Source: Azolla caroliniana (Eukaryota > Plantae > Polypodiophyta). Taken from it: a stretch of 64,000 nt of DNA. Positions 1-64,000 of the stretch are shown piece after piece (the first letter of the stretch is position 1; every line of letters begins with the position of its first letter). The position numbers and the translations under genes were made by a program. The notes beneath the pieces are model-generated. The model saw nothing but the letters and a program-made list of their open reading frames with translations. It searched no databases and was not told the origin of the DNA. The stretch lies in NCBI GenBank assembly GCA_043228905.1, contig JBHGNT010000002.1:9610001-9674000 (forward strand), given 5' to 3'.

Positions 1-28
1 CCTTAACCCTAAAATGTACATCACCTTT

Positions 29-39
29 TGGCGACCACT
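29..39 (+). promoter_or_regulatory. Primer-binding site TGGCGACCACT (tRNA-Arg-like)
   Basis: TGG-initiated motif 5 nt after the LTR end. TGGCGAC-type PBSs are typical of Tat/Ogre elements. Confidence 0.6.
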
Positions 40-2365
40 AAGGCGACCCCCCTTTGGAGACGGAGTCGAAGAATAGTACGCAATGAACAATGATGCAACC
101 CTCATTAGCGCGAGAAGTCGAATCGACGATGTGCGAGAACTGGTGGAAATATGAGAACGAACAATGGTGTGATGACTATTCGCTGCAGAAGTATACAAGA
201 AAAGCGACAAATGATGGCAATGATGTGCAGTAGAAGTTGGAAATGGAAGATTGACTGATGGACAATTCTACAACGAATTAATCTCTATATGTGTATGTTT
301 TGTTTGGTCTGTTTTTGTCCTAAATGTCCGAGACATGTTGCCAAAGATGTACAAAAACGATGACAATGCATGAGAGGAAGTCGTGAAATGATGGCGTTAC
401 GTGAGTGTGCGAGAATAGAAATGACAATGTGCAAATGTGCGGTTAGCAATGACGTGTGTGTGCAAGAAAGCGTGCTGCAAGAGACAACCATGATGGCCAA
501 AACAACCGACAACAGGATGGAGATGCCGGAAAGATGCTGCTAGACAGGCAATCAGAATAACTAGAATGGACAGACATGCCAGACAAGGCGACGGATGACG
601 GCCAGAATAGCAACGGTGTTCGGAAGGTTGCAGAGGCAAACAAAAAGACATAGCAGAATGGACTGTTGGAAAATGGACCGGAACGATCCGGGACAAGACG
701 GTTTGATGGCTAGAAAAGCGACATCGATAGAGGAAACGACCGGAGACGACCAGAGATGGAGTCCGCCATACAGCCAGCCAGACGGGCCGAACAGTCGGAA
801 CGGTGACGGAGCCGGGACGACGATCAAATGGCGGTGGCCACATACCAACGGCTAAAGTGGTGGCGGACCAGCAACGGCCAGGTCGGACAGAGACAACCGA
901 ATGTGTCGGACGATGGAGATAGCCGGACCGACGACCGGACATCAGCGGAATAGTAACCGGAGAAGCGGCCGGACGAGCCAAACGGACAGTAGCTGACGGC
1001 CGGAAGGAACGGTGGTAGCTGGAAACCCTAAACAGACAGCCAGAGTTGCCGAAACGGTGGGTTGGATGGCATCGGAGCTAGAGACAGAGATGGAGAAACG
1101 GACACAAAGATGGAGCCGGTAGACAAGGCCGGACAGAGACAAACGACACCGGCAACGTCGAACAGAGATGGACGAATGACAACGATGGAACCGGAAAAAA
1201 GAGAGAAACGGCCGGACATGGAGGCAAGGGCAGACACACAAATTGTATGGCAACTGTGCAGAGGAAGCCATTACAACTATTGCACAACGAGCGACATAGG
1301 AAAACAAGGAAGAAAGATGAAGACAAAGAAGATGCAGACAACGAATAACGACAACGACAGGAAAGAAAACAGAGAAAAGAAGAAGAGAATGAAGTAGGAA
1401 GAGAACATAGAAGAAGAAGAAGAAGAAGAAGAAGGAGAAGAAGGAGATGTAGCCGTTGATGAACAGAGAAGTAAGAGGAAGAAGTCATGGAAGAAGAGAA
1501 GGCACATAACAGAGGATGGAGAGAAATGAGAAAGGAAGAAGAAGACAAATCCGGAAGAAGAACTGCATAAGAAAACAAGAAGAAGCAGATGAAGACAGGA
1601 GAGAAAGGACGACAAGAAGAGAAGCGGGAAACGAAAGCAGAAAGAAGAAGAAAGAGATGATACACACAAGAGAGAGTGCAATAACGGACCACAACAATAA
1701 CCTAGAGATAAAGACGAAATTGAAGCAGAAGATAGGACGAGAAGAAAAATAGAGAAAGGGGCATTCGAGGAGTTTTGAAAACCTGAGGGCATCTGAAGAA
1801 TTTCAAAAAATATGATGGCATTGTCAAAATTTTAAAAAATCAAAGGGCACCTATGGAATTTCGAAAACTCATGAACCTAAAAGAAATGGACGTGATCCAC
1901 ACACAACTCACAAGATAAAAGGAAGATACACATAGCACAACGTTTTTGGACCCATGATGCTAAAGTTCGTAAGTCAACAAAACGAGAATGTTCGTGTCAC
2001 GGAAGATTCGCTGACCGACAAAGATGTTCGAGTCAAGCACTCCGATTGAGGGAGTTGATCGTTGAAAGGATTGATGGAAGTTCCGGTCGAAGAAATATCA
2101 TCATCAAGGCATGTGGGATCGACGTGCAAGGCACTATCCCACGGGCGTGCCATATTGTGTTACCTTGTACGAGATGTATGGAGAGTCAAGTGTGATGAGC
2201 GAGGGTCGAATGTTATCATGATGTTGTTGTGTATGTGTAGGGGGCATGAATGTAGTTGTGAGTCTATACGTATGTGAACACATGCACACGTGTGTGCATG
2301 TGGATGGATACGAGGAGGTGTGAGTGAGTGTCCAGTATGAATGCTCGAGGGGGCTTACACCCCTA

Positions 2366-2425
2366 TGTATCTACCCCCTCTTGTACTATTTAACCCCTTC
2401 TGGGGAATGAATAAAACATGAATAA

Positions 2426-2476
<51 letters not shown>

Positions 2477-2711
2477 CTCTCTTTGTCATCTTTCTTCTTC
2501 TCTCTCCCCTTAACGTTGAACCCCCTTGGGAGGGGGGTGGAGCCATTCTAGGCACCACCCCCCACCCCGCAATGCTTCTCAATGATTCTCAACATCTTCA
2601 TCTCAATCTCTCTCACCATCATACTCTCCACCATCTTCACTATTCCACCATTTCTATCTTCGTCATCGATAATCATCATTACCATTAACCCTAACCCTAA
2701 AACGTACAACA
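2366..2711 (+). repeat. 3' LTR of the non-autonomous element, containing (CT)n at about 2430-2481
   Basis: TG...CA boundaries after the PPT; the 3' end matches window positions 4-23. The end could be 2708 rather than 2711. Confidence 0.6.
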
Positions 2712-3659
2712 CATACTAGATTTTTTCAAATGATCTCTCTTCTAATTTTATTCTATTCAGTTGAAAGAACACCATATGACAACAATACTCTACCCCTGGT
2801 TTTGTCCTCGTCTGTTGAACTTGATGACTTTGACTCTGACAATTTGGTCACTTTCTTTTTGGGTGGTCTTGAGTGCACAAACATCTTTTTGGGTGCCACC
2901 TTTATCGGGGAGGGTGAGCGCTCTTTTAATGTGACATGACATTGTATGTATGGTTGAAGCGTTATGATTAAATTATAAGACTGCTCAATCTCTAATCTTA
3001 AAGATTCAGGACCGCATGAGTCCTTCACTAATAATTCTTCATACACAAACATCTTGCGAACTCCCTTCGAGCAATAGACTAGAAGAATTAGGTTTTGGGA
3101 CTCGGGATCTTAATAGTCCAATCTCAATATTTGGCCGTAACTGAAAGGCTTGTCCTTAGCTAGTTGTCCTTGATCTTTGACCCTAGAAATTAAGAGGACC
3201 ACCTTCTTATTTGAGTCGATATACTACATGGCCCACTCGTGTTTAGTGATATCTCTATCGGGCAAGGTTTTCCCTCCATGAGCAGCCACTATCTTCCCCT
3301 AACTCACTTCGTTTGATGGTTGCCTAACAAGGTCATCATCAAATAATAGTTTCTTCCATTTCCACATATACGTGAGAGGGGGGGACTTTGGTGGTGTGAA
3401 TAAGAGAGCTTTGATATTTTAGTTGAATTTTCTTCACAGGGCGCTCATCCTGGGGATCAATAGACAATAGACCTTATGGCATAATAAAATTGAAAGACTC
3501 AAGAAATGGGCATTAAGAGTGCTAGGAAGGGTTCATTATGTTATTTGTGCATTTAAGACCGGTCATTTAGCTAAACAAATGCAAAAATTATACATAAATC
3601 CTAAACCTAAAAAGCATTGATTTATTTGCCAAATCCTGTATTATAAGTCCCTAAAGATG

Positions 3660-3885
3660 CAAATTGGGGCAAATATGTGCCCCAACTCGATTGGTAACAT
3701 ATGTGGAGAAACGCGATACTTGGTATCCAGTTGGGGCACATATGGGTTATCGAGCTGGTACCCATATGGACAACAACTCGATACCAAGTATCGAGTTGCT
3801 CCCCGTATGGGCCCCAACTCGATACCAAGTATTGAGTTGGGGTCCATATCGAGAGCTACTCAATACTTGGTATCAAAGGCTCATA
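3660..3885. repeat. Array of short palindromic (hairpin) repeats
   Basis: CAACTCGATAC-CAA-GTATCGAGTTG and degenerate copies in both orientations, separated by CATATG-like spacers. Confidence 0.8.
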
Positions 3886-4604
3886 GAGTATGACGATGTC
3901 GTGAAGATTTTCGGCAACGATGTCAAAATTGCATGGAATGTACAAAATCAAGTGTGGTTCTTCACACACAATATGAAACAATAATAGTGAAGATACTATT
4001 TTATATTAGTTTAATATCTAACAAAAAGATGGATGTCTTCAACAGCTTCCGAATGCACTTTAATACTACATTTGAAATAGACAACTAAATGTCAAGTTAT
4101 GTGAGTGTGAAGTTTGAGAAGAAGAAGAGAAAAACAAAACTTTGAGATATCCCACATAGATAGGACAAATCAGGATCCCACATTATATAAGTAGAGCCAG
4201 AACTTATTACTTTTTGTCTATGTGTGGAGCACAGAATGTTCAAGGTGACTTGGGCCAAACTATTCGGATGGATGGATGTGGCTTAACTACTCGTAATGGT
4301 TTTGGAGAACGAGATTGGATGGACGGCGACAGAACCAAAACTGGAACCGAACCAGACAGAATGCAGATTGGATGCGGATCGAACTGGTCGGGATAGACGT
4401 GACCGGATCGGATCGGTCGGGTCGGTTGGATATGTTCATTGCAACACACAGTGTCTTGAAGATTTCTGTGTGAAACGAACAAGAAAATAAAAACAAATCG
4501 TCTATAGGTTCTGTCGGGTCATTGGAGGTCGACTGAAGGTGTAATATGCAGTTAAACATTTGTAAAATACAAGACTAAAGCCTAGTAATATTTTGTGCAT
4601 TGAA

Positions 4605-4675
4605 TGGGATGCAAGCAAGGCTTGAACCTTGCACCTCCAAGAAAGGAGGCAATTAACTTACCACTAAGCCAGGTC
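4605..4675 (-). mobile_element. tRNA-derived SINE-like head (Pol III A and B boxes)
   Basis: Minus strand: A box TGGCTTAGTGG (4661-4671) and B box GGTTCAAGCC (4619-4628) at tRNA-like spacing; no complete cloverleaf. Confidence 0.5.
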
Positions 4676-6923
4676 ATTTCTTTAAGTTATATTTTTATCA
4701 TTATATTTCTCATACATGAGAGGTTGAATGACTAACATGGTTATCATGCAACACATGCAATGCATGAGCACCAAATGGCAAACATGTATCACATGCATTT
4801 CATGCATGTCTTACACCCTCACATGCATCATATGCATGGGAGCATCTATAAAAGAGTGGATGAAAAAGAAAAACGGGGCTATGTATTAATCAAGAAATTT
4901 AAAAAAAGAAAAAGAAAAATCGTTATCCAATTGGTGATGTATTAATCTTGTTTCTCTAATATAAAGTTAAGGGTTCAATCTTAATCTCCCTCTCTCTCCA
5001 TCTCAGTCTTTCTCTCGCCATATCAATCTCTCTCAATCTCTCTTAAATAGTTTCTCGTTAAAGCTAGTACAAACTTCGAATCCTTCTGGTCTAGGACCCT
5101 GATGGTTCCACCTCACGATCCGCACATAGTGACGGATTTTCAGGACAACGTGAATACGAAGGTGTCCATACAAATTAGGGTTTCCTACCTGGAATCTGAT
5201 CAGGACATCTTCTTGGACAACATGGCTACGGGTTGTCTGCGTGTTGTTGTTGTGGTAGTTGTGGATGCTGTGTGCTATCTATCTGTTGCGTGGTCACTAC
5301 GGTGGTGGTCACTCGACGGTGAAACTACGCTATGGTGGTGGTCACTCTCGTCTCTCTTTCTTGTGTTCTATCATGCTCTCCTCTCTCGTGTTCTCTTTCA
5401 CGCTCTATGGGGAAAAAAGAAAAAGCACGGCTATATACGACACAAAAAATTAGGAGAGGTTAGTTAAAAATTGACTATAGTTAGTTATATAGTTAGTTAG
5501 TTAGATAGTTTGTTGACCACTAGGTTAGTTACATAGTTACATACATACTTATATAGCTATAAGTAGATATAGTTATAATTACATAGTTACATACTTAATT
5601 ATATACTTATAATTACATATAGTTATAATGTAAATATATATATATATATGATTATATATATTTAATATGATATTTTTATAATTGTATTTTTAAATTTATA
5701 GGTTTGTGTAGTGCTCACTTATATTGTACAAGAGCACCTCATTTGAACAACAGTGAATCGTTTGAGAGGATCTTTCGAGTTTGAGAGAATGAACCATAAC
5801 TCACCATTTTCAATGTATGTGTAGAAGAGATCCAAATGGCAAGCCCTATGCATTTTAGGAGGGTTACACATCGAAACAACCGAGATAGGTTTGCCCTTTG
5901 ACATTAGAGAACCAACTCAGTGTAGATGTTGACAAAGATTGTTGTGCACGTGGGTGCATGTTTGCTATTGGAAAGGATAAGTTGCGGTCATTAAGGCGAT
6001 ACTATTTCTCACTCATTGGTGATGAGCAAGACACTTATCTTATGATACACATGCAGATGGTGAAAGACATATTGTCGGATATCAAGATCTCATTTGAGTA
6101 TTATATCTTCTATGGACTACAATGTTATAGAGTTGCATTCAAGATTTCGTTATGTGTTTGCAACTTGAGATTACATCGAGTGCAACAACGAGTTCTCAAT
6201 GGTGATCTTAGTATCGATCGAGGTGATATTCCAAGTATGAAGAGTGCATCCGGAAGAAATGAAATCAGTTGGATGAAGAACTACTTCAACCTTAACTGTG
6301 AAGTAATGCAAAATACCGGTAGGTTGCATCTTTTAGATAATTACACACGACGAGAAGTGTATGATGCCTACAGATCAGATATGTTAATGTCAAGTGATAA
6401 ATATGTCACCTACAGTTAGTTCACAAGATTATGGTCAACACGATTCACTTATGTTGTCATACCTATGAAAGTACGCATGGGGTATTGTTCTATTTGTGCA
6501 AACCTGAAGAGCTTGACTAAAGGTGCCAAAACAACAAAGCAGAAGGACATCAATAAACATTTGTTACAGGACCATCAAGAAGCGCAAGCATTGGAGTGGA
6601 AAAAAATGATGCACCATAGAGAGAAGTCGTCGAGCAAACCAGAGCAATATATGTGTCTAATGATTAATAGTGTGGACCAGAAGAAGATGTGTCTACCTCA
6701 GTTTAGGAGGCTTCCGAAAGACGTCAACGACGAATGTCTCGTTCAGATGCACTTGGTGGATTGTTTGGCTTATAATGGGACAGTTAAACCTCACGTCTTC
6801 ATTACTTACCCGAATGTCCACAACGACCCCAACCTAACACTTACTATGATTCAAAGGGTTCTAATGAATTGGGGGCACCCATTTCCCCATGTTCTCTACA
6901 TTCAATTGGACAACATTGCTAGG

Positions 6924-7821
6924 TGACGGGAACCCAATGCTTCTTATGCACAACGCTCGGCCACAACCGAGATTCTTTTCATACACAGGAAACAAGAAAC
7001 GAAAACACACGACACAAAGGAGAGAAAAGGGTACACAGAATGTTTACGTGGAAAACCCAAAAAAGGGGAAAAACCATGGCAGCCCACAGGCTGCAAACTA
7101 TCACTAAGTTGGACTGTACAAAACAGTGAGTTCATGAAGGCAACAACCTCATGCTCACGATCTTCGCCACAGGCGGCGGTTACAACAGAGGCAACGACCT
7201 CTTTCTCTCTCTCTCTCTGTACACTGTTACGTGCTCTCTCTTCTTCTTGCACCAACAAGAAAAATGACAACCACAACTAAAAGTTTGCCCTAAGTCATAT
7301 TTATAATAATATGACTTTTCGGCTATTTACAAATATAGCCTCGATGGGCTCTCAGAAACATATTTATGGTTCACACCGGGCCTGCACCATCCGGCTCTCC
7401 GTAGCCGGATACTGCTCATCCGGTTCACACCGGGCTTGTATCATCTGGCTCTCCGTAGCCGGGTACTCCTCATCCGGTTCACACCGGGCCTGTATCATCC
7501 GGCTCTCCGTAGCCGGGTACTCCTCATCCGGTCTTCACCGGGACTGTATCATCTAGCTCTCCGTAGCCGGGTACTCCTCATCCGGTCTTCACCGGGACTG
7601 TATCATCCGGCTCTCCGTAGCTGGGTACTCCTCATCCAGTCCTCACCGAGTCTGTATCATCCGGCTCTCCGTAGCCGGGTACTCCTCATCCGGTCCTCAC
7701 CGGGTCTGTATCATCCGGCTCTCCGTAGCCGGGTACTCCTCATACCGTTTTGGCCTCGGCCGAGTTTGTTCGTCGGCACTGTTCTTCTCCCTTCCCATCC
7801 GGAGGGACCTGTCTCCCAACA
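6924..7821 (-). mobile_element. Solo LTR related to the Tork-like Copia family, TSD CTAGG
   Basis: TG...CA ends; CTAGG at 6919-6923 and 7822-7826. The minus-strand start TGTTGGGAGACAGGTCCCTCCGGATGGGA resembles the LTR at 18349. Removing it restores QLDNIAR-ENKN. Confidence 0.92.
7370..7745. repeat. 54-bp tandem array (about 7 units) in the LTR U3
   Basis: Unit CCGGCTCTCCGTAGCCGGGTACTCCTCATCCGGT...TGTATCAT; CCGTAG recurs at 7561 and 7615. Confidence 0.9.
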
Positions 7822-9308
7822 CTAGGGAGAACAAGAATTCAACTATCTTTGGTTATTTGAGCATGTTGGTGGAACATGAAGTGTTTAGGAAAGTTAAAGT
7901 TAATTTCCTTCTGGTTGGTCATACGCATGACCATATTGGTCAGATGTTCAGTACATTCTCTAGACAATTGTCTTGATATGATGGTTTCACATTACTGAAG
8001 TTATTTGACGTCATTTGTGATGCATATATGCCATGTCTGAATATGCTCCACTTAAAGGCGATATATTACTTTAAGAGATACATAACAGATGTTGGGAAGG
8101 AGAATGTGAAAATGTTAGTCCATTGATAAAAGGAAGCACATTGATAATGCCTTACAGGACAAAAGGACAAAATGAAGCACATTGATAATGCAAAGAAGTA
8201 TGCTGAACCACAAGATACCTCATGGTGGGACATGTTTTTTAGTGATCAATAAGGAATTATTGATAATTCCTTCATTGGCCCTTGCAAATACCATTTACGT
8301 GGTCGTTGCGTGACACGCCTAATTCTCAAACGCCACCTCATGCACCTAATGCTTGACAACTTGCTCCATCCACAAGAGAGAGACATTTATGTGGGATCGA
8401 GGATGACAAGCTAAAGCTCGTTGTCAAGGAAACACGCAAGAAATAAAAGTTGGAATGTTAATTGCCACACCTGCGGATGATAACGACCTAGGGCAACAAT
8501 TCTAGATTGGTAAAGTATTGGACGTGGTGATGCATGAAACGAAAATCTAATAAAGTCTACAAAGGTGCAATGGTAAAACACTAGAAACAAGAATGCATTT
8601 ACAAGCAAGTATACATTGGAAATGATGGAATGCCCAACGTCAAGAGGAAATAGAAAGCAGAAAAGAAATATTCGTAACACATCGACCCTTGACATGCAAG
8701 AGGTGGATATCATTGTGTACGACTTTACACTGATAAAAGCTGGACTTTTAAGGAAGTCAACAATAGACATAATAAAAGAGAAATTGCCAAGTCTAAAAGG
8801 CTGATCAAAGGCAAACCAAATCTTCTTCACATGATTTGGAGGCACAACATTTGCTTTTAGATGAAGACAATGCTTTGATTGGTACATCTCATGATGAGGA
8901 GGATAAATCACCATTGTATACTAGGCTCTATAGTAGTGGTTCTTATGAGGGGAATACCTCTTGATTGTATTTTTGGCATGAACGGTTAACAATATAAGAT
9001 TGTAAGAACTTGAATGATATAAAGCTTGTTTTTAAATCAATGGCTCATTGTGAATATTGTTTGTTATAAAAAACATGAGTTGTTAATTTTACGGTAAAAA
9101 AGGTGGTGTAAATATGTGACATTGGCCTAATTTTGTGAATTTTCAATTTTATGACATGGTGAGATTTTAAGCTTTTCCATTGAGTCTTTGAGCACATGTG
9201 ATACATGTATCACATTTTTTGTGAGATGGTTAAAAAAAACCTAAAATCTAATGGAATATTCCTTATCCTTCTAGTTGTGCGAGATCCTTCCACCTTTAAA
9301 CGTGAATG

Positions 9309-11771
9309 TGTTTGTACTCTATCTACATACAATGATGTGGGGTTATCTCCCCCCTAAGCTTAAATTAGAACATAAATTTAAACTATAATGTACGTTACAA
9401 GATAATCGGTTGGTGGCAGATTAGGCAGAGATAAAGTCGACTTGTTCTGATAGGATGGTACTCGATTCGATCTTTTGCCTCTAAGCTATTGGCTCTTCGT
9501 GCGTGTTGGTTCCCATGCTTTCCGATGGATCGTTGATTGACTTTTGATTCCTTTACACTCAGTTGCATCTTCAACGTTCGGGTTGACTGACTCCTTCGAC
9601 TTTGTCTGTCCGACTTGTCTGATTGTGCCATTCTTTGACCTACCTTCTGCTTTTCTTTCGTCTCTTCTTTGATTGCTCGCTTGTTGTAGTTCCATGTGTC
9701 CTCTTAGTGCGTTGAAGCGTTGATCAGGGAGTGGCTTTGTCAGGCTATTGGTGATGTTTACCTCGGTATGCACCTTTCGGACTTTGAGCTTCTTGTAAGT
9801 GACGAGCTCCCGGATGTGATGGTATCTCACTTGAATATGCTTCGTTTTAGCATGGTATAACGGATTCTTGATGAGGTGTATTGTGCTTTGTGAATTGCAA
9901 TAGAGGGTTGGCGCTGGATGGTCAATTCAGCATTTAGTTGAAAAATCATCCGATAGTCAGTGTAGCCAAATGGCTTCCTTGGCTGCTTCCGATGTGGCTA
10001 TGTACTCGGCCTCTGTTGTCAAGAGTGCCATGCAATCTTGTAGCTTCAACCTCCATCATATGGCGCCGCCGCCATAGGTGAAGACGTAACCTAATGTCGA
10101 TTTCCGATTTTCCGGATTGCCGGTGTAGTCAGAGTCTGTGAAGCCTTGGACTTGGGTCGGATTATCTGATCCGAAGTTAGCTACAGGTCTTCTGTGGCTC
10201 GTAGGTACCAGAATATGTTCTTTACAGCTTCCCAGTGCTTCCGTCCAGGTTTTGACATGTACCGGCTGACAACCCCTATGGTATAAGCAAGGTCTGGTCG
10301 GATCGCCACCATTGCATACATGCGACTTCCTTTGACCGATGCGTAGGATATTCTACTCATGAGCTTTCTCTCCTCTTCTATGGATGGAGAGTCTCTATCC
10401 GATAGTCGGAACGATGTCGGAAGCAGTGTTGGTGCTCGCTTCGCAGTCTCCATATTGAAGCGCTTCAACACCTTTCGGATGTAGTTGGACTGAGAGAGCT
10501 AGAGGGTCTTTGTTGTCTGATTTTGCTCTGTCTGCATGCCCAATATGTGTCGGGGTTGTCCAAGTTCCTTCATTGTAAACTTGTTGTGAAGGATCCACTT
10601 TAACTCTCTGATCTCTACTTGATTGTTCCCTGCAATGAGTATTTGTCGACGTATAGGATTAGATAGATCCGGGAATCATCAGCCAATTGCCGAGTGTACA
10701 TACATGGGTCAGAGTTGGATCAGTGGTAACCAAGTTGCCTGATGTAGGACTCAAACTTCTGGTACCACATCCTAGAAACTTGTTTTAAGCCATAAAGGCT
10801 TTTTGTCAATCGACATACAAGGTGGCTTTCCTCCCCGGTTGCCGTGATGCCTGCCAGTTGAGGCATATAGATGTCCTCTTCCAGGTCTCTATGTAGGAAT
10901 GTCGTCTTGACATCCAGCTGCTCGAGCTCTAGGTCTTCAGTCGCCATGACCCCAAGTAGAAGTTGGAGGGTGGTGATCTTGACTATTGGTGAGAATATCT
11001 CATCCTAGTCGACTCCATGTTCTTGTTTGAACCCTTTAGCGACGAGCCGAGCTTTATATTTGGGTTTCTCCGAATCAAATACATATTTGTATTTGAAGAC
11101 CCATTTGAAGGGCAACAACTTTCTTCTGGGTGGTAGTTCGACCGGCCACCATGTTTGATTCTGATGAATCGAATCCATCTCGGATTTCATGGCTTGTAGC
11201 CATGTCAGCGTTTGGCGCAACAATAGATTCCTCGTAGGAGCTCGGTTCGCCTATGTCTGTGTAATTGACATAGTCGAGGCTCGGTTGGTAGAACTCTGTT
11301 GGCCTTGAACTTGTCTAGATCTCCTAGGTGCCGATTTTGTTGGTTCACTTTCTTCAATCACCTCGGTCAGCCAATCGGTATTACTTGAACCATATTAAGG
11401 AGTCCTTTTGGATAACTCGCCCCTGCAATAGGATTTCGGCGATGTCAAATCATCCTCCGCTTCTTCCAATCAACTGACAGAGTGGCTGGTGCCTTGATCA
11501 GTTCTTTCAAACTTTTGGTATCTTGGGCTGTGTGGGTGATTTGGTCGTTTCTACTTTGTCTTTTCCACCTCTTTCCAATCTCGTAGTCAAATCAATTTCG
11601 AGTAGTGGACCTCTTGCCGATTTGGATTCAGCAGGGGGGTCGCTAGCTCAGTTGATTTTCACTATTTTTCGAATATCTGATTCAACCTGGTGGGTTGGTC
11701 CTCTATGACATCTCTATTGATTTAGAAGGAAACCTTTTTGCCGACTGTTTTAGGTTGGTTCCGTTCAAAGA
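9309..11771 (-). mobile_element. Decayed Copia (outermost host): RT/RNaseH region, PPT and possible LTR vestige
   Basis: Fragments [34 protein letters not shown] and RYHHIRE; PPT GGGGGGAGATAA near 9343-9354 (minus); many stops. Confidence 0.85.
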
Positions 11772-12263
11772 TGTTGAGCTCAACATATGGAACAATCGGC
11801 AAGCAGAGTACTCTATTGCTTTGCGTCTTGTGTGGGCGAACAACTCCTAAGCTACATTCGGGATGCAGAAACGCCGAAAGATGCTTGGGGAAATCTAAAG
11901 AATATTTTCGCTGCAAGCACTATAGCCAGGAAGCTTCAACTCCGACAAGAGCTGAGCAACCTAGGACAACACGATTCGTCGGTGGCTGATTACACCTCGA
12001 AGATCAAAGATATATGTGACTCCTTAGCCTCCATCGATGTGAACGTCGAGGAAGGCGAGATGGTGCAGATCTGTCTCGGGGGATTGGCGTCGAAGTTCGG
12101 AGCATCCTGAACTATTGTGTGTACACGGGAGAATACGCCGTCGTTTTTCAACTTACAGTCGATGCTCCTTATAGAGGAGAACCACGCGGGTGTGTCGACG
12201 AGCACGCATGCCGACAACAAGATGTTGTACACGGAGGGAGATAGGCCCCATGGTCGTGGCAGA

Positions 12264-15200
12264 TGAGGCGAGTCAGTGCGCAATGGAGGCGGCCGACGGG
12301 ATGAAGGACGAAGGCACCGAAGTGATGCCAACTGCAATTCCAGATCCTCCGGAAACAAGGGGAGTCGAGGCGACGAGAATCGGCAAGGGAAATCCGTTGC
12401 GGAATGCTAGTACTATGGCAAGAAAGGCCACAAGGAGAGCGAGTGCTGGAAGAAGCACACCGATTCAGAGAGGACTGGATTCGGACAAACCGACAAAGGA
12501 AATCGGCAGCGATCGCACTACGCCGCAGGGTCCGGAAAAGCCGAAAAAGGGCCAACCTTCGTGACGAGACACGAAACGAACTCTATGAAGATGTCCACCC
12601 CGAAATTGGAGGAGGTGTGGTACGTTGACTCCGGTGCGTCAAACCACATGACGTGCCACAAGGAGTGGTTCTCCTACCTGGAAAAACCGATGCAACCGGG
12701 AGTAGTCGCAATCGGACATGACAATCCGCATCCGATCACGAATGTCGGTGAAGTTCCCTTGAGCCATGTCGGGCAGAAAGGGAAACTTATGAACGTGTTA
12801 GACGTCCCCACAATCACGAAGAATCTGGTGTCGGTCGGGCAGATTGTTGACCACGGGATGCAAGTCCGGTTCACGCATCTCGGGTGCTTCATCGAAGAAG
12901 AAGGCCGAGTTACTGCGCAAGGGCGTAGAGACGGGAGGATGTTTATCCTCGACTCTAGTGAAGGTGGCACTGCAATGTTCTCGAAAGGACAAAAAGTTGA
13001 GTCAGATATTGACTTATGGCACAAGCTGATAGGCCACGTCAACTATCAACGGCTTCAGGACCTGCAATCGAAATAGGTGGTGTTCGGATTGCCCAAATAT
13101 AGTGGCTGGAAGGCACGAATTTGTGAAGCTTGCCAACTCGGGAAGCAACACCGACTTCCTTTCCCTAATGAGCATAACTGGAGCCGGAACAAGCTCGACT
13201 TGATACATTCAGATGTATGGGGGCCGACACAAAATGTTAGTCTTGGCGGGAGTCGATATTTTGTCTCCTTCATCGACGACTATACGCGGCACATGTGGAT
13301 CTATCTCATCGAGAAGAAGAGTGAAGTCTTCAACTGTTTCCAGGACCTCAAAGGGTTCGTGGAAACGGAAACAGGACGAAAGATCAAGTGCTTGCGGTCA
13401 GATGGCGGAAAAGAATACTTTTCCGGTCAATTCAATGTCTATTTGCAACAGATGGGAATTCAGCGTGAATTCAGTTGTAGATACACGCCGGAGCAAAACG
13501 GCGTGGCCGAGAGGAAGAACCGGTCAATTGTAGAAGCGGCATAGGCAATGCTGGAGGAGAAGAGCTTGCCCAAGTTCTATTGGGCCAAGGCGGTACGAAC
13601 CGCAGTATACATCCAGAATCAGATCGGAGACAAAGTGTCGGCGCATGAGCAGTATTTCGGAAGGAAGTTGAATCTACGACACTTGAGAGTTTTCGGTAGC
13701 ATTGCGTATGTGCATGTACCGAAGGAGAAACAAGGGAAGTTGGACGCGAAAGCCGAGAAGTGTATCTTGGTCGGCTACTCGGACGGGCAGAAGGGTTATA
13801 AGTGTTATAGCCCTCGCACCAACCAAGTGCGTGTGAGCTGTGACGTTGTGTTTGATGAGTCCGCGTCTTGGTACTTGCCTCCGACTCCGGACCTCACCTC
13901 CAATCGGAGTTTTGATGATGACGTCAGCAAGGCCGAGATGCCTCCGGATGACCCTAAAATTGGGACCCGCGAAGAGAGTCCGATTTCGTTTCGGTTAAGC
14001 GGACCGGATTGACGACTGAGTCGGTTCGACCAGTGAGGCGAGTCAGTGCGCAATGGAGGCGGCCGACGGGATGAAGGACGAAGGCACCGAAGTGATGCCA
14101 ACTGCAATTCCAGATCCTCCGGAAACAAGGGGAGTCGAGGCGACGAGAATCGGCAAGGGAAATCCGTTGCGGAATGCTAGTACTATCGCAAGAAAGGCCA
14201 CAAGGAGAGCGAGTGCTGGAAGAAGCACGCCGATTCAGAGAGGACTGGATTCGGACAAACCGACAAAGGAAATCGGCAGCGATCGCACTACGCCGCAGGG
14301 TCCGGAAAAGCCGAAAAAGGGCCAACCTTCGTGACGAGACACGAAACGAACTCTATGAAGATGTCCACCCCGAAATTGGAGGAGGTGTGGTACGTTGACT
14401 CCGGTGCGTCAAACCACATGACGTGCCACAAGGAGTGGTTCTCCTACCTGGAAAAACCGATGCAACCGGGAGTAGTCGCAATCAGACACGACAGTCCGCA
14501 TCCGATCACGAATGTCGGTGAAGTTCCCTTGAGCCATGTCGGGCAGAAAGGGAAACTTATGAACGTGTTAGACGTCCCCACAATCACGAAGAATCTGGTG
14601 TTGGTCGGGCAGATTGTTGACCAGGGGATGCAAGTCCAGTTCACGCATCTCGGGTGCTTCATCGAAGAAGAAGGCCGAGTTACTGCGCAAGGGCGTAGAG
14701 ACGGGAGGATGTTTATCCTCGACTCTAGTGAAGGTGGCACTGCAATGTTCTCGAAAGGACAAAAAGTTGAGTCAGATATTGACTTATGGCACAAGCGGAT
14801 AGGCCACGTCAACTATCAACGGCTTCAGGACCTGCAATCGAAATAGGTGGTGTTCGGATTGCCCAAATATAGTGGCTGGAAGGCACGAATTTGTGAAGCT
14901 TGCCAACTCGGGAAGCAACACCGACTTCCTTTCCCTAATGAGCATAACTGGAGCCGGAACAAGCTCGACTTGATACATTCAGATGTATGGGGGCCGACAC
15001 AAAATGTTAGTCTTGGCGGGAGTCGATATTTTGTCTCCTTCATCGACGACTATACGCGGCACACGTGGATCTATCTCATCGAGAAGAAGAGTGAAGTCTT
15101 CAACTGTTTCCAGGACCTCAAAGGGTTCGTGGAAACGGAAACAGGACGAAAGATCAAGTGCTTGCGGTCAGATGGCGGAAAAGAATACTTTTCCGGTCAA

Positions 15201-15803
15201 TTCAATGTCTATTTGCAACAGATGGGAATTCGGCGTGAATTCAGTTGTAGATACACGCCGGAGCAAAACAGCGTGGCCGAGAGGAAGAACCGGTCAATTG
15301 TAGAAACGGCATAGGCAATGCTGGAGGAGAAGAGCTTGCCCAAGTTCTATTGGGCCAAGGCGGTACGAACCGCAGTATACATCCAGAATCAGATCGGAGA
15401 CAAAGTGTCGGCGCATGAGCAGTATTTCGGAAGGAAGCTGAATCTACGACACTTGAGAGTTTTTGGTAGCATTGCGTATGTGCATGTACCGAAGGAGAAA
15501 CGAGGGAAGTTGGACGCGAAAGCCGAGAAGTGTATCTTGGTCGGCTACTCGGACGGGCAGAAGGGTTATAAGTGTTATAGCCCTCGCACCAACCAAGTGC
15601 GTGTGAGCCGTGACGTTGTGTTTGATGAGTCCGCGTCTTGGTACTTGCCTCCGACTCCGGACCTCACCTCCAATCGGAGTTTTGATGATGACGTCAGCAA
15701 GGCCGAGATGCCTCCGGATGACCCTAAAATTGGGACCCGCGAAGAGAGTCCGATTTCGTTTCGGTTAAGCGGACCGGATTGACGACTGAGTCGGTTCGAC
15801 CAG
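12264..15803 (+). repeat. 1770-bp internal tandem duplication (12264-14033 / 14034-15803)
   Basis: ORF pairs offset by exactly 1770 (12561/14331, 13077/14847, 13548/15318); junction at GACCAG|TGAGGCG. Confidence 0.95.
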
Positions 15804-17317
15804 TTCGATGAAGAGCCGGCGAGTAGTGGAGACTCGGTCGTGCATTCCCCGCGCAGGAAACCGAGGAGATGGCTTACGCGCAAAGAAAAAGGGAAGAAGA
15901 AGGTGTCGGATTACGGCACGGATAGGAATGAGTCGGATCAATGTGAGTCTGACTTCGAGGGAAGTGACGCTAGGTCTTTGAGAGCGAAGTCCGCGTCGGC
16001 CATAAAAGCCTCAACATCGGCTAATGAGCAATTACGCCGATCAACCCGCCAGAAGAACCCTGTTGTGTGGTTCGTTTACAACGAGTACATGGCGCATCAC
16101 TATGCATACATGACCCTTGTAGCAGAAGTGCATGAGCCGGAGAGCTACACAGAAGTGGCGAAGGACGCAATGGAGGAAGAGATGTGCGTATTGGCGGAGA
16201 ATGAAACCTGGGACCTGATTGACGCACCGAAAGGTGTGAAGCCGATTGAATGTAGGTGGGTGTACAAGGTCAAGTACAACACTGACGGCTCGGTCAACCG
16301 CTACAAGGCCCGGTTAGAAGCAAAAGGCTATGCGCAGAAACACGACATTGACTACGATGAGACGTTTGCGCCGGTTGCGAAGATGACGACCATCCATGTT
16401 TTGCTCGCGGTCGCTACCGCAAAGGGGTGGCACTTACATCAGATGGATGTAAGGAATGCATTCCTCCAAGGTGAGCTTGAGGAACAGGTGTACATGGTAC
16501 AACCCCCCGGATTTCACTCCGGAACGAACACTTCGGCGGTGTGCCGATTGAAGAAGTCCCTTTACGGACTAGAGTAAGCCTTGCGTGCCTGGAACGCGAA
16601 GATCACACAACGACTGCGTCGGATGGGCTTTGTGACATCAAAATCAGACTCCTCACTGTTCATCCAAAAAGGTCGACTCGGGCCGGTTAGTATTTTACTT
16701 TATGTTGATGACTTGGTCATCACCGGCGCCGACCTAGGTGAGATAGACCACGTGAAGCTTCATTACTTCCTCGGGATCAAAGTGATCCGTACCCCCGAAG
16801 GCATATTGATTAGCCAACGTCTTTACGTGCTGAATATGCTCTTCAAATTCGGGATGGCCGATTGTAAGTCCGTCTCGACTCCTCTAGATAGAACCATCAA
16901 GCTTCGCCCCGATTCAGGAAAGGTATGTGACCCGATGAGGTTCCGACAGATAGTCGGAAGCCTTATTTACTTGACCATCACCTGACCAGATCTCCGCTAC
17001 CCGGTCGGGGTGATTAGTCAGTTCATGGCGTGACCGACCAAGGAGCACCTTCAGTGCGCACAATGTGTACTCCGGTACGTTAGTGGCACTAAGGACCGGG
17101 GGCTACTATATCGGGCCGATATTGCTGCGCAGTTGTTGGTTACACTGATGCTGATTGGGCCGGAAACGTCGTCGATCGCCGATCCACGTCCGGTTTCGCG
17201 TTCTCTCTCGGGAGTGCCACGATCGCGTGGAGTAGCAAGAAGCAGCCGACAGTTGCGCTGTCGAGCACCGAAGCCGAGTATAGAGGAGCAGTTGTCGCGA
17301 CATGCAAATGCATATGG

Positions 17318-17741
17318 TGTCAGGAATAGTACTAAAGCAGAGATGGAATTAGTACTAAGAAGAGTCGTACTATTAGTACTAAGAGGATGGGACTGCGTAA
17401 GATTCCCGAGAGAGAGGAAGTAAGAAGAGGAGAGAGAGAGATAGGATGATGACAACAACTCTTATATTATATGAAAGATAAGTACAAATCGGCTAAGAGG
17501 CTTAAGACTGGTGTTGAACCAATTTGGTTCAAAACAATCCCTTGTGCCTCCTTTTATAGTGTTTTTAGGAATAATCCTGAAGCTTCTAGAATGTTCCAGA
17601 GAGATCTGGAATATACATCAATTTTCTATGATAAAGCATAAATGAAAATAATATCTTACAAATTACAATTCATAGTCTAATGGTAAGAGCTTGACCCATG
17701 TAGCATAAGGTCATGGGTTCGAGTCTTGCCATATCATGACA
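17318..17741 (-). repeat. 3' LTR of chromovirus A
   Basis: TG...CA, adjacent to the PPT, direct repeat of 27632-28055. Confidence 0.95.
17665..17741 (+). promoter_or_regulatory. tRNA-like Pol III A/B-box cassette in the chromovirus LTR (also 27980-28055 + and 34679-34755 -)
   Basis: A box TAGTCTAATGG (17673-17683) and B box GGTTCGAGTC (17716-17725) at tRNA spacing; stems are degenerate, so it is not a tRNA gene. Confidence 0.65.
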
Positions 17742-17752
17742 CTATCTCCCCC

Positions 17753-18343
17753 TTAAAGACGACGAGTGGAACGAGTCGGTGCTAATTGTGGACCGGGTTT
17801 GTCCGGATACTTTCGGTGGAAATCAGCAAGAAGATCTTGTGCATTGGCAACATGCTCGACGGGTTCCCAAGTACGTTCGCTCGGACTATAACCGAGCCAA
17901 TCGACCAAGCAATAAAGTTTGTTGCGAACAAGTTTGGAATCGAGGATGGCAACAACTTCATAGTCTGGGCCAGCGTCCAACTCTAGCGGGGGCGACGGTG
18001 GTGTCACACGATCGGGAATGGTGTTTGCTTTATAAGGTTCAAGAAGAGAACAATGGAAAACCGGATGTATTTGAAGCTGCAGAGGGAGATCAAGGCGGAA
18101 GGTGACATCATTAATCTTACCCGTAATACGGAAAGGACCGAGTCGTCGATAATCCAACTTGTCGCACGGTCGAGTAGTCTTGATGTGACGACGTAAGAGC
18201 CATACTCGATCTCCGATGGCAAAAGAGGAGGGAATCCGATGACGATCTGCATAAGTCTTCTGTGTGTGTTGAGCATGACGAAGGTGAGTAGAGAGATCCA
18301 TCTAGATCTTGCGTAGCCTCTCCAAATGATCCTCGGCACGAGG
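17753..18343 (-). pseudogene. pol: Integrase C-terminus (GPF motif) and chromodomain of chromovirus A pol
   Basis: LGPFRI, IHPVFHCSLLEP and DYEVVAILDSK...LVDWLGYSPSERTWEP; cut off from the rest of pol by the Copia insertion. Confidence 0.9.
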
Positions 18344-18348
18344 GTTGG

Positions 18349-19021
18349 TGTTGGGATTTACGGTCCCTCCGGATGGGATGTCCGGAGATGAATGACGGCA
18401 AGCCCGGTTGCGGTTACGGAACCGGAGGATGAAGAGTACCCGGCATGAAGCCGGATGACGAAGACCCGGCTACGGAGCCGGATGAGGAAGACCCCGGTTA
18501 CGGAGCCGGATGACGAAGACCCCGGTTACGGAGCCGGATGATGAATGTACCCGGAGAGAGATCCGGATGCGGGGACATATTTGTGAATATGTTTGCCAAG
18601 GGCCCTTGAGGCTATATTTGTAAATAGCCCGAAAGTCATATGTGTATAAATATGACTTAGGGCAAACAGTTTTATGTTGCTGCTCATTTTCTGTTTTCAC
18701 TTAGAGGGAGCGAAGGGAGAGCAGCCGAGAGAGAGAGAGAGAGAGAGAAACGAGGAGGTCGTTGCCTCTGTGTATTACCGCCGCCTGTGGCGAGGACAGC
18801 GAGCTCAAGGTCGTCGCCTTGCAGCTCGCCATTGTATACTTCTCTGTATAGTGTTGGTTTGGAGTCTTGTACTCCCGTGGTTTTTTCCCGTTTAGGGTTT
18901 TCCACGTTAATCCCTGTGTTATCGTGTCTTTCTCTGTGTTTCCTATTTTCTGCTGCATTGATTTGTGATTTCTCGGTTGTGGCCGAACGGTGAAGGTGAA
19001 TCGAAGACTTGATTCCCAACA
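18349..19021 (+). repeat. 5' LTR of the intact Copia (673 bp)
   Basis: TGTTGGGA...TCCCAACA termini, TATAAAT near 18646, followed by the PBS. Confidence 0.96.
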
Positions 19022-19023
19022 AG

Positions 19024-19035
19024 TGGTATCAGAGC
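19024..19035 (+). promoter_or_regulatory. PBS for initiator tRNA-Met
   Basis: TGGTATCAGAGC two nt after the LTR end. Confidence 0.95.
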
Positions 19036-19051
19036 GACGGCAGTGCAGAAA

Positions 19052-22000
19052 ATGGAAGGCGGCAGCAGCGGGCAGCCGGGGATGATGGTGCTGAATGCGC
19101 AGAACTACGCCGACTGGAAGATCAAGATGGAGGATCTTCTGATTGTTCGGGACCTGTACGAACCGATTGACAGGTCGGAAATACCGAAGGGGGTACTTGA
19201 GACGGAATGGAGGCTTCTGAACCGGAAAGCCGTAGCGACGATCCGGCAATATGTCGATGTAAGCGTCCTACAACATGTGGCGAACGACACCAACGCATAT
19301 GAGATGTGGAAGAAGCTGTCGGGCCTCTACGAGAGGAAGAATGCGTTGAACCGGACCTCCCTGATGAGGAAGAATGCGTTGAACCGGACCTCCCTGATGA
19401 GGAAGATAGTGAACCTCAAGTACCGGGACGGCGAGAGCATGGTGGAACACGTAAGCACGTTCATGGGATTCGTGAATCAGCTTGCGGCGATCAAGTTCCC
19501 GTTGGAGGATGCAATGCAAGCCATCATCCTGATGTGTACATTGCCGGAAAGCTGGGAGAACTTGGTGGTGACTCTCAGCACCTCTTGCACCGAAGATAAC
19601 TTGTCTCTACAAACGGTAAAGACAAGTATTTTGAACGAAGAAGCGCGTCGGAGAGATAAAGAACCGGCCTCCGACCCGAAGGCGCTGCTTACCGAATCGG
19701 AACGGGGAAGACAATGGAACCGGAGTCCGCAAAGACGGGAGAAGTCGGGGACCCGGTCGCAGTCAAGAGGAAGACCCACATGCTTCCACTGTGGGAAGCC
19801 GGGGCACTTCCGGAAGAATTGTCGGCATTACCGAAAGGACAACGGAGCCGACGACACCGATTCGAAGAAGTCACCGGAGAGAAACGGTGCATACCGGGGA
19901 GCCACGGACCGGAGAGGTCCGGATCGGCGAGGGCAGGACCGGAAAGGAACGACGGCACTCGCGGCAAGTGAAGAAGAGATAATGCTCATTACCGAAGAGA
20001 GGGAGCTGAACCTTGCCGGTGAAGAGATGACCTGGGTGGTCGATTCCGGAGCGTCGTTCCACCTGACCCCGGAGAAGAAATACTTCTCATCCTACATAGC
20101 CGGTGAGCACGGCTGTGTCCGGATGGGAAATGAAGGTACGTGCCGGATTTCCGGCATAGGAGACGTGTGGCTGATGACATCAACCGGATGCAAAATGCTG
20201 CTGAAGGATGTCCGACACGTTCCGGAGGTTCGATTGAACCTGATTTCGGCCGGGAGGCTAGACGATGAAGGCTACACAGGTAGCATCCGGAACGGCGTAA
20301 TGAAGTTCAGCAAGGGGAGCTTGATAGTGGCTCGGGCCCGGAAGGTCAACACACTGTACCTGATGAATTCCCGGCTATGTCCGGAGGAGTTGAATGTGGC
20401 AGCCGACACTGCCGGTGAGCTGTGGCACAAGAGGCTGTGCCACATGAGTGAGAAGGGGATGAAGAGGCTTGCAGAAGACAACCTTATTCCAGTGAAGCAT
20501 GTGCACCTGGAGAAGTGCACCGACTGCCTGGCCGGTAAGCAAAACCGGGCCTCCTTCCACTCAAGGCCACCGACGAGACGTAGTGCACCATTGGAGCTGG
20601 TGCATACTGACGTGTGTCAAGTAGAAACGAAGTCACATGGCGGAGCCCAGTACTTCGTAACATTCATAGATGATCACAGCCGGAAGCTGTGGACGGCACC
20701 GTTGAAGACAAAGGACCAAGTATTGTCCGTCTTCAAAGAACTCCACGCGAGAGTGGAAAGGGAATCCGGCAAGAAGCTGAAAGCGGTACGAGCGGATAAC
20801 GGAGGGGAATACCGGGGGCAGTTCGAGGAGTACTGTCGCTCGAAGGGAATCCGGCTCGAGTTTACTGTGCCGAAGACGCCGGAACTGAACGGGCTGGCCG
20901 AGAGGATGAACCGGACCATAATGGAGAGGGTCCGGAGTATGCTGGCGCATGCGAAATTACCCAAGGGGTTTTGGGCTGAGGCAATGTCGACGGCGACATA
21001 CGTGATAAACAGATCACCCTCAGTACCTTTGGATGGAGACACGCCGCAGAGAGTGTGGACCGGTAGGGAAGTATCCTACCGGCATCTGAAGGTGTTCGGG
21101 TGTCTCGCATATGTGCATGTGGCAAAGGACCGGAGAGGAAAGCTAGATCCAAAGACCCGGCCATGCATATTCCTCGGTTACGGCAACGACGAGTTCGGCT
21201 ACCGAGTATGGGACCCGGTCGACAAGAAGATATTCAGGAGTCGAGATATCATCTTCATGGAGGACAAGACACTCACCGACTGGGAGTCGGAGAAGAAGAT
21301 GAAGAGCTCCAAGTCGACCGGTGAGGATCAACTCTACAAGGAGCAGTCCCGACCGGCAAGAGACCGGTTAGCACTCGAGGATCCGGCCGAAGACGGTGAA
21401 GAAACAGAACCGGCCGAAGAAGATGAAAATGATACCGGAACCGGCCCCGATCCCGAAATGGATTCGGATGAAGAAGAATCGGAAGAACCGGTTACCGAAG
21501 CTCCGGAACGGAGATATCCTCTAAGAGAGAGAAGGGCCCCCCGGAGATTTCCGGAACCAGAGCACGTGCTGCTAACCGACGAGGGGGAGCCGGAGAGCTT
21601 TGAAGAAGCAAAGCATGACACCCATAGCCGCAGGTGGTTAAGTGCCATGCAGGAGGAGATGGATTCTCTGCATGAGAACCACACATATGAACTTGTGGAG
21701 TTGCCGAAAGGAAAACGGGCACTCCGTAACAAGTGGGTGTTCAAGCTGAAACCGGGAGATGCCGGAAACCCCCCGAGATACAAAGCCAGGATCGTGGTGA
21801 AGGGGTTCCAGCAGAAGAAGGGCGTCGACTTCGACGAGATATTTGCCCCGGTAGTGAAGATGACCTCCATCCGGACGGTGCTGAGCATAGCGGCAAGCAT
21901 GGACCTCGAGGTAGAACAGATGGACGTGAAGACGGCATTCCTTCACGGTGACCTCGAAGAAGAGATCTACATGCAGCAACCGGAAGGATTCGAGAAGAAA

Positions 22001-23158
22001 GGAAAGGAGCACCTGGTATGCCGGTTGAAGAAGAGCCTCTACGGTCTGAAGCAGGCTCCCCGGCAATGGTACCGGAAGTTCGACTCCTTCATGACAGACG
22101 AAGGGTACCACAAAACGCAGACCGATCACTGCGTGTTTGTGAAGAAGTTCGAAGGAGGAGACTTTCTGATGCTCCTCCTGTACGTGGACGACATGTTGAT
22201 CGTCGGACGAGACCTGGTCAAGATACGGATGCTGAAGAAGGCTCTTCATCGAACCTTCTCAATGAAGGACCTGGGTCCGGCGAGGCAAATACTAGGGATG
22301 CACATCATCCGGGACCGGAAGAAGAAGCAGTTGTGGCTGTCACAGGAGAAGTACGTGACAAAGGTGCTTCACCGGTTCAACATGTCGGAAGCTAGACCGG
22401 TCGGATCAACCCTCCCGGCAAACTGCAAGCTGTCCAGCAAGCAAAGCCCCAAGACAAAGGCTGAGAAGGAGGACATGATGAAAGTACCATATGCCTCTGC
22501 CGTCGGGAGCTTGATGTACGCGATGGTGTGTACCCGACCGGACATAGGATATGCAGTCGGAGTGGTGAGCCGGTACATGAGCAATCCCGGCAAAGAGCAT
22601 TGGAACGCGGTCAAATGGATACTCCGATACCTGAAGGGCACGGCAAACATGTGCCTCCGATTCGGCTCCGGTAAGCCCGAACTCGATGGATTTACCGATT
22701 CGGATATGTCGGCTGATGCAGATACCAGCCGGTCCACATCAGGGTATGTGATGACGTATGCAGGGGGAGCTGTTTCATGGCAGTCGAGGCTGCAGAAGAC
22801 GGTTGCACTGTCAACCACGGAGGCGGAGTACATGGCGGCTGTTGAAGCCGGCAAGGAAACAATATGGATGAAGGACTTCATTAGAGAGCTCGGTATCCGG
22901 CAGGAGGAGTACCGACTCTACTGCGACAGTCAGAGTGCCATCCACCTTGCGAAGAACGCGGCCTATCACTCCCGGACGAAGCACATCCAGCGAAGATATC
23001 ACTGGATCCGGGAAAGGATAGAAGACAAGGAGTTCGTGCTGACGAAGATCCACACGGACGAGAACGGGTCGGATATGCTGACTAAGGTACTTACACCCGA
23101 CAAGCTGGAAGCATGCCGGAAGAGGATCGGATTGGAGAGACATCCCATGCCGAAGTGA
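19052..23158 (+). CDS. gag-pol: Copia Gag-Pol polyprotein (gag, CCHC knuckle, protease, integrase, RT, RNaseH)
   Basis: Open frame of about 1368 aa from ATG 19052: CFHCGKPGHFRKNC, WVVDSGAS, LWHKRLCH...CTDC, DNGGEY, LYVDD, TKHI. Confidence 0.97.
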   Translation: MEGGSSGQPGMMVLNAQNYADWKIKMEDLLIVRDLYEPIDRSEIPKGVLETEWRLLNRKAVATIRQYVDVSVLQHVANDTNAYEMWKKLSGLYERKNALNRTSLMRKNALNRTSLMRKIVNLKYRDGESMVEHVSTFMGFVNQLAAIKFPLEDAMQAIILMCTLPESWENLVVTLSTSCTEDNLSLQTVKTSILNEEARRRDKEPASDPKALLTESERGRQWNRSPQRREKSGTRSQSRGRPTCFHCGKPGHFRKNCRHYRKDNGADDTDSKKSPERNGAYRGATDRRGPDRRGQDRKGTTALAASEEEIMLITEERELNLAGEEMTWVVDSGASFHLTPEKKYFSSYIAGEHGCVRMGNEGTCRISGIGDVWLMTSTGCKMLLKDVRHVPEVRLNLISAGRLDDEGYTGSIRNGVMKFSKGSLIVARARKVNTLYLMNSRLCPEELNVAADTAGELWHKRLCHMSEKGMKRLAEDNLIPVKHVHLEKCTDCLAGKQNRASFHSRPPTRRSAPLELVHTDVCQVETKSHGGAQYFVTFIDDHSRKLWTAPLKTKDQVLSVFKELHARVERESGKKLKAVRADNGGEYRGQFEEYCRSKGIRLEFTVPKTPELNGLAERMNRTIMERVRSMLAHAKLPKGFWAEAMSTATYVINRSPSVPLDGDTPQRVWTGREVSYRHLKVFGCLAYVHVAKDRRGKLDPKTRPCIFLGYGNDEFGYRVWDPVDKKIFRSRDIIFMEDKTLTDWESEKKMKSSKSTGEDQLYKEQSRPARDRLALEDPAEDGEETEPAEEDENDTGTGPDPEMDSDEEESEEPVTEAPERRYPLRERRAPRRFPEPEHVLLTDEGEPESFEEAKHDTHSRRWLSAMQEEMDSLHENHTYELVELPKGKRALRNKWVFKLKPGDAGNPPRYKARIVVKGFQQKKGVDFDEIFAPVVKMTSIRTVLSIAASMDLEVEQMDVKTAFLHGDLEEEIYMQQPEGFEKKGKEHLVCRLKKSLYGLKQAPRQWYRKFDSFMTDEGYHKTQTDHCVFVKKFEGGDFLMLLLYVDDMLIVGRDLVKIRMLKKALHRTFSMKDLGPARQILGMHIIRDRKKKQLWLSQEKYVTKVLHRFNMSEARPVGSTLPANCKLSSKQSPKTKAEKEDMMKVPYASAVGSLMYAMVCTRPDIGYAVGVVSRYMSNPGKEHWNAVKWILRYLKGTANMCLRFGSGKPELDGFTDSDMSADADTSRSTSGYVMTYAGGAVSWQSRLQKTVALSTTEAEYMAAVEAGKETIWMKDFIRELGIRQEEYRLYCDSQSAIHLAKNAAYHSRTKHIQRRYHWIRERIEDKEFVLTKIHTDENGSDMLTKVLTPDKLEACRKRIGLERHPMPK

Positions 23159-23168
23159 AGGGGGAGTT

Positions 23169-23923
23169 TGTTGGGATTTACGGTCCCTCCGGATGGGATG
23201 TCCGGAGATGAATGACGGCAAGCCCGGTTGCGGTTACGGAACCGGAGGATGAAGAGTACCCGGCATGAAGCCGGATGAAGAGTACCCGGCTACGGAGCCG
23301 GATGACGAAGACCCGGCTACGGAGCCGGATGAGGAAGACCCCGGCTACGGAGCCGGATGACGAAGACCCGGCTACGGAGCCGGATGAGGAAGACCCCGGT
23401 TACGGAGCCGGATGACGAAGACCCCGGTTACGGAGCCGGATGATGAATGTACCCGGAGAGAGATCCGGATGCGGGGACATATTTGTGAATATGTTTGCCA
23501 AGGGCCCTTGAGGCTATATTTGTAAATAGCCCGAAAGTCATATGTGTATAAATATGACTTAGGGCAAACAGTTTTATGTTGCTGCTCATTTTCTGTTTTC
23601 ACTTAGAGGGAGCGAAGGGAGAGCAGCCGAGAGAGAGAGAGAGAGAGAGAAACGAGGAGGTCGTTGCCTCTGTGTATTACCGCCGCCTGTGGCGAGGACA
23701 GCGAGCTCAAGGTCGTCGCCTTGCAGCTCGCCATTGTATACTTCTCTGTATAGTGTTGGTTTGGAGTCTTGTACTCCCGTGGTTTTTTCCCGTTTAGGGT
23801 TTTCCACGTTAATCCCTGTGTTATCGTGTCTTTCTCTGTGTTTCCTATTTTCTGCTGCATTGATTTGTGATTTCTCGGTTGTGGCCGAACGGTGAAGGTG
23901 AATCGAAGACTTGATTCCCAACA
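23169..23923 (+). repeat. 3' LTR of the intact Copia (755 bp)
   Basis: Follows PPT GAAGGGGGAG; direct repeat of the 5' LTR. Confidence 0.96.
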
Positions 23924-23928
23924 GTTGG

Positions 23929-26409
23929 TAGGTAGCTCCGGAGTGTCGATCACCGACTAGCGAGGATGGAAACCGGTATAAGCAAAAAATGGGGAGACCC
24001 GAGTCAAGGAGTGAATAGCATTATTATACGCAAACTCCGCAAAGTGGAGAATCTCGGCCCAATCGTCCCATTGATAACTCAGGAAACACCGGAGATATTG
24101 CTCCAACGTTTGGTTTGTTCGTTCCGCCTGCTCGTCGGTCTGAGGATGGTAGCCGGAGGAGAGGTTGCAGGAGACCTTGAGCATGTTGAAGAGATGCTGC
24201 CAAAATTTGGAGACAAACTGCGGACCTCGGTCACTGATAATACTGTCTGGGAGGCCATGATGCCGAAATACCTCACGCATAACAAGAGCGGTGGTTTCCT
24301 CGCTAGTGATGGCTTTAGTACATGGCACAAAATGTGCCATCTTCGTATATCGATCGACGACGGTTAGGATAGCATCGAACCCCTTCGAGACCGGCAGATC
24401 TGTGATAAAATCAAGACAAATAGACTGCCATGGCTTACTTGGAATCGGTAAGGGTTCCAACAAGCCATATGGATGGTGTCGTGGCATCTTTGCTCGGCAG
24501 CAAGCATCACAGGTCTGAACGTAGTCGTCGACAAAAAGGCGCATGTGGGGCCACCAAAAAGATCGTTGCACTAGCTCCAACGTCTTAGTACTACCGAAAT
24601 GTCCCGCCATATGGGTGTCGTGACAATGTTGGACGATTTGAAGGCGACAGGAGCAATCAGGGACATACACGCGCTTTTTAAAGAATAACAAACCATCATG
24701 ATATTCGAATTGTCGGTAGTCAATACCTGGTTGTTGAGACTGAGAACAGGATGCCCGAGAAGTATCAATGTGTGCCAGGATGTCTTGAGATAAACTATCC
24801 GTCTTCAAGGTTGCACGTATGTCATCGGTAATCCATGAATCCATCGGGGTGTGAAAAATCCGCATCGTGTGCAATCGTGTTGGTCCCAAGATTACTTGCT
24901 TTTGATTATCAAATGTTGCGTCACCAGGACGAGGTGCAAGAATTGAATGCCGTGATAGTGCATATGCTTTTCCTTGCTGCTTCCCTGGTCGATATGTGAT
25001 TTTGAAGTCGAAACGCGTGAGGAATTGCGCCCACCGAGCTTGCCGTTGATTTAGTACGCGAGCGTTCTGAAAATAAGCAAGATTTTTATGATCGCTAAAG
25101 ACAATGACCTGATGTGGAGAGCCCTCTAAGAAATGCCGCCATTGTACAAATGAATCCACGATGGCTAATAACTCCTTGTCATGTATTTCGTAGTTGATTT
25201 CTATGACATCGAATTTGCGCAAATGGAAAGCCACCGGATGCAACTCTTCTTTATCGCCTTGTTGAGAAAGGATGCTACCGAGGGCGAAATGTGATGCGTC
25301 GGCCTCCATGATGAATGGTTTGCTTGTATCCACATGAGCTAGAATCGGTGCTGATGTAAAGGCTTTCTTAAGATGCCGAAAAGCCATATCTGCTTCTATG
25401 GACCAAAGAAATGCTTGGCCCTTCTTCGTAAGTTGTGCGAGAGGTAAAATAATCTTCGAGTAATCATGTATAAACTTATGGTAGAAGTTAGCAAAACCTA
25501 GAAAACATTGTACATCTCGTACCGACCGTGGAATTTGCCACTCTAGTACATTTTGGATTTTAGCTGGATCCATGGCGATGCCCTTTGAGGAGATGACGTA
25601 GCCTAGAAAATCCACTTGCTTGCAGTCAAAGCTACATTTTTCGAGCTTGGCATAAAGACCATTCTCGCGGAGTCTCTTTAGTACTAATAGTACATGAGAA
25701 TCGTGCTCTTCCTGGGTCTTCGAATAAATCAATAGATCATCCAGATAAATGATCAAACAGATATCCAAGAGGTCTCTGAATATATGATTTGCCATGTGTT
25801 GGAAGACTGCGGGTGCATTGGTTAGGCCAAACGGCATAACAGTATACTCGAAATGCCCATACCGCGTGCGAAAGGTGGTCTTCCACTCATCTCCCGATCG
25901 GATCCGCATGAGGTTATACGCTCCTCGTAGGTCGATTTTAGTAAAAAAGTTGGCACCATTAACTCGCTCTAAAAGACTTGATATAAGAGGAAGTGCATAC
26001 TTATTCCGGATGGTGACTTTATTCAATCCGCGGTAATCAACGACAAGACGAAGTGATATTACACACACAAAACTACCTAGGACAACTTGAATGGGTTCTG
26101 ATTCTTCTACAATATTCCCGGAAGCAATGGGACGACCATCAATGACTACTACAGATGTGGGACAAGGAAGTTTTCTTAAGGATATCTGAGAAGCTTGGAC
26201 AAAATTTCGATCCATGAAACAGGAATTAGCTCCGGAATCTAAAAGTGCTAGGACGGGTTCTGGGGGAGTACTTTTAGTACTAACAATGACTTGGGCTAGG
26301 AACACATTGCTAACTTGCTTGGAAGGAATGGAACCACTAATGGGCTGTACAAATCTAGGGTTGCTGTCCAACAAACGACTCCTATTTTGGTTGGACTCAA
26401 TCGTTTAAC
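23929..26409 (-). pseudogene. pol: Pol of chromovirus A (PR, RT, RNaseH, integrase) with an in-frame deletion of about 0.5 kb
   Basis: LLDSGA, MPFGLTNAP, YLDD, DAS, HX6H/CXXC and ISDRG. The protease joins directly to LRLVVDYRG, lacking the segment present in copy B at about 36670-37170. Confidence 0.92.
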
Positions 26410-27555
26410 TCTTCATCTAATTGACTAAGGATTTCAAATTTATCTTGAGATACTTGGGCTATTAGTACTATGAATACTATCAAACACTCTATTAGTACTA
26501 TTAATACTATCAGACACTCCTAAGGGAAGAATTGACTCGGGTTTAGTACAGGCTACAATTTGATTTACCTGTCTTCTTGGCCTATGGGGACAATTGATTG
26601 CGATATGCCCTGGTCCACCGCAATAAAGACATAATCGATTTGCACGTCGTCGTTGCTTTTCTTCTTCCGATAACGGGCCGCGTCGACGCATGGTATCGAT
26701 CTCCATCGGTGTCGAAGTATTTGCTTGAGGTATGTCTCGTGCAAACGGTCTAGCCGTGACTGCGGCGTAAGTGGGCTCCGGCCTAGCGCGTGGTATCTGT
26801 AATTGACATTCCGAACGCCGTTCGAAGAGGCGGTTGTCACATCGGACCGCTCGACTTATTGCCTCCGTAAGAGACTTTGGTTCTTCGGGGAAGGTTAGAA
26901 GTAGATCTTTGACATCATTTCGCAGGCCATAGAGAAACTGCTCCATTAGTGCTTGATCATCCCAGGGTATGTCGGAAGCGAGTAGGCGGAAATCCGCCGC
27001 GTAGGCAGAGGCTGGACGATCGCCTTGACGCAATCGCCGGATCTTGTTGATCGCCGTCCTGATGTTGTCGGTGTCTCCAAAGCAGGCTTTGAACTGACTA
27101 ATAAAATCTTCAAAGTTATTAAGCAAGGGCGATTGTTTTTCTAGAAGCGGAGCGAACCATGCTAAAGCTGAGCCGCTAAGCAACGTGCCTATTAAGCCGA
27201 CTCGGGATGCATCAATGGGGTATCGGGAAGGATGCATTTGGAGGACTAATCGTACCTGATTAAGGAATCCCCTGAATTGCGATCGCGTTCCATCGAATTT
27301 CACAGGAAGTCCAATCTTCGGCTCTTTATGAAATCCTTGGGGACTTGATCCTTGTTGTTGCAATGCCGCTTCGAGTTGTTGCACCCGTAACGCTAACTAC
27401 CCATGTTGTTGCTGTGTTTGTTGCTTTTCTAGAGCGATTTGTTGCAGATCCCCTATCAGCCGTTGGTTTTCTTGTTCCAGGGCAACAAACTTTTCTTTTA
27501 GGCACTGTAACTCGGAGAAAACGGATTGATATTCTTGGGCGCTAACAGTAGCCAT
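26397..27555 (-). pseudogene. gag: Gag of chromovirus A (retrotransposon gag plus CCHC knuckle), with premature stops
   Basis: ATG at 27555 (MATVSAQEY), KFDGTRSQFRGF, LRQG and CLYCGGPGHIAINC; ends ...ELND-stop; in-frame stops near 27397 and 26440. Confidence 0.88.
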
Positions 27556-27631
27556 AGTAGAGGGAAAAGGGTAGGAGGATGAGGGAGAACGATAACTAGG
27601 CTGGAGGAAAGAGGAAGAAATTGGTTCAAAC

Positions 27632-28055
27632 TGTAAGGAATAGTACTAAAGCAGAGATGGAATTAGTACTAAGAAGAGTAGTACTATTAGTACTAAGAGG
27701 ACGGGACTGCGTAAGATTCCCGAGAGAGAGGAAGTGAGAAGAGGAGAGAGAGAGATAGGATGATGACAACAACTCTTATATTATATGAAAGATAAGTACA
27801 AATCGGCTAAGAGGCTTAAGACTGGTGTTGAACCAATTTCGTTCAAAACAATGCCTTGTGCCTCCTTTTATAGTGTTTTTAGGAATAATCCTGAAGCTTC
27901 TAGAATGTTCCAGAGAGATTTGGAATATACATCAATTTTCTATGATAAAGCATAAATGAAAATAGTATCCTACAAATTACAACTCATAGTCTAATGGTAA
28001 GAGCTCGACCCATGTAGCATAAGGTCATGGGTTCGAGTCTTGCTATATCATGACA
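27632..28055 (-). repeat. 5' LTR of chromovirus A
   Basis: Direct repeat of 17318-17741; TATA on the minus strand at 27866-27872. Confidence 0.95.
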
Positions 28056-28826
28056 TATGGTTGAAGCGGCTACTTAAGGATCTGCAGGTGGAGGTATCCG
28101 ATCCAACGACAATCTACTACGACAACCTTAGCAGCATCCAGCTAGCTAAGAACCCCGTCTTCCACGCCCGGACTAAGCACATTGAGGTGCACAACCATTT
28201 CCTCCGTGAGCGTGTCCTCTTCGGTGAAGTCGAACTTCAGTATGTTTTGACAGATCGGCAGAACGCCGACATCTTCACCAAGCCTCTTGGTCTGGAGAAG
28301 TTGCGGCAATTCTCGGGTGCGCTTGGGTTGCGTCACCTCGACGTGCCGAACTTGAGGGGGAGAGACGTCCCGAATGACCACGGAAGAGGGAGAGAAGTTC
28401 CAAAAGACGAAGACCGCGACGCCGAGTGAGATGACGAATTCGATTTTAGATCGGTTGAAGAAGCCGAGGGTGGACCCGCGGAAGATTCCAAAAGCGGACA
28501 TAAGGGAAGCAGTCGAAAGAAAGAGCCGAAGCCAACCAAGGGCGAGAAGACCGAGGACGAGTTGGAGACAACCAACTCTAACGAGACTGAAAACCGATTA
28601 GAGGAAATTGAGTTGGTTCGGATGTTTGATTCAGATACGCTGAATCAACCAAGGGCCAAGTGGAAGAGAAGGCAGCAGAAGAGGTGCCAACACCGCAATA
28701 ACAAGGAAGCTGAGAAGGGCCGTGTGAGCAGACAAGCCAACCGAAAGGGTTGAGGAGCACGAACGAGGTGTGAAGCCAGAAGGAACCAGAGAGCAGATGG
28801 AACCCCAAGTTGAGCTTGAGGGGGAC

Positions 28827-29277
28827 TGTTGAGATACAAGCTCAACATTGGCCGGATCGGCTGTGCAAGCCGAGAACCGGATCGGTTGGGGCTGATTGGT
28901 TAGGCCAGACCGGTGTGTAAAATTGGTGTGTAAACCAGTACACAAACCAGTGTGTAACGAGAAGTCGTAGCGGTGCATAAACCGCGAGGCTGTTGGAAAG
29001 ATATTCCGCGTAGGAATATATTTTGGGAGTTAGCGTAAAGCTAAGTTATGAGCATTGAAGTACGTGTTAGTACTTCTGTCAATCCGTATGGACTTGTATA
29101 AAAGTGCTCACTGAGCACATCCTATGTATAGATTGAGTATTATTTTGAATCGAGTTTTTCTGTGTGTTCTCTCTCTCTCTCTGTCTCTCCCGCGTACTGT
29201 GCATATACAAGCTCTCCATTAAACCTGCGTATTTTCTGTGCTCGATTTCCTATTGCTTCCGCACGCTATTCTTTAGA
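28827..29277 (+). repeat. 3' LTR of the Copia at 11772-29277
   Basis: Follows PPT GAGGGGGAC; homologous to the LTR at 43519-43884; terminal CA appears mutated to GA before the TSD. Confidence 0.88.
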
Positions 29278-29320
29278 AAAGAGAATCAAGTCTTCATTAA
29301 AGACTACATCGCTACTCCTA

Positions 29321-31643
29321 AACTCATCATCGCCGTATCCAAGGAATATGCATGGCCGGAACTTCGGATCCAATTTCCCTCTCTTGTTCTTTGCTACATG
29401 CATGTAGGTGAGACTACCCAACACCTTCAGATGCCGGTAAGACACATCTTTACCGATCCATACTCTCTGTGGTGTGTCTCTGTTTATCATGTATGTCGCC
29501 ATCATTAGCGCCTCAACCCAAAACCTCTTGGGTAACTTAGCATGTGCCAGTATGCTCCAGACTCTCTCCATCACCATCTGGTTCATCCCTTTGGCCAATC
29601 CATTCAGCTCCGGTGTCTTCGGCACGGTAAATTTGAGCCGGATTCCATTTGATCGGTAGTACTCGTCAAATTGCCCTCGGTATTTGCCTCCGTTGTCCGC
29701 TCAAACCGCCTTCAGCTTCCGGCCGGTTTCTCTTTCCACTCTCAGGTGGAACTCCTTGAAGGTGGTCAACACCTGATCCTTCGTCTTCAACAGTGAGATG
29801 CACAACTTTCGATTGTGGTTATGTATGAACATCATGAAGTACTGTGATCCGGCATGTGACTTCGTCTCCACCTGGCATACATCGGTATGCACGAGCTCCT
29901 GTGGCGCATTCCATCTCATCGGTGGTCTTGTCCAGAAAGAGGTTCGGTTTTGCTTGCCAGCCAAATAGTCGGTGCACTTCTCAAGTTGCACGTATTTCAC
30001 CTCCGGAAGGATCTCTTTGGCAAGTCTCCGCATTCCCTTCTAGCTCATGTGCCACAGCCTCTTCTGCCACAGCTCACCGACAGTGCTGGATACCACGTTC
30101 ACTTCTTCCTGGCATATCCGGGCATGCATCAGGTACAATGTGTTGATCTTCCGGGCTTGGGCCACTATCAAGCTCCGTTTGCTGAACTTCATGACTTCGT
30201 TCTAGATGCTACTAGTGTATCCTTCAACTGAACCTCTGGAACATATCAGACATCTCTCAGCACCAACTTGCACCCGGTTGACGTCATCAACAACACATCT
30301 CCTATGACGATAATTCGGCATGCACCTTTATACCCATCCGAACAGAATCATGATCTCCGGCCCTGTAAGATGAGAAGCACTTTCGGTTGGGGGTCAGATG
30401 GAATGACGCTCTAGAGTCAACTGCCCACGTCATTTAGTCGCTGACAATATGTAGCTCCCTATCCTCGGTGATGAGCATCAATTCTTCTTTGCTTGTCGCG
30501 ATTGCCGATGTTCCTTTTTGATCCAAACTTTTTTGGTCCGGACCCTTCTTCAAGTTGGCATTGTCGTCTTCTGGAAGTGCCTTGGCTTCCCACATTAGAA
30601 GCACGCGGGCCTCCCCCTTGACTTTGACCTCGTCCTTGATTTGTCCCAGTTATGGGGACTTCGATTCCGGCCTCTTCCCCGGTTATGGTCGTCTTCTGTG
30701 ACCAAGGCCTTCGGATCAATTATGGACTCCTGGTCCTTCCGACTTGCTTCTTCATCCAGCAAGCTCAACTTTACTCTTGCTAGGGATAGGTGTTTCCCTT
30801 TTGGCCCGGTGTTGCTCAAAGTGACAAGTAGCGTCTCCCAACAATCTGGGAGGGAACCGAGTAGCAACAACGCAAGTACCTCGTCAACTAGAGGTACTTC
30901 CAACGAGGTTGTTTCATTTATATGGCCGTAGAAGGCATTCATGTGCTCCGTCATACTAGATCCATCTTGGTATCAGACTCTCACTAACTTTCGGAATACT
31001 GAGATCCGATTCACAACATTTTTTCTCTCAAGCATGGTACCGATTATCTGCTAGAGCACATGAGCCTTACTCTCGTCATTAAATTTGTTGTACAAGCTCA
31101 TGTTGATGAAGCATCGAATGTATGTTGTCATCTTCATATGAAGATTAACACACTTACACAGAATGAGATGAGACCAGATGTTAATGTAGAAAACCCTAAT
31201 CGGGAAAAACCACGGGAGCCCACAGACTCCAACTATTACTATGAGAGGAAGGATACAATGTGAGACTCAGAGTTAACGACCTCGACCTCTATGTCTTCGC
31301 CAACTGGCAGTTACAACAGAAAATACTTTCTGTTTCTCTCTATCTCACTTTCTCTCTCTCTCTGTGTCTATACAACAAGAATGATAACAACTACAATGAT
31401 GATGATAACAACACTATTTGCCCTAATTATATTTATACTCATATAACTTACGGGCTATTTACAAATATGACCTCAATGGTCACGTTTGAACATATTTACT
31501 AATATGTTCATATTTCCTGGTTCATACCGAATCCGGTCGGACTCCTTCCGGATCCATCCGGCTTGGTTCCTTCCTTCATCCTGTCTGATTCAGTTTGTCC
31601 GATTCTCATCCGCATTCCATCCGGAGGGATCTATTTCCCAACA
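29321..31643 (-). mobile_element. 5' half of a decayed Tork-like Copia (partial LTR, gag, protease, integrase)
   Basis: The LTR start TGTTGGGAAATAGATCCCTCCGGATGG at 31643 resembles 18349. Fragments HTDVCQVETKSHAG and PKTPELNGLA are close to the intact element. LTR end and PBS are deleted near 31140. Confidence 0.85.
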
Positions 31644-32060
31644 GTTTCATGGGGTGCCAACTTAGTCCTTTTCTCCCTAGGGATGAATGCATAGGCTTTG
31701 CATCCGAAAATACAGAGCCTGTCATTGGTTAGCATTTTGCCTGATCATAGTGCCTGTGGCACTTTGTGCTTGATTGCTTTTGATGGTGGTAAATTTATCA
31801 GGTAGACAACCATTTGTAATGCTTTGGCCCAGAATTCCAGCTTAGTCTGGATTGCTGGAGCATTGTTGTCACCCTCTCCTGGATTGTTCGATTGATCCAT
31901 TCCGCCATGCCATTCAACATGGCTGTCTAAGGAACGATCTTTTGGTGACAGATCCCTTTGTTGGACAAGTACTGTTTGAAGGCTTGGGAGGTGTACTCAC
32001 CTCCGTTGTCGAACCAGATTGTCTTCACTCGGTATCCTGACCTGTTCTCCACTTCAACTA
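31644..32060 (-). pseudogene. Copia integrase fragment, probably upstream part of the 9309-11771 element
   Basis: Minus strand reads DNGGEY...NGMAE...FGCKAYAFIPREKRTKLAPHE up to the LTR at 31643. Confidence 0.7.
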
Positions 32061-32526
32061 TTGATACTTTGTCTCCTTGATCGATGACTATAGCCGACAC
32101 ACTTGGATCTACCTCATCGAAAAGAAGAGTGAAGTCTTCGACTGGTTCCAGAACTTAAAAAACTTAGTAGAGAGGGAAACTGAAAGAAAGGTCAAGTGTT
32201 TGCGGTCGGATGGCAGAAAGAATACTTTTCTAGATAGTTCAACTGTTATCTACAACAAATGGGAATTCAGCGTGAATTCCGTTGTAGATATACGCCCGAC
32301 TAGAACGTGTTGCCGAAAGGAAGAATCAGTCGGTTGTGGAAGTAACAAGGGCAATGTTGGAGGAGAATAGCATGCCCAAGTTCTATTGGGCCGAAGTGAT
32401 TTAGATTGTGGTGTACATCCAAAATCGAATCATAAAAAAGGTGTCGGCACATGAGTTGTACTTCAGACGGAAACCGAACTTAAGACACCCGAGGGTATTC
32501 GGTAGCATTCCCTATGTGCATTTCCC

Positions 32527-32790
32527 TGCACGCTCCCTATGCGCAACGCTCGGCCACAACCGAGCTTAGAATCATACACAGAAAACGGGAAATGAAAGAC
32601 ATGACACAAAGGAGAGAAAGAGTACACAGGATGTTTAACGTGGAAAACCCTTAGAGGGAAAAACCACGGGAGTCCACAGACTCCAAACTATCACTATCTA
32701 AGAATGTACAATGGTGGAGCACCGAGGCAACAACCTCGAGCTGCTATCTTCGCCACAGTCGGCGGTTACAACAGAGATGCGAACTTTTTG

Positions 32791-32823
<33 letters not shown>

Positions 32824-33202
32824 GTACATTGTTACACGCTTTCTCTTCTTGCACCAACAAGAATGACAACACATGTATATTATATCAAAAGTTTGCCCTA
32901 GTCATATTTATACTAATATGACTTTTCGGCTATTTACAAATATAGCCACGATGGACTCTCAGAAACATGTTTACGAATATGTCTCTTCATCCGGAGAGCG
33001 CTCCTCACCGGGCCTGCATCATCCGGATCTTGCCGGGCACTCGTCATCCGGTTCTCACCGGGTTTGCACCATCCGGCTCTTCGTAGCCGAGTACTCCTCA
33101 TCCGGTTCTCACCGGGTCTGCGCTATCCAGCTCTCCGTAGTCGAGTTTGCTCATCAGCACTGTTCTTCTCCCTTCCCATCCGGAGGGACTTGTTTCCTAA
33201 CA
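32527..33202 (-). mobile_element. Solo or eroded LTR related to the Tork-like family
   Basis: Homologous to 6924-7821 with a shorter CCGG array; clean right end (CCTAACA), eroded left end, no clear TSD. Confidence 0.8.
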
Positions 33203-35198
33203 CCGTGCAAGGAACCAAGGAGACAGTATATGCACAAGGAAAAGGGGAGGATGAAGATGCCGAAGTACGACATAGATAAAGGTATGTCAGATCACGGAGA
33301 ATTTGACACCAACCGAAGTGAAGATGGACCTCAAGAGTTGAGATCCAATGTGGCCAAGAGGGCCCTCAAATCGGTGAATGAGAAGCTACACCGATCTACT
33401 CACCACAAGAAACCGGTGATCCGGTATGGTTATAACGAGTACATGGCGCACACTTATGCATACATGACAAAAGTGGCGAAAGTCTGCGAGCCGGAGAGCT
33501 ATGCGGAGGCATCACAGGATGTCAAATGGTGTACGGCCATGGAGGAAGAAATGCAAGCACTTGATGCCAACGACACATGGGACCTAGTTGACCTTCCCCG
33601 ACACTGCAAATTTATTAGATGTAAATGGGTATATAAGGTGAAATATAATGCTGACGGCTCGGTCAACCGGTAGAAGGCCTGATTGGTGGCCAAGAGATAT
33701 GCACAGACCCATGGAATCGATTATGACGAGACCTTCGCACCGATGGCTAAGATGACGATGGTTCGTGTGGTGTTGGCAGTCACAGTGGCAAGGGGCTGGC
33801 ATCTCCACTAGATGGACGTAAAGAACATGTTTCTTCAAGGAGATGTTGACTAACAAGTATACAAGGTCCAGCCACCCGGATTTCAGTTGGAGGTGAACAA
33901 GTCGGTAGTATGTCGACTAAAGAAGTCACTTTATGGCCTCAAGCAAGCCCTTGTGGTTGGAACTCAAAAATCACCCATCAATTGCGTAAGATCAGGTTTG
34001 TGGCCTCGAAAACTGACTCTTCTCTGTTCATCTGGAAAGGTCCGAAGGGTCTAGTGTGCATATTGCTCTATGTGGATGACTTGGTTGTCACCAGACCCGA
34101 CCTTACTGAAATCGGCCAAGTAAAGTCTCCGTTGTCGGAGGCATTCAAGATGAAAGACCTAGGAGACCTTCACTACTTCCTCAGAATCAAAGTGATCCAC
34201 ACTCTTGAAGGAATATTGCTATCTCAGTGACATTATGTGTTGAATATGTGGTACAAATTTGGTATGAAGGATTGTCGATCCGTCTCTACTCCCCTCGACA
34301 GAAGCTTGAAGCTACATCTCGACTCGGGAGCGGCCTGCGATGAAAAATGGTTCCGACAAATGGTTGGAAGCCTTATTTACTTAACTATCACTCGACCCGA
34401 CCTTAGCTTTCTGGTCGGGGTGATTAGTCAGTTCATGTAGAGATCGACTGTTGAGCACCTTTAGTGCGTGCACCGAATCTTGCGATATGTGAGCGGCACG
34501 ACATGTTTACTCTCGGAAGCACGGTTGTAGCGTGGAGTAGCAAGACACAACCGAAAACGGCCCTATCAAGCACTAAGGCTGAGTATAGAGATGTTGGCAG
34601 CCTTGGACGGCCAAGTGGGAAAGTTCAAGAAGGAGAAAAAACTAAGGGACGGTTATGGCAAGCGAAGAAGACGGGTGGTGTCATGATATGGCAAGACTCA
34701 AACCCATTACCTTATGTTACATGGGTTGACCTCTTGACCATTAGACTATATGTTGTTATACAAAAAATATTATTTTCATTTAAGTTTTACTATAGAAAAT
34801 TTATGTATATTCCAAATTTCTCTGGAACATTCTAGAAACTTTAGGAGTACTCCTGAGAACACTATAAAAGGAGGCACAAGGCATTATTTTGAACCAAATA
34901 GGTTCAACGTCAGTCTTAAGCCTCCTAGCTACTATTGTATATTCTCTTAACATAATATATATCTTTTGTTATCATCATTCTCTTTCTCTCCCTCTCTCTC
35001 TCTCACTGAATCTTTCCTTCTCTCGAGAGTTGTACACCACCCTTAGTACTAATCCTCCTCTTTTAGTACTAATTCCTCCGTTGTCTTGGTACTGCTCCTG
35101 ACAGTTTGAACCGATTTTGTCTCATTCCTTCTCTTCCTTTATCTTCTTACTTCTCCCTCCCTTCATACTAAACTGTTATTCCTCTTTTCTCTCATACT

Positions 35199-36330
35199 AT
35201 GGCCACTGTTAGCGCTCAAGAATATCAATCTGTTGTTTTGGAGTTGCAATGCGTGAAAGAGAAGTTTCTTGCAGTGGAACAAGAAAATCAACGACTGTTG
35301 GGGGAGCTTCAACAAATCTCCTTAGAGAAGTAGTAGACGCAACAACAACACGGGGAACTAGCGTTACGCATGCAACAGCTCGAAGCAACCATAGTAGCAA
35401 TGCAACAACAAGGACCCAATACACAAGGAGTTCATAAAGAACCCAAGATCGGCCTTGCCATGAAATTCGATGGAACGTGATCACAATTTAGAGGATTCCT
35501 TAATCAAGTACAATTAGCGATTCAAATGCATCCTTCCCGATATCCCACCGATGCATCACGAGTGGGTTTAGTCGGCACGTTGTTAAGTGGCTCCACTTTG
35601 GCATGGTTCGCTCCGTTGTTAGAAAAGGAATCTCCTTTACTAAACAATTTTGAATAGTTTTTAAGTGAGTTTAAAGCTTGTTTTGGAGATACTGACATCA
35701 TAAGGACAATACTCAACAAAATTCGACGATTAAATCAAGGTGATCTTCTAGCCTCCGCATACGCTACAGATTTCCGCCTACTTGCCTCCGATATCCCCTG
35801 GGATGACCAAGCACTTATGGAGCAATTTCGTATGGTCTACGTAACGATGTCAAGGATTTACTCTTGACCTTCCTCGAAGAACCAAAGTCATTGATAGAAG
35901 CAATCAGTCGCGCGGTGAGATGTGACAACCGTCTTTTCAATTCCAAATGCCAAGGGCTAAATCAGAGCCGACCTACACCTCAGTGGTAACAAAACCTTTT
36001 CCAAGGGATTCATATAAGGCGTCTCTAGTGAATACTCCAACTCAGATGGAAATTGACACTACACGTCGTCGTGGACCATTATCGGAAGAAGAAAAGCAGC
36101 AACGCCGAGCAAATCGACTATGTCTTTATTGTGGTGGACCAGGGCATATTGTAGTGAACTGTCCCCATAGGCCAAGAAGACAGGTGAACCAAATAGTTGC
36201 TAGTTCTAATTGTACTAAACTCGAGTCTATTTCAATAGGAATATCTGATAGTCCTAATAGTACTAATAGCCCAAATCTATCGAACAAATTTGATGTCCTT
36301 AGTCAGTTAGAAGAAGAGTTAAACGACTAA
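35199..36330 (+). pseudogene. gag: Gag of chromovirus B
   Basis: MATVSAQEY start, CLYCGGPGHIVVNC, ELND-stop; frameshifts and stops. Confidence 0.87.
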
Positions 36331-39300
36331 GTCCAGCCAAAATAGGAGCCGTTTGGTTGGACAACCCTAGATCTTTGCAGCCCATTAGTGGTTCCATTCC
36401 CTCTAAGAAAGTTAGCAATGTGTTCTTAGCCCAAGTAACCGTTAGTACCAAAAATACCTCTCCAGTACATGTCTCAGCACTCCTAGATTCCAGAGCTAAT
36501 TCTTGCTTCATGGATAGGAATTTTGCCCAAGCTCATTAGATATCCCTAAGAAAACTCCCGTGTCCAGCCTCTGTAGTAGTCATTGATGGTTGTTCCATTG
36601 CTTCCGGAAATATCATAGAAGAGTCAGAGCCCGTTAATATTGTCCTAGATAATTTAGCGTGTGTAGTATCCTTTGATATAATTAGTATCCCAGAACATCC
36701 TATTGTTTTGGGATTACCATGGTTCGAATTACATAACCCAGACATAGTTTGGAGAACAAGAGAAATCCGGTATCGACAAACCCGAGGATTTACTCATAAG
36801 ATTGTAACCATTTCACTACATCAGTTGCGTGGGGAAAGATGCAAGGAAGAAATGTTTCGCTTCGTGGTATTAGTAAAACCCTCCAACACCATTAAAGAGG
36901 AGTCCACCGTTCAACTTCCAGAGAAGTATCATCATTATGCCCATGTATTCGATAAAGTACAAGCCAATACGCTTCCTCACCATCGACCGTCTGATTGCCC
37001 CATCGATTTACAACCGGGAAAAGAGGCACCATGGGGACTGATCTACAATTTGTCACCAACCGAGCTAGAAGTCCTTCAAGCCTATATAGAGGAGAATTTG
37101 GCAAATGGTTTCATTCGACATTTGAAATCTCCAACCGGCGCACCCATTTTCTTTGTCAAGAAAAAGGATGGATCACTTTGTCTCATCGTAGATTACCGTG
37201 TCTTGAATAAGGTCACCATCAGGAATAGGTACACACTTCCCCTTATCTCAAGTCTTTTAGAACAGATCAATGGTGCAAGGTTCTTCACAAAGATCGACTT
37301 ACGAGGAGCATATAACCTCGTACAAATCCAACTAGGAGATGAAACGAAGACCACGTTTTGCACCAAATATGGGCACTTCGAGTATACGGTCATGCGATTC
37401 GGTCTCACTAATGCGCCAACAGTCTTCCAACACATGGAAAATGATATATTCCAAGATCTCTTGGATGTTTGTTTGATCATCTATTTGGAGGATCTACTGG
37501 TTTATTCGAAGACCCAAGAAGAGCATGATTCTCATGTACTGTTAGTACTAAAACGACTTCGAGAACATGTTCTTTATGCAAAGCTGGAAAAATGTAGTTT
37601 CGAGTGCAACCAGGTAGAATTTCTGGGCTATGTCATTTCCTCGGAAGGCATCTCCATGGATCCAGCTAAGGTCAGAACGGTGGTAGAGTGGCAGACTCCG
37701 CATTCGCTGCGAGATGTGCAATGCTTTTTAGGCATTGCCAATTTCTACCACAAGTTTATACATGATTAGTCAAAGCTTGTTCTGCCTCGCACACAACTCA
37801 CCAGGACATAGCTTTTGAGGGTCTTAAGAAGGCATTTACATCAGCTCCTATTCTGGCTCATGTTGATCCGGAAAAACCATTCATCATCGAAGCAGACACG
37901 TAAGATTTCGCGTTGGGTAGCATTCTGTCATAACAAGGCGATGATGAAAAGCTCACGCAAGTTGACGCCGCCGAAATCAACTATAAAATTCATGATAAGG
38001 ATCTATTAGCAATAGTGGACTTTTTTGCACAATGGAGGCATTTTCTAGAGGGATCTTCTCATCAAGTCACCGTATTTAGTGATCACAAAAACCTTGCCTA
38101 CTTTCAAAATGTTCGTGTGTTAAATCAACGTCAAGCTCGGTGGGCCCAATTCCTCACTCGTTTTGACTTCAAAATTACATATCGTCCAGGGATGCAACAA
38201 GGGAAGGCAGATGTATTATCACGACGCTCGTATCTAGCACCACGTCTTGGCGAGCCAGCTTTCGATAACCAAAAGCAAGTAATCCTGGAACTAGCACGAC
38301 TACACACAACGCAGGTCTTCAGAATGCCCTTGGATTCCCACGTTATCGATACCATATGGGAGAACTTGAAGACAGATGCTTTCGCCCAAGCCATTCTAGC
38401 ACAAATTGATCCCTCTCGAGCATCTTGTTCACAGTCACAACAACTAGGTACGGACTATCAACAATTCGAATGTCATGATGGATTACTATTCTTTAAGAAA
38501 CTGTTGTATGTTCCTAATGGTTCTTGTCGCCTTCAAGTAATCCAAAACTATCATGACACATATACATCTGGGCATTTTGGTAGTACTAAAACATTAGATT
38601 TAGTATAACGATCATTCTGGTGGCCCCATATGCGACAATTTGTCGAAGATTTTGTTCGGACTTGTGATACATGTTACAGAGCAAAAATGCCAAGGCATCA
38701 TCCATATGGTTTATTAGAACCATTACCAATTCCAAGCAAGCCATGGCAATCCATTGCTCTAGATTTCATCACAGATCTTCCGGTCTCTAAGCGATTCGAT
38801 GCGATCTTAACAATAGTAGATCGATATACGAAGATGGCCCATTTTCTGCCATGTACTAAGGAAATCTCTAGTGAGGAAACCGTCGAAACTGTCATGCGTG
38901 AAGTATGTCGGCATCATGGCCTTCCCGATAGTATCATTAGCGATCAAGACCCCAGTTCGTCTCGAAATTCTGGAAGCCTCTTTAAAATGCTCAAGGTCAC
39001 TTCTAACCTCTCCTCCAGCTACCACCCGCAAATAGATGGCCAAGCAGAACGAACAAATCAAACGCTGGAGCAGTATCTTCGGTGCTTTCTAAGCTATCAT
39101 CAAGATGACTGGGAAAATATTTCCCACTTCGCCGAATTTGCGTATAATAACTCTATCCAGTCATCGACAAAGGTTACACCATTTTATGCTTATACGGGCT
39201 GTCACTCCCGGTGGTGTGTATTTGAAACCCTAGAGTTACCCACAAATCCTTGCTCAGAGGATTGTTTGGAGTTGTTACACAAGATACAAGCGGATTTATC

Positions 39301-39732
39301 TACTCATCTATAGCAAGTTCAACAAACACACAAGGTTTACACGGATCGTCATCGTCTTCCATCCAATTTTAACATTGGAGATCAGGTATGGCTACTTCGA
39401 CGACACATCAAGACTACTCGCCCATGCGAGAAGTTGGATTATCGGCGATTAGGTCCTTTCCGTATTATCGGAAAAATTAATGATCTCGCTTTTCATCTTG
39501 ATCTACCTCCACAACTTTGGATACATCTGGTGTTTCATAGTTCTCTCCTCGAACCCTATCAAGACAGCACCATCCCAGGTCTTGTTCGCAACAAGCGAGC
39601 GTACTTGGGAACCAATAGAGAATGTGACCAATGCTCGTGCTCTTCTTGAAGACTTCCATCGTCACTATCTAGACAAACCGGGTCCTCAATATAAAATGTC
39701 TCGTGGCACTCATCGTTTAAAATGGGGGATAA
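36318..39732 (+). pseudogene. pol: Pol of chromovirus B (PR, RT, RNaseH, integrase, partly deleted chromodomain)
   Basis: LLDSRA, KKKDGSLCLIVDYR, FGLTNAP, LGPFRI and ERTWEP; several stops and deletions. Confidence 0.9.
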
Positions 39733-39946
39733 TGTCATACGAAAGATATTATTTTCATTTAAATTTTACTACAGAAAATTGATGTATATTCCACATTTCT
39801 CTACAACATTCTAGAAACTTCAGGAGTACTCCTGAGAACACTATAAAAGGAAGCATTATTTCAAACCAAATCGGTTCAATGCCAGTCTTAAGCCTCCTAA
39901 CTACTATTGTATATTCTCTTAACATAATATATATCTTTTGTTATCA

Positions 39947-39977
<31 letters not shown>

Positions 39978-40397
39978 TACTCTTTCCTTCTCTCGAGAGT
40001 TCTACACCTCCCTTAGTACTAATCCTCATCTTTTAGTACTAATTCCTTCTCTGTCTTAGTATTGTTCCTGACAATACTTCTCTGTCTTAGTACTGCTCCT
40101 GACAGATGGGGCCGTAGCATAGTAAAGAGGGAGTAACAGTCGTAGTGTAGTTAATGAAAGTAACGGTTCACACGCCGAGCATAGGCACCCATGACCCTGT
40201 ATATAAAGGGCATGGAAAACTTGTAAAAAGGGAGCAATAATTTTGTGTTCAAAGTCTAAAATATAGTTTCTTATTGCCTGACTCTCTGTGTTCTCGTACC
40301 TATTCGTGCCGAGTTTATTTTCTCTATGTTGAGCCATATACGTTGTGTGTGCTAGGGCGTAAGAAGTCGGTTGTAGTCGTCTTCCTAATCTCCAACA

Positions 40398-43300
40398 CGT
40401 TCGCGTTCACAAGTGGAAGGATCGCACATAAATGGAAGGATAAGGAATATTTTGATTGATTTTAGTACTTTTTGAATGATTTTACAAAACACATTGATAC
40501 CAGTATCATACATGTTCAAATATACTATGAAAAAGGTTAAAAATCCACTATTTTCGTGATTTAGAAATAAATAACAAAAGAGGAATTTCAAAAAGTTACA
40601 TTCTCAATTTATATCACAACTTTACAACCAATGTTATTTTATAAGAAACGATTTTTTAGAAATCATAAGAACTCAAAACACATCCTTTACTTTTACTCGA
40701 TTTGTTACAAGCGGAATGTAGTTACACTTAATAGCCAAAAATACATTCATGATCACTCCTTTACGGAGAATCGCTACTATAACTAATATACAATGACGAT
40801 TCCTCCTCGTCATCCACAGATGTACCAATCAGTGCATTATCTTCGTCATAAACCAAATGGTTTGACTCTAGATTATATGTAGCAGATCTCGTTTGCCTTC
40901 GACTCGAGCCACCTTGTAGACCTAGTAATTTTTCTTTTATTATATCTATTGTTGACTTCCTTAATCGTCCGGCTTTTGTAAGCGTGAAGTCGTACACGAT
41001 GATATCCACATCAGAGATATCAAGGTTCGAGGTGTTACGAATGTTTCGCTTCCTCTTCCTACTTCCCCTTGTCGTTGGGCATTCAATCCTCTCCAATGTA
41101 TACTTAACCGTAAAAGCATTTGCATTTCTAGTGTTGTACCAATGAACGTTTATAGACTTGATCGTGTTTTCTATTTCATGCATTAGCACTTCTAGAATTT
41201 TACCAACCCAAAATTGGTGGCCATGTGAGTTCTCATCAGCCGGTGTTGCAATCAACATCCCCACCGTGAGCTCTTGCAAATTGCCTTGCCATCTAGCTTC
41301 GGCTGCTTTGGTCATCCTTGGTCCCACATAAATGTCTCTTTGTTGTGGATGGACCAAACTGTCATTAATCGCATTTGTTGGTTGCTCCGGAGTTTTATTT
41401 ACACGATCATGTTGTAGCGACCATGTGAATGGCATTTCCAAATTCCAATTATCACCAAATACACAATTGTCTATAATTCCTTTCTGATCACTGAAAAATA
41501 CATCCCACCATGATGTGTCTTGTTGTGCGGCATATTTCTTTGCGGCCTCAATATGCTTTCTTTTTTCTTCTAAGGCTTGGAGCCATAATTGTTTTTGTTC
41601 CGATACCAAGTCACTATGCAACTATCCTTTCTTCTCAATTGGCATTTATTTAGCTCCATGGACAACTGTACTCGGCATACAAAGTAATAACTGGAAACCA
41701 CCTTTCAGGTTCCCATGTTGTAGAAGATGAATATTGTTTAGCATACAAAAGCGTAGAACCACTTATTTCATTTTTCTTTATCATAAAAATGTGATTGAAT
41801 CTTATATTGTTTAATTGGGCGAGCACTTTAACATTCCCAACACCCCCATCTAATATATATCTCTTAAAGTCATATACCTCCTTCAAGTGTAACACTTTTG
41901 GGCGTGGTGTGTATGCATCACAAATTACATCAAATAGTTTTGGTAATGTGAAAGCATCATGCCGAGACAACTGTCTAGAGAATGTGCTAAATATCTTATC
42001 TATATGATCATGTGTGTGGCCAACCAAAAGAAAATTGACTTTCACTTTTCTAAACAATCCTTGGTTGACCAACATACTTAGATAGCCAAACATAGTTGAA
42101 TTTTTGTTCTCTCTAGTAGTATTGTCCTATTGAATGTATAGAACAGGGGGGAACGGTTGGCCCCAAGACATCAAAACTTGGTGAATCACTGTAACTGTTA
42201 GGTTAGGGTCATTGTGAACATTGGGGTATGTAATGAAGATGTGAGGTCCAACAGACCTATTATAAGCCAAGCATCCCACCAAGTGCATTTGAACAAGGCA
42301 CTCATCATTGATGTCTTTGGGGAGCCTCTGCATATGCGGCAAGCACGTCTTCTTCTGGTCCATGCCATCTATCGTTAAGCACATGTATTATTCGGGCCTC
42401 TTCAAACACTTCTCTCTATGATGCATCACCTTCTTTCATTCTAATGATTGTGCCTCACGATGCTCCTGTAGTAACTTCTTAATGATATCCTTTTCCATTG
42501 ATGTCTTTGCACCTTAGCCAAACTTTTAAGATTTGCACAAATGGAGCAATACCCCATGCGTACTTTATGCAGAATGATAACATTTGAAAACCGAGCTCTC
42601 CATAATCTTGTGAATTGGCTATATGTGACAGATTTATTACGTGAGCCCACCATATTTGATCGATAGACATCATTAACTTCCCGACGTGTGTAATTATCAG
42701 AGACGTGCATCCTACCTGTAGTGGGCATTACCTCACAATTTAACTGAAAGTAACTTTTTATCCAACCAATAGCATGTCTTCCAATTGCACCTTTAATACT
42801 TGGAACCTATTTATTTGATCCCCGTACATTTGTCAGACACTAGTTGCATATGTGACCCGAGGTAAGTGTCTTGGTCATCAATAGTCATCGAAAAATATTA
42901 TGCCTTAATTCTCACAACTTTGATTTTCCAATCATAGACATACAACCACGGGCAAAACATATTTTGTTGACATCAAATCCAATCTGCTTATCTGATGTCA
43001 CCAAGTTAAATCTGGCTAGACGAATTCTACATGGGATTCTTCTAATATGCATAGGGCTTCCAGATTTCTCTTCCTGTATAGAAGTTGGGGTAACCTTGTT
43101 ACAATCCAATTCTTTGTTGTGACCATCACCCATGATATTCGATGTTTCATTGGCACTACCTTCATTCTCCGTATCTTTATTAATATTGTATACTTCAATA
43201 GAGAACTCTTCACATGTGTCATTATTCACATGTGTTGTAGGTGAAGATGAGCTCAGACAATACTCTTCGATAGAAATGGGTGAGTCTGTCGACAGACATT

Positions 43301-43420
43301 ATTCTTCAATAGAAAATGGTGAGTCTGTTAAAAGACAATACTTTTCAATGGAAAAGGCAAAGTCTGATGACAAACAATATTCTTCAATCAAGAACGGTGA
43401 GTCTTCACTCATGGCTTAAG
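40398..43420 (-). pseudogene. Sola1-like DDE transposase pseudogene, copy 2, with 3' flank
   Basis: ORFs 42127-42384 (IDGMDQKKTCLP), 41650-42093 (LVGHTHDHIDKIFS) and 40761-41621 align with copy 1; 3' flank GGAAGGAT...AAGGATAAGGAATATT shared with 9255-9300. Confidence 0.72.
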
Positions 43421-43518
43421 GTCCACATAGAGCTCTTCAAGTTATGTGCTTGGGCTAATATAAAAAACTAATAAGATCCTCTCTAAACATAAACTCCCTC
43501 AATATAAATTATGTCTAT

Positions 43519-46004
43519 TGTAGAAAGTAGCGTGCGGAAGCAGGTTTGAAGACAGAACAGAGGAAGGAAACACAGGTTTAATGGAGAGCTTGGACTTACA
43601 CGGTATACGCGAGAGAGATAGAGAGAGAAACACAAAAAACTATATTTCACAATAATACTCAATCTCTGTACATAAGACGTGCTCAGTGAGCACTTTTATA
43701 CAAGTCCTAGAAGGACTGACTGAAGTACTGACAGTACTTCAATGCTCATCAAGAGCCCCTACACTAACTCCCAAATATATTCCTCACGGAATATCTTTCC
43801 TAACGACCTAACCGATCAGTCCCAACCGATCCGGTCCTCGGCTTCTTCAGCCGATCCGGCCGATGTTGAGCTTGTCTCTCAACACTCCCCCTCAAGCTCA
43901 ACTCGAGGCTCTTCGGAATCCTCGAGCTCACGGCTCCGGTTCCTCCTGGCTTCACGCCTCGCTCGCGCTCCTCGACCTGTTCGTCTCCGCGCGCTTTGAC
44001 CTTTCCGGTCGGCTTGTATGCTTATGCGGCCTTTATCAGCTCTTCTGCTGTTGCGGTGTTGACGCTTCTTCTGCTGCCTTTTCTTCCGCTTGGGCCTCGG
44101 TTGATTCAGCTTATCTAAATCAAACATCCGAACCGACTCGGCTACCTCCGATCGGTTTTCGCTCTCGTCCGAGTTGGCTGTCTCCAACTCGTCTTCGGTT
44201 TTCTCGCCCTCAATGGCGTCATCTCCCCTATCCGTGGTTGGCTTCGGCTCTCTCCTTCGGCTGCTCCCCTTCTGTCCGCTTTTGAACTTCTCCGCGGGTC
44301 CGTCCTCGGCTTCTTCAGCCGATCCGAAGTCGCCCTCGGCTTCTTCAGCCGATCCGTCTTCAGCCGAGTCAACAAACGAGTCAAACGACTCGGTGTCATG
44401 GTCACCGCTCCTTTCCTGCTGCCTTGCTTGGTCGTTCGGGACTGTTCTCCCCCTCAAGTTCGGCACGTCAAGGTGACGCAACCCGAGCGCAACTGAGAAT
44501 TGCCGCAACTTGTCCAGACCAAGAGGCTTGGTGAAGATGTCGGCAGCCTGCCGATCCGTCGGAACGTACTGAAGTTCGACTTCACCGGAAAGGACACGCT
44601 CACGGACGAAGTGGTAGTGCACCTCAATGTGCTTGGTCCGTACGTGAAAGACGGGGTTCTTCGCGAGTTGGATGCTGCTGAGGTTGTCGCAGTAGATCGT
44701 CGTTGGATTAGACACCTCCTCTTGCAGGTCCTTAAGTAGCTGCTTCAACCATATGGTTTCGCATGTCGCGACAGCTGCTCCTCGGTACTCATCTTCGGTG
44801 CTCGACAGTGCAACTGTCGGCTGCTTCTTACTGCTCCACGCGATCGAGGCACTCCCGAGGGAGAACGTGTATCTAGACGTGGATCGGCGATCGGTGGCGT
44901 TGCCAGCCCAATCAGCATCGGTGTAGCCGACTAACTGTGCGGCTGCACCAGTCCGATATAGCAGTCCCCGATCCTTAGTGCCGTTGACATACCGAAGTAT
45001 GCGTTGCGCACACTGAAGGTGCTCCTCGGTAGGTCGCGCCATGAACTGACTGATCACCCCGACCGGATAACTGAGGTCGGGTCGGGTGATGGTCAAGTAT
45101 ATGAGGCTTCCGACAATTTGTCGGAACCTCGTCGGGTCGCATTCCTTTCCCGTATCGGGATGAAGCTTCACGGTTCTATCCAGAGGAGTCGAGACGGACT
45201 TACAGTCGGCCATCCCGAGCTTGAAGAGCATACTCAGCACGTAATGACGTTGGCTAATCAATATGCCTTCGGGGGTACGGATCACTTCGATCCCGAGGAA
45301 GTAATGAAGGTCCCCCAGATCCTTCATGTCGAACGATGCCGCAAGCTGGAGCTTCACGCGGTCGATTTCACCTAGGTCGGCGCCGGTGATGACCAAGTCA
45401 TCAACATACAGTAAAATACTAACCGGTTCGAGTCGACCTTTCCGGATGAACAGGGAAGAGTCTGATTTTGACGTGACGAAGCCCATCCGACGCAGTTGTT
45501 GCGTTATCTTCGTGTTCCAGGCACACGGGGCTTGCTTCAGTCCGTAAAGGGACTTCTTCAGTCGGCATATTGCCGAGGAGTTCGTGCCGGAGTGAAATCC
45601 GGGGGGTTGTACCATGTACACCTGTTCCTCAAGGTCACCTTGCAGGAACGCATTCTTTACATCCATCTGATGTAAGTGCCACCCCTTGGCCGCGGCTATT
45701 ACCAGCAAAACACGGACAGTCGTCATTTTCGCGACCGGCGCAAACGTCTCATCGTAGTCGATGCCATGTTTCTACGCATAGCCCTTTGCCACTAGCCGAG
45801 CCTTGTACCGGTTAACCGAGCCATCGGTGTTGTACTTGACCTTGTACACCCACCTACACCCGATCGGCTTCACACCCTTCGGTGCGTCAACCAGGTCCCA
45901 GGTCTCGTTCTCCGCCAATGCGTGCATCTCTTCCTCCATCGCGACGCGCCAATTCGCGTCCTTCGCCGCTTCTGCGTAGCTCTCCGGCTCACGCACTTCC
46001 GCTA
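43519..46004 (-). mobile_element. Copia (same family as 11772-29277), 3' part, cut by the assembly gap
   Basis: 3' LTR 43519-43884, PPT at 43885-43895, RT/RNaseH ORFs 45772-45996 and 43879-45726. Confidence 0.93.
43879..46004 (-). pseudogene. pol: Copia RT-RNaseH with a C-terminal extension of about 190 aa; one in-frame stop at about 45772
   Basis: [21 protein letters not shown] and TKHIEVHYHFVRE; the frame continues past LRG to a stop inside the LTR. Confidence 0.9.
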
Positions 46005-46104
46005 NNNNNNNNNNNNNNNNNNNNNNNNNNNNNNNNNNNNNNNNNNNNNNNNNNNNNNNNNNNNNNNNNNNNNNNNNNNNNNNNNNNNNNNNNNNNNNNN
46101 NNNN
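46005..46104. other. Assembly gap (100 N)
   Basis: Run of N; contiguity across it is unverified. Confidence 1.
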
Positions 46105-46113
46105 ACATCAACG

Positions 46114-48602
46114 ATGACCATAGAATTCCTCCGTGCGCGCTTACAGTTGCAGAGGGCAGAATACAGGGCTGAAAAACGACGTGCCCAAGTCTTAGCACAA
46201 AAGGTACTCTCCAATCCCATCGGCTGCAAATACATAGCCATAGTATATGATTTCTGCACCAAAGTATATGAAAGCCCTTTCTCTTTGAGTCATTATTGAA
46301 ATTGACGTGGTAAAGAAGGCTATTCTTCAAATGGGATTTGAGTTTTTTTTTTTTTAAAGAGTTTTAGAGGTTTAAGAAACTGTTTCGAATATGGGACCTC
46401 ATATAGATTATCACTATCTAGTGGATCGTGTGTAGTGACCAAACATAGAGAGCCACTCACTATACACTTATCGCATGTAGAAGGCCACTATATTGACACT
46501 CCCTCATGGGTATGTGACTAGAGATTTCTGTACATGTTATCCAAAAGCTCTATATTAATGCAAACTCATGGTTATGTATATCAATCTAGTCTGAAGAGTT
46601 TCTATGTTTCTTTTCATCAGGTGTTGGAGTTAGAGAAGAAAGTTTCCAAGATGGAAATTCAATTGCGTAAACGAGGTGAGGATGGGAATGCCAAAGCTGG
46701 TATACCATGTATGGGTGGTGTTGACAATGATGTCGTGACCGAGATAGGTGTAGCATGGAATGAAGAGCCACAACTAGAACACTATCAAAACGACAGTACA
46801 CATAGAAAAGTTAGCATAAGCTCTTTTGGAGGTTCGGAAGTGTCTGGGACTGAAAATGTGGTGAACAATGAATATAGAAGAAATGAGCCAATCTCATTTT
46901 CGTCTCGAGAAAGTTTTAGTCCTTGCAGACATCCCTCCTGTGTAAGAAGGCACTGTATTCGAGAACCCCAAAAGAGTCCTTTGAGGTGCTTGGAGAAGAA
47001 GGATAAGTTGCCAGTGTCGATCAACAATGACTTGAATGGGAGCCAAACTGCACAATGGTTACATGACACAACCAGGTTTGGATTGTCATCAATCCCTTGT
47101 CCGAATGTCTAGTATGCTGTGATCTATATATATCACATGCATTGAAGGATTATTTAGGAAAGGAAAAAAACACTCATTTGTGTATGTATGTTTTAGGAAT
47201 AAATTGCAGCCTTTTTCTATTCACTTTGTCTATGCGTGATACCATTTTGATGTTACCCTTTTTATGTAAACCTCTTCTGTTGAACTCATTCGGTCTATAA
47301 GCTATGATCACTGTATGTAACAGGATCAATGACATCTATTTTGTGGAAAATAATTGGAATTAAATGCTCTTTAATAACTCATGTACTAAATATAATGCAA
47401 TTCAATAAGGGGGAAATTGCTATAAGGCGGAAAATGGTAGCATGATTTTAATTAGGGCATATATTGTATTGCAAATGCAAATTAAGCCTCACTAGCACTA
47501 ACTTTTTTGTTTTTTTTCAGTGAAGTGCGTGGTCAATGGGCAGATCATGAAAGCCATGATTTTGCATCAAACATGAAATCTGGGAACCATGAGATCATTG
47601 CTGAGGACGAAATGGACGAGCAAATGCTGCCACTTTGTAAATTTTGCCACTTTCCCAACGACACCCATTATCAGGTAACCGATATTCATGGTTGCCATTA
47701 TGTGAAACAATAGAAGTTCTAGACAAAAGATTTATCACTCACATACACACAAAGTTCCAGACAATGCATTTCCCACTATGTGGGAAGAATCTCACTTTTA
47801 CCAGTATGTAGGAAAAGAATGACTTTCCCAATTTACAACAACATTGTGAGCTCATAACGTTACCACATTGTGGGAAAATGGGTAAAACCATTTGTTTGTG
47901 TTTGAAGTGCTTTAATCAACCTACAATTTGGAATGCTAGGGTAAATGCGGCTTTCCTTCATCAACCAATCGCGTTGGTCAAAGCCTAAAATCTGGAATTA
48001 AATATCAAAGGAAGAGTGGAAGGGAGAAGCACAGTCATTCAAGAAATGAATTCAATCGAGAAATCTCTTGCAAAAGGAAGTTACAATCTCCATTCTTGTA
48101 CATGTCTTCACCTATATCAACTTCCTCATTTGACAAATATCCATGCAGCACCGTGCTAGGAAGGACCTTGAGATCTTTGGGATGTGAGAAGTCGCGAAGC
48201 TACCTAGACAATATTGGGATAGGAAAACAAGAGAAAATCCATCCCATCACAAACCCTATACTAAATTGTGAGGAAGTTAAGAATGAAAAGGAAGTGGATT
48301 GTGAGGTGAAAACCAAGGAAACCACCCCAGTGTTGGTAAACAACCCTTTATTTGATACATCGGAACCAAGTGAGATTAATGCTGTCAAGATTGATAATTT
48401 GGTGGAAAAGAATGGTCAATTTCTGGGTCAAGAATGTGGGCTTGAACCAAAAAACTCGTCAGTTCATCAACATGTAATAAATAAACCTCTGCTTCCGACG
48501 AAACAAATTCTTAAAGTGTTGGAACTTATCAAGAAATCAGTTGAGGATGCTGATGCCCCAACCATGATAAACCCGAAACAATCATGTAAGGGTCGGCAAT
48601 GA
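46114..48602 (+). CDS. Spliced host gene, uncharacterised plant coiled-coil protein (MTIEFLRARL family). Exons about 46114-46203, 46621-47075, 47521-47674, 47940-48585/48602
   Basis: MTIEFLRARL...RAQVLAQK|VLELEKK resembles a conserved land-plant N-terminal motif. GT-AG introns with compatible phases (0, 2, 0) give one open frame. The true start may lie in the gap and the last exon is uncertain. Confidence 0.72.
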
Positions 48603-49539
48603 AAAATATTTTCTTTCATTTTTTTTGGTCGTATTATTTGGGTTTAATTTTATATATATTATCATTCATAAATGCAGCTGGTCTCAAGCAATAGGAAAAG
48701 GGAGGACATATAGGTATTGAACCGAGAAAAAAAGTGAAGCGGCAGACATGTTCTATCATCATCCTCAGCAGCAGCAGCACCATCATCAGCACCATCATTC
48801 TGTTCTGTAAACTGACCTGGATTATATGATAATCCAATTCATAGTATATAGTTATTATCCTCTTGGATTTTATTGTTATAATTACACCACACCCTAAGTC
48901 CTTCAAACTATAGTTGCAACTAAACCCTAACCCTTAAACCCCATGGATCCCTTCTCTTTGGGCATGGATTAGAGATAAAGACTTATGAAAGTTAATATTT
49001 GATTGTGTTGTCAAATATTATCATTCATCAGAACCTTATCTATATTTCCCCAGACTATGATTGTCATCATCAATTGATGTATTGTATGTATATATTTCAT
49101 TCTCATTTTCAACAGTGTAATTCAGTCCATGTGGACAATATGAAATATCACTTCTTTTACACTTCAATAAGGTCTCAATCACATTCCCTTCATATTAATC
49201 TAAGCTACTTGCAATTACCAAGTTAATTCTCTAACTATGTTACCCCATTAAAAAAATCCTCGAGAAGACATTCCATTGATAACTATGTGATTATGCATTG
49301 TTTCTTATAGGAACTAAAATGTTGTTAATCAAGATGTTACAAACCACTATGTGACAGCATCACCTTTGCACTTCATGTATTGTGACATCGTCAGTTGTTT
49401 ATAGATTCATTGGGATTTAAACTTTTCAAATTAAACATGTTAATTCCATGCTTTCAACTTGAAGTTGTGACTTCTAGTTAAAAGTTATGAGTTTCAATTT
49501 GGTTCTCATAAAACTTAAGTTTAACATCATGCACACTCG

Positions 49540-50145
49540 TAGATTACGAGATCATATGGTTTTTATTGTAGTTGATTCGTTATCATCATCATTAGTTTGG
49601 AATGATGAGCATAACAATGTGCGTCGAAAAAGTGATGAATGTCATCGTTATTAGTTTGGGACGATGAGCATAACAATGTGCTCCTAAAAACCTTTATTGT
49701 TGGATCAATTTCCACAACTCAAGGATAAAAATATAACCATTTCATTAAGCTAATGCCATTAAATTTTATGGATAGTTAAAAATGAAAGCATTTGGAAAGA
49801 GATTTGGATGTTGGAAAGCTAAGTGTAGAGAATATACCAAATTTACGTTCAACAAGAATTCGTTATTCCGCAAGGATAATAACTATAATATGCAATTGTA
49901 GATTACTCCTCAATTCATACGGTTTTCATTAGAGTTGGTTCATGATTATCATTATTATTTAGTTGGAGATTATGTGCATAACAATGCACTCCCAAAAACC
50001 TGTAATGCCAAATCAATTTCCACAAACCAAGCATACAAAATATTACAATGTGAATAGATAAAAATGTAAGCATTAAGAAAGATTTAGATGTTGGAAAGGT
50101 AGGTGTAGAGAATATTCCAAATTTTCATTCAACAAGAATTTGTGA
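49540..50145. repeat. Degenerate direct duplication (units about 49540-49865 and 49899-50145)
   Basis: Shared blocks TAGATTAC, GCATAACAATG, TCAATTTCCACAA, GATGTTGGAAAG and TTCAACAAGAATT in the same order. Confidence 0.7.
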
Positions 50146-51233
50146 GACGGCTAAGAATGATGATTATAAAAGCTTACACAAAAGAACCTCTATTTTCAAA
50201 GAGCATCCTAAAAGTAGACATATACCCTTTACTTTAGCCATGTTGTTTCTAAATACATATATAATTATGTAAATAAACCGTATTATATTTTATATCTAGT
50301 AGTGAGGAGGATCTTCGTGCTTCTAAAGAATTTATATAATTCTTCTATAGTTTACAATTAATTTTACCTTTTGTGTTTCATAATAATCAAGTATTATTTT
50401 TTTGTCTAAGAACAAGCTCCGAGGCCATTTCACAATTTTCTAGAAGATTCTTGTTGGTGCTTGTCAATGGTCATCACAAGATATAGGACAACTATTGTCT
50501 TTCAAAGCATCGTACTTCCTTTCTTATAATTACAATTGATTTAATAAATTAATCTTTATGTTATCCCTTTAAAGGGAATGCTCAAAGTTTTCCATGAAGA
50601 CAAATTGTCTTTTATGAGAGGAGATATTAAGTGCTAGTTAGAGACTAGAGTGCTTGCCTACCTACATGTGTGTGCTCGTGTACCCACAAGCACCCATCGA
50701 TATCCATATGTCAATGTCACATGAAACTTTCAACTCTTGAGGTGAACATTTGTTCCGTGTCAATCAAAACCTTATGATGAGTTTATGTGAATAGTTCAAA
50801 TGATAGGGTTGAAACCTTGATACTTAGGCTACGTTTACAAACTCATAACATGGGATATCCGAGGTGGGCATGTAGATATCGTTGAATTAATATGTTTAAA
50901 ATTATGTCCTATTAAGATTATAACTTTGGAATCGACTCAAAACTATTTCAATGGACTTTTTAGCTTCAATTGGTGCATGGTTTTCACTCATACAAAATTG
51001 AAACAAGGAGAAACTATGGAACCATGTCACTCGTGAATTTTCACCCAAACAAAAGCAATGTGCTTTCATTTGTTGTTTAAGCATCTCACGATGCTCATTT
51101 TCTCCCAATGTTGGAGATTGTAGAAAACCTAACATATGTATGAATGATACATAAAATGGAGCCATGTCACTTGTGAGTTTTCACCCAAACAAATCATATG
51201 CTTTTATTTTAAGCATATACTTTGTTTTTGCAA

Positions 51234-51237
<4 letters not shown>

Positions 51238-51270
<33 letters not shown>

Positions 51271-51300
51271 CACACACATTTATACATTCATACACACACA
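51238..51300. repeat. (CA)n microsatellite
   Basis: Direct inspection. Confidence 0.9.
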
Positions 51301-51539
51301 TAATGTATACAGAGTTGTACAGTCATAAAGACACTTAGTCAATCCTACAACACACACACATATTTAATCCTATACAAGCATAAATTTGTATTATATTTAT
51401 ACATTTATGTAATCATACACGCACTTATTCAATGATAAACATGCAGATGGTTTCAAGACAATGATGTGGAGGAAGATGGCATTATCAGTGTTGGACAAAA
51501 TCTCTAGTCCCTACCTGAATTTTTCCTGCTACTTATGGT

Positions 51540-54500
51540 CCTAAGCCCAAGGTTTAATACACCAGGAATGATTGATACCTGGAAGGGCACATTTTTCCAC
51601 GTTGGCCATCCAAGGGCAACGTTGGAATTTCATGAATGTCTATGCTCCAAACAGCAACAAAGAACGGACAACATTCTCGGAGCGCATTCGCCAACAAGTA
51701 GCGGGTGCGGAGGAGTGGTGCATTGGAGGGGATTTTAATATGGTCGAATCCATCCATGATAACTCTAACAACAATCACAGAGTCCTACAAGGAAGGGAAC
51801 ATAAACAATGGGAGAAGTTATGTGTACACCTTAACTTGCGAGATATATGGCATTCCGACAACTTCCAACGAAAAAGGGACTCTCTCTTATTCTCCCGATC
51901 AGATGGGTGAAATAGTGGACCCACTCTATCTCGCATCGATCGTCTTTATGTAGGCGAGGCCCTAGAAGCAAAGGGAGGGTTGTGTCGCATAACTCCAGGC
52001 ACAACTTTCTCTGACCATTACCCGGTAATCAGTCACTTTCACCAACACTGAAAGTGGGGCTCATTCCAACCTCGAATCCCACACACTATCTACATAGTTA
52101 TAGAGGTGAGGGAACAACTCACCAACCAATGGTCACTACTCGTCAATGCCTCATTAGCATCTGACAAACTTTTACCTAAATTATCAAGTGCTTCAACTCT
52201 ACTACATGAGATTTTCAAGACTAGAAGTAAAGATGCTCAAGAAAAGTGACAGAGGACAAAATGGAGATTAATAGCCTTACAACGACTTCAACAGCGATAC
52301 CCGACATGTAGTTGGCTCGCGGGACAAGTTGCCATGGCCAAACATGAACTCATCATGGCAAAAAAAGCAATCTATGACATGGAGTTTCATGGAAGCATGG
52401 CTCGATGGATTCGAGTAGGGGACAAAACCACGAAGGAATTCTTCCAATCCAAGGGACGAAGTCACGCTAGAACAATGATGCGTAGCCTCAACCGAGCAGA
52501 TGGAACAACCACGGAGGATGGCGACGAAATGAGGAATATTGCCACAAGTTATTTTAAGCGACTACTTACTGAAGATAATAAGGCCACAGGGGAAGACATA
52601 AGAGAAGATATTATCCTCCAGAGCATACCTGAGAAAGTCACGACGGAAATGAATACATGGCTCGTGTGTCCCCTATCAATCATCGAGATATGGGAGGCCC
52701 TCTTTGATTTGGATGCAGATAGCTGTCCCAGAATCGACGGCCGCACCCCTAACTTTTTCACGTTCCTTTGGGACACTATTAAAGAAGATCTTCTTCAGGC
52801 ATATGAGGAGATCATCACCTCTGGAAACATGCCAGATGAATTTGGACAAGGGATGATACATCTCATTCCTAAAAGTGGTGGAAGTGCCAATGACATTAGT
52901 AAGTGGCAGCCTATAACTCTCCTCAATACGGTCTATAAGTTGCTTGCAAAAATCATGGCACGCCGCTTAGCACCACTTCTCCCTCAGCTCATTCATCCGT
53001 CCCAGAAAAGTTTTGTTAGAAATAGGAGCATCCTAGACAATCTATTCTCAATTTGGGAAGCAATAGCCCTTGCTAAGCGTACCAACAACAAGGTAGCTAT
53101 GGTGCTCCTAGATTTTGAGAAAGCATATGACAGGGTATGATGGAAATTTCTAGAAAGTGTGATGGGGAAACTTGGCTTTCACGAATCATGGATCAAAGGC
53201 ATTGCAGGACTTTATAGGAACGCCACCAACTGTGTTTCACTAGCAGGTGAAAGGGGCCCTTTCTTCCGAATATCGCGGTATGTATGACAGGGCTGCCCAT
53301 TGGCTCCATCCTTATTTCTATTATACGCCAAAGCACTCTCTAGCTTTCTCAACTCGTGACATCTAAGGCTACATGGTCTTCATGTGCCACATTCTCACCA
53401 AAGCCTCCTAGATATAGAATTTCCAGATGACATCGTGATCTACTTGCAAGGCGACTTGGAAAATTTACAAAATCTAGAAAGTGGTCTAGACGTATTTTGC
53501 AAGCAATCCAATGCCATAATCAATTCGCACAAATCCTGTGCAATATGGCTCTCTCATGATGCACATCTTGCGTGGCACCCAAATCTCGCTTTCAAGTGGA
53601 TCAATCAAGGTGAGAGCACCAAATATTTGGGTTTCCAAATTGGGTTCAACATACATCTGGAGACTATGATTACACCAGTTATTCACTCCATACGACAAAA
53701 GTTAATACATTGGAGTTCGAAAAAACTCTCGCTAGTGGGGCCCATCATAGTGGCAAACAAGGTATTACTCGCGACAACATGGTACAACCTACCATGCTGG
53801 ACAATCTCCAAGGAAAGTATACACTAGATTCAACGACTGGTATGCAACTACATTTGGTCTGGTAAGGAAGATCATGCAACTCGGGCCAATGTGGCATGGC
53901 CTATACTCACATCACCTAAGTCGAGAGGAGGATTGGGTCTTATTGATCCCCTCTCACAATCAAAAGCCCTACTCGCCAAATTTGTGGTGCGAGGACTCCA
54001 ACCAGGGAATGACTGTTGGAAAATGTTATTGCGGTTATGCTTCACTTACTTTAGGCCACGAAAAGGGACCAATTGGCCCCCCCAAACTAGATGGTTTCTA
54101 AACATGGATCTCAAACCTAGTTTCTCCCGCAAACTGGAGGATAGATTTAGTGCATCCATGTGGAAGGCGTGGTGTGACATTAGATGAGGATTCAAGTGCG
54201 ATCAACCCAATTCCGAACCTGCCTGGCTCAGTCAATGTATCCTTTGGAACCCATGTATTAGGGATGATTCTAATCAACTAATTGGATCAAGTAAGGAGTT
54301 GTCATGGGGATACATGTCAGAAGGTCCAGGAAAAAGTATGGAATGTTGGAGACGGTTTATGTCATTGCCAATACAAGAAGAAACCAACATCCTCCATGGA
54401 ATCAGGGGCGGATGGGTTATGAGATCTAAAATCATTAATGCTCTACTGATTAGGGAAGCTACTCATTAAAGGACGACAACGGAGAAATGGATAGGCTACA

Positions 54501-55600
54501 AGGAGGAGGGCTCTTTGCTCCCAAGAGGTAGGGAAACACCGGACAGGATTGAAGGCTCTGAACTGCAGGACAACGAGGCATCAACACAACGTAAGGCAAT
54601 TCGAGTACTAGCATATACTGGGCATAAATGGATTGTAGATCCTGATCCGATCAATGTACAACCAGATTGGCACATATGTACTCATGAAAACACATGGCTA
54701 CATAAGGTCAGTTGGGACCCTTTGCAATGGACATGGTGTGGTCCTTACGCAGGTCAAGGAAGCAAACCTATCCCTTTCTTTCAATTCACAACTAGATTGG
54801 GTCGCCATATTATAGCCGCTCAATCTACTCAAGATCCGAGTGCTGCAAAGGTTTGGAAAACATATCATGTTCCTAACACAATTATCACCAAGTTTTGGCA
54901 AAAACTCTGGAAACAACAACACGTGAGGCAAATCACCACTTTCCAATGGCTGTTAATACATAAGTCACTACCGGTTGGTGCATGGCAGTGTGGGAACCTC
55001 AACTCTCCTAATTGTGTAGCGTGTCCAACTGTAGTAGAATCAATATGACACGCTCTATGGGACTGCCCAGAGTCCCATTGAATATGGCGGGGGGTTGGCC
55101 GCTTATTGCAATTATGCCAGGTGCAAGGCTCAATCAGGTGGGGGAATGTATGTTGGCTATCATGGCAGGCCCCAATTGACAGATATGAGAATTAGGAAGA
55201 GGGGATGACTTTGGTTATAAAAACACAAGAGGTTTTTTTCTCCACCATCGACAATGTCCACTCAACTCCTATCAATGCCAAATCTCAAGTTGTGTTGGAA
55301 TTGGTCAGCCCAATAACTCTTTGGATTCTATGGAAACAACGGTGTAGACGGGTCTTCTCTAACCAAATTGTGCAACCAATAGTGTTAATGCAAGAGATAT
55401 GGAGTGAAGTGGTAGCCACTCTAAAGAGCCAATATGATGGCCTCAAGGGTGACTCTAATGGAATTGAAAGACAACGACTAGCCTTCATCCAACAATGGTC
55501 GTCCTCCCCCTTTATTGAGTCGGTGGGCATCCACATAAGATGGACCTATTGTGTCCCTATAGGGATTTGTATATACTAATCTCATCTATAAAATTTTATT
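51540..55600 (+). mobile_element. L1-clade LINE ORF2 remnant (APE endonuclease, RT, zinc finger), 5'-truncated
   Basis: NVYAP, GGDFN, SRIDR and SDH; ITLLNTVYKLLAK, DFEKAYDRV, QGCPLAP and FPDD; CVAC...H...C; many stops. Confidence 0.92.
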
Positions 55601-56714
55601 ACTAATGGATTTTTTTTTTGGAAAAAGAGAGAAGAATTTAGAATATTTAACTGGCCAATTTCCAACAAGTGATAATATCAACTGGAACACATTGTTTTTT
55701 TTGTTGTTGTGCATACCAAATCAACACTCATTCAATCTGTGCAAGGTCAAGCTTAGAATGGCAATATTTCATAGAGAACTAAAATATTTGTTAACGAGAT
55801 GGTACTAACTAGTTTCCTTTTAATGTGAACACAAGCAATGCTTGGCATTCAAAAAAAAATCATAAAGTTTAAATAAAAAAACTGACCAAGGCCGAACATT
55901 ATTGCATATACAAACTTTACAACATTAACATAATCAAGTACCAGAGAACAAGTATGAAATTTATAATCTCTCATTATTTGATCATATGTTATATACATTA
56001 GTTATATTGCAAGCACAATCCTTGCTTTCATATACAAGAAACAATTTGCCAAATCAATCGAATCATCAAATCTAGCATGATAATCTATTTTGATACATTG
56101 TACAATGATTAGAACTAGCATTGCATTTCGATTCAGACACGATTTTGAAATAAAAGGAGCATACTATATGATTTCTATTAGATTATTAAAGCTTCTCAGA
56201 AGAGCTATTGCACTCTCCGAGAATACAACTTCTAAGAAGAACTGAGTTAGGCTCCCCAATCAATAGAAAGACCCCTAGAACGGGAGAACTAGGAAATTCC
56301 ATTGATTTCTCTATCCCCTGTCCTTTGCTCCCATGGTGCCCTGACAACTAGAGTATTAACAACATTGAGCTCATCAAATCAACACATCTGGGATATTGAG
56401 GCCTTTCTCTCTCAAAAGATCGACAGATAGTACCACATGCAAACCCAAAAAGCAAGCATCACAAAATGTTGGGGTTTCTACACCCAACATCCCCCTCAAT
56501 CTTGTATAGCCTTGTACACAAATGCATGTTTGAATATCGATGATATACAAACACTAAACCCTTTTGAACATAGTTTTCTGTATCACTTTTATGTATGCAA
56601 ATGTAAATGTCAATATGATGTCCCAACCTACATTCATAAGCATAGTCATTACATTGAGAAAAGAAATTAGATAAAGAAATTGAAATGTAAAAGGTTTGAC
56701 ATTGATGCAAACAA

Positions 56715-56855
56715 TACTTTCAATGATGGTCATGAGGTGTATGTATTTAAATTTTTCTGCTTCTTGTAAATGTTCCCCTTCTATAACGACCATTGACATT
56801 GTCCCATCTCCAACCTCATTGTCTTGAACTTTCAATATAACTGTATAGACAAGAA
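56715..56855 (-). pseudogene. CCT2: Fragment of chaperonin CCT beta (TCP-1 beta)
   Basis: ILKVQDNEVGDGTMSMVVIEGEHLQEAEK...IHLMTII resembles [27 protein letters not shown]...IHPMTII; the GDGTT motif is degenerate and no other exons were recognised. Confidence 0.7.
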
Positions 56856-57109
56856 CACTAAATGACATGAAGCTTAAAATTTTCACGTTTTCTCCCTAAA
56901 ATGAGAGCTCTAGAATAAGATTGGCACATCATTCACTAAAATAACAATCAAATTATATGAGCTTGCCTATTGAAAATATTTATAAATTGCATTTATATGG
57001 TGTTATCTTACAACTTCCGCTACATAAAGTGAAAGATTTATTTCCAATATGAGGTTTGTATAATTTAGAATGTTTGCCAAATGGAAATAAAAACATTTAT
57101 AAAGGAAAA

Positions 57110-58225
57110 CATGCAGTTCTTTTGTTAGCTTACTGATAAGTATTTTTCTACTCAACTCTTGTGAGATTGCAGTGTTTTCCCATGGTTTCCTATTATATTT
57201 CATGCAAGAAAAGAGAAGTCAAGCAATATTTCCCAAACAATGCTGATAAGTCTTTTGTTAGCTTACTAATAAGTATTTTTCTACTCAACACTTGTGAGAT
57301 TGCAGTGTTTTCCCATGGTTTCCTATTATATTTCATGCATGAAAAGAGAAGGCAAGCAATATTTCCCAAACAATGTTTTCAAGAACAATATACAGAAATA
57401 ATTATGTTAAGGAACAACCAACCAACTAGCAATTTTGCAGCTAGATTGTCAATGAGGAGAGATTTCTAGATAGTAGCTCCATTATTCATAACACTAACCG
57501 TGTGGCCTCTTACAGTTGACTACGAAATCTTAACCTACTCACAAATCACAAGTTTTGCAATACCCTATCACATCTGAGGAGGTGATTGACATGAGAGAAA
57601 AAGAGCAAATAATCAAACAACATTTGATAAACATTGGAGAGAGCGACACAGAAAGAATTGAGCAAGAGAGGGAGAAGAGAAATTTTTACATGAGAATAGA
57701 AATAGATAGAACGAACGGGATGGTGCAACAAGAAGAAAAAGGCATGCCTTAAAAAGTCCCCATAGTTTCCTATTATATTTCATGCATGAAAAGAGAAGTC
57801 AAGCAATATTTCCCAAACAATGCTGTCAAGAACAATATGCAAAGATAATTATGTTAAGGAACAACCAACCAACTAACAATTTTGCACCTAGATTGTCGAA
57901 GTGGAGAGGTTTGTATAGAGTAGCCCCATTATTCGTAACAATAACCGTGAGGCCTCTTCCAGTGGACTGTGAAATCTTATCCTGCTCAAAGCAAAGGAAA
58001 AACAAAACACAAATCTCAAGTTTTGCAATACCCTATCATCTCGAGGAGGTGATTGGCCTGAGAGAAAGAGAGCAAATAAGCATACAACAATTGAGAGACA
58101 ATGGAGAATGAGACATAGAAAGAATTGAGTGAGATTGGGAGAAGAGAAAGTTTTGCCTGAGAATAGAAAGAGATAGAGAGAAAGGGATGGTACAACAAGA
58201 AGAACGAAGGCATGCCTTAGAAAGA
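57110..58225. repeat. Nested degenerate tandem duplications (about 134 bp and about 450 bp periods)
   Basis: CCCAT(G/A)GTTTCCTATTATATTTCATGCA at about 57179, 57312 and 57759; downstream blocks repeated. Confidence 0.8.
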
Positions 58226-58349
58226 GGTCTATACGGGAATACAAACGAAGCACAGAAAGAATTTAATTACAGACAGAAAACAACAACACATGGGTAGTCT
58301 ATGCAGGTTTGGGACAAAGTAGTACATACACACAAGCAGAACAAACAAA

Positions 58350-59420
58350 AGAATATATATATATATATATATAGATAGATAGATTATATTATCATCTTCG
58401 GAGGTCAAATATGACCTATGAGACCAAAAAGATTACATTTCACGTGATACTTGTGAAAGTGAGTAGTGACTCTCGATGTTCAAGAACTTTACCAATGAAT
58501 GTTGCAATCGAGAGTGCACATTGTGGTTATGAGAGGAATTCATGCAAGGATTGGGCTCGGTCGAAGAGATGTGGAAAGCATGGTCGAATATGATCAAAGA
58601 CATAACATTGTATCAAAGTGTGATACTCAGACTCGCGAACTTGTTTAGGGCAAAGTGTGCATAGTCGGCCACTCTCATCACTTGTGCCCCAATGCACTGT
58701 CTCACATTGCAATGCATGTGACCTAAGTTGCATGGAAGCAATGGTTCGAATGGTAGATAACGGTACAGGCTCTAACATGTATCGATGTGTATGGTTTCCC
58801 CGTTCCGCAAAGAATATGGTTTTGTAGTTAGGTGCAACATGTGTAGTATAATGTGTGAAGCGTGAGCCTCCACATTTGTCCCATGTCATAATACATTGGT
58901 GTTGCAAAAAGGCCTCATTTACAAAGGAATCTAGTGATGCATCATGAAGCAAGTGTCTTGCATCCCATTTATCAAACCATTTTTCTATATCTTGCATCCA
59001 ACCGGAACACAAAATTTTGCTTTTATGCGACTTTTGGATCTTTTTGTTTGCTTCCCTTGCAATTCTAGGAAGTCGATGTGAGGGACTTTTTTGAACCTTA
59101 AGCATGTATTCAACAACCCTTTCCATGACCATGATCTCAATGGGAAGCGATCCCGTCTCAAGGAGGAGGAGGGTGTAGGGAATTGGTTTCTTAACTTGTA
59201 GAAACCTTGTAAGAAAAAGTTTTTGGACATTTTCAAACTCTTTCCACATAGATTTAGGGATGCTACCACCCCATACTTCCATCCCATAGAGAAGAATCGG
59301 TGTCACCAAAGTGTCAAAAAGATATTTCTTGAGGACCCAACACAATCTTAATATCTCCAAGATTGCATGTCTTCTCAAATGCATAGTATTCTCGCTTACC
59401 CGCCTTTAAGCGGCGTGCGT
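58350..59420 (-). mobile_element. 3' fragment of an RTE/RTEX-like LINE
   Basis: ORF 58527-59384 with LFDTLVTPILLYGMEVWG and CTLC...H...C; ends in TA/TAGA microsatellite at about 58352-58384. Confidence 0.75.
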
Positions 59421-59681
59421 GTAGCACATTCATTCCATCTATGATTTGAAGGAACTTCAAGTCCAAGATATTTGAAGGGTAAAAGCATGCGAGTGGAAAC
59501 ACTATTATAGATAATTAGCTACTAAAATGGCCACAACTAATTAGCTATTTGTTTAGCTAGTTTTTTGTGGGAAACTCATAAGGATGGTTTACGAAATTTT
59601 ATGTTTTATTAGTTAAATACATGTCATTTAATTTATGAGAATACGCAAATATTTGAACTTTGGTTTTTGACATAGTGGAAC

Positions 59682-61723
59682 ATGGGGAATAGTGTCATCA
59701 AATTCTTGATAATCCTGAGTTCGAGTTCAAACTCCAAACAGATGGAGTACTCTGAGCATGAACGCAGATGTAGCCCCCGCAACAACACAAAAACTCTGAG
59801 ATCGACATTGCACCTTCAGAGCTACAACACACGAGTAAGTCGATCCTCGTCCAGGTATGTATCAGTTACATATTAAAAAAACTTTTTTTTCCCTTTCTGA
59901 TAACTGTCTGTAACCTTGGTGCTTGTTCATCTTTCCCAAAAATCGAATAGGGCGAAGTCGTTGGAGTCCCAAACAAGGATGTCTCGAAGATCAGGGTGTA
60001 GCTACAGGTGTGTTTCTGATTGACAGAATTTCGTAGTAAGGTTGATTTCTGCCTTTATTGATGATTAGGGTTTGTGTTTCCCTTAAGTGGTTTAGGGTTT
60101 CTAATTACAAATTTCAGATTACAAGTTTCTGGTTACAAATTTCAGATTACTGTCGCAATGTGTTGTAATTTTGCACCAATTCTCATGACAAATTCTGATT
60201 AGGGTTTTTGATTTTTTAAGTGGTTGATTTCTGATACATGTTGAAAAGGACATATTGCAAATTTTAGATTACTGTCTCAAAGTGTTGTAATTTTGCACCA
60301 AATTCACATTAAAAATTCTATTTTTGCACCAATTATGATTACTGATTTTCAATTTCAGGTGGCTCGTTCCTCCCTATCCTAGAGTGCTGAAGTTCACAAA
60401 ATTTTGCGAGACAAAGGAGGACTTTCACAACATATATGGTCTGTTGCTCGAGGGTATTGACCCTGCTGTTCTAATAGATAGATTGATTAGTGATGTAGAT
60501 TGGATGTCAGTACATAAAGTGCCTAGAGTGAAAGGCAAGGTCAAGCTCAAGCATGTACGACCGGGCTTGTACGACGACTGCATGAGACTGCACCAGAAAG
60601 TACATCAAGAGATCCTGGTCAACAACGAGTTGTCCGTTTCATTTGCCAGAGCTTTTGCATACGAGTATTGCAAAACAACGAAGGAATCTCGTGACCCTGA
60701 AATGTACAGGGTAGCTTGGGCAATTTATGGTGAGGCATCGGTAGAAAGATGTCAGAAGATGGGGAGCTTGCAACAAAAAATGGCAAGATTTTGGAGCATG
60801 GCAGTTGATGATGCAGCTGCCGACTCCCAACAAACCCACAAGTATACGCCACACCGACACACAATGAAAGCCAATGTCGATGATATAGGTGAGATATTGA
60901 TTAGCTATATGCTAAAAAATGTCCATGAAGCCTGTGAGACATTGGGGTTTTTTAAGACCGATTTAGAGAAAGCAACATTGGCTGGTGCGATGGAGAGCAA
61001 AGTCACTTTGGTAGTTACAACAATAAGAAATAAGGTGGCAGGTACCTATTGTTTTGCTAGTATGTAATATGTTATAAATAACTTGTACATGAAAATGTGC
61101 TACTGAGGCATTATCTAGAACAGGTTGCTCAATATGAACTTGAAATTGAGGGGTTGTTGGATCCCCAACGGAAAATTCAACTACAGACAGAGATCCAGGT
61201 TCTTTTAATGAACATGGACCTTCTAGGTGTAAATACTATCGCTGATTACAATTTGGAAAAGCTACAAGTAAGTTAATGATTCTTGTTTCTTGTTGTTGTA
61301 TCTTCCTCATTAAGGAATTATTAATCAGTAAATTTCTCAGCTGCATTGAAGGAACAATACTCCCGTCAAGAACAGGTAGTTAGTTGCCTTAAGAAGCAAC
61401 TACATATTGCGGAGGGGATGGTAAGGAGCAAAAAACAATTGGACCTGAACATTCTTGCTCCCTTACCAAATGAAGGAGAACCAGGAAACGATATTTTGAC
61501 TGTTCAAGCACGTTGCATCGCTTGTAGATTATGTGTAGAGGACAAATCTGCTACTCTATTGGTTCACCTAAAACCATACCAGTACACATACCATATCGTT
61601 TGTTTTCAATATGCCTGTAGCATTGCCGCATTCTGTTTGGGGGATTGTAGTACAACTCTCCCAGATGAGTGGAGAAAACACATAGGTAAAATTGCTGCTT
61701 GTGACCATAGTGTAGCTAATTAG
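59682..61723 (+). CDS. Spliced unknown protein with coiled coil and degenerate RING-like C-terminus. Exons about 59682-59854, 59951-60007, 60359-61034/61041, 61119/61124-61267, 61341-61723
   Basis: The first three introns are GT-AG with compatible phases; the last junction needs a weaker donor or a frameshift. C-terminus CIAC...YHIVC...CLGDC. Confidence 0.55.
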
Positions 61724-61969
61724 TTCCATCTTTGCTAATTAGGTAAGCTGTATAAAGTGTGGAAACTATTTAGCTATTATGATTGTAGTGTAGTAGCTAA
61801 TTACCTAACATGTAGTTAATTAGCTAAGTGGTAGCTAATTAGCTACTACCATAGTTTAGCTGAGTAGCTAATTAGCTAAGTGGTAGCCAATTAGCTACTA
61901 CCATAGTTTAGTACAGTAGCTAATTAGCTAAATGGTAGCTAATTAGCTACTACCATAGTTTAGCGGATA

Positions 61970-64000
61970 TTATATGGTCATGCTTGTAATAGCAGGATAC
62001 CTCCCCACAAAATAAAGTGGACATCTAGCCTTGAATTGTGACGCAGCTCCATTAGACCAGACCCAATGCTGAGTAAGCTCCAAATGTTTAGCTAATAACC
62101 ATTGCCAATGTAAGTTAAAACAATGTTGGACGAACAAGGTATCATGCTTCTTATCATCAGAAATAAAAAAATGAATTACTTTTTTAACATCACCTGAAAC
62201 TCGAAAATATGTTATGTGCACAAAAATGGTTACCTGCGCTAAACACCAATGCATAGATTGAATTTCATTATGTTGCTTGAAAGTATAATTCTCTGTGAAA
62301 TCTACTACTGAGACTACTACGTCATTTGGAAAATCAGATATGCAAGTCTTAAATTGACGGGCTTGCCATGAATAAATGAAGTTGTGTTTAATGAACTTTC
62401 CTAGAGATACTACAAATAGAGACGCCAAATCCCTTGGTTTAAGCGACTTCCTAACTACATCCTTTCTTTTACACACCTTTCCTTCGAAATTGGTGTCAAC
62501 TAACTCAAATAACTTGATAGAGATTACTATTTCACTACTCAATTCATTTGGACACCACCTAAATCTACTAGGGTCACAATCTTGACATAAACCCATGACA
62601 CATTTATGATTGTGGAAGACGGCCTCAGTTTTTGTCGGACACAATACTGAATCTAAAAGACAACTCATGGAAGAGATAACATGCTCAGATCATTTACAAT
62701 GCTCATGCGGGCTCGATCGACAAATTGGGCACACACAAGTGCAAATTGCATTTGTTAGGGAGGCGCTATGGTGACGTAGTAGATTAACAGAGTCCATGAG
62801 AAACCCATTTGTACATGGTAAATGCAACAACATGTGTATCGATCCTTCAAGCGTCTCACAAAGTGTGGCTTAATAGACTTGAATGTTCGTAGTTGAACTT
62901 TGATATTTGGATGCATTCGTCTAAACCTAATAAATAAATCGACCTATGTAATAAAATGGACATACTGATTAACTCTATGGCTAAGTGATAGCTAATTAAC
63001 TACTACCATAATTTAGTATAGTAGTTAATTAGTTAACTGGTAGCTAATTAGCTACTACCATACTTTAGTTATAGTGGCTAATTAGCTAGTGCCATACTTT
63101 AGCTGAGTCGTTCATTAGCTAACTGGTAGCTAATTACCTAGTACCATACTTTAGTTGAGTAGCTAATTAGCTAAGTGGTAGCTAATTAGCTACTACCATA
63201 CTTCAACTGAGTAGCTAATTAGTTAAATGGTAGCTAATTAGCTACTACCATACTTTAGTACAATAGCTAGATAGTTAACTGGTAGCTAATTAGCTACTAC
63301 CATATTTTAGTTAGAGTGGCTAATTAGCTACTACCATACTTTAGCTGAGTCACTAATTAGCTAACTAGTAGCTAATTAGCTACTACCGTACTTTAGCCGA
63401 GTAGCTAATTAGCTAAGTGGTAGCTAATTAGGTACTACCATACTTTAGTTGAGTAGCTAATTATCTAAGTGGTAGCTAATTAGCTACTACCATACTTTAG
63501 TTATAGTGGCTAATTAGCTACTACCATAGTTTAGTACAATAGCTATTCAAGTAAGGGATTAACAATTCTAGTAGCTAATTAGCTATAGTCATAAGCAACT
63601 AATTAGCTACTCTTGTAGCTAATTAGCTATTGTGGTAGCTAAATAGCTATGAATGGTAGTTAATTAGTTATTCTAGTAGCTAAATAGCTATGTTCGATAT
63701 ACTTAGGGAGCTAATTAGCTATTACTGGTAGCTAGTTAGCTATGTTCATATTTGAGGTAGGTAATTAGCTATTCCGGTATGGTCATATTCAGAGGTAGCT
63801 AATAAGCTAACTAACTAAGCTCAAAAGTCGAAACAAATGTTGAGATAAATGTAAATACCTGAGGTACATCAAGAAGATGAATAGGATGCTCCTTGTATTG
63901 ACTCCTTCCAACACGTTTCCTGCATAAATCCTTCTTATTGGGTGAAACCCTACTCTCATTAGTCTAAAATATTTTGATTATATCCTTGATTTCTGATGTT
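61970..64000 (-). pseudogene. Sola2-like transposase pseudogene; exons 64000-63859 and 62943-61970, intron 62944-63858
   Basis: SRVSPNKKD...; HPNIKV...KPHFV...CCCIYH; DFTENY...EIQSMHW; ISDDKKHD; WSNGAASQFK. Stops and a frameshift near 62800; the C-terminal part is missing. Confidence 0.75.
62980..63820. repeat. Satellite-like array with palindromic core TAGCTAATTAGCTA
   Basis: Many copies of TAGCTAATTAGCTACTACCATACTTTAG.. and TAGCTAATTAGCTAAGTGG; also present at 61770-61965. Confidence 0.93.

What the first reader, a model, noticed from the sequence alone, without database searches (positions are those of the whole stretch)
17665..17741. Chromovirus LTRs begin with an outward-facing tRNA-like Pol III cassette
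Seen: the first ~75 nt of U3 read, antisense to the element, TAGTCTAATGGTAAGAGC...GGTTCGAGTC, an A box and a B box 43 nt apart as in tRNA genes. It occurs in both LTRs of copy A (17673/17716 and 27987/28030) and in the 5' LTR of diverged copy B (34695-34748, minus), so it is part of the family LTR. Known: Cassandra TRIMs carry Pol III 5S sequence in their LTRs, and B boxes recruit TFIIIC and can act as chromatin barriers. Inference: a coding chromovirus family may carry a Pol III or TFIIIC module that insulates its promoter or makes antisense or read-out RNA. I do not know whether this is already described.
Basis: partly seen in the sequence, partly recalled or inferred. Interest (0 to 1): 0.8.

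Follow-up and report, generated by a model that had tools for sequence, protein, structure and literature searches.

The report
tRNA-gene boxes beside retrotransposon promoters
Two unrelated lineages of protein-coding jumping genes in what is likely a moss genome carry, in thousands of end-repeats, the two promoter boxes of a tRNA gene pointing away from their own promoter, and these boxes likely recruit the tRNA-gene machinery to keep that promoter open inside silenced chromatin, a role not yet tested.

Summary
The stretch is the start of U3 in the 3' LTR of a self-priming, Tcn1-like chromovirus. It holds an antisense tRNA-type A box and B box scoring like this genome's tRNA genes (29 bits; shuffle maximum 16), but it is not a tRNA. 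The boxes persist in relatives down to about 50% protein identity while the sequence around them diverges. An A+B pattern has 3,190 hits genome-wide against 0 for the control. A second, non-homologous lineage (Phygy-like) carries the same antisense boxes; two of its families carry two, plus a sense copy beyond the TATA box. Copia (0 of 20) and an outgroup chromovirus (0 of 19) have none. The B box is near-invariant, the A box drifts, and neither terminator nor fold is conserved, so a DNA-level TFIIIC platform shielding the Pol II promoter is my best reading (0.5). No binding or RNA data exist. 'Outward-facing' holds only at the 5' LTR. Closest in print: Helenus/Cassandra (non-coding) and foamy-virus U3 cassettes. 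The scan noted a similar chromovirus LTR in a fungal-like genome (e1-10420520).

The parts
17673..17684 (+). A box of the tRNA-type cassette, 3' LTR of copy A (antisense to the element)
17716..17726 (+). B box, 3' LTR of copy A; 15 nt from the LTR start
   Evidence: 1 change in 646 positions over 59 protein-picked copies
17681..17733 (+). Imperfect long hairpin spanning the cassette; limited to the close subclade
17318..17741 (-). 3' LTR of copy A (424 bp, TG...CA)
17551..17559 (-). TATA-like box of the predicted Pol II promoter (3' LTR), 113 nt from the A box
   Evidence: mismatch rate 0.004 among 59 copies
17742..17756 (-). Polypurine tract
17753..18301 (-). Integrase C-terminus: SH3 and chromodomain with aromatic-cage Y, W, Y
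   Evidence: cage residues as described in PMC3350952
18349..23930 (+). Nested Ty1/copia element (approximate ends); its LTR has no cassette
23957..27396 (-). gag and pol of copy A
27618..27631 (-). Primer-binding site, complementary (13 nt) to the LTR's own sequence rather than to a tRNA
27826..27839 (-). Predicted self-primer at the predicted RNA start, about 30 nt after the TATA box
27865..27873 (-). TATA-like box, 5' LTR of copy A
27987..28040 (+). A box to B box cassette in the 5' LTR of copy A (faces out of the element)
27632..28055 (-). 5' LTR of copy A
34679..35103 (+). 5' LTR of copy B with the cassette on the minus strand (34695-34748; 24.3 bits)
39733..40073 (+). 3' LTR of copy B, cassette deleted
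3897..5147 (+). Solo LTR of the second (Phygy-like) lineage, flanks ACGA/ACGT
4619..4671 (-). Antisense A/B cassette in that LTR (24.4 bits), 174 nt before its TATA-like box

Best explanation
The first 75 nt of this LTR are a tRNA-gene-type A/B-box cassette kept across two unrelated retrotransposon lineages, and it likely works as DNA: a binding platform for TFIIIC that likely shields and opens the element's own Pol II promoter in heterochromatin. Shown by sequence: the boxes, their tRNA-like spacing, their antisense orientation, their place 110-200 nt upstream of the TATA box, their conservation, and their presence in both LTRs so that every new copy inherits them. Inferred: TFIIIC binds the B box and loads TFIIIB (with TBP) on the side facing the TATA box. 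Inferred from yeast tDNA barriers: this keeps a nucleosome-poor gap, stops silencing marks spreading in from the flank and blocks read-through into the promoter. Some Pol III transcription may occur as a by-product, but the RNA is predicted not to be the selected product. The elements themselves would still be copied from Pol II RNA.
For: Conservation sits on the boxes. In 18 family representatives (17 besides the window copy, 16 of them not picked by the motif) mean column identity is 0.66 for the A-box core and 0.65 for the B box, against 0.45 between the boxes, 0.40 in the rest of U3 and 0.31 after the B box. In 59 close LTR copies mismatch rates are A 0.020, B 0.042, TATA 0.004, self-primer 0.044, against 0.091 for mid U3 and 0.134 for R/U5. 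The B box is stricter than the A box: 1 change in 646 B-box positions over 59 protein-picked copies, while four A-box variants have amplified (28, 16, 10 and 1 of 55 classified). One family keeps only a clear B box (20 of 28 scored Chromo-picked loci). That fits B-box-dominated TFIIIC binding (recalled). No RNA feature is kept: first T4 after the B box lies 29 to 1027 nt away or is absent (10 copies), and the long hairpin is limited to 5 of 17 folded representatives. Convergence: the Phygy-like lineage shares 26-33% RT identity and no LTR similarity beyond the boxes yet has the same antisense cassette 154-201 nt before its TATA box; L203 and L205 carry two antisense copies plus a sense copy after the TATA box, all facing away from the promoter. 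Loss does not spread: 2,833 intact LTR starts against 5 distinct deletions among 22 hits (20 inspected), each with its own junction. Precedent: tDNA barriers need TFIIIC and Pol III (PMC2040200, abstract); TFIIIC sites block Pol II read-through (PMC4228148, abstract). The moss chromovirus RLG1 sits in heterochromatic islands yet is transcribed unstressed (PMC7466625, passages).
Against: No binding, chromatin or RNA data. The CpG in the B box is not shown to be protected from decay: 1 of 118 against 12 of 584, p = 0.71. The fission-yeast barrier is independent of orientation (PMC2040200, abstract), yet the U3 cassettes here were antisense in every family seen, which an RNA-level role would also explain. 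The variable-loop word AAGGTC (0.60) and a T-stem of 4 of 5 pairs in 9 of 17 representatives are kept, and the segment after the A box pairs better with its own B-box segment than with others (permutation p = 0.003 for 10 Tcn1-like families; 0.19 for 5 Phygy-like cassettes), which hints at some structural constraint. An abundant outgroup chromovirus (0 of 19) and copia (0 of 20) amplify without it. Rare deletions could reflect the neighbouring integrase site, and no control deletion elsewhere in the LTR was counted.
Confidence: 0.5

Rival explanations
1. The cassette is a working Pol III gene whose RNA is the point: antisense RNA into the integrase end from the 3' LTR, read-out RNA into the flank from the 5' LTR, or a hairpin precursor of small RNAs as in foamy-virus U3.
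For: Both boxes, tRNA-like spacing (43-44 nt) and an A/T-rich leader are kept. The window copy folds at z about -4.9. Foamy viruses encode Pol III miRNA cassettes with A and B boxes in U3 (PMC3993851, passages).
Against: No conserved terminator; at the 5' LTR the 3' end would depend on random flank. The hairpin is absent from most distant families. The A box drifts.
Confidence: 0.18
2. The selected function is on the element's own RNA: U3 carries the complement of a tRNA's D and T arms and captures a host tRNA for dimerisation, packaging or strand transfer, like the 3' half of the Ty3 bipartite primer site.
For: It explains the strict antisense orientation in U3. In Ty3 the T and D arms of the primer tRNA pair with U3 (PMC5371799, passages). 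The longest words shared with a host tRNA are 10-16 nt.
Against: The Tcn1-like lineage is self-primed (4 of 5 elements have a 12-13 nt LTR complement). The Phygy-like primer is tRNA-Trp but Trp is the best duplex partner for 0 of 5 of its antisense cassettes, and no single isotype is favoured among 14 classes. Sense copies beyond the TATA box do not fit. The tRNA set is incomplete.
Confidence: 0.14
3. It is a neutral relic of a SINE or tRNA pseudogene that landed in an ancestral LTR and is carried along.
For: tRNA ancestry is visible: the L201 inter-box matches tRNA-Arg(TCT) better than 200 of 200 shuffles. Kojima proposes SINE insertion as the origin of Helenus. Old copies lose the boxes (L263, L272, L277, L181).
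Against: Boxes are kept while the sequence between and around them is replaced, in two non-homologous LTR lineages, and duplicated in the same orientation in L203 and L205.
Confidence: 0.08
4. The cassette is a landing pad or decoy that draws Pol III-targeting elements to insert upstream of it.
For: Ty3-type targeting is known.
Against: 30 of 30 pattern-picked loci run on as family LTR for at least 160 nt upstream of the A box.
Confidence: 0.05
5. The two boxes are a chance by-product of an inverted repeat near the LTR end.
For: In the window copy the two boxes lie on opposite arms of one hairpin.
Against: The boxes persist where the hairpin does not; scores exceed all 390 shuffles; reversed control 0 against 3,190.
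Confidence: 0.02

Closest known systems
Helenus / TRIMp3 (Kojima 2024, PMC10886601; parts 1-4 of 6 and passages read)
   Same: tRNA-derived sequence in both LTRs, conserved around boxes A and B, not a functional tRNA, not the primer.
   Different: Helenus is non-coding and 311-1263 bp, and the cassette is proposed as its own promoter. Here the elements are 5-8 kb with gag-pol, have a separate TATA box, and the cassette is antisense. The paper says autonomous partners must use Pol II; it also notes that 'not a few' Repbase LTRs hold tRNA-like sequence but analyses only TRIMs.
Cassandra TRIM (as described in PMC10886601 and PMC12786077, passages)
   Same: A Pol III promoter inside a plant LTR.
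   Different: 5S type, non-coding, drives the element's own RNA and has terminators; none of these holds here.
Foamy-virus U3 Pol III miRNA cassettes (Kincaid 2014, PMC3993851, passages)
   Same: A/B-box units in U3 of an autonomous retroelement whose genome is made by Pol II.
   Different: They have defined terminators and stem-loops that yield miRNAs; here neither is conserved, and orientation is antisense.
tDNA and extra-TFIIIC chromatin barriers (PMC2040200 and PMC4228148, abstracts; B2 SINE boundaries, PMC8136502, abstract)
   Same: What it most likely works like: B-box-bound TFIIIC limiting heterochromatin or Pol II read-through.
   Different: Those are host loci or SINEs; here the module is built into a coding element's promoter and moves with it. 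Activity untested.
Tcn1 clade / Physcomitrium RLG1 and Phygy (Neumann 2019, PMC6317226; Novikova 2010, PMC2864245; Vendrell-Mir 2020, PMC7466625; passages)
   Same: The carriers: chromodomain with aromatic cage, self-priming, fungal Tf2-like relatives; and a chromodomain-less gypsy with NCGN target sites.
   Different: The passages seen do not describe Pol III boxes in the LTRs ('polymerase III' occurs 0 times in PMC2864245 and PMC7466625). Whether RLG1 itself has the cassette was not tested.
Ty3 bipartite primer-binding site (PMC5371799, passages)
   Same: U3 sequence complementary to tRNA D and T arms.
   Different: Ty3 matches its own primer tRNA; here one lineage has no tRNA primer and the other does not match its primer.

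Membership tests
tRNA gene | Cloverleaf fold, detected by ARAGORN or Rfam RF00005 | tested here: not met
   no cassette hit in 10 further loci
Type 2 Pol III promoter | A box and B box at tRNA-like spacing | tested here: met
   29.2 bits, 43 nt
Type 2 Pol III promoter | T-run terminator close downstream | tested here: not met
   no T4 in 703 nt for the window copy; 29-1027 nt in 9 others
Type 2 Pol III promoter | TFIIIC binding and Pol III transcription | not testable with these tools
   no raw RNA reads were available
Helenus / TRIMp3 | tRNA-derived sequence in both LTRs, conserved at boxes A and B | tested here: met
Helenus / TRIMp3 | Short and non-coding (TRIM) | tested here: not met
   gag-pol present; many family copies with a 1,194-aa open frame
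Helenus / TRIMp3 | Cassette placed to transcribe the element itself | tested here: not met
   antisense to gag-pol, with a separate TATA box and self-primer
Cassandra | 5S rRNA-derived LTR sequence | tested here: not met
   no 5S match in Rfam
SINE | Free-standing copies outside LTRs | tested here: not met
   30 of 30 pattern-picked loci lie in family LTR sequence; one further locus, L211, is unassigned; about 3,150 sites not inspected
Tcn1 chromovirus clade | Chromodomain with aromatic cage | tested here: met
   PF00385; Y, W, Y in the translation (residues)
Tcn1 chromovirus clade | Self-priming site instead of a tRNA site | tested here: met
   12-13 nt complement in 4 of 5 elements, 7 nt in copy B
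Tcn1 chromovirus clade | RT-RH-INT tree placement with reference Tcn1 elements | not tested
   no reference set on hand; named homologues are fungal Tf2-like proteins
Phygy non-chromovirus clade (second lineage) | No chromodomain; NCGN target site | tested here: met
   4-bp NCGN duplication in 4 of 4 elements; feature from PMC6317226
Phygy non-chromovirus clade (second lineage) | Tree placement with reference Phygy elements | not tested
   no reference set on hand
Chromatin barrier | Blocks spread of silencing | tested here: inconclusive
   only an indirect CpG-decay test, p = 0.71

The most novel reading that the evidence does not exclude
Self-insulating LTRs: two unrelated coding retrotransposon lineages independently built a tRNA-gene barrier into their promoter, in some families on both sides of the TATA box, so that every new copy stays transcribable in heterochromatin and thousands of mobile TFIIIC sites shape the host's chromatin map.
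Probability: 0.35. Interest if true: 0.85.

Novelty: new variant of a known kind. Interest (0 to 1): 0.66.

Why it matters
Chromoviruses are thought to aim at heterochromatin, yet the moss element RLG1 is transcribed in unstressed tissue (PMC7466625). A built-in TFIIIC platform would be a simple, protein-free way to escape silencing, and it can be tested with a few base changes in a reporter. Pol III promoters in LTRs were known for non-coding miniatures; finding them antisense beside the Pol II promoter of coding elements, twice, points to a different use. At over 3,000 sites against a few hundred tRNA genes typical for a moss (432 in PMC3729371), these boxes could be the main TFIIIC-binding class in the genome.

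Tried and rejected
tRNA gene: rejected. Cassette as the element's primer: rejected, the primer site pairs with the LTR's own predicted RNA start. Long hairpin as the conserved feature: rejected beyond the close subclade. Shared origin of the two lineages' LTRs: no alignment above shuffles for the inter-box or upstream segments; one whole-LTR score (37 against shuffle maximum 34, L205) is explained by the boxes. RNA evidence: no RNA holder listed; four contig sets laid on the 5' LTR give no strand or start. Viral contigs: no relative. CpG-protection test: too few events. The control count (343) is not a chance rate, probably because the reversed pattern matches a repeat, and was not used. Of the 22 hits, 20 were inspected: 6 are deleted LTR starts (5 distinct events, L376 being identical to copy B), 10 are internal matches in intact or truncated LTRs, 4 are unrelated. 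In one search, 46 of 147 loci were dropped before scoring because no PPT/LTR start was found or the contig ended; these include copy B's 3' LTR and 32 of 50 metagenome loci. L127 was scored on the wrong repeat. In one search the A-to-TATA gaps for L151 and L170 are mis-picked and not used. The earlier-findings search by sequence found nothing.

Full report
OBSERVATION. The stretch 17665-17741 is the start of U3 in the 3' LTR of a minus-strand Ty3/gypsy element: LTRs 17318-17741 and 27632-28055, 97% identical, target duplication TATGG, gag, RT, RNase H, integrase, SH3 and chromodomain, split by a nested copia. The cassette reads on the plus strand, antisense to the element, so it faces outward at the 5' LTR and inward at the 3' LTR. 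Copy B has it in its 5' LTR and has lost it from its 3' LTR. It is not a tRNA: ARAGORN and Rfam find none and it folds as one hairpin.

MORE THAN CHANCE. An A+B pattern has 3,190 exact matches in the 523-Mb genome and the reversed pattern 0. I trained a weight matrix on 11 tRNA classes from this genome, several of organellar look. The cassette scores 29.2 bits; real tRNAs 16-34 (not held out); 390 shuffled LTR starts at most 16.0.

THE CARRIER. The primer-binding site is not tRNA-like. It is a 12-13 nt complement of the LTR's own sequence about 30 nt after the TATA box in 4 of 5 elements. The chromodomain keeps the aromatic cage. Named homologues are fungal Tf2-like proteins. These are the marks of the Tcn1 clade of mosses and club-mosses (PMC6317226, passages). 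Hundreds of close copies exist, many with a 1,194-aa open frame. The host is likely a moss: this is my inference from Tcn1-like and Phygy-like elements occurring together.

CONSERVATION WITHOUT MOTIF BIAS. I took elements found by protein similarity and read the LTR that follows (101 of 147 loci scored, 46 dropped for lack of a readable LTR start). Among metagenome relatives of at least 52% identity, 11 of 14 score 23 bits or more (six of them one family); L162 has a clear B box but fails the matrix, L165 and L181 score 14.5 and 11. In this genome a family at 62% identity scores 22.6 in 29 of 30 copies. Among 28 Chromo-picked loci at 44-59%, 5 score 24-28, 20 belong to a family with a clear B box only (9-16 bits) and 3 are deleted or decayed. 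An outgroup chromovirus at 29-40% has none (0 of 19), nor do four distant metagenome loci at 35-37%, nor 20 copia regions from at least three families. Across 18 representatives the A-box core and B box have column identity 0.66 and 0.65, against 0.45 between them and 0.40 in the rest of U3 (three decayed copies included). Among 59 close copies the boxes are as constant as the self-primer.

A SECOND LINEAGE. Of 30 pattern-picked loci, 30 lie in LTR sequence, and 14 belong to a different gypsy lineage. It has no chromodomain, a tRNA-Trp primer site, 4-bp NCGN target duplications in 4 of 4 elements and 26-33% RT identity to copy A, which fits Phygy. Its LTRs share nothing with the Tcn1-like LTR beyond the boxes. 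Its cassettes are again antisense, in both LTRs, 154-201 nt before the TATA box; in the Tcn1-like families the gap is 113-198 nt. L203 and L205 have two antisense cassettes and a sense one after the TATA box. The window holds a solo LTR of this lineage at 3897-5147.

WHAT IS AND IS NOT KEPT. The B box shows 1 change in 646 positions over 59 of 60 protein-picked copies, while four A-box variants have amplified. There is no fixed terminator. The long hairpin is confined to 5 of 17 folded representatives, though a weaker self-pairing signal remains (p = 0.003, 10 families; control segment p = 0.54). No single tRNA isotype explains the cassettes; only L201 traces clearly to tRNA-Arg(TCT). Intact LTR starts number 2,833; five different deletions were seen, none amplified.

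MECHANISM. The pattern fits a DNA platform for TFIIIC better than an RNA product: strict B box, looser A box, free 3' end, fixed side and rough distance from the TATA box, and bracketing in two Phygy-like families. By analogy with yeast (PMC2040200 and PMC4228148, abstracts) it would keep the promoter open and stop silencing or read-through from the flank. This step is inference (0.5). Against it: the CpG test is empty (p = 0.71), the yeast barrier ignores orientation, and cassette-free lineages also amplify. Rivals are a Pol III RNA (0.18), capture of a host tRNA by the element RNA as in Ty3 (0.14; PMC5371799), a neutral SINE relic (0.08), a landing pad (0.05; 0 of 30 loci interrupted within 160 nt) and chance (0.02).

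COMPARISON AND NOVELTY. It works most like a tDNA or extra-TFIIIC barrier and looks most like Helenus, but it fails Helenus membership: coding, long, antisense (PMC10886601). Foamy viruses have Pol III units in U3 but with terminators and miRNA hairpins. Ten library searches and passages of the Tcn1, RLG1, LTR-structure and plant host-factor papers showed no description of antisense A/B boxes in coding plant LTRs. That is limited: subscription papers, Repbase notes and all supplements were not seen, and Kojima remarks that many Repbase LTRs hold tRNA-like pieces. The scan itself noted tRNA-type boxes in chromovirus LTRs of a fungal-like genome (e1-10420520, e1-10420559), read there as landing pads; I tested that reading here and found no support. 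Verdict: a real, selected, convergent LTR module; new variant of a known kind; interest 0.66.

Noticed in passing
window 3897-5147 (+): Solo LTR of the Phygy-like lineage with its own antisense A/B cassette at 4619-4671.
   Followed up: yes
L203 6978-7845; L205 about 5370-6930: Phygy-like LTRs with two antisense cassettes before the TATA box and a sense cassette after it (24.5 and 17.7 bits), bracketing the promoter.
   Followed up: partly
L251-L274 family, LTR start: The B box sits 5 nt from the LTR end as the loop of a perfect 8-bp hairpin that includes the terminal TGTCA; the A box is weak or shifted.
   Followed up: partly
L153, L159, L205, L219, between cassette and TATA box: Tandem TTCTAGAA-type palindromes fill the gap between the cassette and the TATA box; they resemble heat-shock elements (recalled motif).
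   Followed up: no
L161 553-626 and 832-905: Two real tRNA genes (Rfam 68 and 65 bits) lie 160-500 nt from a chromovirus integrase fragment in a metagenome contig.
   Followed up: no
L211 about 4610-4665: An A/B cassette (23.7 bits) with no similarity to the four LTR references; possibly a SINE or a further family, near LINE-like frames.
   Followed up: partly
L031, L048, L049, G000:C8:17.80-17.82 Mb, C16:4.99-5.11 Mb: Nuclear tRNA genes occur in tandem arrays of one isotype (Lys, Ile, Arg, Trp), many with decayed copies.
   Followed up: no
window 40074-40105: The last 30 or so bases of copy B's 3' LTR are duplicated in tandem before the likely target-site copy.
   Followed up: no
window 61720-63770: A palindromic satellite built from TAGCTAAT-type units, period about 52 nt.
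   Followed up: no
L279-L298, copia LTR starts: Three copia families start their LTR with a short inverted repeat (TGTTGAG...CTCAAC).
   Followed up: no
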